This document shows, in pieces, positions 1-64,000 of a DNA stretch of 64,000 nucleotides. Where the stretch lies: positions 169,284 through 233,283 of the IMG/VR virus record IMGVR_UViG_3300046536_000256. The stretch is one strand, 5' to 3'. Every line of letters starts with the position of its first letter. Positions within the stretch are counted from its first letter, which is position 1. Under the pieces are notes generated by a model. That model ran no database searches. It saw only the letters and a list, made by a program, of their open reading frames with translations, and had not been told where the DNA came from. The position numbers were made by a program, and so were the translations under genes.

Positions 1-846
1 TTTAGCGAAGAAGGGTGAAACGCTGCGCAACAAATCGCGCGTGGTAAGAGAGTCTTCCAACCCCACGTCGACAGGAAGAAGACAGCCAGAAACATACCGT
101 CCAATCCAGCTGGATTCTTCGATAGGGAAAGAATACTCCTTCCGTGTAGGAATGCCCGACTCTTCCCATTCTTCAACCTTGTGGTCGTAAGGAATATGCG
201 TGACGATCCGGGAAGCCCAGTTGACGTGCCCAGCGCCGTTAGGAATGAGCATCTCCTTCACCTCAGGGATCAGGCTGTTGTAGACCTCTTTCTTCGACAT
301 CTCGAAGATCGGTGACCGGAACGGAACCCCGATGTTGTCAGAGTTACTCAACGGCCCGATGATCTCAGGCAACATGAGCAATGCTCGGTAATCGGCTTCC
401 GTGAAATCAATCTCGTTAAACGAGGACTCCGCGGCGTCTTGTTTAAGCCAACCGATCCATACCGACGGGATGTTTGTGTCGATGTATTCACGACGAATGG
501 CCATCATCCCCAGCACAACAGCGAACTGCTGAGTCACGTCGAAGGTCACCACGGAACGGAACTTGTCTTGACGCGGAACATACGGACACACCGGCATGTG
601 CATGATGTCCTTGATCTCGCCCTTGAAGCGCCACTGCGCTTTAGGACGGTAATCCTGGTCATCCCGGATCAGTTCTTTGAACACCTCGATAATCCGTTCC
701 ATGGCGATGATCTCGCTCATGCGGGTTTCGAGGTTGTTGTTCACGTTGATCAGGCAAAGGTTGACTTTGAAGCCGCGCTCCAATGCCATCTGTAACAGGT
801 ATACCGATTCAACCCCACCGCTGAACGCAATATTTACAGTCGTCAT
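1..846 (-). CDS. PP-loop (QueC-like) ATP pyrophosphatase, 3'-truncated by the window edge
   Basis: Not in the ORF track. Manual translation from ATG 846 gives MTTVNIAFSGGVESVYLLQMALERG (SGGxDS-type PP-loop, here SGGVES) and later PFRSPIFEMSKKEVY. The frame stays open to position 1. Confidence 0.6.
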   Translation of the reverse strand, partial: MTTVNIAFSGGVESVYLLQMALERGFKVNLCLINVNNNLETRMSEIIAMERIIEVFKELIRDDQDYRPKAQWRFKGEIKDIMHMPVCPYVPRQDKFRSVVTFDVTQQFAVVLGMMAIRREYIDTNIPSVWIGWLKQDAAESSFNEIDFTEADYRALLMLPEIIGPLSNSDNIGVPFRSPIFEMSKKEVYNSLIPEVKEMLIPNGAGHVNWASRIVTHIPYDHKVEEWEESGIPTRKEYSFPIEESSWIGRYVSGCLLPVDVGLEDSLTTRDLLRSVSPFFAK

Positions 847-858
847 GTTTACCCCAAT

Positions 859-897
859 CAAAAATAATCCCCTCCCCACCGAGGCAGGGAGGGAATG
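859..897 (-). terminator. Rho-independent terminator-like hairpin
   Basis: Minus strand reads CCCTCCCTGCC-TCG-GTGGGGAGGG followed by ATTATTTTT, just after the stop of 907..2070. Confidence 0.55.
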
Positions 898-906
898 GAG
901 CCGCAA

Positions 907-2070
907 TTACGCTTCGCTGGCTTCGGTGGTTACCAGGTGTTGCTTGGTGTTGACTTCGATGGTCTCGCCATCATGCTTGGTGACACTGAGGTCGACCGTG
1001 AAGTAATGACCTTCCTGATCTTGACCGGCCAACGGTGTTACTTCGACACGGAATTTGTCGGTGATAAAGGCGCCCAGCTTTTCGTTGATCAGGTCAACGG
1101 TCAGCTTCTCGGTCGCCTTCGCAGCTTCCGCAATGGAAATACTGGTGTCGGCGGTTACCGAATCCCAAGCCGCTTTGGCGATTTCTTCCAACTGGGTACG
1201 GATATGGATATCGACGGTGGTGGTCGCGATAACCGGTTCTTCCGGAACTTCGCGAGTGGTACCGTCGACGTTGTGGAAGGTGGACAGGATGTAAGCTTCC
1301 AGCGCCTTGATCTGGCCAACAATCATCTGCGACCACGGCTCGAACGGTGTTTCCGGATTGCTGAACATTGGATCGTTCAGCAGATCGTCAACGCTAGCCC
1401 AGGCCACGGCGTCGTTCTGTGGTTCGCGCATTTCGAACGACGCCACTTCGTTGGAAGCGTCCAGAGCGTAGACCACGCCGAAGTGAATGTTACCGACATA
1501 ATCAGGTTCAGGACTGCTGTCCATGACGAAACCGACTTTCTGGAAACCAACAGTGTTGGCAGCGCCGACGATGCCAGCGGTCAGGTCGAGACCGTCACGA
1601 GTTGCCAGCAGGACTTCTTCGATGTATTCGCGGATGTACGAATCGTCGATGGTTTCCAACATGTCGATGGCCGACGTTGGGATCAGCTCGTCGTTGTCGT
1701 GAATGGTGTGATAAGAAACGTCATCACCTTCGATGTGACCACCAGCGCCCAGGGACAGTTTGGAAGACAACCGGCCTTCGCCATTGGTCTTGTTACGTTT
1801 GTAAACCGCGAACAACAGACGCAGACGGCATTCGTCGGTGGTTTCAACCTTGTAGGTCAGGCCGTAAGCAATGGCCTGGCGCAGCAGTTGCAGCTTGTGG
1901 TTGAGCGCACGCACCGAACCCATGACACCTTGGTCCAGGTGTTTCAAAGCAGAGATCAGTACTCCCTGGTCCAACATGGTGAAAGCATTGTCGGGAGCAA
2001 CTTCAGCCAATACGTCCTTGTGAACGCCGTAGGTGAATTCGGAGTTTTTGGCGAGAGCTTTAACGAGCAT
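907..2070 (-). CDS. NUDIX-fold (MutT-like predicted phosphoesterase) protein with C-terminal extension
   Basis: Motifs GEGRLSSKLSLGAGGHIE, IREYIEEV, VGNIHFGVV and FEPWSQM match the COG4112-type NUDIX pattern. Confidence 0.65.
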   Translation of the reverse strand: MLVKALAKNSEFTYGVHKDVLAEVAPDNAFTMLDQGVLISALKHLDQGVMGSVRALNHKLQLLRQAIAYGLTYKVETTDECRLRLLFAVYKRNKTNGEGRLSSKLSLGAGGHIEGDDVSYHTIHDNDELIPTSAIDMLETIDDSYIREYIEEVLLATRDGLDLTAGIVGAANTVGFQKVGFVMDSSPEPDYVGNIHFGVVYALDASNEVASFEMREPQNDAVAWASVDDLLNDPMFSNPETPFEPWSQMIVGQIKALEAYILSTFHNVDGTTREVPEEPVIATTTVDIHIRTQLEEIAKAAWDSVTADTSISIAEAAKATEKLTVDLINEKLGAFITDKFRVEVTPLAGQDQEGHYFTVDLSVTKHDGETIEVNTKQHLVTTEASEA

Positions 2071-2083
2071 GAGGATTCCTTAG

Positions 2084-3220
2084 TTAGCGGGTTTGATTAA
2101 GTTGTTTGATTTTGTGCTGGCCGTAGTTGTGGGCTTCTTCCCACTCCATCGGATGACTGTAACGTATATGAATAACATACCCTAGTGATAAATGTCCTGA
2201 AGACGTTTGGATATCGGCAGGAACATCTTCGCGTTCAGCCTGACTGCGATACTTTTCGGCCTTCAGTTGGACTATCAATTCCTGGCGCAACAAAACGGCA
2301 GAACCGTCTCGGACCGCATAGTAACCAGGTTGTTGATATTTCCAGGTAATCCAAGGGTTATCCACGTAGTTCTCTTGGTCTGGGCCGAAGGGACTTGGTT
2401 CATCTTTGTCCGGGATATAACGACCTGGGTCAGCGAGGGTTGACTGCATTGTGTTGCCCATGACCAACCTGTCTTCGGTGTCGATGACGTTGGGCATCAA
2501 CTTCGCATGATGAGGGTAGATCTGTTCCAGTTCTTGTGCCGATCGCTTGGAATCAATCATGAACTCTTCAGGCGACATCTCCTGCAACTGAATAAGCCGC
2601 TGAAGATACTCGGTGTATTTCTTATCGTCAGCAAAGGTCATGCGAAGCTTCACTTCCAGAGAGCGAACATAATCGTCCTCTGTCAGACTGGCGCGTAGCT
2701 TACCGAACGGACTTGGTTCACCCTCTCGCAGTTTGTTAAGAGTAGCGCTCAGGCTGATACGACGCAGCGCACGACCGATCAAACCACCCTTCCCTTCTGT
2801 AAGTTCACGAGCGGTAAGTAGGTTACCTTCGCCATCGGTAACAACCTGACTACCTTGGTGTTCAATGAGCTCACGGAGAACCCTTTCAACAAAGTCAGTG
2901 TCGTAATCGCTGGCCATACCGGTCCACACCACCGAACCAGAACGCAGGTGACAGATGCGAGTGAAGCCATTACCGCCACCCATCATGCCGGGAAGGATGC
3001 GGGACAGGTCACCACCATTCTCACAGATGGAGATCAGCTGAGTGGTCTTGTCGAAGAATACGGCATACTTCTTATCGGCTGTAACGAAGGGTGGGTAGTG
3101 GAATTCAAACAAACCCAGTTTATTCAGCTTAAGCAACAAGTCACGAACTTGACTGTACATAAAGTTTCCAACGAAAAATAAAGAAGGCAAACATATGGCT
3201 AGGGGAATGCCCCTAGCCAT
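2084..3220 (-). CDS. hypothetical protein
   Basis: 378-aa ORF in a tightly packed minus-strand run; the true start may be the internal MYSQVRD. Confidence 0.75.
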   Translation of the reverse strand: MARGIPLAICLPSLFFVGNFMYSQVRDLLLKLNKLGLFEFHYPPFVTADKKYAVFFDKTTQLISICENGGDLSRILPGMMGGGNGFTRICHLRSGSVVWTGMASDYDTDFVERVLRELIEHQGSQVVTDGEGNLLTARELTEGKGGLIGRALRRISLSATLNKLREGEPSPFGKLRASLTEDDYVRSLEVKLRMTFADDKKYTEYLQRLIQLQEMSPEEFMIDSKRSAQELEQIYPHHAKLMPNVIDTEDRLVMGNTMQSTLADPGRYIPDKDEPSPFGPDQENYVDNPWITWKYQQPGYYAVRDGSAVLLRQELIVQLKAEKYRSQAEREDVPADIQTSSGHLSLGYVIHIRYSHPMEWEEAHNYGQHKIKQLNQTR

Positions 3221-3235
3221 ACTTGCGGATGCCGA

Positions 3236-3676
3236 TTAACCGAAGAGCTTAGCGGCCAGCTCGTGGTTAGCCTGACGCTGGGTATCCAGCCAGGTTGCCG
3301 CTTCGCTGCTGTGAACGTAGTTCACAGCAGTGGTAGAGTGACCGAACAGGAATTCATCACCGACTTGTTGACGCAGGTGATGCTGGGTGTTCACGGAGAA
3401 CGGGCCGAAGGCGAGAGTGCCGTCGAGGGTGGTGAGTTTGTCGTTTTCAGCGAACTGGGTACGGGCGATTTCAGCAGTAGCTTGTTCGGCCACAGCGCTG
3501 AGGTCATTGATCCAGTTAACGTGCTGAGCGACGGATTCGGTGGTGATGCCTTCTGGCAGTTCCAGCTTTTCGGCGTCGAAGGTTACGTGGTTGGTAGCCT
3601 TGTCGTAGTTACCGAATTCGACCATGCTCTTAACTTGCAGGTCCATGGATTCGCCATAAGTTTTGTTAACAGTCAT
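3236..3676 (-). CDS. hypothetical protein
   Basis: 146-aa ORF with GAGG RBS upstream of the ATG. Confidence 0.8.
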   Translation of the reverse strand: MTVNKTYGESMDLQVKSMVEFGNYDKATNHVTFDAEKLELPEGITTESVAQHVNWINDLSAVAEQATAEIARTQFAENDKLTTLDGTLAFGPFSVNTQHHLRQQVGDEFLFGHSTTAVNYVHSSEAATWLDTQRQANHELAAKLFG

Positions 3677-3712
3677 AATTGCCTCTGTATCAGAAAGAAG
3701 GTGGATGAAGGA

Positions 3713-3865
3713 TTAGCGAGACGCTACTTGAACCTTGTGAAATTTACCGTGCGAAATGCGGTCCAACAAACGTTCGCTTGCAAGCTGTTGGCTGACAGCG
3801 GAACCGTTAGAGAAAACGATGCCGTGCTTATCAACCAGTACAAACAACTTCTTGAATTCGGACAT
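3713..3865 (-). CDS. small hypothetical protein (50 aa)
   Basis: Manual translation MSEFKKLFVLVDKHGIVFSNGSAVSQQLASERLLDRISHGKFHKVQVASR*; fills the gap downstream of an early-promoter motif; RBS is weak. Confidence 0.45.
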   Translation of the reverse strand: MSEFKKLFVLVDKHGIVFSNGSAVSQQLASERLLDRISHGKFHKVQVASR

Positions 3866-3949
3866 TACTAGATCTCGTTATAGTGTCGTAAAGTTACAAC
3901 AAAGGAATGTGTTCACTCCTCCCCAGGTATTAACCTGCGTTGTCAAGAA

Positions 3950-3967
3950 AGTAATATAGGTGTGAAA
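3950..3967 (-). promoter_or_regulatory. early (virion RNAP) promoter motif TTTCACACCTATATTACT
   Basis: Contains the phiKZ-type early core TATATTAC; one of six similar intergenic copies. Confidence 0.7.
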
Positions 3968-3971
3968 TATT

Positions 3972-4003
3972 CCAGCTCGAGCAACGTTAATTACTCGAGC
4001 TGG
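3972..4003. terminator. hairpin after 4013..5026
   Basis: CCAGCTCGAG ... CTCGAGCTGG 10-bp inverted repeat. Confidence 0.5.
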
Positions 4004-4012
4004 GGTTGGGGT

Positions 4013-5026
4013 TTACAGCTGTGCTTCTTCCAGCGTTTGGATCGACTCGGCGTAGTTGTACACCGAGGCCACTTGCTTCACACTGAACGTGCGGCCGGCG
4101 TCGTGCATCTTCTTCGCGAACACCACCAGCCAGTCTTTGAACTCACTGGTGTAGTCGATGTCTTTCGGCAACACGACGTTCATGCCGTTGTAGTGCTGCG
4201 CGCAGACTTCGATGGTGGTCGACGGATCGGCGTCGTCAGGGTCAACCTCCAGCAGGAACGCAGAGGGGTCGACACCGGTTTCGGCTTTGGTGGCACCGGA
4301 CAGTTCGGCGTAGAGCGCGGCGCTGTCGGCATGGTCTTGATTCACCTGAACCACTACGTCCAGGATATCGAACAGATCCCAGTGGTTCATGGTCACGCCT
4401 TCGAACGCTTCGAAGTACTTGCCCGCTTGGTACAGGTGATCGATGAAGAACTTCGGCGTAAAGCCTTCGGTCTTCAGCAGGATGGACAGGTCAATGGTTT
4501 GGTCGATGTACATCAGGTGTGGCTTCTCGCCATTCACCGACAGGTCGAACTGTGCCGACAGGTAATCCATCAGCAGCTTGGCTTGGACGTCGACGTTGGT
4601 TTCAAGAGCGAACTTGACCAGCGCGTCGTCGTAACCAATAAGGCGGGTGGCCACGAGCAAGAACAGCTCGGTGCTGGACTTGAATTCGGTTGCAGCAATA
4701 CGGTTGCTGATCGCGATGTTGGTCGGGTTTTCGCTGGCCACAGTATCTTTGGTCCAGGCTGTCAGGCGACTGCCGGTAGAGATCATGTGCAGCTTGACGA
4801 CCTTGGCGATGTAAGTCTTGACCGCTTCGGACTTCTCAGGGCTGGTGAAGACACCCTTAATGAAGTGACGGTCGGTGCTTGCGTCGAAAGAACGATCCCA
4901 TTCTTCTTGGCCAGTCCGGTGCAACGCTTGAATGATCTTGGCGCCATTAACAACGTCGCGCATGCGCAGAATGAATGCATTGTAATCCATCAACGTATTC
5001 ATGTTGGCTTGTGGAACTACGCTCAT
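4013..5026 (-). CDS. hypothetical protein
   Basis: 337-aa ORF with AGGAG RBS. Confidence 0.8.
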   Translation of the reverse strand: MSVVPQANMNTLMDYNAFILRMRDVVNGAKIIQALHRTGQEEWDRSFDASTDRHFIKGVFTSPEKSEAVKTYIAKVVKLHMISTGSRLTAWTKDTVASENPTNIAISNRIAATEFKSSTELFLLVATRLIGYDDALVKFALETNVDVQAKLLMDYLSAQFDLSVNGEKPHLMYIDQTIDLSILLKTEGFTPKFFIDHLYQAGKYFEAFEGVTMNHWDLFDILDVVVQVNQDHADSAALYAELSGATKAETGVDPSAFLLEVDPDDADPSTTIEVCAQHYNGMNVVLPKDIDYTSEFKDWLVVFAKKMHDAGRTFSVKQVASVYNYAESIQTLEEAQL

Positions 5027-5144
5027 CTAATTTCTCCTAGGAATGATCTCGGCCCCGTCGGGCAATAAGAAAGATACGCCGGTACATAAAAATAGCAAAT
5101 AGCTAAGACCAGCAGGTTTCCCTGCCGGCCTTAGTATCACGGAT

Positions 5145-5993
5145 TTAACCGAAGATGCTCATCGAGTTGGATTGGATCAACTGAATAGGCTTGCGAACTT
5201 GCAGGCGCTTCAATTGCTCAACCATCTCGTTCACCCGGCTGAAGCTTTCCGAACCTTCGAAACGCGCCATCATGGCCACGTCTTTCATGTTCGTCTCGCA
5301 CACATGGATAACTTCATCAATGGTGGTGGAGACTTCAACAAACTGAGCCCCTTCGATTTCTTGCAGGTAGCTCTCCAGACCAGCTGTGAGGTGCTTGCAA
5401 GCACGAAGGACACCTTGTTCCACAACCATGTCGTAAGTACTGTGGTACTCGACCTCACGCACCATGTCACCCATGCGTTGCGGTTTGGTCACAGAACGAA
5501 GACTGATAGCGGCGTTGATGTCCGGGTTGGTGAGTGCGTCCGCTGTCCAGTCTTTGTACGGACCGAATGGCGTCAGCTCTACTTCGTTGTAAACAGGAGC
5601 GCTGTCGTTACCGGTCATGACCCAGTGGATCTTCCGGATGTGCGCACACACGTTTTGCATCTCGATCGTGCGCAAACGGTTGATCCATTGAAAGACCTCC
5701 GTGATCTGTGTACGAACGATCTGGCCGTTGATGCGTTCCAGGAAGTACTGAGGAGGGTGCCCCAGCTCACAATACACCTGGCCTTCGCTGACGCGACGGT
5801 TCAGGTCACTATCAGGAGACATGCACTCCTTTAAGTACTGATTAAGACGGTACACAATACCGCCGCGGTTCGGGATGTTGAAACCACCAGCGTTCATCCG
5901 CCAGTAACCCGAACCATCGCTCATCGGCTTGAGAATGCCACGCTTGCCAGTATCGCCAAGCATGATGTTCCCAAAGGTAATGACCTGACTCAT
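5145..5993 (-). CDS. prohead (head maturation) serine protease, phiKZ gp175-like
   Basis: CELGHP His motif and AISLRS Ser motif; position upstream of the vRNAP block as in phiKZ-like phages. Confidence 0.85.
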   Translation of the reverse strand: MSQVITFGNIMLGDTGKRGILKPMSDGSGYWRMNAGGFNIPNRGGIVYRLNQYLKECMSPDSDLNRRVSEGQVYCELGHPPQYFLERINGQIVRTQITEVFQWINRLRTIEMQNVCAHIRKIHWVMTGNDSAPVYNEVELTPFGPYKDWTADALTNPDINAAISLRSVTKPQRMGDMVREVEYHSTYDMVVEQGVLRACKHLTAGLESYLQEIEGAQFVEVSTTIDEVIHVCETNMKDVAMMARFEGSESFSRVNEMVEQLKRLQVRKPIQLIQSNSMSIFG

Positions 5994-6715
5994 TTTGGAA
6001 CTCCTTTGATGATCTCTTCGAGATCGGTGACTTTGGTGTCAGGGTTAACGATAGCCGCCAAGGTGTTGTCCTGAAGATACCCGCCCAACAACTTCGAGAA
6101 GGTACCGTCAATCAGCATTGCACTGTTGTTGAGCCCCACGATCGCAGGAGGTCGTCCTTCCAGCATAGCTTTACTGTGCCGGTAAGCGATATCCAGGTTA
6201 TCCGGATCGCGGAACTGCAAGCCGATCAACACCCGCATGACTTGAGGGCTGCTACCCACCTTGCCACCGCACTCGTACTGAGCATAGTCGTAAAGGGAGG
6301 TCAGGTCGTCCTTGTTCATGTACCAAGGGATCTTGGCGTAGAGGTTGAACTCGAGGTAGTACTGGTGAGGTTTGTTGGGGTCCTGCAACACGTCCAGGTT
6401 CTCGATTAAGGTGTCACCCTTACCGAACTCCAAGATGAGGTACTGAACCCCGTTAATGGCCGCTTCACGAATGCTGAGAGGCACCAGTGTAATGTCCATC
6501 ATCGCCAAAAGGGGAGCGTAACACTCCCCCGGAATGACCAACCCCAGTACAGCCGAAGTCCAAACAGTCTCGCCCACAACCGCCATACCGTTTTCCACAA
6601 ACCGTTTAGGGATATGGATTTCCATTGGACGATTCGCAATAACCGAACCGTCGTCTAGAACTGTGTAGGCTTTGTGGATCTTGGCATCGTCTCTGACTAG
6701 ATGGCTGATTTCCAT
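5990..6715 (-). CDS. conserved virion protein (gp176-position; candidate small vRNAP-associated subunit)
   Basis: 241-aa ORF overlapping the protease start by 4 nt. The functional guess is from synteny only. Confidence 0.55.
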   Translation of the reverse strand: MEISHLVRDDAKIHKAYTVLDDGSVIANRPMEIHIPKRFVENGMAVVGETVWTSAVLGLVIPGECYAPLLAMMDITLVPLSIREAAINGVQYLILEFGKGDTLIENLDVLQDPNKPHQYYLEFNLYAKIPWYMNKDDLTSLYDYAQYECGGKVGSSPQVMRVLIGLQFRDPDNLDIAYRHSKAMLEGRPPAIVGLNNSAMLIDGTFSKLLGGYLQDNTLAAIVNPDTKVTDLEEIIKGVPK

Positions 6716-6720
6716 GGCAC

Positions 6721-8271
6721 TTATTTCCCGAGGGAGTGACGAACGATCAGCTTGATCAGAGCCAGGTGCAGACGCTCACGCTTGGCGGCGGTGTCTTCTT
6801 GCGTTTCAACCGAAACGTAGGTGGCTTCCACAATGTCAGCCGCCAGGTTGCAGTTAACCGCACGCAAGAAAGCGGGAACCAGACCGCCAGCCATCAAGGC
6901 TTGCAAGACCACGTTGTCGTGACCCACTTCGACGTCGATGGGACCACCGCCACCTTGACCTGCCGCAGCCAGAGCTGTCGATACAGCGTAGTACGCCTTC
7001 TCGTATTCCAAGCCGATCTTGGCGGTGAACCACTCTTCCACCATGAACTTGCCGTCGCACAGGCTACGGACACGGTCATTCAGTTTCGGAGTTTCCAGCA
7101 GGAACTTCAGCGAACGAGCACGAGCAGCCTGGATGAACAAGGTTTTCGCCTTGGTACCCAGAGTCTGGTCGATCGACTTGTAGTAAGCACTCGCCCATTG
7201 CTTCACTACTTCCGGAGAAGCCAGTGTAGCGGCTGGGTTCAAGTCGGTCTTGTTGAACTTGGCGTAAGTAATCGCCACCAACCACTCGTTAAAGCTGATA
7301 CCGTTTTGCTCCAGTGTCTCCAGCGCTTGAGCGGTGTAGAAGATCTGCACGCTGCCGCTGATGAACTTGGCGCCTTCGTAGTCCTTGGACGGGTGATCCG
7401 CCATGCGCAGAGGCTCGATCTCACCGATGGCCACAACGCGGCTACGGTAGGCCTTCGCCACTTGCTTCAGGCTGATCAGGTAACGGGTCATACCGTTCCA
7501 CAGCAGGTTAACGAACTCGCGGTAGTCAGCGAGCGAACCCGACGCCAACCACTTCACCGGGCTTTCGTCGGTAACCATTTTGGTCAGCACGACATACATC
7601 TTGAGCAGCTTGTTGATTTCCAAGCTCTGGATGACGGAGAAGTTGAACACGTTGTTCTTGTTGGAGAACATGCGACTCAGCTCGTAGACGTCGGTTACCG
7701 TGTTGGCGGCGCGCGACAGGTCGTACTCGTCGTTAGACAAGATCTCGACCACGTCCGGGTGAGAAGTGTTGATGTAGGTCGCGATCTCTTCCGCGCTGGC
7801 GTAGTTAAACGACAGACGGCTCAGCACGTCCAACGAAACGTTGGTGAAGTCCAGGGCGCTGTTCTTCACTTCGGTCGGGTAGATCTGCGAGTCGAAGAAC
7901 GGATCGTCAACGTTGACGTAGCTGTACGACAAGCGGCTGAAGCACAGGTCCTGCAAGCGGTCTGAGGTGTAGAGAATGCTCAGCTCGCTGGCCAAGGCCT
8001 TAGCAAAAGGCACACCGTAGTCCTTGATCATGTCAAAGCCACCACGAATCACGGAAGCCAGTTTGTCGCTGGTGGCCTCCATGACCGGGGTGTGTGCGGT
8101 GGTTTCGCCGGTGACCTGAGGGATCTCAGTGCGGAACGCTTCGGTGTACGCGGCAGAGCCATAGCTCTGTTCGTTCAAACCGACGATCAGATCCTTAACA
8201 CGGATCGGGGTGTCGGAGTTGTGAGCGACCGCGATGGATTCGGCAAGGGAAAGGCTAGAAGAACGAATCAT
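6721..8271 (-). CDS. virion head structural protein (gp177-position)
   Basis: 516-aa ORF in the protease-vRNAP block; synteny-based. Confidence 0.6.
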   Translation of the reverse strand: MIRSSSLSLAESIAVAHNSDTPIRVKDLIVGLNEQSYGSAAYTEAFRTEIPQVTGETTAHTPVMEATSDKLASVIRGGFDMIKDYGVPFAKALASELSILYTSDRLQDLCFSRLSYSYVNVDDPFFDSQIYPTEVKNSALDFTNVSLDVLSRLSFNYASAEEIATYINTSHPDVVEILSNDEYDLSRAANTVTDVYELSRMFSNKNNVFNFSVIQSLEINKLLKMYVVLTKMVTDESPVKWLASGSLADYREFVNLLWNGMTRYLISLKQVAKAYRSRVVAIGEIEPLRMADHPSKDYEGAKFISGSVQIFYTAQALETLEQNGISFNEWLVAITYAKFNKTDLNPAATLASPEVVKQWASAYYKSIDQTLGTKAKTLFIQAARARSLKFLLETPKLNDRVRSLCDGKFMVEEWFTAKIGLEYEKAYYAVSTALAAAGQGGGGPIDVEVGHDNVVLQALMAGGLVPAFLRAVNCNLAADIVEATYVSVETQEDTAAKRERLHLALIKLIVRHSLGK

Positions 8272-8441
8272 GCTTTATCCCCTGTCACAACAGCATTAAT
8301 AGCTTTGCTGATGGCTTCGTCTTGAATGGTCTGTTCCAATGGAGCGATGAACTCCAGGCCGACCTTGTTGATAGTGCTCTTCACGAGTTCCACCGTGTTG
8401 GCGATAGACACCGTGTCTTGAATGAAAGTTTGCTGATTCAT
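8268..8441 (-). CDS. small hypothetical protein (57 aa)
   Basis: Manual translation MNQQTFIQDTVSIANTVELVKSTINKVGLEFIAPLEQTIQDEAISKAINAVVTGDKA*; AAGGG RBS; ATGA overlap with the next gene. Confidence 0.65.
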   Translation of the reverse strand: MNQQTFIQDTVSIANTVELVKSTINKVGLEFIAPLEQTIQDEAISKAINAVVTGDKA

Positions 8442-8471
8442 GGTGAACAGACCCTTTACGGAAGAATGGGA

Positions 8472-9356
8472 TTAAGCGGCGATGACACGGTTAACAGTGT
8501 CCATGCCCTGGTAATATACGTCGTACAGACGAGAGTTGATCTCACCCACGGTGATCTGACCGTCTTTGTCGTAGTCGAAACCACAGTTCTGACGATAGCC
8601 GGTAGTCTCGACATCTTTGCGGAAGATAACCGTGTCCGCTGTCTTACCGACGGCTGCCGGATAGAAGATGGTGAGATAGAAGTCTTCCAGTTGGGAGAAG
8701 ACCTTACCGCGCTTTGCCCACAGGTCGAAGTAGGCGAAGACCCACTTGAGCTGTTCGACCTGTGGCAAGACCCGCAATGCGGCTGTGCTGGTGTTGAGAT
8801 CGCCGGCGGCCATGTCGCCGAACTGGATCAGACCGAAGTACTTGGCACCTGCGCCGTTCTGAATAGTCGGGCTGAATGTACCACCCGTCTCGAAGCACAT
8901 GCACGACATCAACCAGTCGACAGCAGCATCTGGCCAGCCGCGCTGTTTACAACCAGCAATGACCGCGTCCAGAAACTCCTTCGACACCTTGGTGGACCAA
9001 GCAGCCTTATAAAGAGGCAAGCGGTTCTGTTGACGATAGGACTGGCACACTTGCTGAATTGCCGCAAGAGTGCCTGCCCCGAAGACACCGTCTACTTTAC
9101 CGGTGTACAAACCAGCAGCCTTCAACAGGTCCTGGAATTTCACAACAGCTTGGACCATTGCGTCACCAGGGATGGTGGAAGCCGGGATGCTAGGCAACAC
9201 ATTCCCGGTTTGTTGACGATAGAACGCCGATACCAAAGAGGTAGCCGCGGTCATGCTTCCTGGACCCACTTGACCATCAATTGCGCCAGTGTAAACCCGG
9301 GTCTCTTTCATCAGCACTTGCAAGCTGCGCAACCCGTTGAAGTTTCTGTAGTTCAT
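8472..9356 (-). CDS. modular peptidoglycan hydrolase (two PG-binding repeats + lytic transglycosylase/lysozyme-like domain)
   Basis: Two PG_binding_1-like repeats (YTGAIDGQVGPGSMTA; YTGKVDGVFGAGTLAAI), catalytic-type CFET and GLIQF motifs, EF-hand-like loop. Start moved to ATG 9356, which has a GAGGT RBS. Confidence 0.8.
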   Translation of the reverse strand: MNYRNFNGLRSLQVLMKETRVYTGAIDGQVGPGSMTAATSLVSAFYRQQTGNVLPSIPASTIPGDAMVQAVVKFQDLLKAAGLYTGKVDGVFGAGTLAAIQQVCQSYRQQNRLPLYKAAWSTKVSKEFLDAVIAGCKQRGWPDAAVDWLMSCMCFETGGTFSPTIQNGAGAKYFGLIQFGDMAAGDLNTSTAALRVLPQVEQLKWVFAYFDLWAKRGKVFSQLEDFYLTIFYPAAVGKTADTVIFRKDVETTGYRQNCGFDYDKDGQITVGEINSRLYDVYYQGMDTVNRVIAA

Positions 9357-9357
9357 T

Positions 9358-12300
9358 TTACTTACCTCGATAAACAGCGACGGCCAATTTGGTGAATGCA
9401 ATGGTGAGTTCATTACTAACCAGTTTGTTCCGGAAGCTCAACACCATTCGGTTGAACATACCTTTCAAACTGGTCTTGATCAGAACCTCGCGACCATCTT
9501 CAGTCATCAGGGGTCTGTGCATGATCCGACCCACGGTGCCTTTCATTTGGTTCGCGATGACGTATTTGTCAGCGTTTGTACTTGGATCCATGGATTCAAC
9601 CAAGATGGTAATGAACGCTTTACCCGGCGACAGAATCGGCTTGTTAACGTTCAAACTGTTAGACACAGCACCCTTGGTAACATCAGAACCTTCGATCTCG
9701 GCTTTCTTCTTGCGGGCTTTGTCTTGAGCGTTGATGAACTTCCTCACGCTGTCCGACATTTCTTCAAGCGGTGAGTTGTACACCACCTCGATTTTGATGA
9801 CCTTACCGTGATGCTTGGAACGCACTTGTTTGATACCCAGTTTGTTCACTTCGGCAATGAGCACGGCTTCAGCAACATCCGCCACCAAGTGGGCGTCTTC
9901 AACGTTGCATAAAATCGAGTCATAGTCAACAGAATCACCCACTTTGACTTCCAAGCTGATGTTCTGAACCACATCGATCGCAAAGCGCATCCCCTTGATG
10001 TACGGAGTCACACCTTCCATTGCCAGTTCTTTCGCAATAGCAATGGAGTCTTCGTACACGTCTTGGTCTTCCACCATGGCAATCCGCACCATGCGACCCG
10101 CTTTCCAAGCCACTTGACCCGGGCAGAAAGGATCACGAGCAAACCACTGCTCATCCCAACCCAAGACATCGCCTTTCTGGAAAGTATCGCCAACCTTCAG
10201 GTCAGTGATCCGGGTATGACGATGGTACTCACCCGCAGCCTCACCGATTTCCAACCCCAGAGGGTAGACGTCAGTGGTCCCGTCCTTATAGGTCACTCTG
10301 AGAGCGTCCTCAGCGAGCTCTGTGACCTTCCCTGCATCAGCAGCAACCTTGCTGTACAGATCAGACGTACGGTGCGCTACGACGTTCTCGTAGCCTGTAC
10401 GGAGGATGTTCGGCGTGTAGTTCATTGCACTGACCGCCTGACTCGCTTGAGTCGAGGTAAAGGTCGACCGTTTAGGGTCATCGTGCCCAACGCCGTACTG
10501 AAGGTTACCCGTCACCGATACCAGCCCGGAATTGGACCCCTTGTCATCCTTAGCGATGTTACCCCGGAAGTCTTTAATGCGAGGGTCAGAAGAAAGGTAG
10601 GTTACGAAGCCTACTTTACCGCTGTCCTTGTTCGCCTCCGAGATGACCCCCTTGTACGTGTCAAGTTGTTGCCGGGCGCGCTTGACCATGGTGATCTCGC
10701 TACGACCGCCGACCCCACCAAAGGTAACCTCTTCCTGATCCTTCAACTGGTGAATCGGGTTCACCTCTTCCACCAAGTTCACCGAGGTATCGGTAATGAT
10801 GTTGAGGATGACCGCTTCAGGATTGATGTCAATGGAGTGCTTGCGCTCTTTGCCTTTGTTCCGGTACATACGGATGGCTTTAACCATCTCCCGGTACACA
10901 TGGCCCGCAAACCGCTCATACCCAACAATGCGTTGTTCGTCCAGCTCAACCTCATGACGAGAGAAGTCCGTTTCCAGCAACTTCACCGCGTCAATCAGCA
11001 GGTAGTGGAACGAAGTCGCGTAGCCCAACCGCGCCAGCTCTTCCTTGGTCACCGGATCGATAAACAGGTCAAACAGGTTCTTCATTTCCTTGAACTGCTG
11101 CGGCTTAACCTTTGGATCGCCCATCAACGGAACCCAGATACCTTTCTCGTTGAGATCGGTACGACTGAAGTTGCTGATGTTGTTCAGCTTCGGCATGCCA
11201 CCAAAGATCAGACTGGCCAACTTCTCACGACGGTTAAAGATCAGGTACTCGTCGTTGAACGCGATCGCGTACTCATCCTCACTGAGCTTAGGACGGGTGC
11301 CCATCGGAACAGAGCGGGTAGTAGCCCCAGTAACCTCAATCAGTTTGTCAATACCGAAGTAGTAACACAGCACAACGCCCATAGGGAAGTAGTAACCGCT
11401 GATGTTGATCACGGCATACTCAATCGGCGCTTTCGCCGTAGAGACACCCATTAGGCCTTCCACGGTGTTGATCTCGGTGTCCCCTTGGAAGAGGTTACCG
11501 AAACTGTCCACCCACAGCGGCTGCTTGTCCTTCACCCCTACCAGGAAAGCATCTTTCTTGGTGTACTTCTTGAACTCAGGGTGTTGAGTCAGCAGATCGT
11601 CAATACGGAAGTCGAGGGTAATGTCCCCAACCGTGATGAACACAAACTTCTTGGCCAGAATGGAGTAAATGCGTGGCGACGTGTATTCAGCACTGTAACC
11701 TGAACCTTGGCTGTACGTCAGGAAGGCAGGACCACCTTCAGGCTTAATACCCCGAATACGAATCTGCTTCACCAACCACAGGCCGTAATCGTCCACCACC
11801 TTCTGACTACGCAGCACCATGAGCTTGCGGTCATAGTAGCTGGTCAAGGCGACCTTAAAGGCGTTGATCTTGCGGAGTGGCAGTTCCATGCGTTGCAGCT
11901 GCATGTGTTGCTTCACGCCGTCCACGGTAAAAGTCCCGTCCTTCTGCACTTTAGGCAAACGGATTTGGTGGGTGCTCTGCGTACCGTCCACAGGGTGCAA
12001 CTGGATACGCAGGACGTCGTACGAACCTTCAACCCCGGAGATCACTTCCTGCTTGTAGTCCGCCACAGCAACACCGGCGTTCTGAATGCCCACAACCATC
12101 TTGGCGATGTCTTTGTGCAGGAAGCGTTGAGCGTACTCTTGTTTCAACACGGCGGAACGACTGCGGAGCATGCTGTCGTCAAGAACGGTGATGAAGTTAC
12201 CCTCGATCTTACCGTCCAACGAATCGATCTCCTCAGGAGAGATCTGCATGAACTCCCCCAACGTCTGACCGTTGCCCATTTCGATGTGCTGGTACGCAGA

Positions 12301-13683
12301 CCCCTTACGCATGAAGAAGTTCTGTTCAGAGACCGTCAAGGAGCCATCACGAGCCCGTTCTTCCAGAGCCGCTTTAATACCAGCCTCAGGAGTAGGGAAT
12401 GCATCTTTCTTGGTAGAGATTTCCACCGTGGTGGTTTCTACTTCCAGCAGAGCATCGTCTACGTGACTTGTCCAATCCCCAGCAGCTTCATCAATTGGAT
12501 GTTCTGCCTCATCTCCTTGCCCTTCCACCAGTGGACTGTTATTTCCCTGGTGACTCCCGAAAACATCAAGGATGCTACGATCAACAGAATGATCATCCAC
12601 AGGCGCATGCGAGCCAGTAGGCGTGGCTGCTTTTCCGTCACCGGATGCTCGTCCTTGCCCTTGCGCAGCTCCCTTCTCTCCTTGATCCACTGAAGCGTCG
12701 TTTTCCGCTCCTGGGGTTGGGGTTCCTGTTCCATCTTTCTTCTCCTCGTCAGAAATCTCCTTCTCGCTGACCGACCCACGCACTAGGTTCATCAACGCCA
12801 AGTAGAACCGCTTGGTAACGTTGATGCGTTTAGGCGAAACCCCTTCAGGTTTTTGTGCGCCTTCCTTGACGTGTGTGTCCAGTTCTTCGAGCCAGGACTT
12901 GATCGTTTTGATGTTGATGATCAAAGCCTTGCTGTTGGCGGTAAAGATAAAGTGAAGGTCGTCTTCCGCCTGAGGGGTTAACTTACCAAACAAACTGTAC
13001 TCATACTCGCCTTGCAGGAACGCCAACAAATCTAGCAGCCAGTAGCACCCTTCGGCTTTAGTTACCCGAAGAGACTGGTTACTAGGAACCGGAAGACCCT
13101 CTTTAAAGCTCCCAATATACTTTGCATAGTCGACCATCAAATCTTTGTAAGAAGGAATGTTAATAGGCAGTTCAAACCGCAGGAACTGCTTACGTGTTTG
13201 CGCGCGCTCAGCCTCGGTGTTCATGCCTTCAACCAGCATGTTCAACCGGTTGTAATGAATCTCGAAGTTGACAAAGGTAGCAGCACGCTGCGCCCAGGTC
13301 TTATCGGCAATGCCGTAGTTCTTGACGATCAGCACATCGTTGCGGCGATAAACCGTATTGATGTCTTTGGTCCAATTGTAGTTGTAGTGACTGGCGCGGT
13401 AAGACTGAATCGCCTTCTTGACATCAAACGCCAACACACGGCCATGCCCCATCACCGGAGTGAAACGAGGCACGAACTCAATGAACACATCTTCAGGGAA
13501 GTTCGAGATGAAAGCTTCCGACACAGAAGGACCAAACTCTGTAGCCAGCTTCGGCACGAAATGCACCAAGGCTTGCTTCGGCATGACAATCTCGCTCACG
13601 CCGATAAAGTTAGGCTCCATGAGCTCCTGTTTCTTCCGCTGTACAAACAGTTTAAAGAACTCACTGTACGTAAGAAGCCGCAT
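9358..13683 (-). CDS. virion RNA polymerase beta subunit, N-terminal part (phiKZ gp178-like)
   Basis: 1441 aa; RpoB-like motifs SEANKDSGKVG, GDTFQKGDVL, ADKYVIANQMKGTV. Confidence 0.9.
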   Translation of the reverse strand: MRLLTYSEFFKLFVQRKKQELMEPNFIGVSEIVMPKQALVHFVPKLATEFGPSVSEAFISNFPEDVFIEFVPRFTPVMGHGRVLAFDVKKAIQSYRASHYNYNWTKDINTVYRRNDVLIVKNYGIADKTWAQRAATFVNFEIHYNRLNMLVEGMNTEAERAQTRKQFLRFELPINIPSYKDLMVDYAKYIGSFKEGLPVPSNQSLRVTKAEGCYWLLDLLAFLQGEYEYSLFGKLTPQAEDDLHFIFTANSKALIINIKTIKSWLEELDTHVKEGAQKPEGVSPKRINVTKRFYLALMNLVRGSVSEKEISDEEKKDGTGTPTPGAENDASVDQGEKGAAQGQGRASGDGKAATPTGSHAPVDDHSVDRSILDVFGSHQGNNSPLVEGQGDEAEHPIDEAAGDWTSHVDDALLEVETTTVEISTKKDAFPTPEAGIKAALEERARDGSLTVSEQNFFMRKGSAYQHIEMGNGQTLGEFMQISPEEIDSLDGKIEGNFITVLDDSMLRSRSAVLKQEYAQRFLHKDIAKMVVGIQNAGVAVADYKQEVISGVEGSYDVLRIQLHPVDGTQSTHQIRLPKVQKDGTFTVDGVKQHMQLQRMELPLRKINAFKVALTSYYDRKLMVLRSQKVVDDYGLWLVKQIRIRGIKPEGGPAFLTYSQGSGYSAEYTSPRIYSILAKKFVFITVGDITLDFRIDDLLTQHPEFKKYTKKDAFLVGVKDKQPLWVDSFGNLFQGDTEINTVEGLMGVSTAKAPIEYAVINISGYYFPMGVVLCYYFGIDKLIEVTGATTRSVPMGTRPKLSEDEYAIAFNDEYLIFNRREKLASLIFGGMPKLNNISNFSRTDLNEKGIWVPLMGDPKVKPQQFKEMKNLFDLFIDPVTKEELARLGYATSFHYLLIDAVKLLETDFSRHEVELDEQRIVGYERFAGHVYREMVKAIRMYRNKGKERKHSIDINPEAVILNIITDTSVNLVEEVNPIHQLKDQEEVTFGGVGGRSEITMVKRARQQLDTYKGVISEANKDSGKVGFVTYLSSDPRIKDFRGNIAKDDKGSNSGLVSVTGNLQYGVGHDDPKRSTFTSTQASQAVSAMNYTPNILRTGYENVVAHRTSDLYSKVAADAGKVTELAEDALRVTYKDGTTDVYPLGLEIGEAAGEYHRHTRITDLKVGDTFQKGDVLGWDEQWFARDPFCPGQVAWKAGRMVRIAMVEDQDVYEDSIAIAKELAMEGVTPYIKGMRFAIDVVQNISLEVKVGDSVDYDSILCNVEDAHLVADVAEAVLIAEVNKLGIKQVRSKHHGKVIKIEVVYNSPLEEMSDSVRKFINAQDKARKKKAEIEGSDVTKGAVSNSLNVNKPILSPGKAFITILVESMDPSTNADKYVIANQMKGTVGRIMHRPLMTEDGREVLIKTSLKGMFNRMVLSFRNKLVSNELTIAFTKLAVAVYRGK

Positions 13684-13685
13684 TG

Positions 13686-15302
13686 TTACTCCTCAAGACC
13701 GCTCGTAGCAGCCTTCAACATAAACAGAATCGGTTCGTTGACAGGGTCATAAAGGAAACGACCACTGCCACTGATGTAGTACTCGCGCTTACCGAACAAA
13801 GCATTGACTTCAGTCTTGCTGTCCTCGGCGTTCACGCTGTTGCTGTTCAACTGGTCACCGTCGTGGTCGGAGTCATAGCCCGCTTCACGAGAAGGGTCAA
13901 CCGACATGGCATCGAAGTAATCGGGGGTTTCTGTCCGATGTGGGTAACGGGTACAGGTTTCCAGCACTTCCCAATCGGGAGTACGGATGGTCCGAGTCTT
14001 TGCGCCTGTGATGGTCACTAGGTTCACCCGCGCCGGCACGATGGAACCGATACCAATGATCGGGTAACGTGTCTGTTGAGTGATCTGATCCATGACGGTT
14101 TGTTGGCACGACAGGTAGAACAGCTCCATGTACGTGATGGGTTTGACGAACTTACGATCCTTACCTTCAGGCAGGTCGTTGATGTCATAAAGCACACAGA
14201 CATCTTCGCCATCATCATAAACAAGGGCTAGGTAGTGTTTCTCTACCACGATCTCTTTGTTGCGCAAGTGCACGTTGGAGAAGCCGTTGAAGAGTTTGTT
14301 CAACCCGGTAAAGGTTGACCATTTCTCCACCACACTCGGGGCCACTTCGACGTACTCGTATTCGAGGGTCTTGGTGTTCACCAACTTCACTGTCTGCGAA
14401 CCTGGGGTAAAGATGTTCTGCAAGTACTTGCTCAGGAGAGCATGCACACAGACGTACTGGTTGTTCAGCAGCGCCTGATACAGACCGATGTCCGTCGAGT
14501 TAGGGTTAACTCCGTTAGGCTTGAACAAGTCAGCCCGGGAGACCTTACGCGCTGTAATAACGTTACGAGTCCCCGACACCACACCACGCGTTGACAGCCG
14601 CTTCTGAAACAAGCCACCTTTACCTTCAGTCAAACCGAAGAGGTACTGGTCGATGTCGTTGAATGCACTTTGCAAGCCCCAACGCACGTTGTCGTACAGT
14701 GGGTTCTCGGCATCCCGTTGACTTCCTAGGCTAATGACCCGGGTCTTGAAGATCAACTTACGGTACAGTTCGGTGATCTCGGGTTCAGTCGGAGTGCCGT
14801 TAGCTTGGAACTGAATGTCCCGTAAACCAGCCGGAATCACCAAGACCTTATTGCTCACCGAGATGTCGCGGAATTGGGTAACCAATTTCACCCGCTGCTT
14901 ACGTTTATAGGAATCGGTGCTGGCCGGGACGATTTCGTAGAAGTGACGCATAAAGAAAGCGAAACCGGTTTCACCGTCCAGCAGGTTGGATTTTATGAAA
15001 TCCTTCGCCTCTGGATCCCATACCGCGTATTCCGTTCCTTTGAGAATACTGAGGTACAAAGATTTTATTTGTGTCAGTGCTTTGAAGTAGGTTGGGTTGA
15101 AGAGCCCGAGCTTTGTGTCAATGTACGCTTCAGTCTTATCGCGCTCTTTACTACCCAGCTTACCGAAGATCTCTAAGGAGTACAGACCCTCGTCGTTCAG
15201 GTTCTGGGTCATCCCTTCAAAGGCGTCCGTAGACGTGACTTCTTTGAAGACACCCGGCACGATAGACTTGGGGTCTAGCAGTTTAAGGTTTGTGGGTTTC
15301 AT
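13686..15302 (-). CDS. virion RNA polymerase beta' subunit carrying the catalytic Asp triad (phiKZ gp180-like)
   Basis: RpoC-like motifs GLYSLEIFG, LVIPAGLRD, GKGGLFQ, RNVITA and the DxDGD motif (DSDHDGD). Confidence 0.9.
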   Translation of the reverse strand: MKPTNLKLLDPKSIVPGVFKEVTSTDAFEGMTQNLNDEGLYSLEIFGKLGSKERDKTEAYIDTKLGLFNPTYFKALTQIKSLYLSILKGTEYAVWDPEAKDFIKSNLLDGETGFAFFMRHFYEIVPASTDSYKRKQRVKLVTQFRDISVSNKVLVIPAGLRDIQFQANGTPTEPEITELYRKLIFKTRVISLGSQRDAENPLYDNVRWGLQSAFNDIDQYLFGLTEGKGGLFQKRLSTRGVVSGTRNVITARKVSRADLFKPNGVNPNSTDIGLYQALLNNQYVCVHALLSKYLQNIFTPGSQTVKLVNTKTLEYEYVEVAPSVVEKWSTFTGLNKLFNGFSNVHLRNKEIVVEKHYLALVYDDGEDVCVLYDINDLPEGKDRKFVKPITYMELFYLSCQQTVMDQITQQTRYPIIGIGSIVPARVNLVTITGAKTRTIRTPDWEVLETCTRYPHRTETPDYFDAMSVDPSREAGYDSDHDGDQLNSNSVNAEDSKTEVNALFGKREYYISGSGRFLYDPVNEPILFMLKAATSGLEE

Positions 15303-15331
15303 TCAAATTTCCCTTAATTAGGAGTTAGCAC

Positions 15332-18300
15332 ATGGCTGACGATTATAGTTCGGATTGGGGCGATGATCCCTTTTCGGGGGACATGGATTTTGACAGTGAT
15401 TTTGACAGCCCGTCCAACCATGGCTTCCTGCGTTCATTTACCACAGGGTTTCTGAAAGGCTTGGTTGATAAGACCGTCGGTGATACTGACGCCCGAATCG
15501 ACACCTTGAAGATGGTGTTACCGCGCTCTTATCTGGGAGCGTTCAGCACACTAGGTGAGTTGAACCGCCGACGCACTGAGTTGATGCAAGAGATCAAGGG
15601 GGACTCCTACGAGTCCGTAAAAGACCTGCAATACCTTGCCGGACGCGCGGCAGATAAGCTCCGCAAGGTAGCTCCTAATAGAATCGCTGACGGTTTTCAG
15701 GAGTTCAGCAAAAACGATTTCAGTGATTGGGAGCGCTCTAGCAGCAGTTCTAGCAGTGATAGCGGACCTAGTCTGGCCGACACCACCGATGACGATGTAA
15801 AGGAAGCTCTGGCTGCTGCTGACGCAAACTCCATTCTGGAACGCGAAACAGTAATTGGCGCTGCCGGCACTATCACCGACATGATGGCTAACGTCGGGGG
15901 TCGTACCCTGGCTAACCTCTCGGCAATGGGTGCGGGTACCGTTCGGACGAATCAGTTGCTGGAACAAGTCGTTGATTATCAGCGCCGGGTTCAAGCGCGT
16001 AATGATTCCCTGAAACTCAACATCATGACTCGGTCGTACTTGACAGACGCTAAGTTCTACAAGTTCGTTGAGGCAAGTAACCACCGTATTGTTGCTGAAC
16101 TGAAGAAGATCAGCGAAAGCTCGGCTAAGTCGGACTACGAGAAGACCACCCACTCCCAAGCGGTACGTAAGAGTGTGCGGGAATCCGTGTTCAACACCGT
16201 CAAGGCCAAGGTCGGTGGTATTGCTGGGTTTATCGACGAGAAGTTCGGTAAGACCGCTCGAGGTCAATTCGGCAGAGACATCAATGAACTGACCAGCTCG
16301 GTACGCATGGCCGCCGAGATGACTGAAGGGATGAACATCAACCTCGGTGACATCCTGGGTACTGCGGCAGCGGGTATCTTCATCAATAACCTTCCACGGA
16401 TGATGAAGAGCGGCAAAGCCCAAGGTTATCTGAACGAGTTCAAGAAGAAGTTCCCGAAACAAGCCAAGTGGGCGGAAGACGCTTACATCCGTATTGGTGA
16501 CTTGGGTCACGTTGCGTCTTACACCTTGAGCAACGCTGAAGGCCTGACGAACACCATGGCGAAGTATTACCAAGGTGGCAACAGCTTCTCTGAGGCAGAC
16601 AGCTACGAAGAGTACTTGGAAACTCTTCCGCCTGGCGAGAAGCCGATGATCAAGTTCGATTGGACGATCTTGAACAAAGCAAAGCGGCTCGGTAATAAGA
16701 GCATCTCGGGCGTGTTCAACAACATGTCCAAGTCCAACGGCACGCGTTACAACATGGCGCGCCGTACGTTGGAAGATAGCTTTGAACAGACGCTGTGGAA
16801 CAAACGTTCTGATCGCACCTTGAACGAAATCCTGCCGCGGTGGTTAAGCCAGATTCACTTGTCCATCGAGAAGTTCCGGACCGGTAAAGATGACATGCGC
16901 GAAATGACCTACGACTATGTCAAGGGTAAGTTCGTTAGCCACAACCAGAAAATCAGCACCGTGCTCAACCAAGTGCTGGACAAGCGTCAGTTCAGTGCAC
17001 AGGCTGACATGGCGAATGGCTTGGCTGATCGGTTGGACAGCGACAACGCGATGAGTCCTGCCGCCAAGAAGGAGCTGGCGTTCCGTTTGGCGCACGATGG
17101 CGATATGGAGTTGGGGCTTAACCCTTACAACTACCTGCACACTGATAAGGAACACGGTGTCGCTCCGGAGATCGCTAAAGAAATCAAGGAGATGATCCAA
17201 GCTCAATTCGGTATCACCGATGAGCACATCAAAAAGTTCCAAAACGGGACTGACGTGGACCGTGGGAAACTGTTGACGTACATGCCAACGGAAGCGGGTC
17301 GGGCTAAACTTGCTGACCTTGCTCCTCAGGCTCAAACGTTGGCTGCCTTTACCCCGGACATTGTTAACCGTCTGGACTTGTACAAGTCGAATGGGTTTTA
17401 CGAGCCATTAAAGGAAGCGGGCATCGTCAAGTCTGAAAACGGCTGGGACACGGTGAACATGGACATGATGCGGTCTACGTTGCGAGACTTCATTAATGAT
17501 CCTAAACGCGAAACCGCGCAATCCGTTCCTGACGAGGCTCCGTTGCCAAGTCGTGTGTTTGGTGGCGGTGGCGGTCCAACACCACCGGGTCCTGGTCCTA
17601 CGCCTGAGTTCCAGTGGCCGGCGTATCCGAAGTTCGAGTGGCCAGAGTTCCCAGCACTTCCTGCGTGGCCGGCTTATCCACCGTTGCCGGGTCCAGCAGG
17701 TCCTTCTCTGGGCCCTACACCTCCAAGCAATCCTGGTCCTAGTGTTCTCCCGCCGGCTGAACCTCAATCGGTCACGCTGAACGGGATGGAGGACCTAACC
17801 AAGTCTCTGGCGGGTCTGGGTGACTTGAAAGCCAGCATGGATCAGTTGGGTAAATCCTTCTCGGGTTATCGTCCTCCTGAAAATGACGCGGTCTTTGATG
17901 TCAAGCCGATTGTCGATGGCTTCGAAGGGGTAAACAAACGCCTTGAAGCGCTGATGGTTAGCGCCAATGCCCGGAACCAAACCCTGTCTGACATTCTCCT
18001 GCGACAACCTCCGAAACAGAAGGAAGTCTCGGACAGTGATGACAAGGAGATGAACCGGGAAAAGAGAGGTATCCTGGAGAAACTCAAAGGGACTTCCTTC
18101 CGCGACATCTTTAACAATGGCGTGGACAAAATCCTGGATAATCAACCGCTGATTCTGGGTGGGTTACTCGGCGGCTTGGCGGGCATGGCGGTGTACAACC
18201 CGAAAGGGGCTGCCCTGCTGGCGGGTGGCGCGGCTGTTGCAACGGCTTATATGAAGATCAAGAGTCTGTCCACAGCACGTTCGGCGAAAGCTACCGAAGA

Positions 18301-21300
18301 CTTGTACGAAGAAGGGAGCGAGACACCTATCCTGGAAGCGAACAAGCTGTTGAAGGGTGACTACCTGGACATGACGTCGGGTTTCATCATCGACAGCTGG
18401 GACAAGATCACGGGCAGCCTGAAGGACATCACCAACAACACCATTATTGGCGCGCGTCGTCTGGCGGGCAAACTGTTTAACCAAGAGAACAAGGAAGTGT
18501 TCATCTCTGGGTTAAGCAAGATGCGGGATGCCATGATGAAAGCGTGGAACGCTATGGACCCTTTCTCCCGGGTCAAGCGTTGGGGCAATGCGTTGAAGAC
18601 GCGTTTCTACCAGATGGACGTGTATAAGGAAGGGGACGACTCACCGACACTCGTTGGGAAACGTTTTGCGTCGGGTGCTTACTGCAAGCGTAACGAGTCC
18701 GGGGAACTGGTCGTCATCAACGGCTGGAATGAGATCGATGGTCCGGTGTTCACGCCTGAGGGTGATGTCATCATCACCAAGGAAGAGTACGACCGTGGGT
18801 TGAGAACCTCCATGGGCGTCAGTGTCAACAAGCTTCAAGATGGTTCCAAGAAATTGGGTCGTCTGGGTCTTGACTTCCTGGGCAAGATGAAAGACAAAGC
18901 CTCTCCATTCATGAAGGGTGCTTACGACAAGGGTAAAAGCGCGCTGACGGTGAACTACGCACCGATCGTAAACGCTGTAGACCGCATCTACAACCTGTTG
19001 CTGAAACACTGGGGCTACCAGCAGGAAGAAGGGATTGAACTCCCTGAAGCGGCTCCTGCGCAGGCTGAGGTCGTGGACAGCACTGCTACTCCGGTCAAAG
19101 TTGGTATTGCCGCCAATGATGATGTAACAGTTGACCCTCAGGCTCCGATGCCGAAGCACGCAACTATCCAGCCGAAGTCTACACTGGACGCTGCGGTCGA
19201 TGTGGTTAAGGAGAAGCTCACAGCTAACACCCCTCACGGCCGCCTGAACTCTTTGGCCGATAAGAAGGAACAAGCCAAGGAGAAGAAGGAAGACGCCACC
19301 AAAGATGCGATTATTCATATCGCGCAGAACTTTGGTTTCGGTGAGAAGAAAGGGGATGACAAGAAGAAACCGACTGGACTGTTTGGATTGCTGGCAAGTG
19401 GCTTTAGCGCTATCGCCGGTGGGATGTGGGGGATTACCAAATTCTTCACGCGTAACCTGCTGGGTGGCTTTAAGACCTTGTTCAGCTTTGGTTCGTTGGG
19501 TCTGAAAGTCCTGCCTGTCCTGGCGACGGGTATTACCGCCGTGGCTAAGGGGATCTTCACCCTGATCAAAACCCGCAGCATTAGTGATGCGGGCGCTGAC
19601 ATGTGGGACACCGTGCGTGGTCGTAAGACGGGTGCCCGCAGTGCGCGTGGTCGTCGTCCTCCACGTACTCACGCCCAACGTCTAAAGACCGGTGGTAAGT
19701 TGTTGGGTGCCGGTATGGCGATTGACATGGCGGGCGAGTATCTACAGGACGCTGGGATTGTCGATGAAGGCTCCACTACCGATAAGGTGATTAACGCAGC
19801 CAGTACTGCCGCCGAAGTGGCGGGTGCTTACCAAACCGTAGTGGGTGTGGGCGGTGCGCTGGGTGTTGACCTTGGCGTGGGCGCTTTGGCGACTGGTGCA
19901 GGGGCTGCTGCTGCAACTGGAGCATCGTGGCTTGCCGGTACTAGCGCCGCGGGCTGGGTGGCTAGCATGGGTATCGCAGCTGCTCCTATGCTGTTGAACC
20001 CGTATGTGTTGGCAGCCGTTGGTGTGGCCGCGGCTGGGTACGGGATCTACCGGTATATAAACCGAGGAGAGGGGAAGCAGACAGAGCTTCGTTTGACTCA
20101 GTACGGTGTTTCCGATACCGACTCTGATCTGGCGAAGAAGATCCTTAAAGCTGAAGAGATGATGTCGAGTCACGTCGTCATTGGTAACGGTCGCGCTTCG
20201 TTCTCGAAGCAGAGTCCAATCAATGAAGTGATTCAGATGTTCGTCACCGACCCGAAGAACAACAAGGAAGTGGGTGATGTGTTCACCTGGTTCAACGGTC
20301 GATTCAAACCCGTGATGCTGACGTACATGGCGTGTCTTGATACTGTCAAGATAAAATCGTTTAAGGAATACGACGAGGCCAAGACTCAGGACGTCTACAA
20401 GGTGGCGAAACAGGCTCACCAAGGACTTAGCGGACTTCAGCCGTACCCGTACTCGATCACCGCGAAGATTGACTCCGATACCCCACTTCTGGGCGAGAAG
20501 GCAACCCTGATCCGGGTTAACAACTTACTGGAAGACTTGAAAGAGTACATCGATCGCAAAACCCCTTCGGATGATCTGACTGCTATCACCACGCCTAAGT
20601 TCCAGACCAAGGCAGGCCTGGAGAAAGAGAAGGCGGAACTTCAGGCCAAGCTTGATGCGCCGCGTGGGTTCTTTGACAGCGACAAAAAGATTGCATCGAT
20701 TGGTAAAGCGGAAGACCGACTGAAACAAGTGGACGAGGAAATCAAACGCCTCAACGACTCGTACAAAGTGGGTGGTATTGTCGGGCAGATTTACATCAAG
20801 GACTTGATGCCTGACGACAAAGCCATGGACCTGATGACCGCCATTCGCGTGGCGTGCTACGGCAACGACCAGGACGTTACTTGGCGCGTTGAAGCAGTGC
20901 TTAAGCTGGAGCGGTACTGCGAGCCGTTGTTCAGGGACACGGGCGATACCATGGAGTTCACTGGGCAGATTGGGGACATCTTCAACCTGTTCAAAGATTC
21001 CTTCCGTGTGGATAAGGGTGAAGCGGACGATTGGTGCCTGTGGTTCCGTGACCGGTTCTTGCCGGTTCTGACGAACTACATGACCGTCATGAAGAAGTAT
21101 CGTCGTGGTCGTCCGGCCGTGGTGTGGAAAACTTTGTCGGCAACGGCACGGTATGAAATCTCCAAGGCACTGGTAGAGACCAAAGGGAAAGGAACCCTGT
21201 GGTTTGACTTCCCTATCTGGAGCGTACGCGCCTCACCGTTCAAAGACAGTGCATCGCCTGATAAGCCTGAGAAGGTTGATCGGATGCTTAAGCTGTTGGG

Positions 21301-23389
21301 TGAAGCCAGTACTGCCGCTAAACTGAAAGACCCTGAAGGTGAAGCTGGTAAAACGAACGCACAGACCTGGGCGAAGACAATCTCTCCGCACAAAGTCGGT
21401 GGTGACTTCCAACCTGAGGCTGCTAACGTCGATGACATTAGTAAAGCCAAGACTCGTCGTGATGTAGGGTTGAATGGTCAGTTCGGGACCAACGGGATCA
21501 GTTCCGGTAGCATCTACGGACCAGGGGGTGTGTACAAGACCCCTGAGAACAAGTATGGGTTCATTCCGCTGGGCGGCGATAGCGACACCAGTCACCTGGA
21601 CATGTCGGGCGTCAAAGCGCAAGAAGGCAATGACAAAGGGGTCAAGGTTCCGAAGAAGCTGGCTCAGCAAATCCTGATTCGGGAAATGTTGAAACAAGGC
21701 TTTACGGATCCTCGGGAGATTGCAGAAGTACTGGCGTTGACCGACTACGAGTCGCAGGGTTATCAGAACACCACTGAGAGCCTGAAGTACTCGGACCCTC
21801 GTCGTTTGGTTGAGATGTTCAAAGAAGTTAAGAACGTTGACCAAGCCCGGATGTTGATTGACCAAGGTGAAGTAGCAATTGCCAACACTGTTTACGGTGG
21901 CGGTAAGGGCGCGTCGATGGGTAACCGTGAACCAGGAGACGGTTGGAAGTACCGAGGACGTGGCTTCATCCAGCTGACGGGTAAGAACAACTACGATAAA
22001 GTCGGACAAGAGTTGGGGATCGACCTGGTTAACCACCCAGAACTCGCTTCTACCGACCCGAACGTCATGGCCGCCGTGGCGGTTAACTTCTTCAAGAACA
22101 GCAAGCTGATGCGAAGCATCAGTCAGACCGGTGACTTTGGTCAGGCTGCTGCCGGGCTTAACCCTGGTGCTACACTTCCAGGGATGCCTAAACGGTATCA
22201 GCTGTACTTGTCGTACTTGGAACAGTTGCAGAAAGGTGAGCTCTCCACAACCACAGGTACCGCTGAAGATCCTGCGGCTGCTGAAAGTACAACGGCCGGT
22301 GACATGTACGGCGGTTCGAAAGGCGGCGGTGGTTCCTCCACGTCTAGCGGTGGTGGTTCGGTGCCTGCTATCGGTAGTCCTAACCTGCCTTCCCTAACCA
22401 ACTCACCTTCGGGTGGCTCGGCTTCGGGTAACTACAAAACACCTGCTCCGGCTGGTGGTGGCGGTTACGGTAGCAACCCTGCAACAGGTCCTAGCGGTGG
22501 TGGTGATCTGCTGGTTAACAGTAACGCTCGCGGTTCGAGTGGGCTTCGTCTGAAGTCTCCAGAAACCGTAGGCGGTGGGCAAGTGCACCCGGGTCTAACC
22601 CGTCTGTGCCAAATCATTCAACAGCGAGTCCCGGGCTTCAAGGAATTCACTGCACTGAACGATGCTTACCACGTCAACAAAGGTTCTCAAGGGGCTCACC
22701 CTAAAGGGCTGGCGGCTGACTTTACGTTGACCAACGGCATTGCTGGGAGTGATCAAGCTGCAGCGATGGTGAACCAGGTTCTGCAACAAGCAGGTCTGCA
22801 ACCGGGCACTGAGTTCTTGGTCATCAACGAGTACAAGAAGAAGACCGCGATCGGCACAGGCGGTCACGTCCACGCAGGCTTTAAAACGCCGGCAGCGGCG
22901 CAGAAGTTCTTGGATGCAGCGGGTGGTGCTCAGACCAATGGTCCGGATACTACAGGTGGCGGTGAAGTGGCCCCTACTGAGGCACCTAATCGCGCACAAC
23001 CAACGTTGCCACCAAGTGCGGGTCCTGGCGCAGACGGCGCAGATGGCGGTTCCACAGCTCCAGGTGGGCAGCCTCCAGGCGTCGAAGCGGGACCAGGTCG
23101 TACAGGGTTGCCACTGCCTTCATCTCCTCCACCTCAACAGCCGCTTCCAGAGGGTTACCGAGGACCGGCTCCTACCCAGGCGCCACCACCTGCACCTGTT
23201 GCAGCACCACCGGCAGCTGCACCGTCAGTGGATAACAGTGCGGAGTTGGCTGAGTTGATGAAGTCACTAGTAGCCGCAACACAATCTTCCGGGGGCGACA
23301 ATGCTGCTTTGTTGAAAGCCGTCCTGGACCAACTGGTTCAACTGAACAAGAAGGGGACTCCAGCTCCTCAAGGCGTGAAGGTGAACTAA
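15332..23389 (+). CDS. tail tape-measure / virion-associated peptidoglycan hydrolase (phiKZ gp181-position)
   Basis: 2685 aa, mostly helical; GH19 motif DGWKYRGRGFIQLTGKNNY; M15-like motifs H-x6-D and HVH near the C-terminus; divergent from the beta' gene. Confidence 0.85.
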   Translation: MADDYSSDWGDDPFSGDMDFDSDFDSPSNHGFLRSFTTGFLKGLVDKTVGDTDARIDTLKMVLPRSYLGAFSTLGELNRRRTELMQEIKGDSYESVKDLQYLAGRAADKLRKVAPNRIADGFQEFSKNDFSDWERSSSSSSSDSGPSLADTTDDDVKEALAAADANSILERETVIGAAGTITDMMANVGGRTLANLSAMGAGTVRTNQLLEQVVDYQRRVQARNDSLKLNIMTRSYLTDAKFYKFVEASNHRIVAELKKISESSAKSDYEKTTHSQAVRKSVRESVFNTVKAKVGGIAGFIDEKFGKTARGQFGRDINELTSSVRMAAEMTEGMNINLGDILGTAAAGIFINNLPRMMKSGKAQGYLNEFKKKFPKQAKWAEDAYIRIGDLGHVASYTLSNAEGLTNTMAKYYQGGNSFSEADSYEEYLETLPPGEKPMIKFDWTILNKAKRLGNKSISGVFNNMSKSNGTRYNMARRTLEDSFEQTLWNKRSDRTLNEILPRWLSQIHLSIEKFRTGKDDMREMTYDYVKGKFVSHNQKISTVLNQVLDKRQFSAQADMANGLADRLDSDNAMSPAAKKELAFRLAHDGDMELGLNPYNYLHTDKEHGVAPEIAKEIKEMIQAQFGITDEHIKKFQNGTDVDRGKLLTYMPTEAGRAKLADLAPQAQTLAAFTPDIVNRLDLYKSNGFYEPLKEAGIVKSENGWDTVNMDMMRSTLRDFINDPKRETAQSVPDEAPLPSRVFGGGGGPTPPGPGPTPEFQWPAYPKFEWPEFPALPAWPAYPPLPGPAGPSLGPTPPSNPGPSVLPPAEPQSVTLNGMEDLTKSLAGLGDLKASMDQLGKSFSGYRPPENDAVFDVKPIVDGFEGVNKRLEALMVSANARNQTLSDILLRQPPKQKEVSDSDDKEMNREKRGILEKLKGTSFRDIFNNGVDKILDNQPLILGGLLGGLAGMAVYNPKGAALLAGGAAVATAYMKIKSLSTARSAKATEDLYEEGSETPILEANKLLKGDYLDMTSGFIIDSWDKITGSLKDITNNTIIGARRLAGKLFNQENKEVFISGLSKMRDAMMKAWNAMDPFSRVKRWGNALKTRFYQMDVYKEGDDSPTLVGKRFASGAYCKRNESGELVVINGWNEIDGPVFTPEGDVIITKEEYDRGLRTSMGVSVNKLQDGSKKLGRLGLDFLGKMKDKASPFMKGAYDKGKSALTVNYAPIVNAVDRIYNLLLKHWGYQQEEGIELPEAAPAQAEVVDSTATPVKVGIAANDDVTVDPQAPMPKHATIQPKSTLDAAVDVVKEKLTANTPHGRLNSLADKKEQAKEKKEDATKDAIIHIAQNFGFGEKKGDDKKKPTGLFGLLASGFSAIAGGMWGITKFFTRNLLGGFKTLFSFGSLGLKVLPVLATGITAVAKGIFTLIKTRSISDAGADMWDTVRGRKTGARSARGRRPPRTHAQRLKTGGKLLGAGMAIDMAGEYLQDAGIVDEGSTTDKVINAASTAAEVAGAYQTVVGVGGALGVDLGVGALATGAGAAAATGASWLAGTSAAGWVASMGIAAAPMLLNPYVLAAVGVAAAGYGIYRYINRGEGKQTELRLTQYGVSDTDSDLAKKILKAEEMMSSHVVIGNGRASFSKQSPINEVIQMFVTDPKNNKEVGDVFTWFNGRFKPVMLTYMACLDTVKIKSFKEYDEAKTQDVYKVAKQAHQGLSGLQPYPYSITAKIDSDTPLLGEKATLIRVNNLLEDLKEYIDRKTPSDDLTAITTPKFQTKAGLEKEKAELQAKLDAPRGFFDSDKKIASIGKAEDRLKQVDEEIKRLNDSYKVGGIVGQIYIKDLMPDDKAMDLMTAIRVACYGNDQDVTWRVEAVLKLERYCEPLFRDTGDTMEFTGQIGDIFNLFKDSFRVDKGEADDWCLWFRDRFLPVLTNYMTVMKKYRRGRPAVVWKTLSATARYEISKALVETKGKGTLWFDFPIWSVRASPFKDSASPDKPEKVDRMLKLLGEASTAAKLKDPEGEAGKTNAQTWAKTISPHKVGGDFQPEAANVDDISKAKTRRDVGLNGQFGTNGISSGSIYGPGGVYKTPENKYGFIPLGGDSDTSHLDMSGVKAQEGNDKGVKVPKKLAQQILIREMLKQGFTDPREIAEVLALTDYESQGYQNTTESLKYSDPRRLVEMFKEVKNVDQARMLIDQGEVAIANTVYGGGKGASMGNREPGDGWKYRGRGFIQLTGKNNYDKVGQELGIDLVNHPELASTDPNVMAAVAVNFFKNSKLMRSISQTGDFGQAAAGLNPGATLPGMPKRYQLYLSYLEQLQKGELSTTTGTAEDPAAAESTTAGDMYGGSKGGGGSSTSSGGGSVPAIGSPNLPSLTNSPSGGSASGNYKTPAPAGGGGYGSNPATGPSGGGDLLVNSNARGSSGLRLKSPETVGGGQVHPGLTRLCQIIQQRVPGFKEFTALNDAYHVNKGSQGAHPKGLAADFTLTNGIAGSDQAAAMVNQVLQQAGLQPGTEFLVINEYKKKTAIGTGGHVHAGFKTPAAAQKFLDAAGGAQTNGPDTTGGGEVAPTEAPNRAQPTLPPSAGPGADGADGGSTAPGGQPPGVEAGPGRTGLPLPSSPPPQQPLPEGYRGPAPTQAPPPAPVAAPPAAAPSVDNSAELAELMKSLVAATQSSGGDNAALLKAVLDQLVQLNKKGTPAPQGVKVN

Positions 23390-23396
23390 CCGTGAT

Positions 23397-23420
23397 ACGG
23401 GGGAGATCATCCTCCCCCGT
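23397..23420 (+). terminator. hairpin after the tape-measure gene
   Basis: ACGGGGGAG...CTCCCCCGT followed by TTCCTTT. Confidence 0.5.
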
Positions 23421-23436
23421 TTCCTTTATAGAGCGA

Positions 23437-25608
23437 ATGTCTATGGCACAGGTAAGCACGCGAGATCGTGACATTATCACGAAATCGTTTCGTATGCTGA
23501 CCCGAGGGATTCCTCCGAGTCAGTTGTTAGAAAAACTCGACTGGGATAATTACTTCAACGTATTCTCCAGTGCAACCGGCGACAACCGTTACATCAACCC
23601 AATTGCTCAGTTCAGTCCGGCTACAGACCCTCGTTACGGTCGTCTCATGATTACACCTGAAGGCGGCATGGGGAGCATGTGGAAGGACATGTACGAAGAT
23701 AACATCACCTTGCTTACTCTTACAGCGGGTGTACCTCAATTTGCAGGGCTGCTCAGTTTCATCACCAACATGTTCAGCCCTACCGCAGCGATCATTGCCA
23801 ACAAAGGTCGTGCACCCGGTCTAGCGTTCTACATGGGGCAAGCGGCAGGCTCCATTGCGTTCTGGCCAATGCAGTTACTGTCGGTCAGTGTTCAGTTCCT
23901 GGCCTTCCTCATGGATTCGCCGAAGAACAACTTCTACACCATCAAACCGGCGATGGGTGCTTACACCATGGCGGCCACAGGCGTGCTCAACGACCTGATG
24001 GTTAAGCTAGGTTACATCGATCCAATCTTGCCTAAACGTGCGCAAGAGCAACAAGACCCGCTGTACGGCCTCAAGCCCGATTACGACAACAGCAACTCGG
24101 TAGCTGCTCTGAGCCTGCTGATGCCGGATTGTGTGAATAAGGACGGTACCATCGACTTGATGCGTCTGGTCATGAAGGGTACCCGCAAACATCGGAAGAT
24201 GTTGAAGAAGCTGACCGAACTGGATAACGACACCTCGACGACACCCGATGACAAGTTGGATCGGGCTAAGCAGTTGATGGAAGAGATTAGCTTTGGTCCG
24301 GAAGTGTACTCCGGTGCTCCGTCTCAGGATTACGTTGAAGCGGAGATGGGTACGGTTGGTAAGGTCCGCGGCGAAGATGAGGGTAACTTCATTGAACAGG
24401 ACGGTGCCTACACCAACAAGGATGCTTACAACAACACCAACAACGCCGATCAAGCGGTGGCCAACTTAGGTGTAGGTCAGTCGGCAACAGCGGGCGGCAG
24501 TCCTAGTGGGATGCAGGACATGTCGTCAGCCGGGTCTTATGGCGCACCCGCGCAGACTAACCCCAACGAACGAGCAGGACGTCCTACTGCGGCCACCCCT
24601 GGGGCTAACCCAGACGTCGCGGGCGGACAACAGGCTTACTACGAGGACAACCCGAACGACCGTACCTGGGCGGGTGACGTTCTTGACTTGGTTCAAACGG
24701 CTATCTACGGTGGTATGGATGCAGTCACATTTCGGGTCGAAACTAGTAATGGCGCTGTTAGCGATAGCTTTAGCAGTAACCATGGGCCTTCACCAATGGC
24801 GGAGAAGTTCAACTCTCTTGTGTCTTCGTCTAACGACTTCAAATTCGACGTGGCTGGCGGTGCAACGGGGATCGGCATCATCGACTCCGTGGTTAACACA
24901 ATCAAGGAAGGTGCGATTGGTGCCCTGTCAGGTTCCGTTATTGGGAGCATTCCGCTCGCGCTAGTTAACAACTCGTACGTGAAGATTCCCGATCATTGGA
25001 CCGGGGCTACCAGTGGGTTGCACGTTGAAAGTTATGAAATGAACTTCCAATGTAACTACGCCCACCCGTACGAACAGATCATGAAGATCTGGGTGCCGTT
25101 TGCGCTGATCCTTCCATTGGTGGCGCCGTTCACGTCGGGCGGTTCGATGTACACCGCGCCGTTCTATGTGAAAGCCTTCTGCCAATCCCGTTCGATCATC
25201 CGCACTGGGCTGGTAACTTCGGCTCGTTTCGTATTTGGTGAAGGGGAAGCCGGTTGGACCAAAGACCGTAAGCCGTTGAACCTCAAGATCACTCTTGAGA
25301 TCGCGGACATGGAACCTCTGGTGTCTGTGCCAATCGACCGTTCCATGAGCCTGCTGGACTTGACTAACCCAGCCAACGTTGTGCAACGTATCCTCACTGA
25401 CGATACCGCCTACAACAACTACCTGAGTCGTTTGACTGGTGTGAGTTACTTGGACACTGTCTTGCGTTATGCCCGTATCAACCGTCAGTTGACCGGCGTG
25501 GTGTTGGACATGAAACAAAGCATCCGTGCAGACAACATTGCATCGAAGCTGTCTGACTCGGTAGTGGCTGACTTGGCCCGTATCTTTACTAAACCCATGT
25601 CTCGTTGA
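23437..25608 (+). CDS. virion (tail/baseplate) structural protein, gp182-position
   Basis: ORF of about 723 aa directly after the tape measure; start adjusted to MSMAQVS; function from synteny. Confidence 0.65.
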   Translation: MSMAQVSTRDRDIITKSFRMLTRGIPPSQLLEKLDWDNYFNVFSSATGDNRYINPIAQFSPATDPRYGRLMITPEGGMGSMWKDMYEDNITLLTLTAGVPQFAGLLSFITNMFSPTAAIIANKGRAPGLAFYMGQAAGSIAFWPMQLLSVSVQFLAFLMDSPKNNFYTIKPAMGAYTMAATGVLNDLMVKLGYIDPILPKRAQEQQDPLYGLKPDYDNSNSVAALSLLMPDCVNKDGTIDLMRLVMKGTRKHRKMLKKLTELDNDTSTTPDDKLDRAKQLMEEISFGPEVYSGAPSQDYVEAEMGTVGKVRGEDEGNFIEQDGAYTNKDAYNNTNNADQAVANLGVGQSATAGGSPSGMQDMSSAGSYGAPAQTNPNERAGRPTAATPGANPDVAGGQQAYYEDNPNDRTWAGDVLDLVQTAIYGGMDAVTFRVETSNGAVSDSFSSNHGPSPMAEKFNSLVSSSNDFKFDVAGGATGIGIIDSVVNTIKEGAIGALSGSVIGSIPLALVNNSYVKIPDHWTGATSGLHVESYEMNFQCNYAHPYEQIMKIWVPFALILPLVAPFTSGGSMYTAPFYVKAFCQSRSIIRTGLVTSARFVFGEGEAGWTKDRKPLNLKITLEIADMEPLVSVPIDRSMSLLDLTNPANVVQRILTDDTAYNNYLSRLTGVSYLDTVLRYARINRQLTGVVLDMKQSIRADNIASKLSDSVVADLARIFTKPMSR

Positions 25609-25615
25609 AACAGAC

Positions 25616-25652
25616 ATAACCCTACCCAGACGCAATGTCTGGGTAGGGTTAT
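25616..25652. terminator. bidirectional hairpin between convergent genes
   Basis: ATAACCCTACCCAGAC-gcaat-GTCTGGGTAGGGTTAT, a perfect 16-bp stem. Confidence 0.75.
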
Positions 25653-25663
25653 AGTTGCTTGTC

Positions 25664-26767
25664 TTATTTCGTGTACACGGGTGCATTTTTCAGCGAGCGT
25701 TTCAGTTCAGTCACCGCGCTTTGTTCAATGAACATACCCGCCGTAGCAATCATGGGGATCAAGTCCTCTACAGTGCTGAGTAAGGTGATCATGTCGGCAC
25801 TGGCGGTGTTGATCAAGGCTAGGTCGTAGGCTTCACCGAACTGGGTGTACGTCATCCACCAGTTTGGACCACATACCCGCGACAGAACCGATAACAGCTT
25901 ATCCCGAAGAGCGGGGTAGTCACCTGGGTAAACATCGTCGTCGAATTTAAAGCTACGGAACAGGGTCTTGATGAATTCAGGGTAACCCGCATTAACCGCG
26001 TTAATACCCGCTTGGTCCAACAGCGCCAGCACCGCATCAATACTGACAATGTCACCCCGAGCAATCATGGTCCGAACCGTGTCCACCATGATCTGTTGTG
26101 CGGTGCGTCGGTCCTTGTACAGGTCATAGATCGACTTGTAACTGTCGCTCATGCCAAGACCCGCCGCCATCTTCATGACCGAGTTGTACATCGCGTACTG
26201 CACACTGGTATCAATGAACTCGTTGATCCCGGTGAACTTGTTAATCATGGCCAGGGTTTCACGACCCACCGAAGTTCGCCAGTTGCTGTTGATTCGGTAA
26301 CCATTGCCATCGGTGGTAATGATGCCGTTAATGTTGACCCCGGTGAGTGATTTGAATTCACCCGTGACCATCGATGCCAGTTTACGCATGGCCGAGGTCT
26401 TACCGCTCACCGGCACACCCATCTCTGAAGAAGCCGACGACAGGATCGCGTCGTCGCTGAGGGTAACACCGTTGGGACCAATCTTGATCGCCTTGGTAAT
26501 TGCCTTGGTGTTCAGCAAGCCACCCGAGAGCATACCGATGATGCCATCCAGCTCGGACACTGCACTGGATTTGTAACTGGTGATGGTTCCCAGGACTGTG
26601 GTGTCTTGGGGTTTAACCAGCGCCACACCTTCTTTCAATTTGTCCCCGGTAACATCCATCGGGGATAACACGCCTTCCTTCACCGTCCCCATTTGGGTGT
26701 TGGTGGTCTTCTTGAAAATGTTGAGACTGTCGCCAAGGTCCAGCCCGTCAAAGATACTACCTGCCAT
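25664..26767 (-). CDS. hypothetical protein, probably virion structural
   Basis: Start moved to MAGSIFDG (ATG 26767, AGGAG RBS); the longer ORF-track start lies inside a terminator. Confidence 0.7.
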   Translation of the reverse strand: MAGSIFDGLDLGDSLNIFKKTTNTQMGTVKEGVLSPMDVTGDKLKEGVALVKPQDTTVLGTITSYKSSAVSELDGIIGMLSGGLLNTKAITKAIKIGPNGVTLSDDAILSSASSEMGVPVSGKTSAMRKLASMVTGEFKSLTGVNINGIITTDGNGYRINSNWRTSVGRETLAMINKFTGINEFIDTSVQYAMYNSVMKMAAGLGMSDSYKSIYDLYKDRRTAQQIMVDTVRTMIARGDIVSIDAVLALLDQAGINAVNAGYPEFIKTLFRSFKFDDDVYPGDYPALRDKLLSVLSRVCGPNWWMTYTQFGEAYDLALINTASADMITLLSTVEDLIPMIATAGMFIEQSAVTELKRSLKNAPVYTK

Positions 26768-26784
26768 GTCAGAGCTCCTTAAAC

Positions 26785-26833
26785 AAAAAAAAAATAAAGG
26801 AAGTGGAGAGGTGAGCGGCCGAAGCCACCCACC
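26785..26833 (-). terminator. Rho-independent terminator
   Basis: Minus strand GGTGGGTGGC-TTCG-GCCGCTCACC followed by a TTTATTTTTTTTT tail. Confidence 0.75.
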
Positions 26834-26839
26834 TTTCAC

Positions 26840-27286
26840 TCATGCTTTTGGATCGGCAGGGTCTTCGGACTTCTTAGCCCGATGACTGCCCATGACCCCG
26901 ATAGTTTCTTCAACAGTGTGGACGTTCCCCTCCTCGTCCGTCACCGTGATGGTTATCACGCACGACTTCATACGTAAAATTGACAGGCCTTCCAGAAGTT
27001 TGTTAAATGTAAGGGTGGGTTTCTGGAAGTAGGTGTCTTTGATGTTGCCGGCGCGGGTGATGCGGTCTGCCTTTGCTTTCTCACGGTCATCGGTGGTGAT
27101 AACCCAGTCTAAGTAATCCCGTAGGAGTTGAGTCCACTTACGGGGGTTCATGTCAAGCTTTTTCAGGAGTCCCCGAAAGAGCCGTGCTGGCGTGTCCTGT
27201 AGTTGGTTGTCTTCCACATACTTGTGAGACACACTACTTAGCCTGGCAGCCTTTAAATCCTTATCGTTCTTTTTCATGGATACCAT
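26840..27286 (-). CDS. hypothetical protein
   Basis: 148-aa ORF overlapping the upstream gene. Confidence 0.75.
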   Translation of the reverse strand: MVSMKKNDKDLKAARLSSVSHKYVEDNQLQDTPARLFRGLLKKLDMNPRKWTQLLRDYLDWVITTDDREKAKADRITRAGNIKDTYFQKPTLTFNKLLEGLSILRMKSCVITITVTDEEGNVHTVEETIGVMGSHRAKKSEDPADPKA

Positions 27287-27869
27287 TTATCTCCAAATAG
27301 AGTACGATACGCAGGGCTTGTATGAGGTCAAGTACCAGGAACTTGAAATACTTACTCGATAGAAATTCCTGGGTGCTGTAACTCACGGCAAGTTCTTTAG
27401 CGGTGTACACATGCCCATCGTTTGAACTGGGGTTCATCTTGGTGTAGAGATCCAGTAACGAGATCGTTCCACCGATGAACGCTTCGAAACTGTGTCTATT
27501 GCTGTACCAGTCTAGGAAAGGACTGGGGGCGTCTTTCATGGTGTCTTTAAAGTAATCCGCGACCTTAGGACCACCTATCCCACTTAGGCGCTCTAACAGC
27601 TTGTGAGCCTCACCAGAAGTCTTTGTGTAAGCAACCAGCGCCAGTCTATTGTACTCGGTGAAGTTCTCTTCCAGCGTGAAGTCAAAGCCTTCCAGCGAAT
27701 CGTATAGAACCGCAATGTTTGTTGAGAACCGAATCGTGGGTGAACCAAAGCTCTTTTCTACCTTATCCAATTTCTCAAGGAGCTGTTGAGTCAGGTTATG
27801 TTGGATCTTCTTACCTACGAAGGGCCAGTGGGACATGAGCCTCAACAACGCCAGCTTAGTTATTGCCAT
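27261..27869 (-). CDS. hypothetical protein
   Basis: 202-aa ORF directly downstream of an early-promoter motif. Confidence 0.75.
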   Translation of the reverse strand: MAITKLALLRLMSHWPFVGKKIQHNLTQQLLEKLDKVEKSFGSPTIRFSTNIAVLYDSLEGFDFTLEENFTEYNRLALVAYTKTSGEAHKLLERLSGIGGPKVADYFKDTMKDAPSPFLDWYSNRHSFEAFIGGTISLLDLYTKMNPSSNDGHVYTAKELAVSYSTQEFLSSKYFKFLVLDLIQALRIVLYLEINGIHEKER

Positions 27870-27901
27870 TCAAACTATCTCCCAATTCTCTTATCTACTG
27901 T

Positions 27902-27919
27902 AGTAATATAGGTCTGAAA
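27902..27919 (-). promoter_or_regulatory. early promoter motif TTTCAGACCTATATTACT
   Basis: TATATTAC core, 32 nt upstream of ATG 27869. Confidence 0.75.
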
Positions 27920-27924
27920 TTATT

Positions 27925-28425
27925 ATGGACGAACAATACGAACCAAAACCCCCTGCGAATACCGAGCCTTCCCTTGAAATGATTGCAATCATGGAGAAGA
28001 TGCGGAAAGCCTTGGCGGACAATCCAGAAGACATTGATCAGACAGAAATGATCAAGGTCATCCAGGAGAACCGCGCGCACATCCTGCAATACGCCATGGG
28101 TCAGTATCTGCAAAACCCCAAGTCTGCTTCGTTGCTGGAAGGGGTAAGCTCTCTCATCAGCCAAATGGAAGCCACCGTACGGAACGACCGTAAGGAACGC
28201 ACCAAGAAGAAAGATGCCGAGAACAACGTGCTGTCGTTCAACCAGATGCTGGATGCAATGAAGAGCATCTCGAATGGTCAGGTGCTTGTCCCGCACTTCG
28301 ACATGTCCGACTTCATTCTGGATCCGAACAAAACTCTGTTGACAGTCGTGGATGTAGCCCCGATCAAACCAGAGGAACTGGTACAAGGCAACGAACTTAT
28401 CGATATTGATGGTAACGCAGTTTAA
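27925..28425 (+). CDS. hypothetical protein
   Basis: 166-aa ORF followed by a perfect hairpin. Confidence 0.75.
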   Translation: MDEQYEPKPPANTEPSLEMIAIMEKMRKALADNPEDIDQTEMIKVIQENRAHILQYAMGQYLQNPKSASLLEGVSSLISQMEATVRNDRKERTKKKDAENNVLSFNQMLDAMKSISNGQVLVPHFDMSDFILDPNKTLLTVVDVAPIKPEELVQGNELIDIDGNAV

Positions 28426-28435
28426 CATAAATAAC

Positions 28436-28468
28436 CTAACAGTACCGGGGACGACCCGGTACTGTTAG
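28436..28468. terminator. bidirectional hairpin between convergent genes
   Basis: CTAACAGTACCGGG-gacga-CCCGGTACTGTTAG, 14-bp stem. Confidence 0.7.
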
Positions 28469-28478
28469 TGGTTACTAT

Positions 28479-29222
28479 TTACGGCTTCGGTGGAGCGTAG
28501 TCGTAGAAGGCATGACTGATCGGAACCAGCTTAACCACCTGAGCGACGGTCAGTGAGTACGCAAAGATGCGATCCGCTACCGGCCCTGCAAACGCCTCTA
28601 CCTCGCGGGACAAGATATCGGGAATGACGAAGGTCGTTTTGGGGATTGGTTGCTGCATCAGTTTGGTCTGGAAAGCCTTGTAAGGCTCGTCCATGATGTC
28701 GTACTTGAAGACGTAGTTGTACTGCTGGTAGAAGAACGGCTCGGCGCTACGGGTGTCGATGTTCTGAAGCTTGATCTCGAACCGACCACCAAACAACGTG
28801 TTGCAATGGTCCAAGAAGGCCGTTTCCATTGCATCGTCGAACGCGTAAGGGAAAGTGTTGATGTACAACGTCACCCCTTTAATGTCCAACGGTTTCTCGT
28901 CAAGGTGCTCCAGTTCAATGATCTTGCGAAACATCGACCAGCACAGGGCGGTTGGGTAGTACATCAACCAGTGCTCAAGCTTGGCTTCTGCCAGCAACGC
29001 ATCCACCTTGGCTTTCGTAACTCCAAAAGTCGGATACTCAAAGAGATCCATGCGACGCTCGGCGTAAGTGCGATTGATGTGCAGACTCCACAATCGATCG
29101 CCTTCGCGCACCCGCAGGTTATCGTCGTTAACGATGCCTTCGGTCATCAGCCACTGCATCAAACCACGCCGCATGTCGTACATGCTTTGAACTTCGGTGT
29201 AAACCTTGATGTTCCGATTCAT
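28479..29222 (-). CDS. hypothetical protein
   Basis: 247-aa ORF, 1-nt overlap with the upstream stop. Confidence 0.75.
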   Translation of the reverse strand: MNRNIKVYTEVQSMYDMRRGLMQWLMTEGIVNDDNLRVREGDRLWSLHINRTYAERRMDLFEYPTFGVTKAKVDALLAEAKLEHWLMYYPTALCWSMFRKIIELEHLDEKPLDIKGVTLYINTFPYAFDDAMETAFLDHCNTLFGGRFEIKLQNIDTRSAEPFFYQQYNYVFKYDIMDEPYKAFQTKLMQQPIPKTTFVIPDILSREVEAFAGPVADRIFAYSLTVAQVVKLVPISHAFYDYAPPKP

Positions 29223-29659
29223 TACGCCGCTCCTGCCGGGGCCGGTGCCACAGCGTCTTTAGGCATCACCACATCAGTGATCACAATGGCGTCCAGATAA
29301 ACACGGAAGGCCAAGGCGATGACGTAACTGGTGTTCAAGTGGCTTTCTACCTTGAACTCAGCGGCCTCGCCACCCGGCGTGCTCTTCAGGATCATCGCAT
29401 AGGCTTCAGCGAACTGCTTAATAGCGTCCTGATCATCTTGGAGCTCGGTGAGCACCTGTAACTGAATGTTCAACCAACGGTCGTAGGTGTCAGGTGCCTT
29501 GGCCACGGTTTCGATGAAGTTCTTGTACGCCAGTTCAAACATCACCAACGGCTTGTGGAACATGCTCCCCATGGGAACAATGATTTCCTTTCGGCCATCT
29601 TTGTTGATGTCGACGTAGACACGAGCAATCACCATCTTCAGCGCTATTAGCTTATCCAT
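29222..29659 (-). CDS. hypothetical protein
   Basis: Start moved to MDKLIALK (ATG 29659), which overlaps the stop of the RNAP beta-C gene. Confidence 0.7.
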   Translation of the reverse strand: MDKLIALKMVIARVYVDINKDGRKEIIVPMGSMFHKPLVMFELAYKNFIETVAKAPDTYDRWLNIQLQVLTELQDDQDAIKQFAEAYAMILKSTPGGEAAEFKVESHLNTSYVIALAFRVYLDAIVITDVVMPKDAVAPAPAGAA

Positions 29660-30335
29660 AACGCTTATCCATGTTGTTGTCGATGTGCCGGCCACGCATG
29701 ATGTGGTGAGCAGTTTCCAGCACCTTCACAATGCTGCCTTTACGCAGGCTGCTGTTGGTGTTGGTTTTGCCCGTGGTCAACAGGTCGTTTTTGTAGGCCT
29801 TCAACGCATCCAGGTCACCGCCCTTAACGTTGTAGAGTTCGTTGGCCATGGTGTACAAGCCCAGGTTACGCAGTACCGTGATTTCCGGTTGGCTGATACC
29901 TGTGCTGCGGGAATCCCCCATGACCTGGCCGGTGAGGTCGTCGATGCTGTAGTCGTCCTTCGCCGCACCAAACTTCTTGACGAGCATCTGACGCTGCTTA
30001 CGTGCTTCAGCAGTACCGATGATCGCCGAGTAGTCAGTCATCGACTTAATGCCGGTGTCTTCGTCATAAACGATCAAACGCTGAACCGCATTAACCCCGT
30101 ACTCTTTGCAGAGCTTCAGCAGGTTATCGAAGTCCAGCTTTTCTTTTGGATCAAAGCTGCTGGCCCAGATGGAGAGAGGCATACCAGCTTCAAGCTTGTC
30201 TACAAACTCCGCCATCTGTTTATCGGACATGGGGGTGAACAGGCGCTCGTAAATAACCTTGTTTCCCCCACCCTTTGTTAACTTTGCCATGAAGGTGTAG
30301 ACGAAGTCTTCGAAGGCTCTGCGATTGCCTGCCAT
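29652..30335 (-). CDS. virion RNA polymerase beta subunit, C-terminal part (phiKZ gp149-like)
   Basis: GISQPEITVLRNLGLYTMANELYNVKGGD resembles the RpoB C-terminal GEME...L...E.LTVKSDD segment; size fits. Confidence 0.7.
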   Translation of the reverse strand: MAGNRRAFEDFVYTFMAKLTKGGGNKVIYERLFTPMSDKQMAEFVDKLEAGMPLSIWASSFDPKEKLDFDNLLKLCKEYGVNAVQRLIVYDEDTGIKSMTDYSAIIGTAEARKQRQMLVKKFGAAKDDYSIDDLTGQVMGDSRSTGISQPEITVLRNLGLYTMANELYNVKGGDLDALKAYKNDLLTTGKTNTNSSLRKGSIVKVLETAHHIMRGRHIDNNMDKRYG

Positions 30336-30337
30336 GA

Positions 30338-30709
30338 TTACTTCCTTGGGTATTTGTAGTGGGTCGAAGTCTTGCTGGCCGTGGTAACTACTTCTTTGGC
30401 CGCCAGGATGAACGGATCGTTTTCGTTGACGCTAATCACCATCAGTTCATCGAAGAACAAAACGGAGTTTTCCAACGTTTGACTGAACAATGTTTTGTTA
30501 CGGTCTTCAACGTCCAACGTCGGAATGGATTTGTCGATGTTGCTAATCCCGTACTTGCCGGTCACGGTGTACAGCGTTGCGTCGCCCTGTCTTTTAATAA
30601 GAACGCGTTCCTTCAGAAGACTGACATACTCTACAGGGTCTTTACACAGGTTTACAAAGTTGCTGTCCGCTACGACCAAAATAATGCTTGCGCAAGGGAT
30701 CGGGTCCAT
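30338..30709 (-). CDS. hypothetical protein
   Basis: 123-aa ORF in the operon. Confidence 0.7.
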   Translation of the reverse strand: MDPIPCASIILVVADSNFVNLCKDPVEYVSLLKERVLIKRQGDATLYTVTGKYGISNIDKSIPTLDVEDRNKTLFSQTLENSVLFFDELMVISVNENDPFILAAKEVVTTASKTSTHYKYPRK

Positions 30710-30777
30710 TAGTCTACATCCTCAAGTCTGTAAAGGCGAAGGAGTGCCATGTAGTATGAGCACTCCCCGCTGCGTTA

Positions 30778-32223
30778 TTATTTCTTTTTATCGAGCCAGT
30801 ACGGCTTGCGTTCACCCAGAGCGATCTTCAACAACTCCATGGTGGAAACGGTGAACTTCTTGATGTCCGGGTTAGTGAACCAGTAGTCCACAGTGTTTTC
30901 CAGGATATCGTTCCAATCAATGCCTTGTTCTTTGATCTTGTTGTACAGCTCTTGCGGGGTGATGCGGTACTTGTGGTCGAGTTTCAACCAGAAGGTTTGC
31001 ATGAACCACATCTGATAGCAGATCCCCAGCGCGCGGTAGAACTTCTTGTCATCGATCGACTTCTTCCACACCGTGGTGCGACCGACCTTGCATTCCGGGT
31101 ACAGAACACAGGCATGACTGATAACACTGCCTTCAAGCCCGAACATGCCGGAGGATTTCATAGCATGATACATGCTGAGCCCCTCTTGGATCCCTAGACT
31201 TTGGGAACCAATAAAGAACAGGCTACTACCGCTAGAGCCACTCTTGTTACGATAAACACTAGTTGAGTAGAAAAGCAGATCAGGGTTTTCTTTTGCATCT
31301 TTGTCAATTACCACGTCAGCGCCGAATGGATTAGGGTACATCCATTCTTGACCGGATTTAAGTGCAGAACCGCGGATGATACGATAACCAATTTGCGGAA
31401 TACGGAGGAGGGATTTAGGGCCCTTGAGTTTCTTACCTTGACCGATGAAGACGGTTTCTTTTTCCAGCGGCTGACCAGTCATGTTGACGATATCAGTCAC
31501 TTGCGCGGTGGTCACTTGGTACGCGCCGAACTCACCACCCAACACGTCGCAGTCTTCGTAGACGATACGCCGCTGGTTACCGATCACCAAGTCACGCGTC
31601 TTCTGCGCGCCGCCAGTGTCAACTTCTTCTTCCTGGAACTTGGCCGATGTTTTGGCGAAGTGCATTTCCGAGATAGAGTCAGTGACGGTGAGGATTGGCG
31701 AGATGATCTTCATGATCAAGCCATCGTTACCGGCGTACGGAGTAGCGATGTAGATGTCGTGCTTTTCCTTGATCGCTTGCTTCACATCAGCATGACGGTC
31801 TTTGAACCACTGGTGAACGAAGTTACCGTCGCACGGGTTCTCGATATCATTCCGGCTGAAGTAGAAGAAACGAACGTCCATGATCTGGTCGTAGAAGTAA
31901 CCCGGGATCCCCATCTCACGGTCCACTTCATCGGCCAGACGGCTGACACTGAAGGTCGCTTCGATATCGAAGAAAGCCACAATCGAAGTATGATAGCGAA
32001 CCAGTGTACGCGCCATCATCAAAACACACTGCCCGGTCTTCTGGGTGTTGTTGCCACCGGTGACCGCGTTGTTACGACAGATACCACCGTTCATGTAGGT
32101 GATACCGTCAGGACCGACCAAGAACTCGCCGTTGATCATGTCCATCAGCGGGGAGTACTGGAGCGTCGCGATAACGGTGTTGGAGGACTTCTGTTTTAAT
32201 GCGAAACTATGTGGAGTTGCCAT
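30778..32223 (-). CDS. uvsX: RecA/UvsX-like recombinase
   Basis: Divergent Walker A GGNNTQKT, FFDIEAT, Walker B VTDSISE; sits near the beta-C gene as in phiKZ (gp152). Confidence 0.75.
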   Translation of the reverse strand: MATPHSFALKQKSSNTVIATLQYSPLMDMINGEFLVGPDGITYMNGGICRNNAVTGGNNTQKTGQCVLMMARTLVRYHTSIVAFFDIEATFSVSRLADEVDREMGIPGYFYDQIMDVRFFYFSRNDIENPCDGNFVHQWFKDRHADVKQAIKEKHDIYIATPYAGNDGLIMKIISPILTVTDSISEMHFAKTSAKFQEEEVDTGGAQKTRDLVIGNQRRIVYEDCDVLGGEFGAYQVTTAQVTDIVNMTGQPLEKETVFIGQGKKLKGPKSLLRIPQIGYRIIRGSALKSGQEWMYPNPFGADVVIDKDAKENPDLLFYSTSVYRNKSGSSGSSLFFIGSQSLGIQEGLSMYHAMKSSGMFGLEGSVISHACVLYPECKVGRTTVWKKSIDDKKFYRALGICYQMWFMQTFWLKLDHKYRITPQELYNKIKEQGIDWNDILENTVDYWFTNPDIKKFTVSTMELLKIALGERKPYWLDKKK

Positions 32224-32314
32224 CTACTAAGTATCCCCAATATTTTATGACTTTAACGAGAGGGGCCTAAATGCCCGAACCATGGGCAAAATCGGCCCTT
32301 TCTAAACTATACTG

Positions 32315-33130
32315 ATGCCGAGGTCAGTGATGGAAAATTACATCCAGCTTGTCAAAAACCCAGCACCCTTTACTGTTCAAGGCTTCGAAGCACTCAGCAT
32401 TGGTGAGAGCTTCAGTTTGTTCTTCAAGGAGATCAATACATCCGTAGACCGTCGCCTTGCCGCTTTGAGCAAGTCAGTCCACAAGGTCGACATCGGTGGC
32501 GCTGAGAACAACGTAAAAACCAAAAAGCTGTTATTCGTCAAACACTCCGGTGTACAGCTCCTGACCCCACAAGGTTATCGTTCCGGCATGGCCAACATGG
32601 CATCCCACAGCAAAGCAGTCTGCGGTGGTGTCTACATCATCAGCAGCCTGAAAACGGAAGCGTCTAGACTATATCATTGGTTGAAGCAAATCCTGAAGTC
32701 GGGTCGTCTGGACACTTCGTTCCGCTGGACCGTCACTGACTTTGATCAAGCTCTGGGCCAAGCCACGAACTTCATCAAGAACTTGCCGGACCAAGACCGC
32801 CAGTCGACCTTCGCCATGGGCCAAGTGTACGTCAGCTTCGAAGAGTTCTTTGAAGTAGCGTCCAACTTCAACAACGCCGTCAACATGCTGAATGCTCGTG
32901 ACATCGAACTCACTGCTAAAGAGCTGAGCAACGTGTACGACCTCGGCAGCATCCTGGTGGCCAAGATCCATGCCAACGACATCGTGCTGGCCGAGACTGC
33001 GATCAGCGATATCGAGAGCGTGGTGAACCGGTTTGTGGAACTGACCAACATTGCCGGCGCGATGATGGTGCTGCTGAACGAATTGACCGCGGTCTTCACT
33101 GACCAAGCCAAGACCATCAGCAAGCTGTAA
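32315..33130 (+). CDS. virion structural protein (gp153-position)
   Basis: 271-aa helical ORF divergent from uvsX; synteny-based. Confidence 0.6.
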   Translation: MPRSVMENYIQLVKNPAPFTVQGFEALSIGESFSLFFKEINTSVDRRLAALSKSVHKVDIGGAENNVKTKKLLFVKHSGVQLLTPQGYRSGMANMASHSKAVCGGVYIISSLKTEASRLYHWLKQILKSGRLDTSFRWTVTDFDQALGQATNFIKNLPDQDRQSTFAMGQVYVSFEEFFEVASNFNNAVNMLNARDIELTAKELSNVYDLGSILVAKIHANDIVLAETAISDIESVVNRFVELTNIAGAMMVLLNELTAVFTDQAKTISKL

Positions 33131-33178
33131 AACGGGCATAAGCGGACCATAACCCAAAAAAAATAAACCACACTCCGA

Positions 33179-33207
33179 ATGGGTTACCGGATTATCCGGT
33201 AACCCAT
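33179..33207. terminator. hairpin between convergent genes
   Basis: ATGGGTTACCGGA-tta-TCCGGTAACCCAT; an A8 run upstream gives a U-tail on the minus strand. Confidence 0.7.
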
Positions 33208-33213
33208 AAGGGG

Positions 33214-34011
33214 TTATAGTCCGACAGAGAGAGCTTTACGTACTTCCTCACTTATCCCATTAGGAAGAGAGTTAACCTCGTCCTTGGTGGCATAAGTGAA
33301 AATGCACCCTCTGTGTCTTTTACTACGTCCCTTACAACAGGCGGTAACATTGGGTGGCTTAAACCCGTTCTCCAGAATAGCTTTCTTCCCAGCAAGGACA
33401 AACTCCAAACCGGCATACTCCCCGAACACCACGACACCTTTATTGGGGCGAAGTGGTACTGGGTTAAGACCGAGCGCGTGAGCGTGAGCCATGTTACCAA
33501 TAGGTGTTGTCCATTCGAGGTTGTCTAAACTGAAGTTAGTCTTCACCGCATTGACATGGTTTACTTCTAGCCTATTGGGATGGGTACCACCAAGTTCCGG
33601 CGGTATAGGGATAAATGCACAGGCCAAAGCCCTATGTAGTTTGAATGACTCACTACCCATCTCGGTCTGTATACAAACATCGATATACTTATTATTTACA
33701 AGATATGGGTATAAAGGTTTGGGTATCCTCCCTCTTAGAGAGCACACGTTACCTTTGTTACTGATCAAAATCTTGTACGGTCTACGAACTAACTCCGGCG
33801 ACTTAGCCTGAGGTGAATTGGCATTTTTGTAATAAACAAAGGGAACCCATACTTCATAGTCGGGGTCTAGTTCAAGCTGTGCTTTCAAGGCATTGTGAAG
33901 AATAGAAAGATTGAAAGGATAATGAGTTTGTTCATATCGAAGAAGTTCCTCCTTCGTGAACAGATCCTTAACAGTCCTCATGTTGATGCTCGCTTCATTG
34001 GTTAGATACAC
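33214..34011 (-). mobile_element. free-standing NUMOD4-HNH-NUMOD1 homing endonuclease gene
   Basis: ILISNKGNV (NUMOD4), KLHRALACAF...EVNHVNAVKTNFSLDNLEWTTPIGN (HNH_3), VTACCKG (NUMOD1); visibly more AT-rich than neighbours. Confidence 0.9.
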
Positions 34012-34014
34012 TCC

Positions 34015-34032
34015 AATGATGTAGGTCTGAAA
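34015..34032 (-). promoter_or_regulatory. early promoter variant TTTCAGACCTACATCATT
   Basis: Matches the other copies in TTTCAGACCTA; lies immediately upstream of the HNH gene. Confidence 0.55.
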
Positions 34033-34110
34033 AACGCTGAAACATAATAGAGGGTTAGTCGGAACCAGGGATTATCCCCAGTCCCAACGCCCTTCAGGGG
34101 TTATAGCTGT

Positions 34111-35610
34111 TTACGCTTTTCTACCGAGTTCACCCAGAGTGAGTACCCGCAGGTTAGCAATCGCACTGGTATGAACGTAGATGAACTCTTCAGTCACCAC
34201 CAGCGTGCTGTAACGCAAGCCCAGTTCGTTGCGTGTATCCGTGACCACCCAGACTTCTACGTTTGGATCTTCCACGGAGTTAAACGCGTTACGCTCAGGG
34301 ATGTCGTAACCGACTGACAACAAGATCGGTACCGGTCTGATCGAGTTCCGGTGTTCGACGTTAACCTTGATCGTGGAACGCAACTGATTGAAGTCAGGAT
34401 GCACCTTGAGCTTGGTTACGCCTTTACCGTTAACTTCCTTGACATAGATCATGTCAGTGATGTTGTAGAACTTCGCATGACCAAAGACGTTGTTCTCGTC
34501 CTTCTTCAGCCAAGACTCCATGATTACGTCCATCCCCACCAAGAAATCTCGGATACGGTAGGACATCATGGTTGGCTTGATCAGCTCGATCAGCACCGGC
34601 CGCCCGTTCTGTTTAACAAACGGAGACACCAGTTGATGCTTGACCGGAACCGCAGGCACTGTGTCCACCAACCGTGCTACGTCTTTCGACACGACATGGT
34701 TGAGGTCACCCGCTGACAAGTAGCCATCCGGGTTCTCAATGCGCTTCACCGTGAAGTTGAAGAGCTTGTCGAGAATCTCGATTGGACGCTTGGTGTACAG
34801 CTTGGAATACGTAACGTCCGGTGTCAGCTTGCCGTAGTAGTTCTTGTCCGGCTCAACCTTACCGAAGTTGTAGACCCGATACCCGTGCTGCTCTTCAATG
34901 AACTTCTCAGGATCGTGCGACTCGAAATACCAACGAGAAGCACTGACGATCTTGTTGAAGTCCACTTCAGGGTTCTCGTAGTCTTTACGACTCTGAACGA
35001 TCAGCTTGGAATCCTTGTCGTATCCCCACTGAGAGATCACCTCGGCCAGATCCAACTGCTTCTGTGCGTCACGGTTACCCATGCCACCTTCGGCAGACCC
35101 GGTGAAATCGAAGAACAGTTTGCGATCTTTGTCGCTGGTAATCTGTTCCATCTCAATCACGACCATCTGGGCTAAGGTCTTCTCGGTGTTATTGAGCGTG
35201 TGTTTGCCAACTTGTGGATCCACCTCGGACAGCAGCGGAGCCTTGATCTTGGAGATCAGTTCCATCTCTTTATGAGGCGTAACGACCCACAGGTTCTTAA
35301 GGCCTTTAACGTTAGCGTGGTGCAGGATCTCCCAGAAGCCTTTCAGCATGGCTTCCATTTGCGTGTGGGCATTGGGAACGACCAGTGTGAGGATATCCTC
35401 CACGACTACCACGGTGTTGGGTTTCTGTGGATTGCCGGTGTAGTAGCCAGTGGAGGTTGGTACGTCTTTGGCTAGTTTCTTTTTCCCCTCCTGGTTTCGG
35501 TCGTAGGTATACCCGTGACCACCCAGGAAGTAATGCTTTCGCTTCCCTACCTCGGTGACGCTGGCAACCAGATAAACCACCATGTTTATCTCGGGGATTT
35601 TATCGTCCAT
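34111..35610 (-). CDS. RNase H-fold protein (phiKZ gp155-position), catalytic residues apparently degenerate
   Basis: GGHGY, TQME and GMGNRDA segments align with the RNase HI layout; synteny with uvsX and gp153. Confidence 0.55.
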   Translation of the reverse strand: MDDKIPEINMVVYLVASVTEVGKRKHYFLGGHGYTYDRNQEGKKKLAKDVPTSTGYYTGNPQKPNTVVVVEDILTLVVPNAHTQMEAMLKGFWEILHHANVKGLKNLWVVTPHKEMELISKIKAPLLSEVDPQVGKHTLNNTEKTLAQMVVIEMEQITSDKDRKLFFDFTGSAEGGMGNRDAQKQLDLAEVISQWGYDKDSKLIVQSRKDYENPEVDFNKIVSASRWYFESHDPEKFIEEQHGYRVYNFGKVEPDKNYYGKLTPDVTYSKLYTKRPIEILDKLFNFTVKRIENPDGYLSAGDLNHVVSKDVARLVDTVPAVPVKHQLVSPFVKQNGRPVLIELIKPTMMSYRIRDFLVGMDVIMESWLKKDENNVFGHAKFYNITDMIYVKEVNGKGVTKLKVHPDFNQLRSTIKVNVEHRNSIRPVPILLSVGYDIPERNAFNSVEDPNVEVWVVTDTRNELGLRYSTLVVTEEFIYVHTSAIANLRVLTLGELGRKA

Positions 35611-35652
35611 TGTGACCTGCTCTGATAGAAGTTGTTGTCGCGTATTAGATGC

Positions 35653-36123
35653 TTACCGGGGTAACTTTTTAAGGCCGCCCGGTGCGCACATTTTCAGGAG
35701 TACGTCGTTATTTATTTTCAGCCGCTCTGACTCAGCCAACGATCGCACTAAATATGGACGCAAGAAATTATTCTCGTCGTTCAACTTAATGTTGCTTTGG
35801 AACAACAGCAGGTTCTCCTGCTTCACCAACCTCAGTTGATTGCTCAAGCTGTCGTTGATACGTACGAAGGCCTTTAATGGACCACCTTCCGTGGGGTCAA
35901 AGAGCAGGTTCATCTTAGCGACGCCTGCCTCCATGTCGGATAATTCAACGCGTAGGTTAATGTTGGCCATGGATAAGCCAATCGCGGCCCAAGCCAAAAT
36001 AGCAATAAGGAAGACGGCAGACTTTAAAGCGGACGTAAGTTGTTCTTCGACCGTCTCTCCCTTTACAAAACGCAAGACAAATTCTATGAATCTGTCGGCT
36101 AGCTCCTTCAAGAGCCCAAACAT
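35653..36123 (-). CDS. membrane-anchored coiled-coil protein
   Basis: One hydrophobic helix (AVFLIAILAWAAIGLSMA) followed by a coiled-coil-like segment. Confidence 0.7.
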   Translation of the reverse strand: MFGLLKELADRFIEFVLRFVKGETVEEQLTSALKSAVFLIAILAWAAIGLSMANINLRVELSDMEAGVAKMNLLFDPTEGGPLKAFVRINDSLSNQLRLVKQENLLLFQSNIKLNDENNFLRPYLVRSLAESERLKINNDVLLKMCAPGGLKKLPR

Positions 36124-36155
36124 AAGAGATATCCTTACTTTCTAGGTGGAAGATC

Positions 36156-37496
36156 ATGACAACGAGTTATCTTTCTTTTGGCAGCATAGCACAACTCCAT
36201 AACAACGGTCCATTGACAGCGTCGCCTATTGGTGAACTGTCTACCAAAGCACAGACTTACACTAAGGACCCTGGTCGGTTTTCGATCAAGGCTACCGCTA
36301 GTGAAACCGTACTGTTTAACTTCCTGTCCCAAACAGATAACGTCGATATCATCATGCCGCAAGCAATTGCGGAAGTACAGATCGGTATCGGGAACTGGCT
36401 CTACGCACAAGCCAAACTCGGTAACATCACCGGCAGCCGTCCCGTTACACTTGCTTTGTTGCAAGCCACCTTCAGCAACAACATCGAAATCACCGACATC
36501 GGTGAAATGGTTACCGATAACACTATCTGGTTCCCAAGTTTCGTACAGGGTAATCACATCGTAAACGGTGAATCGCAAAGTTTCTATCTGTGGTTCGCCA
36601 ACCAGTATTTCCTGGAACAATACCCACGCGTCATGTTCACCATCGTTCACCCGGTCCCACTGGCTGAAATCGATTCGTTGATGGACATGAACTACCAGCA
36701 ACTGGCGGCCCGGCTTCTCCTCGAGAACCCGAAGGTAGTTGCTGACCGTGAACACACACTCACCAACCAAGCCGAATGGCCTTACAGTGAGCGTGATGTT
36801 GTTGACTTCCAGATCATGGACCTTATCAACACCCCAAATTACGTCACGGGTTACTGGCGTTACTTGGAGTGGGGTAACGGTGCTGATTCGGAAGATCAAC
36901 TGTTCGATCAGATCAAACAGGAGATCCTGGCTAACTCCCAGTACCCAGAAGCAAGATGGGAAGACAAGATCCCTGATCTGTTCAACCCACTCGAGTTCTA
37001 CGTACTGCCGTACTTCAACCGTCTTGGTGTAGTGAACCGTACCAACGGCGCCAGCTCGCTGTCCCCAATTGTGGACAATGAAGCCATCCTCGACCTGGTC
37101 AACCACTTCCTGACACCGTTCATGACGGCAGACCACATCATAAAATCCACCCAGGTTCTTGCGTTCCTTTACAAATCAATGGCTTGTGCCTTTGTTGCGA
37201 AGATGAACAACCGTCCTGGCATGGAAAAGGTCAGCGCTATCGTCCCGGACTACCAGTTGATCCCGTCGACTGACTCCGACTTCGACCTGATGTCTGGCGC
37301 CACCCAAGAGTTCGTCCTGCAAATGGAGAACTTGCTGGCGGCTTCTGAAGTTGTCACCCCGTATACCCTTACCCCGCTCGGCATCACCCGCATCATTCGC
37401 TTCGGCAAAGTGTGTGTGGCGCGTCGTATCGGCAAAGTGAAATACATCGTCGTCACCCGCTGGCAGTACCTGGAAGACGGCATCATTGAGAGCTGA
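36156..37496 (+). CDS. virion structural protein (gp157-position)
   Basis: 446-aa ORF; synteny-based. Confidence 0.65.
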   Translation: MTTSYLSFGSIAQLHNNGPLTASPIGELSTKAQTYTKDPGRFSIKATASETVLFNFLSQTDNVDIIMPQAIAEVQIGIGNWLYAQAKLGNITGSRPVTLALLQATFSNNIEITDIGEMVTDNTIWFPSFVQGNHIVNGESQSFYLWFANQYFLEQYPRVMFTIVHPVPLAEIDSLMDMNYQQLAARLLLENPKVVADREHTLTNQAEWPYSERDVVDFQIMDLINTPNYVTGYWRYLEWGNGADSEDQLFDQIKQEILANSQYPEARWEDKIPDLFNPLEFYVLPYFNRLGVVNRTNGASSLSPIVDNEAILDLVNHFLTPFMTADHIIKSTQVLAFLYKSMACAFVAKMNNRPGMEKVSAIVPDYQLIPSTDSDFDLMSGATQEFVLQMENLLAASEVVTPYTLTPLGITRIIRFGKVCVARRIGKVKYIVVTRWQYLEDGIIES

Positions 37497-37501
37497 GTGA
37501 T

Positions 37502-38167
37502 ATGACAACTGAAACCAATGTGATCCCGTCGATTAATGCGGCGGGTCGATTCGAAGCACTGGCCCCGTTTGACAAGGTGGTGATCCCTTCTACTTTCTAC
37601 ACAGTAGAAGCCTTGCGAACTATCCACGAAATGCAGGCGTTGAAACTCAACCTGTACGACTTGGTGTTCGCCCCAATTGGTGTGGCGGAAACCGACTACA
37701 GCGTGGTGTTGGAACGAGCACGGTCGCAAGGTGCAGTGGTTGTTTCGCTGACTAACCGTTTCGGCCCAACAGTCTACGTGTTGAGTACGTACTTCAAATC
37801 CTTCCCGTTGATTGACGGCGTGGCTTACGAGCGTATGTGCTTGGTCGTGGACCTGGGTCCTTGTGCGCCTTCTACTAAGGACGCGATGGCTCAGGTGCAG
37901 ACACACGTTCAGTCGTACGTGAAAGCAGTACTGGGTCTGGACACCACGGTGAAACTGGGTACGGTGCCGACCATTGGTTACGTATCGGCTCAGGATGCAC
38001 TGTTGTTTGAAAACACGCGGAAGAACGCCATCACTGATGGTGACAACGACGTGTCGAAGATCAACGCCCTGCAAACCAAGTTGGTGCAGAAGGATGCCTA
38101 CATCGCTCAGTTGGAAGCGAAATTGGCGGCACTGATTCCTCCTCCGCCGCCTCCGGTAACACCGTAA
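37502..38167 (+). CDS. probable virion protein
   Basis: 221-aa ORF co-transcribed with 36156..37496; C-terminal coiled coil and poly-Pro tail. Confidence 0.65.
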   Translation: MTTETNVIPSINAAGRFEALAPFDKVVIPSTFYTVEALRTIHEMQALKLNLYDLVFAPIGVAETDYSVVLERARSQGAVVVSLTNRFGPTVYVLSTYFKSFPLIDGVAYERMCLVVDLGPCAPSTKDAMAQVQTHVQSYVKAVLGLDTTVKLGTVPTIGYVSAQDALLFENTRKNAITDGDNDVSKINALQTKLVQKDAYIAQLEAKLAALIPPPPPPVTP

Positions 38168-38178
38168 AGCAAACATAT

Positions 38179-38219
38179 CCCCTAACCCATTCCCCTTTGT
38201 TGGCGGAATGGGTTAGGGG
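38179..38219. terminator. bidirectional hairpin
   Basis: CCCCTAACCCATTCC ... GGAATGGGTTAGGGG, 15-bp stem between convergent genes. Confidence 0.7.
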
Positions 38220-38228
38220 TATGGTCTG

Positions 38229-39731
38229 TTACTTAACGCGGCGAATGGTGCCCAGCGGGATACCGTCGGACAGGTCGGCTACTTCACGGTAGTCGTACGG
38301 ACGGATCAACGGGTTACCGGTGTTGATCAAGAACGCGTACAACGCTTCAATGAAGCTTTCAGTGTAACGGTTGAACAGGGTGTTCACGAAGTCCACCTCT
38401 GGGTCTTCACTACGGGTAGGGTGAGTACCTTCGTGATATTCCCAGGTGATCCAGCTGTTGAGGTCCAGCCCGATGTTGGCGCCAGTGGCAGCTTTGGTGG
38501 TGAGCTTGCGGATAACGTCGTTGGCGACGTCTTGCACCATTTGCTTACCGTATTCCGCACCGAAGCCGTAGATGCGCTTGGTGAAGTGTGTGGCGGCGTA
38601 CAGGATGACTTTCAGCTTCTCATCGAAGCCTTGCTGGATGATCGGGTGCTGACTGAGCATTGCGCGGGTGGTGGCGATCAGTCTGTTGACTTGCTTCTCG
38701 CAGTTGTTAATCTGCTTGGCGGCCACCAGCGCCTTCTTGTCCGGGGTACCGTTCCATTCGAAAATGGTGGTGCCGTTTTCACCCAATGCCACCTGACCGC
38801 TTTCCGGCAACAACGGGGCAACTTTGTCCAGAGTAATGCTCAGGGACTTGAAGTTGTTCTGTGCCTTGAACACCAGGTACAGGTCGTGGTCTTTCTCGAC
38901 GTTGGCGTTGACGAAGACGTTAGCCTTCATGGTTGCGTCACGCAGTTTACCGGTGATCTGCATCTTCAGCTTCTCGGAGAGATTCTCCAGAGCAATGAAG
39001 TCGCCGTTGACCAGATCGTCCATTGGGTCCTTCTCAAACATCGGCGTTTGGAAGAAGGACAGCGGGTACTCTATAGGGAGCTTGGAAACGTTGAGCAGCA
39101 TGCCACGGTCTTTCATGGCTTGCACTGGATTAGTCTCCAAGCACCAGCCGAGGGATTCATCGTCCAGTACAGCTTCCATCCAACGCTCGAAGCGGGATTC
39201 ACGCACGGCAAAGGTGTAGGAATCGGCTTCAGTCTGGTAACGAATAAAGCGAACTTCTTCTTCGCCTACCAAACCCTGATAGGTAAAGATGCACAGTTGC
39301 TGAGGCTGAACCGGGACGAGAACGGTGAAGAACTTGACCAAGCCGTCGTTGCGACGCTGAGCGGCTGGGGTCAGGTCGTTGGTGTAGGGGTGTGCGCGGT
39401 AAGGCAGCGGGTAGATCATGGTCATGTTGTTGACCACGAGCCCGTCATGCGGAACTTCTTGACCTTCCCACAATGCCGGAATGTTGACAAAACCTTTGTT
39501 GGCCAGATCGATCGCGACTTCGGTGAACCGCTGTTCTATTGACGGGCGGTTATCGAAAGCGTCTTGCATAAACTTGATGGTCGAGGCAGGGTCTGGATCG
39601 GCTTCGTCGATGTCGAGCTTAACCACCGGGTCGACCTTGTCGAGTTCGGCGACGGCGTCTTGCATGGTGGGTGCTTGAGCCTTAACAATTTCGTCAAACT
39701 TCTCAGCCATAGGTGATTGGATGTCAGTCAC
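38229..39731 (-). CDS. hypothetical protein
   Basis: 500-aa ORF, GTG start with AGGAG RBS. Confidence 0.8.
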   Translation of the reverse strand: MTDIQSPMAEKFDEIVKAQAPTMQDAVAELDKVDPVVKLDIDEADPDPASTIKFMQDAFDNRPSIEQRFTEVAIDLANKGFVNIPALWEGQEVPHDGLVVNNMTMIYPLPYRAHPYTNDLTPAAQRRNDGLVKFFTVLVPVQPQQLCIFTYQGLVGEEEVRFIRYQTEADSYTFAVRESRFERWMEAVLDDESLGWCLETNPVQAMKDRGMLLNVSKLPIEYPLSFFQTPMFEKDPMDDLVNGDFIALENLSEKLKMQITGKLRDATMKANVFVNANVEKDHDLYLVFKAQNNFKSLSITLDKVAPLLPESGQVALGENGTTIFEWNGTPDKKALVAAKQINNCEKQVNRLIATTRAMLSQHPIIQQGFDEKLKVILYAATHFTKRIYGFGAEYGKQMVQDVANDVIRKLTTKAATGANIGLDLNSWITWEYHEGTHPTRSEDPEVDFVNTLFNRYTESFIEALYAFLINTGNPLIRPYDYREVADLSDGIPLGTIRRVK

Positions 39732-39886
39732 TTCATTACTCCTGTCTTTAAAGGGTGTGCGTTCAGCCCATTACGTGGCTTTGTAGAAGATTGATCTTTC
39801 GGTATTTCAATACCTTGCAGCCGTGGTGGAATCTTTATAGACGCCACATACTGAGTCTCTGAATTCTGTTTTACTTTGGTATCCAT
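39728..39886 (-). CDS. small hypothetical protein (52 aa)
   Basis: Manual translation MDTKVKQNSETQYVASIKIPPRLQGIEIPKDQSSTKPRNGLNAHPLKTGVMK*; AAGGA RBS; stop overlaps the next start (GTGA). Confidence 0.5.
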   Translation of the reverse strand: MDTKVKQNSETQYVASIKIPPRLQGIEIPKDQSSTKPRNGLNAHPLKTGVMK

Positions 39887-39909
39887 ACGGGCTATTCCTT
39901 AAAGGACAA

Positions 39910-42765
39910 ATGATTATGTACAACCCATTCTCGGTTGGTGTAAAACAGACCGGAGTCTATGTTCATGTAACAGGGGTCTCGTTTTACAACCTGGCCAAGG
40001 ACATCGAGAAGTTCTACTCAACGGCACTTGTTACAAAGTATATGATTCGCCGTGAGACCTGGGACACGATCAAAGTCCACAATTTCTTTTTGGTTGAATT
40101 GCATTTCTTACTGGGCGAATTGCTTAAGTTAAAGACCCTGCGCAGCCGTCGTCGTGCTTTGAGTGAACTGCGACAATTACTGGAGACCGAGACTTGGATT
40201 AAGGACACGGTCACTCCTTCGGGCAAACCTTTCGACTTCAAACGATTGGACGCCTTTACCAAGAAGCCTTTCCCGAAACAACAGGAGTTCTTGGAACAGT
40301 ACCCGCTGATCTGTAAGAGTTACCACCTTAAAGGCATCCTGCTGGACTCTGTGCCGGGTTCGGGCAAAGCAATGCCTAAGAGTACCAATGTCAAGGTACC
40401 GGGCGGCTGGAAGCCTCTGGGGTTGATCCAGGTGGGTGACCAAGTGATGACCCCGAAAGGAACGGTCACTCAGGTAGCCGCGGTGCACCCACAAGGTGTT
40501 ACCGAAGTTTATCGCTTTCACTTCGAAGACGGGCGTTGGGCGGACTCTCACCCTGAACACTTGTGGCAGGTGGATGAGATCAGCTACGTTGATGGGGAAA
40601 CCATCATCACCCCCGACAACGTTACCACCACACAAGACATCTTGGATCATTTTCAGGATTACGAGTATCAGATCCCGTTGGTTGGCAAAATCAATGGCTT
40701 GCTGTGCGCTGAAGGGGTTGCCTCCATTGAGGTGGCTGAAGAGTTATTGCTATCAAGTATAGTGATGGACGATCCGGTTTTGGAACTGCCGTACGTTGAA
40801 CGGTTTAACATTGCTAAGGCGATGCTTGGTCGTTCGGGCTGCCAGATCTCTCCAAGGGGCGTTGCGTTCGTTACCACTAACGGAATGGCCGCTTCTAACT
40901 TCCAGTCGTTGATCTGGAGTTTGGGTGGCATCGCTGAGAAGACCGTGTTTAACGACACCAGCTTCCGGATAGATGTCTACCATCAGGACATTGAAGAGTT
41001 GGTCAAAGACCTGCTAGGTCCAAGTCTGCAATTGGATCAAGTCCTTGACTTGTCGGTCTACCAGAACCTGCGGCTGAAGATCGTGGGTGTTGAGAAACGG
41101 GCCAACGAAGAAACCCTCTGCATTACAGTGGATGACGCTGATCACTTGTTTGTGGTGGACGACTACATTGTCACGCACAACACCTTCACGTCGTTGATGT
41201 GGTCGCACCTACTGGGTGATAACAAGACCATCATCATCTGCCCGCTAAATATTGTGGACAGCGTGTGGATGGCTCAGATCAAGGAGCACTTCAAAGTCAC
41301 TCCTCGGATCTGGAACAGCAAGATGGGGATCCCGCTGAACGGTAACTACGATTACTACATCGTACACTACGACGCGCTGGTGGGTCCTCGTTTCGCTTAC
41401 CTGCGGGAATGGATGAAGGACATACTCAGAACGGACAAGAAAAAGTTCAAACTGATTGTGGACGAGTCGCAGAACTTTAACGAGATCACGGCGAAACAAA
41501 CCCAGAACCTGATTGAGTTGGCTGACCTACAATTGTTCAGTGATGCTCTGCCGGTGTCTGGGACGCCGTTCAAGGCGTTGGGGAGCGAAATCTACCCCAT
41601 GCTCTGCATCTTCGACTTGCACTTCGACAGCATCGCTAGGGAGTTCTTTAAAGCGTCGTATGGGCGTAACCGACCTTCGCTCATGGGAATGTTGTCTCAC
41701 CGGATTGGGCGGAGTAAGTTTACCATCCCTGAGTTGTTAGGATTGGGTGATGCGCCAGCGATTGAGATCGTCAAGGTACAGGTCCCGAACAGTGACAAGT
41801 ACACGCTCGACTCGATCAAGCTGGAGATGCAGGTCTACATCCAGGAACGGGTGGCTTTCTACGAAGAACAGATGCCTAAATACATCGCCTTCTTCAATGA
41901 AATCCTGAAAGACTACGAGTTCGACAACATGAAGAATCCGCACGAACTGGAGAACCTGAAGAAGTACCGGGTGATCGTGAAACGGTTCCGTGAGAAAGGG
42001 TACAGCAGCTTTACTGACTCACAGGACAGCATGTTCTGTAAACGGGTAGAGGAGGACATCGAGAAGCGGCTTAGAGGTAAAGATCTCGCAGATTTCCGTA
42101 ATGTGAAGTCCGCAGTGAAGTACCTAGGGTTGAAACTTCGGGGTGAAGCACTCGGTAACGTTCTCGGTCGCGCGCGCATCAATGCGATCAAAGAAACCAT
42201 TGAACACGCCAAGCTCGAAGACTACATCAACGACGTTGAGAAGAAGACGGTGATCTTTACCTCTTACGTTGACGTCCTGAAGCTCTGTGACGAGTACCTG
42301 ACGCGAAAAGGCTTCACTGGGATCACAGTGTACGGTGAAAACAGTAAAGACCGTGACGCGGCGATTAAGCGCTTTGCAGAAGACCCTCGGGTTAACCCAT
42401 TGACCGCGGTGTACGACTCCCTTAAGGAAGGTTACCCGTTGTTGATGGCTAACCAAGAGTTGTTGCTCAATGCCCCATGGCGTGACTTTGAACTGAAACA
42501 AGTTCAAGCCCGCATCTGGCGTACAGGGCAAGATGCTCCATGCTTCTTCCGGATGTTCGATATGGACACTGGGGATAAGGTCAACATCACTACACGCAGT
42601 ATCAACGTGATGGAATGGTCGAAGGAACAGGTCGACGCCTTGTTGGGTCGTAGTGAAGGGCATGCCTTGCTTGCTGACGTTACGGGCGAGGAGATGTTTG
42701 ACATGAGTGACGAAGCGTTTAGTCGTCCAATGTTCCGCAGTAACAGTGTGTTGGATCTGTTCTAA
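39910..42765 (+). CDS. SNF2/DExD-like helicase, intein-containing precursor
   Basis: Walker A PGSGK|T split by an intein, Walker B LIVDESQ, SGTP, QVQARIWRTGQ. Confidence 0.9.
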   Translation: MIMYNPFSVGVKQTGVYVHVTGVSFYNLAKDIEKFYSTALVTKYMIRRETWDTIKVHNFFLVELHFLLGELLKLKTLRSRRRALSELRQLLETETWIKDTVTPSGKPFDFKRLDAFTKKPFPKQQEFLEQYPLICKSYHLKGILLDSVPGSGKAMPKSTNVKVPGGWKPLGLIQVGDQVMTPKGTVTQVAAVHPQGVTEVYRFHFEDGRWADSHPEHLWQVDEISYVDGETIITPDNVTTTQDILDHFQDYEYQIPLVGKINGLLCAEGVASIEVAEELLLSSIVMDDPVLELPYVERFNIAKAMLGRSGCQISPRGVAFVTTNGMAASNFQSLIWSLGGIAEKTVFNDTSFRIDVYHQDIEELVKDLLGPSLQLDQVLDLSVYQNLRLKIVGVEKRANEETLCITVDDADHLFVVDDYIVTHNTFTSLMWSHLLGDNKTIIICPLNIVDSVWMAQIKEHFKVTPRIWNSKMGIPLNGNYDYYIVHYDALVGPRFAYLREWMKDILRTDKKKFKLIVDESQNFNEITAKQTQNLIELADLQLFSDALPVSGTPFKALGSEIYPMLCIFDLHFDSIAREFFKASYGRNRPSLMGMLSHRIGRSKFTIPELLGLGDAPAIEIVKVQVPNSDKYTLDSIKLEMQVYIQERVAFYEEQMPKYIAFFNEILKDYEFDNMKNPHELENLKKYRVIVKRFREKGYSSFTDSQDSMFCKRVEEDIEKRLRGKDLADFRNVKSAVKYLGLKLRGEALGNVLGRARINAIKETIEHAKLEDYINDVEKKTVIFTSYVDVLKLCDEYLTRKGFTGITVYGENSKDRDAAIKRFAEDPRVNPLTAVYDSLKEGYPLLMANQELLLNAPWRDFELKQVQARIWRTGQDAPCFFRMFDMDTGDKVNITTRSINVMEWSKEQVDALLGRSEGHALLADVTGEEMFDMSDEAFSRPMFRSNSVLDLF
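40369..41181 (+). mobile_element. intein (271 aa), Ala1 class-3 type, with a degenerate LAGLIDADG remnant
   Basis: Begins AMPKST after GSGK; block B HPEHLW; block F TLCITV...HLF; ends VTHN followed by Thr(+1). Confidence 0.9.
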
Positions 42766-42781
42766 GACAAAAAAAATAAAC

Positions 42782-42818
42782 TAATAACCAGAGAGGCTTA
42801 ATGCCTCTCTGGTTATTA
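42782..42818. terminator. bidirectional hairpin
   Basis: TAATAACCAGAGAGGC-ttaat-GCCTCTCTGGTTATTA, 16-bp stem. Confidence 0.75.
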
Positions 42819-42823
42819 ACTGC

Positions 42824-43117
42824 TTATAGTGCAAAGAGTTTCTTAAAGAACAAGGATAGCCAACCACTGCGGTTCTCGGCAACTGCATCTTGTTCAAATT
42901 CTTTCTGTAGGTGTACAATTTGTTTAGCAATCTTGCTAACCTCTCGAGTCAAAGCCTTAGAGTTTTCTGAGTACAGCATGGCTTTATCACGAGTAAGAGC
43001 CGTCATACCCTTCACGCGCAGTTCTTCTGCACGCTTGGTCAGCTCTTCCGATTCACGATTAAGGTCTTCGATAATTCGTCCATGGGTTGCTGCGGTCACA
43101 CCAGATTTGCGGTACAT
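42824..43117 (-). CDS. small helical hypothetical protein
   Basis: 97-aa ORF in the early minus-strand array. Confidence 0.7.
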   Translation of the reverse strand: MYRKSGVTAATHGRIIEDLNRESEELTKRAEELRVKGMTALTRDKAMLYSENSKALTREVSKIAKQIVHLQKEFEQDAVAENRSGWLSLFFKKLFAL

Positions 43118-43141
43118 AACCGTTCCTTTTTGGTAGAGTGA

Positions 43142-43378
43142 TTAATCCATCGCCAAGAGTTTCCCCATGGCAACTTTGATTTGGGCTTGCGTTTTAGTAG
43201 CCATTGCAGCAAAGCGATCAGACTCAACCGCAGTCCTTGCATTGTAGGCTTGCTGGGTGAGGTTGTACGACTCTTCTTCCAGCTCGGCGATTTCATCTTG
43301 CAACATAAAGCGCATGCGGACGATGTTAACCTGAGCGTCCATTTGAACGTTGTTGAAACCTGGGATAATGCGGATCAT
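43142..43378 (-). CDS. small helical hypothetical protein
   Basis: 78-aa ORF with AGGA RBS. Confidence 0.7.
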   Translation of the reverse strand: MIRIIPGFNNVQMDAQVNIVRMRFMLQDEIAELEEESYNLTQQAYNARTAVESDRFAAMATKTQAQIKVAMGKLLAMD

Positions 43379-43392
43379 TGTGTTGTTCCTAA

Positions 43393-43656
43393 TTAGTTAG
43401 CGAGTGCGCCGTACATGCCGGTGTATTCGGCAATCATGATGTCCAGCTTCTGTTGCGCTTCCTTGTGCATGGTCCGCGCAACGAATTGGTCACGAGGGTC
43501 AGCCATGGAAGTGATGCAGTCTTTGTAGCACTGCACGGTGAACGCTTGTGCTTCGATCTTCCAGCGCAGTTCCAGAGGGCTAGCACCAACTGGGTACTTA
43601 GGCAGGGAAGCTTTAACGGCTTTCTTTGCAACAGGAAACTGGATGACGTTGTTCAT
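43393..43656 (-). CDS. small hypothetical protein
   Basis: 87-aa ORF, GGAG RBS, downstream of an early promoter. Confidence 0.75.
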   Translation of the reverse strand: MNNVIQFPVAKKAVKASLPKYPVGASPLELRWKIEAQAFTVQCYKDCITSMADPRDQFVARTMHKEAQQKLDIMIAEYTGMYGALAN

Positions 43657-43702
43657 GCTTATTGCTCCATAAGGGGAAAGACATTAGTTGTCTTATCCTC
43701 CT

Positions 43703-43720
43703 AGTTATATAGGTCTGAAA
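43703..43720 (-). promoter_or_regulatory. early promoter motif TTTCAGACCTATATAACT
   Basis: One mismatch to the 27902 copy. Confidence 0.7.
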
Positions 43721-43739
43721 CAAAATGTAAGTTAAATTA

Positions 43740-43774
43740 ATAACCCTATCCACCCAATGGGTGGATAGGGTTAT
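43740..43774. terminator. near-perfect palindrome / terminator
   Basis: ATAACCCTATCCACCCA-a-TGGGTGGATAGGGTTAT. Confidence 0.7.
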
Positions 43775-43778
43775 ACCG

Positions 43779-44141
43779 TCAGCCGAAGCACAGCTCTTCT
43801 TTAAAGGTAGGGCCGAGGTCCCATTCCCAGACGGAGATCTTCACCATGTTGTCTTCACACAGCGCCCATTCGCGGTAGCTCTCGACATGCTCGTCGAGTT
43901 CTTCCTTGGACTTGAAGTACTTGGTGGAGCCTTCCTTCTCCCAGCCCATTGGCCAGGTGCTGCAACGGGTAACGACCTTGTACTCGTCGTCCGGCGCCCA
44001 GCCTTCACCCTCGGCAATAACCTTGGCGAAGTGGGCTTTGAACACGTCACCGATCCACGCTGAAGTGAGTTCCCCATCAGGAGTGACGATGTGGACAGCA
44101 GACTTACCGGCAACTTGACTTACATGCATTACGTTGGTCAT
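43779..44141 (-). CDS. hypothetical protein
   Basis: 120-aa ORF with AAGGA RBS, downstream of an early promoter. Confidence 0.75.
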   Translation of the reverse strand: MTNVMHVSQVAGKSAVHIVTPDGELTSAWIGDVFKAHFAKVIAEGEGWAPDDEYKVVTRCSTWPMGWEKEGSTKYFKSKEELDEHVESYREWALCEDNMVKISVWEWDLGPTFKEELCFG

Positions 44142-44187
44142 GATAAATTCCTTGTGCGACAGAAAGATTTGTATTACTTACTAAACG

Positions 44188-44205
44188 AGTAATATAGATC
44201 CAAAA
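44188..44205 (-). promoter_or_regulatory. early promoter motif TTTTGGATCTATATTACT
   Basis: TATATTAC core. Confidence 0.65.
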
Positions 44206-44221
44206 AGAAATGTAAGTTAAA

Positions 44222-44257
44222 TATACTTCTACCCGCCAAACGGCGGGTAGAAGTATA
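44222..44257. terminator. hairpin terminator
   Basis: TATACTTCTACCCGCC-aaac-GGCGGGTAGAAGTATA, 16-bp stem. Confidence 0.75.
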
Positions 44258-44262
44258 AGGGG

Positions 44263-44493
44263 TTATTTACAGGATCGGGATAGAGCTAACTTGTAAGCCA
44301 GGCTGCGAAGTTCACTCGCCTGGATAACCGCGTTCTCTCTTTCCCGAACGCTCGGAAGAAAAGGCATAGTGCGCATCAGGGCATCGGCTCGTCTGTGCAT
44401 GTCCTTAATCTGAGCATCACCTGTACCCCAACGCTTCAGTAACTTTCGTTTCCGTTGCTTGGGGAACCCGTCATACGACCGAAGCTTAACCAT
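44263..44493 (-). CDS. small basic hypothetical protein
   Basis: 76-aa ORF overlapping the upstream gene. Confidence 0.6.
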   Translation of the reverse strand: MVKLRSYDGFPKQRKRKLLKRWGTGDAQIKDMHRRADALMRTMPFLPSVRERENAVIQASELRSLAYKLALSRSCK

Positions 44494-44848
44494 TCTTGTA
44501 AATGTCCAACAGTTCTTCTACTCCACGGATACCGGCTTCCATGGTAACCTGCTCGTTGGTACGGTGCTCCATCAAACGCATCAGCGACAGGACGCCATCA
44601 CGAGATGCGGCGTACACCAAGGGTGGGTCTTCCTTATCAATCCACACCATCAGCCAAACGTTCTTGAAGTAATCGGCAGGAACTTCACCCTGCTCATGTG
44701 GACCCAACAACCCCAGACGGCGTAGACACGTACGACGCCCAAGGATTACCTGGCCTTCACGCAGAACACCCACCACAACCTTTTCAGCCGGCACTTCTTT
44801 CTTTAAATCACTAGGACGTCGTTGCATGCCATTCCCCTTCTTGTTCAT
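44486..44848 (-). CDS. hypothetical protein
   Basis: 120-aa ORF, 4-nt overlap with the upstream gene. Confidence 0.65.
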   Translation of the reverse strand: MNKKGNGMQRRPSDLKKEVPAEKVVVGVLREGQVILGRRTCLRRLGLLGPHEQGEVPADYFKNVWLMVWIDKEDPPLVYAASRDGVLSLMRLMEHRTNEQVTMEAGIRGVEELLDIYKNG

Positions 44849-45168
44849 TCCGCAAGTGTTAAAAGGATTACGTACTTGGTTACCGTGAATGCAAGCAGCC
44901 TACCCGTCAAAGCAGCTCGTCGAATATCAGCCGCCACCCGCACGAGTTCATCCACGGTGTACACCAGAAACATCCCAGCTGCATCCTCATCCAAGTCCAG
45001 CTCGTTATTGATGAATCCACAGGTCATCTCGTAGTGATGACACTCGTCGGTTGCCGCCCACCGCGGTAGTAAGGTGTTGAGAAGATCAACCATACATTCA
45101 GGGGTCAAACCGGCCTGCTCAATTCGATCAGGTATTTCCCCCAAGGGAATAGTTCGTGTAAGGGACAT
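44845..45168 (-). CDS. hypothetical protein
   Basis: 107-aa ORF. Confidence 0.7.
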   Translation of the reverse strand: MSLTRTIPLGEIPDRIEQAGLTPECMVDLLNTLLPRWAATDECHHYEMTCGFINNELDLDEDAAGMFLVYTVDELVRVAADIRRAALTGRLLAFTVTKYVILLTLAE

Positions 45169-45171
45169 TGC

Positions 45172-45753
45172 TCACCCCCGCTGCATCTGCTCACAGTACT
45201 GTTCAACCCGCGCAGACGAAACACCTTGTTCGGTTAGGCTGGCAAAGAACTCTTTGGTGAATTCCTGGTGGACCTTACGCGGAATACCAGAGAACCCGCA
45301 CTCATGGAACAACAGGACCTTGCCAATAAAGGCTTTGATCTTCTGCTCTTCCATCCAGCCTTCAACGACGGAGTTGATGATCTCGTCTTCATCGTCCGGG
45401 TTCCACTTATCGTTCTCACGCAACCACTTCGGGTTAGCCTTGATCTCGATCCCGTAGATCTTGTTGTCGTCCATGATCATGCCATGGTTCCCTTCATCAC
45501 GAAGCTGCTTCATGAGGATAGGGAGGTCGCCCATTTCCCGGAAAGCTTCTTCCAGGAACTTCACCGGATACTTCGCGGTGCACACGTTGTGAATGATGCT
45601 GCGCTGGATGAAGGCAGGGATACCCGGCGTGATCTTCTTGGCCAGCTTCACCAACTTCTTAGGGTTGGTGGTCCAGTTAGCCTGGAAGTAACGCAGCACT
45701 TGGTTTTCTTGCTCTAGGGGCGGAAGGCTTTCATCTACCTTGAACTCGTTCAT
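45172..45753 (-). CDS. hypothetical protein
   Basis: 193-aa ORF. Confidence 0.75.
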   Translation of the reverse strand: MNEFKVDESLPPLEQENQVLRYFQANWTTNPKKLVKLAKKITPGIPAFIQRSIIHNVCTAKYPVKFLEEAFREMGDLPILMKQLRDEGNHGMIMDDNKIYGIEIKANPKWLRENDKWNPDDEDEIINSVVEGWMEEQKIKAFIGKVLLFHECGFSGIPRKVHQEFTKEFFASLTEQGVSSARVEQYCEQMQRG

Positions 45754-46130
45754 TGCGATTCTTTCCAGTTCTTGATAGCGTTGTGGAAACCTTCGACGAA
45801 GTTGGCGAAGTCCTGGTCACCCGTGATCGGGTGTTCGTTATGCTCATAATACAAGTGGGCTGCTTCGTTGTTTGGGATTACCGTTAACGAGTAACTACCC
45901 AAATGCTCGGGCAGGGCATCTTCAAGGACGATAAGTTCGAAGTCACCGACGTAGTAATCGCCTTCTTTCAACCGGGCGCCGAAGATGTTAGGGCCTACCC
46001 GTGTTGGGAGCACACTAACACTTTTGGCAACCCCCTTGTCATTCGAGAAGTTTACCAGCAGGCTATGGTCAGACGACGGAGCGCCTTCGGTCAGCCCTTC
46101 GCGCCACTTAGCAAATAACTCTTTGTCCAC
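45750..46130 (-). CDS. hypothetical protein
   Basis: 126-aa ORF. Confidence 0.7.
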   Translation of the reverse strand: MDKELFAKWREGLTEGAPSSDHSLLVNFSNDKGVAKSVSVLPTRVGPNIFGARLKEGDYYVGDFELIVLEDALPEHLGSYSLTVIPNNEAAHLYYEHNEHPITGDQDFANFVEGFHNAIKNWKESQ

Positions 46131-46140
46131 GAGGGACTCC

Positions 46141-46530
46141 TTACGAGAAGAGGTGGGTAATCATTTCCGATAGCGTGCGGCCACCAGAAGGTTCAGGACA
46201 CTGCTCTTTGTTCGCCCCAGTGATATTGTTGAAGTGAACATCGGCCAAGGTGTGGGTAACGAAGAACAAACCCTTTTCCATCCCAGCGGTTTCGCTGTAC
46301 ACGACATAAACAGTACGGCTGGCGCTTGGACGATCGGTACTAGCGGCTACCAGCTCTTGACGCCGCAGAATGGTCTTAGCTTGGGTAACCCGATCGACCC
46401 CTTCTTTCAAAAGACCAATGTCAGCGATCTTGAGTTGTGCGCCGGAGAACAACCCCTGCTTCAGCCCACCCAACTCTTCCAGCTTCTCGTTCAACAACGG
46501 GAGGCCGGTTGGAATTTTGTCATTGTTCAT
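46141..46530 (-). CDS. hypothetical protein
   Basis: 129-aa ORF. Confidence 0.7.
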   Translation of the reverse strand: MNNDKIPTGLPLLNEKLEELGGLKQGLFSGAQLKIADIGLLKEGVDRVTQAKTILRRQELVAASTDRPSASRTVYVVYSETAGMEKGLFFVTHTLADVHFNNITGANKEQCPEPSGGRTLSEMITHLFS

Positions 46531-46531
46531 T

Positions 46532-46759
46532 TCAAAGCCCTTGTCTAATTTTGTCTTCGCGCCGAACGATGATCATTTGCAATTCGCTAATACGGATCAC
46601 CGCGCTTTCACGATCAATGTACGTTGCCATCATGTCGATGGAGTTACGGAGGGTTACAATTTGTTTCTTAAGGATGGCGAGTTCCGTCAACTCCTGCATG
46701 CCCGGCATCGTGTTGCCTTTCCGTTCACGGTACGGATGGATATCGACTACTTGTCCCAA
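46532..46759 (-). CDS. small helical hypothetical protein (MGQVV-type)
   Basis: 75-aa ORF abutting its neighbours. Confidence 0.7.
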   Translation of the reverse strand: MGQVVDIHPYRERKGNTMPGMQELTELAILKKQIVTLRNSIDMMATYIDRESAVIRISELQMIIVRREDKIRQGL

Positions 46760-46760
46760 T

Positions 46761-47027
46761 TTAACATTCCTTATAGTTGCCGGGTATTAAACGATCCTTG
46801 GGCGCCGATAAACCAACGCTAAGGAAATAGTACACGCGCCGTTCATTAACCTCTTCTATCAGTTCATTAGCCCGCTTCAGGATTTCCGCCCGATAGGCAA
46901 AAGACATCGTGGGTCTGAGTGACGCGAACAGTTGCTCCGCCCGGAAGATCAATAATCCGATTGCTTGCAACTCCTGCATGCGCTTGAGATCGCAATAGAT
47001 ATTCTTAAGCGGAACAACCTGTCCCAT
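46761..47027 (-). CDS. small helical hypothetical protein (MGQVV-type)
   Basis: 88-aa ORF with GGAGG RBS. Confidence 0.7.
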   Translation of the reverse strand: MGQVVPLKNIYCDLKRMQELQAIGLLIFRAEQLFASLRPTMSFAYRAEILKRANELIEEVNERRVYYFLSVGLSAPKDRLIPGNYKEC

Positions 47028-47036
47028 AACCCCTCC

Positions 47037-47255
47037 TTACTTGTAAAAATGGATAATAACCAACACAACATAAAACAGATATACCAGCAAAGCGAACGCA
47101 CCAATGAAGGCGGTAATAAAACGGGCAACATGTACAAACAAACTGTTATCCACTTTACCGAACCGCTTCCACCAGTACCACGCACCCCCTGAACAAAAGA
47201 GGACGAGTAAGGTCATATAGACGAACTGCATCAGAACTTCGCCTGTTCGATCCAC
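47037..47255 (-). CDS. small two-TM membrane protein
   Basis: Two hydrophobic segments; the true start may be the internal MQFVY. Confidence 0.65.
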   Translation of the reverse strand: MDRTGEVLMQFVYMTLLVLFCSGGAWYWWKRFGKVDNSLFVHVARFITAFIGAFALLVYLFYVVLVIIHFYK

Positions 47256-48523
47256 TCTGCATTGCAGGCAAAGAACTCTTCCGGAGATTTATACTCCTGA
47301 GTAACTTCACCGTTTTCCCAGATCTTGAGGTTAGCCGACATGAAGTTGGCCTGTACCTTGTTACCACGCTTCGACAACAACCGACCGAGATCGTTGATGT
47401 CTTCTTTCTCCAGCGCGTAGAGCGGACAGAAGTTCGTTTGTTCGCCAACCTTCCAGTTTACGAAGAGGGCGATGTCACGGTTGAACTTCGGTGTCTTCGA
47501 AAGGTAGATCGCCGGCAAGCCAAGTTCAGCCAGATCGTCGACGTCACCCACGAAAGGAATACCGCCCACATTACTAACCGCCAACCGACCGTAGTTCCTT
47601 TCATCGATGATCACCGGTTGGCACAGCTTTTGTGCCACGTCCATGTTGGCTTGGTTCGTCATTTCCTGACTCCCCGGTGTCGGGACGATCTGAGGGATCT
47701 CGTCTATGACAAGAGGGGCCAGATCCACATAACGACGCAAGACGTTGTAAAGACCGCCTTGCTCATGAACCCACCTTTCCAACGCCACAGCCCGACCGCC
47801 CTCTGAAGCGTTTTCGAGTTTCCTCATCACTTCTTCAAGGGTGAGGTTTGTGAGTGGATTGGTGGCTACCCGTGGGCGAATGGGATCATCACCATCGAAG
47901 TCCAGATTAGGTCGCTCAGGATCAATGATGGCTTTACTTGAAAGCACGGCGTGCGCAGCCAAGTAGGCAGGACTGGTTTTATCCACCCCTTTCAACAGTT
48001 CAGTGATAGAGTCGTCGTCGTTGATATCCAGACGAGGGACATGTCTCTCGCCAATCCACCGGCGTCGCTCAGCGAACTCGCTACGAGGCGAGATTCCGTT
48101 ATCACTGTCCTTCTTCGCCTGCTCAATGATCGGGTAGAGGCTCTCCGGCAAAGGCTGCTGCAAGTAGTGCTTGGCGGTATCCCGGATCTGCTGTATGCGC
48201 CGAGGGTCCAGTTCGTCAGGGAACGCACAGACAAAACTGATTTCTTCACCAGCAACCAACAGACGGTGAATAAACAGCCCGCGACGCGTGGTAACGTACA
48301 CTACCAGATTACCGGTGCATTCGTGCTTGTTCCGCACTACCAGCGCGATATGAGCAAGGGTGTTGTTGCGGGTATCAACCAGCGTACGGAGATAACGATC
48401 ACCCTCATTCAAAGCCGGCGGGGTGAAGTCGTACTCGTCGTACGGAATGCCATCGCTGTCACGTCCCTTCGCGCACTTGTAGTCCATGTAAGGGTTCCTT
48501 ACTTCATTATTCTCGTGTGCCAT
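47231..48523 (-). CDS. hypothetical protein
   Basis: 430-aa first gene after an early-promoter variant. Confidence 0.8.
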   Translation of the reverse strand: MAHENNEVRNPYMDYKCAKGRDSDGIPYDEYDFTPPALNEGDRYLRTLVDTRNNTLAHIALVVRNKHECTGNLVVYVTTRRGLFIHRLLVAGEEISFVCAFPDELDPRRIQQIRDTAKHYLQQPLPESLYPIIEQAKKDSDNGISPRSEFAERRRWIGERHVPRLDINDDDSITELLKGVDKTSPAYLAAHAVLSSKAIIDPERPNLDFDGDDPIRPRVATNPLTNLTLEEVMRKLENASEGGRAVALERWVHEQGGLYNVLRRYVDLAPLVIDEIPQIVPTPGSQEMTNQANMDVAQKLCQPVIIDERNYGRLAVSNVGGIPFVGDVDDLAELGLPAIYLSKTPKFNRDIALFVNWKVGEQTNFCPLYALEKEDINDLGRLLSKRGNKVQANFMSANLKIWENGEVTQEYKSPEEFFACNAEWIEQAKF

Positions 48524-48573
48524 GGTGTAATTTTCCTAAGAGAATGAAAAGACATGAATGGGTCTTACAGGAT

Positions 48574-48591
48574 AATAATGTAGGTTTGAAA
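48574..48591 (-). promoter_or_regulatory. early promoter variant TTTCAAACCTACATTATT
   Basis: Same length and layout as the other five copies; heads the accessory gene array. Confidence 0.55.
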
Positions 48592-48672
48592 TAACATACA
48601 GATTAACAGTATTTAAACCCTAGTGATTTTATGCTTCACCCCACCCACCCAGTAATTATCTGTGGATTTCCT

Positions 48673-49260
48673 ATGACCTTCCCAAACCAACAATTGTTTT
48701 TGGAACGGTTCGTCGCTACTAATAAAGTCAGATATAGTGATAAACCACAATTCGTCAACTTGCTAAACAGTCTGACCCTGGACGCAATCACCTTCAGCAA
48801 TCCTCGTAAAGAAACTCTTCCGTCGGGCGAGGTTAAGCACCTCACCGATATGGCTGTTCCTGGGGCTTTCAATGCCTTTAACCAGAAGTTCCTCCCGGGT
48901 AACTACCCCGATCACGGTGTGGCTATGTTGGTTTCCCCGGACCCCCTGAGTACCGATGACTTACCCAAGGAGTTAACTCCCGGGATTTACTGGCAGTTCA
49001 CTGGGGTTGGCGAAGAGAAGCAAGGTGCTGTTCTTGTCCCCAAGGACGGCAAAAACGAACCGGCTATTATTGCGCTTATTAAACAAAATTGCCTGTTTGA
49101 CTTGCAGGATGCGGACATCACGGTCAGTGGCGATCTCTCTTCCGTCACGCTTGACTCCGCGACCATTGTCGGCTCACTCCTCGTGGTAGAAAGTCTCGGC
49201 ATACCAGCCAATGCAGTCTACGACGGTACCTACACTTTTGACGGGACACTCACCTACTAA
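48673..49260 (+). CDS. tail/baseplate-associated structural protein
   Basis: First gene of the tail-fibre operon; ends with YDGTYTFDG; start adjusted to MTFPNQQ. Confidence 0.6.
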   Translation: MTFPNQQLFLERFVATNKVRYSDKPQFVNLLNSLTLDAITFSNPRKETLPSGEVKHLTDMAVPGAFNAFNQKFLPGNYPDHGVAMLVSPDPLSTDDLPKELTPGIYWQFTGVGEEKQGAVLVPKDGKNEPAIIALIKQNCLFDLQDADITVSGDLSSVTLDSATIVGSLLVVESLGIPANAVYDGTYTFDGTLTY

Positions 49261-49357
49261 AGACAGGGGTTCTCGGAATAAGGAATCCAGAGCGGGCGGG
49301 TTGCAATATCACACCATTTCGTTTCACCCCGATTTAACACCTTAAAGGAATCGACTC

Positions 49358-52300
49358 ATGGCTGACATTACCGACGAGAGCGTATTTGATCCAGTACCGC
49401 TCATCGAAGTTGGGCAAAAAGTAAAAGGCGGTGCTGATGGGCCAGCAAACACCCCGCTCGTTGTGCTGGCTAACCGTACCAAGTACCTGAAGGATCAACT
49501 GGAATCGTTGATCAGTGCCGGTATAAATGTCATTGGTAGCTTGAGCAGTGTGGACGATCTGCACGCTATCGACACCACCAACATGGCTGTGGGTTCGGCT
49601 TATTTTGCCGAAGGCCAGTTGTGGGCGTGGAACTTGATTGAGTGGGTGGGTTCTGGCTCCTTGCTGGGTCCACGCGGTATCAACGTCTTGGGTTCTTGGG
49701 ATGACGCAACCCCGCTCCCAGACCCAACCGCTAACAAGGCGGGTGATGCTTACACTTGGAACGGTGATGTTTGGCTTCTTGTCCCACAGCCAGGCGGCTG
49801 GGTCAACATCGGTCTGAGAGGCGTCGCTGGTAAGAGTGCTTACGAGTCCGCCGTTGATAATGGCGAGACTGGATCTGAGATTGAATGGCTGGGTAACTTG
49901 GTTGGTAAAAGTGCCTATCAATCTTGGCTGGATCTGGGTCACATTGGTAGCGAAGCCGACTTCTTAACGGGTCTGAGAGGTGCCTCTGCTTACGACACTT
50001 GGATCGGTGAAGGTAACGTCGGTAATCCTGGCGCTTTCTTGGCTGCATTGAAAGGTGAGAGCGGTACCGTTAAGGTCTTGGGTAGTTTCGACAACCTGGC
50101 TGAGCTGTACGCTCTTCCAACCCAAGGTCTTGCTGATGGCTCTGGGTACTTCGCTGAAGGTCAGCTGTGGGTTTGGAACTTGATCGAATGGATCGGTTCT
50201 GGCTCGCTGTTGGGACCCCGTGGTATTACCTTGCTCGGCACCTGGCCTAACGGTCCAGCCTTGCCGGACGTTAGCTCTTCGGCGGTAGGTGATGCCTACA
50301 TGTGGAGGAGTGATATCTGGTTGCTGGTTCCGGGTTACGACGGCACCGCCCCACCAGTAGGCGAAGATCCACCACTACCGATCTGGGTGTCGATTGGTCT
50401 GGAAGGTCCGGTGGGTCAAAGTGCTTATGAAGCCGCTGTTGAAGTTGGCTTCGCTGGCACCAAGCCCCAGTGGCTGGCATCGTTAATCGGTAAGTCTGCT
50501 TATCAAACGTGGTTGGACTTAGGTAACGTTGGCGACCGGCAAGCGTTTCTCAACACACTGGTCTCTACCGAACCGGGTCCTCGTGGCCTTGAAGGCCCAG
50601 CTAAAGCACCTTTTGAAGTGATGGGTTCCAAGGCATCCGTTGGTCAGCTTCCTACTCCGGGTACCGCTGACGAAGCCTGGTATGTGGGTAGCCACCTGTA
50701 CGTTTGGGTAACGACTCAAACCCAGTATGTCGACTTGGGTTCTGTGGGCGGTCTGTCCGCTTACGAACTGGCGGTATCGGATGGTTTCGGTGGTAACCTA
50801 CAACAGTGGCTCGACTCGCTTAAGTCGACTGTTGCGGGTCCTATCGGTCCTCGTGGTCAAAACCTGAACGTTAAGGGTACCGTTCCAAACCAAAGCGCTT
50901 TGGGGAATATTCAAGGTGTCGTTGAACAGGACGCTTACGCACTGGCTGATACCGGTGATCTGTGGGTCTTTGTCGACGCTGCTTGGAAGAACCTCGGTCC
51001 CTTCCGTGGTAAGAGCATCTACCAGGTTTGGTTGGATAATGGGCACAGCGGTGATGAGGCTACTTACTTAGCATCGTTGCAAGGTCGTAATGGTACCAAC
51101 GGTGTCAACATCATCGTCAAAGGTTCGGTCGCTACCTTCACTGCACTGACCGCCACACCTGCCGAACAAGATGTGTACTCGGTTCGTGACGAGAACACTC
51201 TCTACGCTTACGTGGGCGGTGGCTGGATTCCGCTGGGTACCTTTAAGGGTGCTGATGGCGCTCCTGGCACTGACGGCGCTAACGGCTCTTCTATCACAAT
51301 CGTCAAGGTCCTGACTCCTGGTGATCAGGCTGTACCGGACCCAGTGGCGAACGCAGGTAAAGCCTACGTTGACCTGAACGGTCATATCCAGCTTTCCATT
51401 GGCGGGGTGTGGCTGGACAGTGGTCCTGTCGGCGCTACGGGTGACCGCGGTCCTCAGGGTCACGGGGTTAACCTGCGTGGTACCGTTACTGGTCCAACCT
51501 ACCTCCCTCGTGTGGATCAGGGCGCTGTAGACGGTGACGGCTACTTCATCGAAAGCAGCAAGCTGCTCTACGTGATGACCGACGGTCAGTGGGAAGGTCC
51601 GTTCGACATCATCGGTCCTGAAGGTCCTCCTGGCGCAGACGGCGAGAAAGGTGAAGCCGGTACTTCGATTAACATCTTGGGTGCTTACCCTACGCTGGCT
51701 GATCTGGCAACGGCTCATCCAACAGGTAACTTGGGTGATGGCTATCTGGTTGGTAACAACCTGGCTATCTGGACTACCGCTAACGGCGGTGAGTGGATTG
51801 ACATCGGTCTGGTCCGTGGTCCTCAGGGTATCCAAGGGGTTCAAGGTCCTATCGGTATCGGTAAGAAAGGCGACAAGGGTGATAAAGGTTCGTCCTGGAT
51901 TACTCTGCCTGCTGGCGTTGATGAGCCGGGTCTTGGTTTCACTGGTAACATCGGTGACTGGGCCGTCTCGGATACCTTCAAGGTCTACTACAAGTCGGCT
52001 GTAACTGGCTGGACTTACTGGGGTCGTTTGGTAGCGGGTGATGTTAACTCGCCGTTGCTGTCTGTCGGTAAAGTAGTGCGGCTGGGCAACGAGTGGGTAC
52101 CGCTGTTGGTAGACGAAGCACCCGCAATGATCAACGGTAAGGTTTACGTTCGTTCGTTGAAGGCTGGTTCTACTACCAATGAAGGTGAGTGGACTGAGTT
52201 GGTATTCCCGCCTCAAATCAGCGAACCTGCTGCTGATGGGCAACCGTATATGCGCATGCGTGCTAACGGGCAACCTGTTGGTAGCTGGGCGTTGTACACC

Positions 52301-53266
52301 GCTCCTACGTTGGCTAGTTTGGGGGGTGTGCCGACTTCGGCGTTGGGTACCACGGTTGCGCAACTTGTGGCTGGTGTTGTTCCTGCAAGTCAGCTGCCTA
52401 GCTACGTCGATGACGTTCTGGAGTTTGCTAACCAAGCGGCCTTCCCTGCTACTGGTGAGTCCGGGAAGATCTACATTTCCCTTGCAACGAACGCCCAGTT
52501 CCGTTGGTCGGGCAGTGTCTATATCGGGTTGGTGGCGTCGCCTGGAACCACGGATGCTGTAGTAGAAGGGGCGACTAACCTCTACTTCACGCAAGCTCGA
52601 GTTCGGTCGACACCTCTGACTGGGTTTAGCCTGGCTACTAACAGCGCTGTTGTGGCGACAGACACCGTGATCACGGCGTTCGGTAAGGTGCAAGCGCAGA
52701 TCAACGCGTTCGTACCTGGTTTTGCCGATACCCCGGTAGACACTAACCTCTACGCTCGTAAAGGTGATCACACTTGGTCTATCATCACCCCGGGCTTTGC
52801 GGACACCCCATCGGACACCAACCTGTACCTCCGTAAGGGGGACCACACTTGGTCGTTGTACACCGGCGTTACCGCACCGGCTAACGATGGCCACCAGTGG
52901 ATCTACAAAGCCAGCGCTTGGGCGTCGTTCGATCGTTACGATCTGCCAGTTCAGGCGATCTCTGCGACGGCCACCGTTGACCCAGCCACCAACCTATTTG
53001 CTAAAGTGGATAACAGTGCGGCTACTGCCAAAACTATCACCTTGGGCGATGGTCCAAAAGCTGGTGGTGCAATCGGTGCTCGCGCGCTGACTGTGGTCAT
53101 GAAAATCAACGGTGCTGCGGGTGTCATTACCTTTGCTGCTACTGGTGCAACAGTACTGGTTTGGAACGGTGGGTCTCCACCTACCCTGACCGGTAGCCGC
53201 ACGATCCTTACCTTCCTTTGGGACGGCGTGGAATGGACTGGTGCGTCTGGTGCTGTAGTGCCTTAA
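49358..53266 (+). CDS. tail fibre protein with collagen-like and repeated modules
   Basis: N-terminal GGADGPANTPLVVLANRTKYLK attachment motif, many G-X-Y triplets, GxSAY repeats, YVDDVLEF...GESGKIY and EGATNLYFT fibre modules. Confidence 0.85.
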   Translation: MADITDESVFDPVPLIEVGQKVKGGADGPANTPLVVLANRTKYLKDQLESLISAGINVIGSLSSVDDLHAIDTTNMAVGSAYFAEGQLWAWNLIEWVGSGSLLGPRGINVLGSWDDATPLPDPTANKAGDAYTWNGDVWLLVPQPGGWVNIGLRGVAGKSAYESAVDNGETGSEIEWLGNLVGKSAYQSWLDLGHIGSEADFLTGLRGASAYDTWIGEGNVGNPGAFLAALKGESGTVKVLGSFDNLAELYALPTQGLADGSGYFAEGQLWVWNLIEWIGSGSLLGPRGITLLGTWPNGPALPDVSSSAVGDAYMWRSDIWLLVPGYDGTAPPVGEDPPLPIWVSIGLEGPVGQSAYEAAVEVGFAGTKPQWLASLIGKSAYQTWLDLGNVGDRQAFLNTLVSTEPGPRGLEGPAKAPFEVMGSKASVGQLPTPGTADEAWYVGSHLYVWVTTQTQYVDLGSVGGLSAYELAVSDGFGGNLQQWLDSLKSTVAGPIGPRGQNLNVKGTVPNQSALGNIQGVVEQDAYALADTGDLWVFVDAAWKNLGPFRGKSIYQVWLDNGHSGDEATYLASLQGRNGTNGVNIIVKGSVATFTALTATPAEQDVYSVRDENTLYAYVGGGWIPLGTFKGADGAPGTDGANGSSITIVKVLTPGDQAVPDPVANAGKAYVDLNGHIQLSIGGVWLDSGPVGATGDRGPQGHGVNLRGTVTGPTYLPRVDQGAVDGDGYFIESSKLLYVMTDGQWEGPFDIIGPEGPPGADGEKGEAGTSINILGAYPTLADLATAHPTGNLGDGYLVGNNLAIWTTANGGEWIDIGLVRGPQGIQGVQGPIGIGKKGDKGDKGSSWITLPAGVDEPGLGFTGNIGDWAVSDTFKVYYKSAVTGWTYWGRLVAGDVNSPLLSVGKVVRLGNEWVPLLVDEAPAMINGKVYVRSLKAGSTTNEGEWTELVFPPQISEPAADGQPYMRMRANGQPVGSWALYTAPTLASLGGVPTSALGTTVAQLVAGVVPASQLPSYVDDVLEFANQAAFPATGESGKIYISLATNAQFRWSGSVYIGLVASPGTTDAVVEGATNLYFTQARVRSTPLTGFSLATNSAVVATDTVITAFGKVQAQINAFVPGFADTPVDTNLYARKGDHTWSIITPGFADTPSDTNLYLRKGDHTWSLYTGVTAPANDGHQWIYKASAWASFDRYDLPVQAISATATVDPATNLFAKVDNSAATAKTITLGDGPKAGGAIGARALTVVMKINGAAGVITFAATGATVLVWNGGSPPTLTGSRTILTFLWDGVEWTGASGAVVP

Positions 53267-53273
53267 CCATAAC

Positions 53274-53306
53274 GCATGCGGCCTCCCTTCGGGGAGGTCT
53301 GTATGC
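53274..53306 (+). terminator. UUCG-loop hairpin after the tail fibre
   Basis: GGCCTCCC-TTCG-GGGAGGTC. Confidence 0.5.
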
Positions 53307-53334
53307 GTGACACTTATTGACTCGGTGAATCAAG

Positions 53335-54549
53335 ATGATGGAAGTAATGTTGAGCACCGTTCCCCGCGGAGGGTTAGCGGATAACAGTGATTTACCATTT
53401 CCGGCAGGGACTCCCTTTAAAGGTGTTGTAAGAACCACCGACTTCATTACCGGGGATGCTTTGGCAACGGCAATTGCTTTGACCCTCGGTACCTCTAAGG
53501 ACAGCGATGCGGGCTGGCTACACTTCATTGACCCCGACACCAGCCTAGAGTTCTACGTTGCCAAGAAGACCATGCGGTACAATTTGAGTTGGGAGCAAAT
53601 CAACGCCGCGCAAATCAACAAAGAAATCACCATCAATGGTGATGTCTACATCTGTCGTTTCATCACCTCGATGGTTAACCCTAACCTAGCGGTATCCGAC
53701 GCTAACGCCGGTGGTGAATGGAACACGTACATGTACCCACTCTACGGCGGGGATAGAAGGGCTGAGCTTCCAGCAGGAACTCCTGTTTGGGGGTATTACA
53801 CTGCGGATATGCTGGGTATTTCGCCTATTAAGCAGTCGTCGGGTAACGGCCTCCACTCTGTTTGTTCCGAGCCTGTTACTAACGGCGGGCACGCTACTCG
53901 GGGCGACACGTGGACTAACTCCAGTGTTCCTTGCATCATGGGGTTGTGGTATGTCGTAACGAACACCCCACAAGTCTGGTATGGCTGGCGTCCGGTCTTG
54001 GTGAAGAAGTCTACTTTGCCACCGAGTGTCTACCAGGGTGTAGTTTCTGCTGCTTCGTTTATTACACCGTCTGCTCTGTCTACTCTGGTCAGTTACAGCT
54101 TCGGTACCTTGATGGACGACGCCACCCCATGGCTACACTTCAAGGAAACGAATGGCAAAGAAGTCTGGGTCGCTCAAAAGTCTATCCGCGATAAGTGTAC
54201 TCGTGCCAGTCTGAACACTGCTGGGTTGGGTAACACGGCCGCCGGTAAACTGGTGACGATTGGTGGTAAGAACTATAAATGCCGCCTGTTGACTGAGGCG
54301 GAATGGAACCGCTACATGTACGGCGTGTATGACAACAGCACTGTTACTGTGAACACACAGTTCTGGGCTCAGTTCAGCAACACCGACCTGACCGTAGGTA
54401 ACAACGCTGTGGTTGCAGGTGGGTTAGCACACACCTATGACGGTACTACTCGTGGTTACCCTAACATTTCTGCGGCTTGGGCAACCAACGACGGTTCTCC
54501 AGGAACTTCTGGCTATGCCTGGCGACCAATTCTCGAACTGGTCCCTTAG
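53335..54549 (+). CDS. virion/tail-associated protein with two tandem homologous domains (paralog A)
   Basis: Two domains ending YGWRPVL and YAWRPILELVP; paralog of 55804..57060. Confidence 0.7.
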   Translation: MMEVMLSTVPRGGLADNSDLPFPAGTPFKGVVRTTDFITGDALATAIALTLGTSKDSDAGWLHFIDPDTSLEFYVAKKTMRYNLSWEQINAAQINKEITINGDVYICRFITSMVNPNLAVSDANAGGEWNTYMYPLYGGDRRAELPAGTPVWGYYTADMLGISPIKQSSGNGLHSVCSEPVTNGGHATRGDTWTNSSVPCIMGLWYVVTNTPQVWYGWRPVLVKKSTLPPSVYQGVVSAASFITPSALSTLVSYSFGTLMDDATPWLHFKETNGKEVWVAQKSIRDKCTRASLNTAGLGNTAAGKLVTIGGKNYKCRLLTEAEWNRYMYGVYDNSTVTVNTQFWAQFSNTDLTVGNNAVVAGGLAHTYDGTTRGYPNISAAWATNDGSPGTSGYAWRPILELVP

Positions 54550-54579
54550 CGGCTGAAATAATCAATGTAAGGAGTCAGC

Positions 54580-55236
54580 ATGACTATTGTTACAAGTACT
54601 ACTCGTTTGATCGAATCTGACAGCAAGGCTTATCCCCTTTACCTGGCCAACATGGCTACCTACGCCCCCAACACCTGTTTCGGGGCTACTGTTGACTCCG
54701 ATCTTTTGATCGCGTTCGGCATGGAAGTCGTCCATGAAACGGCGCAACCTATCGGCGACGTGATCACCGAAGGGCCGCCGGAACTTCGTCCGGACGGTAA
54801 CTGGTACCAGACGTGGGTAACTCGTTCGTTCAGTGAAGTCGAGTTGACTGACAAACTGGCCGAGCGTAAGGCAGTCCTGCTGGTGCAAGCAGAAACATTG
54901 CGAGTAACCGCCTTTGCTATCGGGTTCCCTTACACCTTCCCGGATAACAACGTTTATCACGTACAGGTACGGGCCTCTGACCGCGGTAACATCTCCGACA
55001 TGCGCACCATCGCTAAAGAGATGATCGAGGCTAACCAACCGATGACCTTTCCGTTCCGCGTGTACGAGAACATTCCCGTCGGACTGAGTGCTGAAGAGAT
55101 GGTCGCTTTGGCAAACCGTACCTTCCAACAGGTTGTGGCGGGGTATCAGGTTGGCTGGGATTACAAGGATGCGATCACCGCTGCTACGTCTTTCGAAACA
55201 CTTCCCGCTGCACCAACGGTCTTCTTCACCATGTAA
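54580..55236 (+). CDS. tail fibre assembly/chaperone-like protein (DUF4376-like C-terminus)
   Basis: N-terminal PELRPDGNWYQTWVTR motif; C-terminal GFPYTF..VQVRASDRGNI...WDYKDAITAATS. Confidence 0.6.
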   Translation: MTIVTSTTRLIESDSKAYPLYLANMATYAPNTCFGATVDSDLLIAFGMEVVHETAQPIGDVITEGPPELRPDGNWYQTWVTRSFSEVELTDKLAERKAVLLVQAETLRVTAFAIGFPYTFPDNNVYHVQVRASDRGNISDMRTIAKEMIEANQPMTFPFRVYENIPVGLSAEEMVALANRTFQQVVAGYQVGWDYKDAITAATSFETLPAAPTVFFTM

Positions 55237-55270
55237 AGATAACCCCCTAGTCTGTAATGGAGTTTGAACG

Positions 55271-55735
55271 ATGAGTACCTTTACCGGATTTAGCGCAATC
55301 GAACAGCTTCAATATGACAAACTTGCCAGTGCCATGTATGGCAAGGATATCTGGGACCTCATACCAGGGTTTCGTTATTACATCGGTAGTGTGGATTCCG
55401 GTAAGTACGTCGATGTAGAAACTGGATTCAAAACGGATGGCGCAACCATCCCTCGGTTTCTGTGGTGGATACTTCCGCCAATGGGTGAGTACAGTCAGGC
55501 GTGCACATTGCACGATAAACTGTGCCAGACGTACAAGGTTATACAAGTCATAAATGGCATCCCGACAGAAGTGGCGATCACCCGTAAAGAGGTCGATCGT
55601 ATCTTGAAGGAATCCATGGATGTACTTGAAGTCAAGCCTTGGAAAAAAGTCTTCATCATGACTGGCGTTAATATCTACCGCATTGTTAAAAACCCCACCG
55701 CTCCAAAGACCCCGTACCAAAGTTATGCTGCTTAG
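55271..55735 (+). CDS. DUF1353-family protein
   Basis: GFKTDGATIPRFLWW...YSQACTLHDKLC...RKEVDRILKESM motif set. Confidence 0.75.
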   Translation: MSTFTGFSAIEQLQYDKLASAMYGKDIWDLIPGFRYYIGSVDSGKYVDVETGFKTDGATIPRFLWWILPPMGEYSQACTLHDKLCQTYKVIQVINGIPTEVAITRKEVDRILKESMDVLEVKPWKKVFIMTGVNIYRIVKNPTAPKTPYQSYAA

Positions 55736-55747
55736 TGTTTGATCGAA

Positions 55748-55787
55748 TATAACCCCTCCTACCCCGCAAAGGGTAGGAGGGGTTATA
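55748..55787. terminator. bidirectional hairpin
   Basis: TATAACCCCTCCTACCC-cgcaaa-GGGTAGGAGGGGTTATA, 17-bp stem between convergent genes. Confidence 0.75.
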
Positions 55788-55803
55788 GTTGTTTCAAGCG
55801 GAC

Positions 55804-57060
55804 TTAAGGAACAAGTTCCAGAATAGGTCTCCAGCCGTAGCCTGGTTGTACAGAACTCGCAGGCTGATACCAGATACCCATGAACCCAGGATACCCACGC
55901 AACACGTACCCGCCCTGCGTACTGGCCTCTTGACAGGTAATAAGTTCGTAGTTCGTGGTTCCGCCATCCCAGCCCATATCAGCCGGGGCGTAGTTAGCCC
56001 ACGCCAAAGCAGCGCCACCAGCATACGAGGTAGTAACCCGTGAGAAGTAAGCGTCGTATTCACCGCCGGCTGTGTTAGTCGGGTTAGCCCCGCTACCACC
56101 GGTCATCAGACGAACCTTATACGTCAACCCGCCAATAACAACGGTCTTCGTACCAGTCACCGCACCTAATGCACTGAGTGCTTCCCAAGTGATCGTTTTA
56201 CGGATAGGCAGCTTAGGCATATAGAACGTCTTGCCGTTGTCAACGAACTTCAACCAAGCACTGGTGTCGTTGACCAAGGTGCCCGCGGTCAATCCAATCG
56301 CGGTGGCCAGCGCTGAACCACTGATGAAGTCAGTAGACAACACCTCTCCCCTGAACGGGGTTAGCGGGATAGTGGACTTCTTCACCAGCTTAGGACGCCA
56401 GCCATACCAGTTCTGCGGAGTGTTGGCAACAATGTACCAAAGCCCCATCATGTTGTTAGTATTGGCGTTACCGCCAGAGTTACTACCTCGTGAAGCATAG
56501 TTACCGGCACTAACAGCGTCTTGGCAAATAGTTCCGCTACCAAGCTCTGTTGAGTTAACCATCGTGGCAATACCCAGCATTGCAGCCGTGTAGTTACCCC
56601 ATACCGGCGTACCCCCAGGAAAATACTGTCGGTCAGCGTTGTTGTACAACGGGTACATGAAGTGGTTCCAATCACCACCGGCGTTCGCTTGGGCTAGACC
56701 GCCGCCGGGTGTGACTAGACCGGTTAACAACTTAATAACGTAGACATCACCATTGATGGTGATTTCTTTACCGCCGTTGCTGGTAGCCGCTTCAATATTC
56801 TCCCAAGAGGCATTGTAACGGATTGGCTTCTTAGCAATGTAAAGTTCTGTGCCATCCGTGTCGATAAAGTGTAACCATCCACCCGTGCTATTTATCGACC
56901 CTCCGGCTACTAACCCACAGAAACTTGCCAGTGCGTCACCAGTAATGAAGTTAGCAGAATGGACGACTCCCTTATACGGAGTACCGGTTGGAAAAGATAC
57001 ATCGGAATCGTCGTTAGCTACAATTGGGGATACTGGTCGATTTAACAATGTTTCTATCAT
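55804..57060 (-). CDS. virion/tail-associated protein with two tandem homologous domains (paralog B)
   Basis: Two domains ending YGWRPKL and YGWRPILELVP; paralog of 53335..54549. Confidence 0.7.
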   Translation of the reverse strand: MIETLLNRPVSPIVANDDSDVSFPTGTPYKGVVHSANFITGDALASFCGLVAGGSINSTGGWLHFIDTDGTELYIAKKPIRYNASWENIEAATSNGGKEITINGDVYVIKLLTGLVTPGGGLAQANAGGDWNHFMYPLYNNADRQYFPGGTPVWGNYTAAMLGIATMVNSTELGSGTICQDAVSAGNYASRGSNSGGNANTNNMMGLWYIVANTPQNWYGWRPKLVKKSTIPLTPFRGEVLSTDFISGSALATAIGLTAGTLVNDTSAWLKFVDNGKTFYMPKLPIRKTITWEALSALGAVTGTKTVVIGGLTYKVRLMTGGSGANPTNTAGGEYDAYFSRVTTSYAGGAALAWANYAPADMGWDGGTTNYELITCQEASTQGGYVLRGYPGFMGIWYQPASSVQPGYGWRPILELVP

Positions 57061-57185
57061 AAGGGTTCTCTCTTCGTTGCAATGCAGTAATTATTTGACG
57101 GTTTATATCCTTATACTTAAGCTATAGTGGACAAGCCTATAGAGTAGACGCCTTTATAGGAACGAAACAAAAACATAAGTAAAGC

Positions 57186-57218
57186 TAACCCTCTCTACCC
57201 ATTGGGTAGAGAGGGTTA
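57186..57218. terminator. perfect palindrome / terminator
   Basis: TAACCCTCTCTACCCA-t-TGGGTAGAGAGGGTTA. Confidence 0.7.
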
Positions 57219-57225
57219 TAGCCGA

Positions 57226-57429
57226 TTAGACGATTTCGAGTTCCGATTCGAAGGCTTCAACCACACTGGACAAGTCGCCGGTGAAATCATCTTCAATGCT
57301 GGAGTCCAACGAACCAACCCAGTGCTCATCCACGGGGTCAAACTTAAGGCTCATCGTGGTACGATGATCAGCGCAATGACGGGCCAGTGCTTCCAAACGG
57401 TCTTCAAGTGAAACGTTAACATGGGGCAT
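57226..57429 (-). CDS. small acidic hypothetical protein
   Basis: 67-aa ORF with GAGG RBS. Confidence 0.65.
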   Translation of the reverse strand: MPHVNVSLEDRLEALARHCADHRTTMSLKFDPVDEHWVGSLDSSIEDDFTGDLSSVVEAFESELEIV

Positions 57430-57444
57430 GCGTTCTACCTCTGG

Positions 57445-57813
57445 TTAAAATTGAGATTTACGTTCTTCTTTCCAACTCACCCGGTCGTCAAAGTATTTCA
57501 ACGACCGTTTACCCAGTACCACCTGACCGCAATTCCAGCGAATCAGTTCTTTGCTTTTACATAGGATTTTTACATCCGCACGTTTAACAAAGGACAATGC
57601 TTCCCCGAGAGCATGAACATGCTTCTTCTCGAGTGCATAGAAGTAATGAATACGGGAGTTGGTAATGACCACAGCGATGGTCAAGAAATGGTCAATGACA
57701 GGGCATGGCTCATCCAGCGGCTCGATCCCATACTGAGGGAAAAAGTCAGGACGGCCGATAATCTTTAACCCATTCAGTGAACCCAGGGCAGGTTTAGGGA
57801 TCGGGGTGCTCAT
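57445..57813 (-). CDS. hypothetical protein
   Basis: 122-aa ORF. Confidence 0.65.
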   Translation of the reverse strand: MSTPIPKPALGSLNGLKIIGRPDFFPQYGIEPLDEPCPVIDHFLTIAVVITNSRIHYFYALEKKHVHALGEALSFVKRADVKILCKSKELIRWNCGQVVLGKRSLKYFDDRVSWKEERKSQF

Positions 57814-57815
57814 GA

Positions 57816-58346
57816 CTATCTCGGGGTTTTAGTGGCAAGGTACTGCCACGGTCCATTGGTCCAGAACGTATAGTTATCCGGAAGCTCGATAAAGATCAAA
57901 CCGATCGCAACATCGAGGGTGGTGTCGCCGTGCTGGTACCGAACCGTTACCTTTTGTTTATTGCTCCTAGCTCTACCAACTAAGGTTACCTTGTAATAAA
58001 CAGGCGCGCCTTCTTGTTTCGCCGAGGGGTGTTGTTGCCAGACTTCTTTACCAGAGTAATCCTCCAGCAACTTCCGCATCCGCGCCCGCGCTTCGTTACG
58101 ACCACGAAGCTGGATCTTCACTTCAGCCTGACGTTCCAAGTGGAGGTTAGTGTTGAACTTGCGTACGTGCCACTGGAGGCGGCTGACAGAACGAACGGAA
58201 TCTAGGTGAGGATAATCGAAGCTGCTTTCTTCACCGGCCTTGGCCAGAGCGAGGAGATCGTCATACATCTCACGACTAAGTACAACCTGATGAGGGTCGT
58301 TATTCACTTTCATGATCGCCCCCGATAACTTGGACCGCGGGCGCAC
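57816..58346 (-). CDS. hypothetical protein
   Basis: 176-aa ORF; the true start is probably MKVNNDP. Confidence 0.65.
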   Translation of the reverse strand: MRPRSKLSGAIMKVNNDPHQVVLSREMYDDLLALAKAGEESSFDYPHLDSVRSVSRLQWHVRKFNTNLHLERQAEVKIQLRGRNEARARMRKLLEDYSGKEVWQQHPSAKQEGAPVYYKVTLVGRARSNKQKVTVRYQHGDTTLDVAIGLIFIELPDNYTFWTNGPWQYLATKTPR

Positions 58347-58692
58347 GATTAAACGCGAAGTCCTGAAGAGGAATACCCAACAGGAATTGACGCAGCGCTG
58401 TTTTGGTCAGGCGGAAGTCACGATTGCCATCCTCGAACTCCGCCACTGGCTTAACCCGCAGGGTGTGAGTAAACACATCGCGCACAATCTCGATCTCGGC
58501 GATGGGGTTACCCTTCTTACCCTCGATCTTGATCACAGTACGCCCGTCGATGTTGTAGTCGTTGTACGTGAGCACAAAGCTGGAAACGACATACTTTTGT
58601 TTCGACGGATGGATAGCCTTGATAGCCTGAGCCAACGCAGCACACTTCTCAAACTCGGACAGGCGCTCGTTGCCATATGGAAGTTCTTTCAT
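58300..58692 (-). CDS. hypothetical protein
   Basis: 130-aa ORF. Confidence 0.65.
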   Translation of the reverse strand: MKELPYGNERLSEFEKCAALAQAIKAIHPSKQKYVVSSFVLTYNDYNIDGRTVIKIEGKKGNPIAEIEIVRDVFTHTLRVKPVAEFEDGNRDFRLTKTALRQFLLGIPLQDFAFNRAPAVQVIGGDHESE

Positions 58693-58694
58693 AA

Positions 58695-59276
58695 TTACAT
58701 GTCCGCTCGTGAGTAAGCCTCAGACAGATCGCCTTGTAGCGTTTCGACTTGATCTTCCAACTCTTTGATACGAGCCTGAAGTTCAAGGACCTGAGCCTGG
58801 AGAACCTTCTCGTTGCCCAGCGACGCTTCCAGATGACGAGACAGCCAGCGGATACGTTCTTTGCCGGCAGTGAGATAAACAATAGACGAAGGCTTACCCG
58901 ACATGATCGCCCGGTGTTTGTCGTCCGAACTCATGTCGCCATAAAGGAACACTTCGTTTGCCAGCTCGTCATCGGTGTGATCACCCAGACATAGATCGCC
59001 ACGTTCTTTGTTGATCAGGTTAGGGAACGTATCTTCCCGACCCTCTAGGAACCAACGCGACGAAGGAGTAGGTCCCGCCAACAAGACAGGTACACCCAGT
59101 TCAGCCAAGACATTCGCCCGAGTACTGGATTTGGTGATTTCGAGAACTTGCTCGAAGCTCAACTCTGGCATACGAAACTCCTCACCACGAATACGAAGAG
59201 TACGGCCTTTAACTGGATTAGGACGATCGCCCATGAAATAATTCCTTGTGCACAAATAAGGTTGAAAGCCCTCCAT
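58695..59276 (-). CDS. hypothetical protein with C-terminal coiled coil
   Basis: 193-aa ORF; DDELANEVF and KERIRWLSRHL motifs. Confidence 0.7.
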   Translation of the reverse strand: MEGFQPYLCTRNYFMGDRPNPVKGRTLRIRGEEFRMPELSFEQVLEITKSSTRANVLAELGVPVLLAGPTPSSRWFLEGREDTFPNLINKERGDLCLGDHTDDELANEVFLYGDMSSDDKHRAIMSGKPSSIVYLTAGKERIRWLSRHLEASLGNEKVLQAQVLELQARIKELEDQVETLQGDLSEAYSRADM

Positions 59277-59303
59277 CCCCGGTTAGGAGGACAGAGGGAT
59301 AGA

Positions 59304-60119
59304 TCAGGCAGTTGCTAATAACGTGGTTTGTTCCAGACGCTGAGCCAGTTGCTGGCGCTCGCGGGCGTTCATATGTTCAACGCAGCGAGGTGCAGCACGG
59401 CGGTCACGCTTTTCTTGCTTCTCGAGTACCCGCAGTGTGCGGTTGATTTGTGCTTTTGGATACTCGTTGAGGTCATACCCGTACACGTAGCCGTCAACAC
59501 TGATACGACAATCGTCGTGGTTCTCAGGGTCGAAGTAGATACGGCACGGCAGGTCCAGCTTATCGGCAGTACGAATGGTCGTCCGCAGGATAGTCAGGTC
59601 CTGGTGAACAGCACTCATGATCTTCGGGAAGAAGTCAGCGATGATAGCCGCAGTCTTCTCGTAGATACGAGGGCCTTTGATCAGGTTGTTGGTCAGCAGT
59701 TCGAAGACTGCTTCTTCGATGGTTATCGACGAACGCGGGATGTAGAAGGTAAACGATACGCTACCCCGCACAACAACGTAATGCGTCCGTTCAGTACACC
59801 CGATGGTGATCAAACGGAAGTCACCCTTATTACCCTCGATCATGCCATACGAAATGATCGGGTGTTCCAGTACAACCTTCAGCACGCGATCCGCTGGATC
59901 TTCATGCAGATGAGCGCGGAAGGTTGGTTTACCCGTACGCGTGACTACCCCCAACGTACGTTCTTCCGTGGACTGCGCGAAATCGTTATCGATGCCGAGG
60001 TCCGACAGCAACGAGAAAGCTTCGTCATCACACGGATGATTGGTAGCTTGCAAAACAATTGCGAGAGGACTCGCGACATAGTTGTGGCTGATCTGATTTT
60101 TCTTAGCTTGAGACTGCAT
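59304..60119 (-). CDS. hypothetical protein
   Basis: 271-aa ORF with AGGAG RBS. Confidence 0.75.
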   Translation of the reverse strand: MQSQAKKNQISHNYVASPLAIVLQATNHPCDDEAFSLLSDLGIDNDFAQSTEERTLGVVTRTGKPTFRAHLHEDPADRVLKVVLEHPIISYGMIEGNKGDFRLITIGCTERTHYVVVRGSVSFTFYIPRSSITIEEAVFELLTNNLIKGPRIYEKTAAIIADFFPKIMSAVHQDLTILRTTIRTADKLDLPCRIYFDPENHDDCRISVDGYVYGYDLNEYPKAQINRTLRVLEKQEKRDRRAAPRCVEHMNARERQQLAQRLEQTTLLATA

Positions 60120-60145
60120 GCTACCGCTCCTTAGTTAAATGCCTG

Positions 60146-60667
60146 TTACAACCACTTGATGCTAACGCTGCTGGGGCCAACACTTTCTTCTGGGTTTTTG
60201 ACATCGTTAAATGGATGCGTCATCCGGGTGCTGGACTTGTTGGTGTTCAGCACTTCGATTTCCCCACACAGTTCCATTTGAACGTTGTCCAGAATACGGT
60301 GTTCCTGTGTAATATGTGCGTCCCAGACTAATTTGTCTGTTGTGAGAGTTGCAGGCTTGACAACGCGCTCCTGGCCTTCGAAAACAGGTCGGTACACAAA
60401 GAAGTTCATGTGAGGGAGTTTATCCTTCTCAAAGAACCTCGCAACATTAGGGAAAACCCCAACGAAGCATGCCTCAACCGTAGGAGATACTGAAATCGCC
60501 TTCATAGGAGGCTCTGGATACGCCCAGGAGGAATCTTCCGCCTCCCCAGGTGTATCTGAGCCTGCCTGTGTCCCCGGCGTCCAGTTCCCCTCTAGGTCTC
60601 CATTAAAGCTGATATGGTACAATTGGAGACCGCAGAGTAAACGGCTACGAACGAATCGAGGAGTCAT
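60146..60667 (-). CDS. hypothetical protein, possible ADP-ribosyltransferase-like fold
   Basis: LYHIS, ISVSPT and TQEH in strand-like contexts; the fold is an inference. Confidence 0.6.
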   Translation of the reverse strand: MTPRFVRSRLLCGLQLYHISFNGDLEGNWTPGTQAGSDTPGEAEDSSWAYPEPPMKAISVSPTVEACFVGVFPNVARFFEKDKLPHMNFFVYRPVFEGQERVVKPATLTTDKLVWDAHITQEHRILDNVQMELCGEIEVLNTNKSSTRMTHPFNDVKNPEESVGPSSVSIKWL

Positions 60668-61380
60668 TGCTCACGAACCTTTCGCAATCGCCGGAACATC
60701 TTGGCGCGTGTTTCGTCATCGAGACCAAGGCCCGACGGGATCTGGCCGATGTAGTCGGTGTGTTTCATTCGAAGCACAGGTACCGAGAGCGCTTCAATTT
60801 CTTCCTTCGTCAGCCCTTTGTTAAGGCCTCGTTCGGGGAACTTGAAACCTACGCTCTTGTTCGGGCTGGTGAGCGCCGAGACACTCGGTTCTTGTCCACG
60901 GCGGAAGCCACCGAGGAACGGTTTAACCACAACCACGTTCTTCGCTGGCTCTTGACCGGGGAACAACGGCTTACGGGAAACCGTACCAGAGCTGTGGTGA
61001 TACCACGGGCGACTGAAGTCAGCAATCTTCCCCCGCAGCTCCTGTCGGTTGATCTGCACACGATCCTGGTTAAGGATGCGTTGTGGTTCTTTGATGGCAA
61101 GGAAATCGTTAGGACGCGCGTAGTGTTGCTCGTCACGCTCCAGCTTGTACATCATGGTGACTTCACGCTGATACAGGTCGGCTTCATTATCCATCACGAC
61201 CTCACCGGCGAAATCACCGGCATAGTAGTAACGTGGCTGGGTGATCATCGCCTTGCGGCCATCGGTGCTTTCGCCAGCAACGTTGGTATCTTTAATAATA
61301 AACCCGCCAACCACCAATTGGTTAAAGCGGATCCCCAGACCGGTTGTGCTTTTCATAATAGTTCTCCAAGACCTTGTCAA
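60664..61380 (-). CDS. hypothetical protein
   Basis: 238-aa ORF; the true start is probably MKSTTG. Confidence 0.7.
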   Translation of the reverse strand: MTRSWRTIMKSTTGLGIRFNQLVVGGFIIKDTNVAGESTDGRKAMITQPRYYYAGDFAGEVVMDNEADLYQREVTMMYKLERDEQHYARPNDFLAIKEPQRILNQDRVQINRQELRGKIADFSRPWYHHSSGTVSRKPLFPGQEPAKNVVVVKPFLGGFRRGQEPSVSALTSPNKSVGFKFPERGLNKGLTKEEIEALSVPVLRMKHTDYIGQIPSGLGLDDETRAKMFRRLRKVREQ

Positions 61381-61564
61381 TATGTTCCCGAGAGGGATGA
61401 GTCATTTCGCGTTGCTTGCGACTTCTGTAATCAAAGCCACCGTTCCATACCACCCAGCCCGCCACAATAAGCCGACTCTGGATAAAGTACACCAGAGCAG
61501 GTTTGGGCCGGTTGTGGTAGTACATCTGATTCATTACAATCCCGAGTGTGTTAGCTAGCCTCAT
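61322..61564 (-). CDS. small hypothetical protein (uncertain)
   Basis: Fills the gap between neighbours; start uncertain. Confidence 0.4.
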   Translation of the reverse strand: MRLANTLGIVMNQMYYHNRPKPALVYFIQSRLIVAGWVVWNGGFDYRSRKQREMTHPSREHIDKVLENYYEKHNRSGDPL

Positions 61565-62334
61565 TTTAATGCTTCTTGCTTAAACAGTTCGTTGACGTTG
61601 ATCTTGATACCCTCAACTTCACGACCAGTGGGGACCTTGTTACCTTGGTCATCTATCAAGTACGAACCATCGGCGTTGCGAGTGTATTCGGGAATCATCA
61701 GCTTACCGGCATAAGCACCCCATCCATTTGCAACGTCACTCTTGCGAATGTCGTTACCTTGAACACGTGCGATAACCGGATCATTCACTTGTCGCCAAAA
61801 GTAGTGCGCGACAACCGCTTTGACGTATTCCTTGGAAGGCAGTACCCATGACGCAGCCTTCGTGTGGAACCGTTTGTATTCCTTATCCGCCAAGATCCAG
61901 ATAACCTTACCGGCAACAACCAAACCACCGTTGTCGAAACCCAAATAAGGTTGACCTCGTTTCTTACTCATGACCAGAGCGCCCTTGGCGATCGCGTAAT
62001 CACTCGATACACCTTGCTTCACCTGAACGTAGCCGTTCTGCGGCGTTTCCGTGACACGCACGTAAGCACCCCAGAGCTCGTTGATTTCCTCTTGGCTGAG
62101 ATATACATCGTAAACAGAACGAGCTTCGAGGTAAGGTATATTACTCAGAAGCTGGTTGAGGTCAGGCTGATAACCATGACGACCCCAGTCAATGTGTCCA
62201 ACGGTCCCCACGTTAACCGCTGGAGCACGTCTAGAGGCCCCGGTGTAGTACAGAATCTTCTCCTCTTCCGGTGACAACGGGTTACGAAGAAGAGCCTCTA
62301 GGGAAAGAGAAGACTTGCCAATTGAATTATTCAT
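61561..62334 (-). CDS. hypothetical protein carrying an EF-Tu G1-like peptide
   Basis: 257 aa; contains VNVGTVGHIDWGR; no other GTPase motifs. Confidence 0.75.
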   Translation of the reverse strand: MNNSIGKSSLSLEALLRNPLSPEEEKILYYTGASRRAPAVNVGTVGHIDWGRHGYQPDLNQLLSNIPYLEARSVYDVYLSQEEINELWGAYVRVTETPQNGYVQVKQGVSSDYAIAKGALVMSKKRGQPYLGFDNGGLVVAGKVIWILADKEYKRFHTKAASWVLPSKEYVKAVVAHYFWRQVNDPVIARVQGNDIRKSDVANGWGAYAGKLMIPEYTRNADGSYLIDDQGNKVPTGREVEGIKINVNELFKQEALK

Positions 62335-62795
62335 TACTGCCCCAGAACGTCGTTCATGATTTTGATGGTGAGCCGAAGTTTCCCTAGGTTCTCTTCCGTC
62401 TCCGGATAGTCCCGTGGGATCAACTTGATCTCCTTGGCCGCCGAGAAGACCTGTGGTCCCGTGCCGGTCAGCAACATCACCTTGAGGATCTGATCCCGCG
62501 TCCCTTGGTGCGGCTGATTGTGCACGTTGTGCGTAGGGAACAGAATCGGTCTGCCCTCCCGGGCTTCAGCAACCGCCTGCATGATCCAGCGGTTGTAGTC
62601 GGGGTACTTCAACATCAAAGGAACCAAGTAACGCTCGTAGGCCTTCTTGAACAAAGGACCTGGTTCATCAGCGGCGTTCTTTGGAACAGCTTCGCCCTTT
62701 GTCAGCGAAATAAAGTTAAAAGCTATGTCTTTGGTTTCATTCAACAGGTCGTAACACTGTGCATCGTTTAAAGGCTGACCCATTATTAACTCCAA
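62334..62795 (-). CDS. hypothetical protein
   Basis: 153-aa ORF. Confidence 0.7.
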   Translation of the reverse strand: MELIMGQPLNDAQCYDLLNETKDIAFNFISLTKGEAVPKNAADEPGPLFKKAYERYLVPLMLKYPDYNRWIMQAVAEAREGRPILFPTHNVHNQPHQGTRDQILKVMLLTGTGPQVFSAAKEIKLIPRDYPETEENLGKLRLTIKIMNDVLGQ

Positions 62796-63041
62796 TTATT
62801 TAGCGACGTAGTCGGGCATGGGGAGTCCCAGGAAATGATTACGGATGGCTTCCTCCAACCATTCCTCATGACCTGGTTCCCCGTGTCTAATCTTTTCAAA
62901 CAATGCAGGGATCAATTTCAGCAAAGCAACAGCTTTATCTCCACAATCGTCAACATCTCGATCGTGAGACTTAGCGAAACCAATGGTGTAACCTAAATCG
63001 TCAATGACTTGGTCGATGTGCTCTTGTAATTCCTGCGACAT
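62796..63041 (-). CDS. small hypothetical protein
   Basis: 81-aa ORF with AGGA RBS. Confidence 0.7.
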   Translation of the reverse strand: MSQELQEHIDQVIDDLGYTIGFAKSHDRDVDDCGDKAVALLKLIPALFEKIRHGEPGHEEWLEEAIRNHFLGLPMPDYVAK

Positions 63042-63065
63042 AACTGATCCTAATTGCGGGTAGAG

Positions 63066-63488
63066 TTATATCATGAGCGGTAAAGAGGAAAAGAAAGGCC
63101 TTAGTGCTGCGGCGAATTGAACAGCGCTTGCCCGTTTGTCCTTCTTCAGTGCCTGGTCCAACAACTGCCAAGCGTGTTCATAATCCCGGCAAGAACCAGT
63201 GGTTAGATACGTGGTGTGGCGATTGGAGGCGAGCCAATAGTAACGTGTTTGCGCACCGTCACTAATCGAGACCAGTCGGTTTCCGTCGCATTCAGTCACC
63301 GCGTAAAACGTAATGGGGTTCTTCAGTCCATGGCGCAACGTGATGTACTTATTCATTACGTGATGCCGACGCAGCAGTGTACTGGAAATACTGGTGGGAA
63401 TGCCGAGTCGTTTACTGACCGTCAGTTGACGGGTGGACTGTCTGAACTTTGGGAAAACGCCGGTTACCAGATACTCTTTTGAAAGCAT
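63066..63488 (-). CDS. hypothetical protein
   Basis: 140-aa ORF; the true start may be internal (MNKYITL). Confidence 0.6.
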   Translation of the reverse strand: MLSKEYLVTGVFPKFRQSTRQLTVSKRLGIPTSISSTLLRRHHVMNKYITLRHGLKNPITFYAVTECDGNRLVSISDGAQTRYYWLASNRHTTYLTTGSCRDYEHAWQLLDQALKKDKRASAVQFAAALRPFFSSLPLMI

Positions 63489-63507
63489 GGCGTCACCTCC
63501 TGGGTGG

Positions 63508-63999
63508 TTAGTTGATTATCGTACGTTCCTGGCTCTTTGGATCGTCAGGGGTCTGTTGTTTATCGAGTGGTTGACAGAACCCGCCGTAAGTCGCCATAGC
63601 CATACCCTTGTCCATTACAAAGGCGTACTTCAGTGCGGGTTTGAGAATCTGTGTACCCCGTTCACCGTCAGAGAAACGGTAACCGATCCATTTCGGCTCA
63701 GCGTCCATGAGGATGTCGAGCCTGGAACCAGGAAGATTGATGGTGGTAACTTCCTGTACGTTGCTTTCCTGCACCCAACGCTGACCCCAAAGGGAATAAG
63801 CCGGGTAACTGTAAGTACGTTTGCCAGTGATGGTGAGGTTGCCCACCTTCAATGAGCAATCACGGGAATCAGAATACCGACTGATCACCAGATCCCGTTG
63901 GATGTACGCGTAAGCTGCAATGCCGAACACAGCAACGATCATGATGTTGACTGCCCAGATCAACAGACGCAAACGAAGACGTTGACCGCGGAGTCGTTT
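63508..63999 (-). CDS. membrane-anchored/periplasmic protein, 5'-truncated
   Basis: The frame is open to the window edge (KRLRGQRLRLR then a hydrophobic helix, then a soluble domain). Confidence 0.65.
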   Translation of the reverse strand, partial: KRLRGQRLRLRLLIWAVNIMIVAVFGIAAYAYIQRDLVISRYSDSRDCSLKVGNLTITGKRTYSYPAYSLWGQRWVQESNVQEVTTINLPGSRLDILMDAEPKWIGYRFSDGERGTQILKPALKYAFVMDKGMAMATYGGFCQPLDKQQTPDDPKSQERTIIN

Positions 64000-64000
64000 G

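What the first reader, a model, noticed from the sequence alone, without database searches (positions are those of the whole stretch)
40369..41181. Class-3 (Ala1, W-C-T) intein splitting the helicase Walker A, with a decayed homing endonuclease
Seen: insertion between K and T of GSGK|T; first residue Ala; Trp two residues after the block-B His (EHLW); Cys at block F4 (TLCITV); Thr-His-Asn end. The internal ERFNIAKAMLGRSG...FVTTN...LIWSLGG resembles the second LAGLIDADG half without catalytic acids, and the first half is missing. Established: the WCT triplet defines class-3 inteins, which splice through a block-F Cys branched intermediate. Inference: a now-immobile intein that gates ATPase activity on splicing, possibly a redox or condition sensor through the Cys.
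Basis: partly seen in the sequence, partly recalled or inferred. Interest (0 to 1): 0.65.

Follow-up and report, generated by a model that had tools for sequence, protein, structure and literature searches.

The report
Class 3 intein in phage helicase
A jumbo-phage helicase gene is interrupted, exactly inside its ATP-binding loop, by a 271-residue self-splicing protein element (class 3 intein) whose homing nuclease has been cut down to a dead half; this is a well-known kind of element, here unannotated but otherwise ordinary.

Summary
Window 40369-41181 (+) encodes a 271-aa insert between Lys and Thr of the Walker A motif (GSGK|T) of a 949-aa SNF2-type helicase from an EL-like jumbo phage. An intein-less orthologue reads GSGKTF without interruption.

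The insert has every class 3 sequence signature: Ala1, His64 (B10), Trp66 (B12), Cys251 (F4), Thr269-His270-Asn271, and Thr+1. All are invariant in 36 orthologous inteins that have diverged to 41% identity.

The model (pLDDT 94) is a Hint fold closest to solved class 3 DnaB inteins. It also carries one LAGLIDADG half-domain.

Profile comparison (97.7%, E 2e-12) shows the middle part is the second half of the nuclease found in related full-size P-loop inteins. The catalytic Asp is replaced by Ser156, and the first half is deleted.

The element is fixed in a whole phage clade, with no intein-less member. The splicing domain is as conserved as the helicase. The nuclease remnant evolves faster but is still under purifying selection.

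I found no support for the redox-sensor idea: only the F4 Cys is conserved.

Verdict: a new, unannotated member of a very common known family. Splicing itself is inferred, not shown.

The parts
39916..40368 (+). N-extein: N-terminal 151 residues of the SNF2-type helicase, ending in the first four residues of Walker A (GSGK)
   Evidence: Orthologues start at this ATG. phrog_62 DNA helicase matches the whole protein at E 1e-106. dN/dS is 0.03-0.10.
40369..41181 (+). Whole intein, 271 aa, Ala1 to Asn271
   Evidence: exact gap against the intein-less RisingSun orthologue. AF2 model pLDDT 94. PI-SceI matches at Z 21 over 260 aa.
40369..40677 (+). Hint N-lobe (intein 1-103) with block A (Ala1) and block B (His61, His64 = B10 at 40558-40560, Trp66 = B12 at 40564-40566)
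   Evidence: These residues are invariant in 32 sequences. The lobe aligns to gp41-1 and to class 3 DnaB inteins. Mean pairwise identity among 36 orthologues is 61%.
40678..41067 (+). Homing-endonuclease remnant (intein 104-233): one helix left from the first half, then a complete second LAGLIDADG half-domain (alpha-beta-beta-alpha-beta-beta-alpha). The block E equivalent AMLGRSG lies at 40819-40839, with Ser156 (40834-40836) at the catalytic Asp position.
   Evidence: hhalign 97.7%, E 2e-12, to the second half of full-size relatives. The insert-only model has pLDDT 86; its best VIA matches are PI-SceI Z 9.7, PI-PfuI 9.6, I-DmoI 7.2 and I-CreI 5.6. There is no Pfam hit. dN/dS is about 0.08-0.10 and mean pairwise identity 37%.
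41068..41181 (+). Hint C-lobe (intein 234-271) with block F (Cys251 = F4 at 41119-41121) and block G (Thr269 = G5, His270, Asn271 at 41173-41181)
   Evidence: These residues are invariant in all orthologues. Cys sits at the same offset in 60 of 60 parsed bacterial relatives.
41182..42765 (+). C-extein: begins with Thr+1 (the Walker A Thr, 41182-41184), followed by the rest of the SNF2 ATPase core and Helicase_C
   Evidence: Pfam SNF2-rel_dom and Helicase_C. It is 62% identical to phage EL and 52% to the intein-less RisingSun orthologue.

Best explanation
This is a class 3 intein sitting at the classic P-loop site (between the Walker A Lys and Thr) of an SNF2-type helicase of an EL-like, phiKZ-related jumbo phage.

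The helicase is translated as a 949-aa precursor whose ATP-binding loop is split, so it should be inactive as an ATPase. The likely splicing path, by analogy with tested class 3 inteins, is as follows:
1. Cys251 (block F, position 4), assisted by His64, Trp66 and Thr269, attacks the Lys-Ala1 peptide bond and takes the N-extein onto its thiol.
2. Thr+1 takes the N-extein over.
3. Asn271 cyclises with help from His270 and releases the intein.
4. An acyl shift restores GSGKT and yields a roughly 678-aa active helicase.

The intein once carried a two-lobed LAGLIDADG homing endonuclease, as more distant orthologues at the same site still do. It has lost the first lobe and the catalytic Asp of the second, so it can no longer home. 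It is now inherited vertically as a fixed passenger.

The remaining half-domain is probably kept because the Hint fold has come to depend on it for folding.

Shown here: position, signatures, fold, homology, clade-wide fixation and purifying selection. Inferred: that splicing happens, the order of chemical steps, and the inactivity of the precursor.
For: Exact insertion against an intein-less orthologue.

A1, H64, W66, C251, T269, H270, N271 and T+1 are invariant in 36 orthologues down to 41% intein identity.

The Hint lobes are as conserved as the exteins: 61-64% against 63-68% mean pairwise identity, with dN/dS of 0.05-0.10. This is expected only if splicing is needed for an essential helicase.

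The model has pLDDT 94. Class 3 Msm DnaBi1 (6bs8) matches at Z 19.3, rmsd 1.6 A over 123 aa, 27% identity.

For the nuclease remnant:
- hhalign gives 97.7% to the second half of full-size relatives.
- No orthologue has the D-x-D-G motif.
- The fold list is dominated by LAGLIDADG enzymes.

Orthologue P0063 has a 341-aa intein with intact GDG and DTDG motifs at the same GSGK|A...THN|T site.

All 37 intein-bearing orthologues form one clade (SH-aLRT 100) with no intein-less member. The nearest intein-less proteins are at most 54% identical.

The family is widespread: 551 confirmed bacterial relatives. Of these, 60 of 60 parsed have Cys at F4, sit after GK, and have T or S at +1.

Literature:
- Class 3 definition and mechanism: PMC3196547.
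- The K|T P-loop site as the 'classic' site: PMC5050341.
- SNF2 helicases as known intein hosts: PMC4760082.
- A P-loop intein abolishes ATPase activity in RadA: cited in PMC6195587.
Against: No experiment or proteomic data shows splicing of this protein.

The WCT signature alone does not guarantee activity. Grafting it onto the class 1 gp41-1 intein gave cleavage rather than splicing (PMC7664689).

Block B position 7 is His here, not the Asp of the DnaB class 3 inteins (PMC6195587).

I did not run a formal phylogenetic test of membership in the monophyletic class 3 clade with class 1 outgroups.

dS is near saturation (about 0.9-2.7), so the dN/dS values are rough.

Model coordinates could not be inspected, so active-site distances were not measured.
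Confidence: 0.85

Rival explanations
1. The intein is a conditional switch. Splicing, and hence helicase activation, would be held back by oxidation, zinc or another signal acting on Cys251, as in mycobacterial DnaBi1. The switch might be coordinated with the two other P-loop inteins of the genome.
For: Class 3 DnaB inteins at the same kind of site are reversibly inhibited by H2O2 and zinc (PMC6195587, PMC7360933, PMC7664689). The intein is retained without loss across a whole clade. Three ATPases of this genome carry related inteins.
Against: The DnaBi1 trap needs a second Cys (Cys48). Here only Cys251 is conserved, the other two Cys are variable, and +1 is Thr. Retention is also the default for an intein that has lost its nuclease, because precise deletion is rare. 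No data bear on conditions.
Confidence: 0.1
2. The intein splices without the block F branched intermediate. This would be a class 2-like direct attack of Thr+1 on the N-terminal junction, or some other route, with the WCT residues being only family heritage.
For: Ala1 is shared with class 2 inteins. No biochemical test has been done on this protein.
Against: Class 2 inteins are so far confined to KlbA and lack WCT (PMC3196547). Cys at F4 is invariant here and in 60 of 60 relatives. Thr is a poor nucleophile for direct amide attack. The nearest solved relatives are class 3.
Confidence: 0.04
3. The element is a dead relic: it no longer splices and the helicase gene is non-functional.
For: Curated intein models score below their thresholds. 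The nuclease part is degenerate.
Against: All catalytic residues are invariant. The exteins and Hint lobes are under strong purifying selection (dN/dS 0.03-0.10). The frame is intact in 37 diverged genomes.
Confidence: 0.03
4. The half-LAGLIDADG domain is still a working part. It could be a homodimeric nuclease, or an exapted DNA- or protein-binding module used before or after splicing.
For: It has a confident fold, purifying selection (dN/dS about 0.1) and four invariant residues: E139, R145, G186, G187. Single-lobe LAGLIDADG enzymes such as I-CreI act as dimers (fold match). Two distant orthologues have Glu at the catalytic position.
Against: The catalytic position is Ser in the window, and Ser, Gly, Ala, Thr or Cys in 34 of 36 orthologues. 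The invariant residues are also conserved in full-size relatives, so they look structural. This region is the least conserved of the protein, at 37%.
Confidence: 0.07

Closest known systems
Experimentally characterised class 3 inteins: mycobacteriophage Bethlehem DnaB, Deinococcus radiodurans Snf2, mycobacteriophage Catera gp206 (as described in PMC3196547)
   Same: No N-terminal nucleophile. The WCT triplet (Trp B12, Cys F4, Thr G5), His B10 and the terminal Asn are present. The hosts are phage-derived helicase-type ATPases, including an Snf2 protein. They carry a LAGLIDADG-type middle domain.
   Different: Those inteins are about 330-345 aa with four nuclease motifs. This one is 271 aa with only the second half, and that half is catalytically dead. 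Splicing was demonstrated for them and not for this one. I could not read the primary papers, so I did not compare their insertion sites.
Class 3 DnaB P-loop mini-inteins with solved structures: M. smegmatis DnaBi1 (6bs8) and M. chimaera DnaB1 (6rix/6riy)
   Same: The insertion lies between the Walker A Lys and Ser/Thr. The Hint fold matches (Z 18-19, rmsd 1.6-2.2 A, 24-27% identity). The Cys-His-Thr plus Trp catalytic set is the same (PMC7664689).
   Different: They have only a disordered linker where this intein keeps a folded half-nuclease. They have Asp at B7 where this one has His61. DnaBi1 has the regulatory Cys48, which is absent here (PMC6195587).
Orthologous inteins at the same site: Pseudomonas phage EL gp166 (262 aa) and 36 metagenomic EL-like phages
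   Same: Same gene, same site, same reduced architecture; 41-100% identical.
   Different: None in kind. In public records the EL protein is labelled only 'putative ATP-dependent helicase domain' or 'DarB-like antirestriction', and no intein is annotated.
Full-size intein at the same site in more distant orthologous helicases (for example P0063, 341 aa)
   Same: Same GSGK|A...THN|T junctions. The helicase is orthologous (41% identity in the C-extein). The Hint blocks are homologous.
   Different: It keeps both LAGLIDADG motifs (GDG and DTDG) and about 75 more residues, so it may still be mobile. The window's copy is the degenerate end state.
PI-SceI (VMA1 intein) and other LAGLIDADG intein endonucleases
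   Same: Overall two-part architecture. PI-SceI matches at Z 21 over 260 of 271 residues, and the insert alone at Z 9.7.
   Different: PI-SceI is a class 1 intein (Cys1) with a complete, active two-lobed nuclease and an extra DNA-recognition region. Sequence identity is only 11-15%.

Membership tests
Intein (Hint-fold protein-splicing element) | In-frame insertion in a conserved host protein, absent from orthologues | tested here: met
   RisingSun and more than 70 other orthologues read G-x-G-K-T/S without interruption. The gap equals the 271 residues.
Intein (Hint-fold protein-splicing element) | Hint fold with splicing blocks A, B, F and G, a terminal His-Asn, and a nucleophile at +1 | tested here: met
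   Model pLDDT 94. Z is 15-21 to many solved inteins. The THN|T junction was read directly.
Intein (Hint-fold protein-splicing element) | Actual excision with ligation of the exteins | not testable with these tools
   Supported only indirectly, by invariant catalytic residues and purifying selection.
Class 3 intein | No Ser/Thr/Cys at intein position 1 | tested here: met
   Ala1 (GCA at 40369). Ala is present in 36 of 36 orthologues.
Class 3 intein | WCT triplet: Trp at B12, Cys at F4, Thr at G5 (definition in PMC3196547 and PMC5050341) | tested here: met
   Trp66, Cys251 and Thr269 are invariant in all orthologues and in the two paralogous inteins of the genome.
Class 3 intein | His at B10 | tested here: met
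   His64 is invariant.
Class 3 intein | Membership of the monophyletic class 3 clade | tested here: inconclusive
   The best sequence and fold matches are class 3 DnaB inteins, plus gp41-1. 60 of 60 bacterial relatives share the signature. No tree with class 1 outgroups was built.
Class 3 intein | Block F Cys branched intermediate during splicing | not testable with these tools
   Needs biochemistry (C251A, N271A and T+1A mutants).
Class 2 intein | Non-nucleophilic position 1 without WCT; found in KlbA only (PMC3196547) | tested here: not met
   WCT is present and the host is an SNF2 helicase.
Active LAGLIDADG homing endonuclease | Two LAGLIDADG helices (or a homodimer), each ending in a catalytic Asp or Glu | tested here: not met
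   Only the second half is present. The catalytic position is Ser156. Block C is absent. LAGLIDADG_3 gives no hit even at E 10.
LAGLIDADG fold (descent from such a nuclease) | alpha-beta-beta-alpha-beta-beta-alpha half-domain homologous to that of related inteins | tested here: met
   DSSP of the models. hhalign 97.7%. 16 of the top 16 VIA matches are LAGLIDADG-fold proteins, with Z from 9.7 down to 5.1. Foldseek alone gave no hit below E 1e-3.
Redox-trapped conditional intein (Msm DnaBi1 type) | A second Cys able to form a disulfide with the catalytic Cys | tested here: not met
   Cys113 and Cys158 are not conserved and lie in the nuclease remnant. +1 is Thr (PMC6195587).

The most novel reading that the evidence does not exclude
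The dead half-nuclease and the intein as a whole have been exapted. Three related class 3 inteins split the P-loops of the terminase and two helicases of this nucleus-forming-type jumbo phage. Together they could act as a common post-translational timer or stress switch for DNA transactions. Alternatively, the excised intein, with its conserved LAGLIDADG half-domain, could have a DNA-binding role of its own.
Probability: 0.08. Interest if true: 0.6.

Novelty: new member of a known kind. Interest (0 to 1): 0.25.

Why it matters
The main value is for annotation. The helicase of phage EL and its relatives is deposited without any intein feature and under misleading names, and curated Pfam and NCBIfam models miss the element. 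Predicted protein sizes, domain maps and proteomics searches for these jumbo phages are therefore off by about 30 kDa.

It is also a clean natural example of the late stage of the intein life cycle. The same site holds full-size, half-deleted (271 aa) and further eroded (233 aa) versions in related phages. That series could help define how much of the nuclease a class 3 intein needs in order to fold.

It does not change what is known about intein mechanisms.

Tried and rejected
- Megablast of the gene against phage records found nothing. tblastn was needed.
- Pfam and NCBIfam gave only sub-threshold intein hits, and nothing for the nuclease remnant.
- Foldseek with the insert alone gave no hit at E <= 1e-3 (best was I-DmoI at 2.2e-3). 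The all-against-all VIA search was more informative, but its Z values (at most 9.7) are middling. I therefore rest the LAGLIDADG assignment mainly on the hhalign result.
- I checked for an out-of-frame or antisense nuclease, as described for some actinophage inteins (bioRxiv 10.1101/2025.01.02.630785). The four alternative ORFs inside the intein have no family match, and GC content is flat across the insert.
- A tblastn of the intein against the window found no second intein there.
- The primary class 3 papers (Tori and Perler 2011; Brace 2010) are not held, so the definitions come from PMC3196547, PMC5050341 and PMC7664689.
- Literature searches found no report of inteins in phage EL or phiKZ-like helicases.
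- The Spearman correlation of intein against extein divergence (0.55-0.58) is only weakly informative, because the pairs are not independent.
- I did not build, fold or search the joined (spliced) extein sequence.
- The reads tools and the complex prediction were not used, because they cannot bear on protein splicing.
Full report
**What is there**

The window is the last 64 kb of a 233,283-bp IMG/VR virus record with direct terminal repeats. The ORF at 39910..42765 (+) encodes an SNF2-type helicase. It matches phrog_62 'DNA helicase' at E 1e-106 and Pfam SNF2-rel_dom and Helicase_C just above their cut-offs.

Its C-terminal 527 residues are 62% identical to gp166 of Pseudomonas phage EL. They are 44-52% identical to helicases of other phiKZ-like jumbo phages such as RisingSun, Miami, OBP and Vibrio phages. 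Those proteins are variously annotated 'DNA helicase', 'RapA-like RNA polymerase-associated protein', 'virion-associated SNF2-domain helicase' or 'DarB-like antirestriction'.

Relatives start at the ATG at 39916, which gives 949 aa.

**The observation**

Reading the DNA confirms the stated coordinates exactly. GSGK is followed by Ala (40369). The insert ends Thr-His-Asn (41173-41181), and the next codon is Thr (41182).

Aligned with the RisingSun orthologue, which reads GSGKTF, the gap is exactly these 271 residues. More than 70 other orthologues also have an uninterrupted G-x-G-K-T/S.

- His64-Leu-Trp66 (block B positions 10-12).
- Cys251 in TLCITV (block F position 4).
- Thr269 (block G position 5), followed by His270 and Asn271.

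**Is it an intein, and of which class?**

Sequence searches:
- phmmer against solved structures finds gp41-1 (E 1.3e-5; its WCT-grafted variant at 1.8e-8) and the class 3 DnaB inteins of M. smegmatis (6bs8, E 1.6e-5) and M. chimaera (6rix/6riy).

Structure:
- An AlphaFold2 model built on 32 sequences has mean pLDDT 94.
- The Hint part superposes on 6bs8 with Z 19.3, rmsd 1.6 A over 123 residues and 27% identity.
- PI-SceI covers 260 of 271 residues at Z 21.

Class 3 inteins are defined by the absence of a Ser/Thr/Cys at position 1 together with Trp B12, Cys F4 and Thr G5. Cys F4 acts as the first nucleophile and as the branch point (PMC3196547, PMC5050341, PMC7664689). All of these sequence criteria are met.

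Conservation across relatives:
- A region-restricted search of 5.8 billion proteins found 36 clusters of orthologous helicases with the same intein at 41-100% identity.
- In these, A1, H61, H64, W66, C251, T269, H270 and N271 never vary.
- In the 60 loci I could parse, the element always follows the GK of a Walker A, always has Cys at the F4 offset, and has Thr (54) or Ser (6) at +1.

So this belongs to the very common 'P-loop' class 3 family. Kelley et al. call the K|T position the 'classic' P-loop insertion (PMC5050341). Novikova et al. list SNF2 (HepA) helicases among known intein hosts (PMC4760082).

**The middle domain**

Relatives fall into two size classes: about 340-365 aa and about 227-292 aa.

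The large ones carry Pfam LAGLIDADG_3. They show both motifs: block C as L-G-x-L-L-G-D-G and block E as G-L-M-D-T-D-G.

In the window, block E corresponds to A-M-L-G-R-S-G (intein 151-157). The catalytic Asp is therefore Ser156. Block C and about 75 residues of the first lobe are missing, and only what looks like the last helix of that lobe (intein 119-128) remains.

Supporting evidence:
- A local hhalign of the 36-sequence insert profile against the nuclease profile of 40 full-size relatives gives 97.7% probability and E 2.3e-12. It aligns insert residues 25-107 to columns 93-187 of 207, which is the second half.
- Folded alone, the insert (pLDDT 86) has the alpha-beta-beta-alpha-beta-beta-alpha topology.
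- In an exhaustive structural search, its top 16 matches are all LAGLIDADG-fold proteins: PI-SceI Z 9.7, PI-PfuI 9.6, TliVMA 8.5, WhiA 7.2, I-DmoI 7.2, down to I-CreI 5.6.
- The Z values are middling and Foldseek alone was not significant. The homology call therefore rests mainly on the profile comparison.
- None of the 36 orthologues has the D-x-D-G motif. Two distant ones have Glu at the catalytic position.
- No alternative-frame nuclease is hidden in the intein.

**Evolutionary state**

On a maximum-likelihood tree of C-exteins (116 proteins), all 37 intein-bearing relatives of the window form one clade (SH-aLRT 100) with no intein-less member. The sister groups lack the intein. The nearest intein-less proteins in the database are at most 54% identical.

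A more distant orthologue, P0063 (41% identity in the C-extein), has a 341-aa intein with both motifs intact at the same junctions. Within the clade, one member has eroded further, to 233 aa. A separate Vibrio-phage clade has 227-228-aa inteins at the same site, interspersed with intein-less genes.

Together these fit the usual intein life cycle: invasion, fixation, then nuclease decay.

Mean pairwise identity among the 36 orthologues:

| Region | Identity |
|---|---|
| N-extein | 68% |
| C-extein | 63.5% |
| Hint lobes | 61% and 64% |
| Nuclease remnant | 37% |

Against the two closest relatives, dN/dS is 0.04-0.10 in the exteins, 0.05-0.10 in the Hint lobes and 0.08-0.10 in the remnant. dS is about 0.9-2.7, so these values are rough.

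The splicing domain is thus as constrained as the helicase itself. The remnant evolves two to three times faster at the protein level but is not neutral.

**Mechanism**

Inferred from family membership, the precursor has a split P-loop and should not bind or hydrolyse ATP. A P-loop intein abolishes ATPase activity in P. horikoshii RadA (cited in PMC6195587).

Cys251 attacks the Lys-Ala1 bond, the N-extein passes to Thr+1, Asn271 cyclises, and the Walker A motif is restored. Nothing here shows that splicing is conditional.

The redox trap of M. smegmatis DnaBi1 uses a disulfide between the catalytic Cys and Cys48 (PMC6195587). This intein has no conserved second Cys, and its +1 residue is Thr. 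Oxidants or zinc could still modify a lone catalytic thiol, but that would hold for any class 3 intein.

**Caveats**

- Splicing was not observed.
- The WCT triplet is necessary but not sufficient (PMC7664689).
- Class 3 monophyly was not formally tested.
- Model coordinates could not be inspected for active-site geometry.
The N- and C-exteins were searched separately by reference.

**Verdict**

This is a correct and carefully read finding of a known kind of element: a new, unannotated member, together with its orthologue in the model phage EL, of the class 3 P-loop intein family, caught at the degenerate-nuclease stage. Interest is modest.

Noticed in passing
Outside the window, same genome: G000:C1:116768-117526 (-), = L004:1501-2262 (-): A second class 3-type P-loop intein (254 aa, GFGK|A...CPEHQW...TTCIAV...LVTHN|T, 33% identical to this one). 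It sits in another helicase (770 aa, phrog_16 DNA helicase). Its block E equivalent reads D-A-T-G, so its nuclease is also degenerate.
   Followed up: partly
Outside the window, same genome: G000:C1:153951-154844 (-), = L005:913-1854 (-): A third related intein (314 aa, starting with Met, RQQGK|M...AEHLW...ATCIEV...IVTHN|T) splits the Walker A of the large terminase (phrog_2). Three ATPases of one phage therefore carry class 3 P-loop inteins.
   Followed up: partly
L004:2713-3672 (-), directly upstream of the second intein-bearing helicase: This 319-aa ORF contains an N-H-x-D-G...N-L-E-W stretch that looks, from memory, like an HNH homing-endonuclease motif. It may be a free-standing homing endonuclease next to an intein-bearing gene. 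I did not search it.
   Followed up: no
L001 (Pseudomonas phage EL, NC_007623.1 167602-170424, gp166): The model phage EL carries the orthologous 262-aa intein, but its records label the protein only 'putative ATP-dependent helicase domain' or 'DarB-like antirestriction'. tblastn reports 4 intein-like places in the EL genome.
   Followed up: partly
Proteins P0034 and P0037 (orthologues, 253-aa inteins): These two distant orthologues have Glu at the position of the catalytic Asp in the block E equivalent (M-M-E-Y-E-G). Every other member has Ser, Gly, Ala, Thr or Cys there. It is unknown whether this matters for a single-lobe domain.
   Followed up: no
Proteins P0102 (233-aa intein) against its sister P0022 (268 aa); P0127, P0133, P0136 and P0064 (227-228 aa) against intein-less P0126 and P0130: The remnant is still eroding within the clade. 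In a Vibrio-phage clade, small inteins at the same site are interspersed with intein-less alleles, which points to recent gain or loss there.
   Followed up: partly
window 39910-39916: The ORF finder starts at the ATG at 39910. All 36 orthologues begin at the equivalent of the ATG at 39916 (M-Y/F-N...), which is the more likely start.
   Followed up: partly
window 38229-39731 (-): The divergently oriented neighbour (500 aa) matches only phrog_23926, of unknown function (E 1e-48). The same neighbour arrangement is seen next to the helicase in EL and RisingSun.
   Followed up: no
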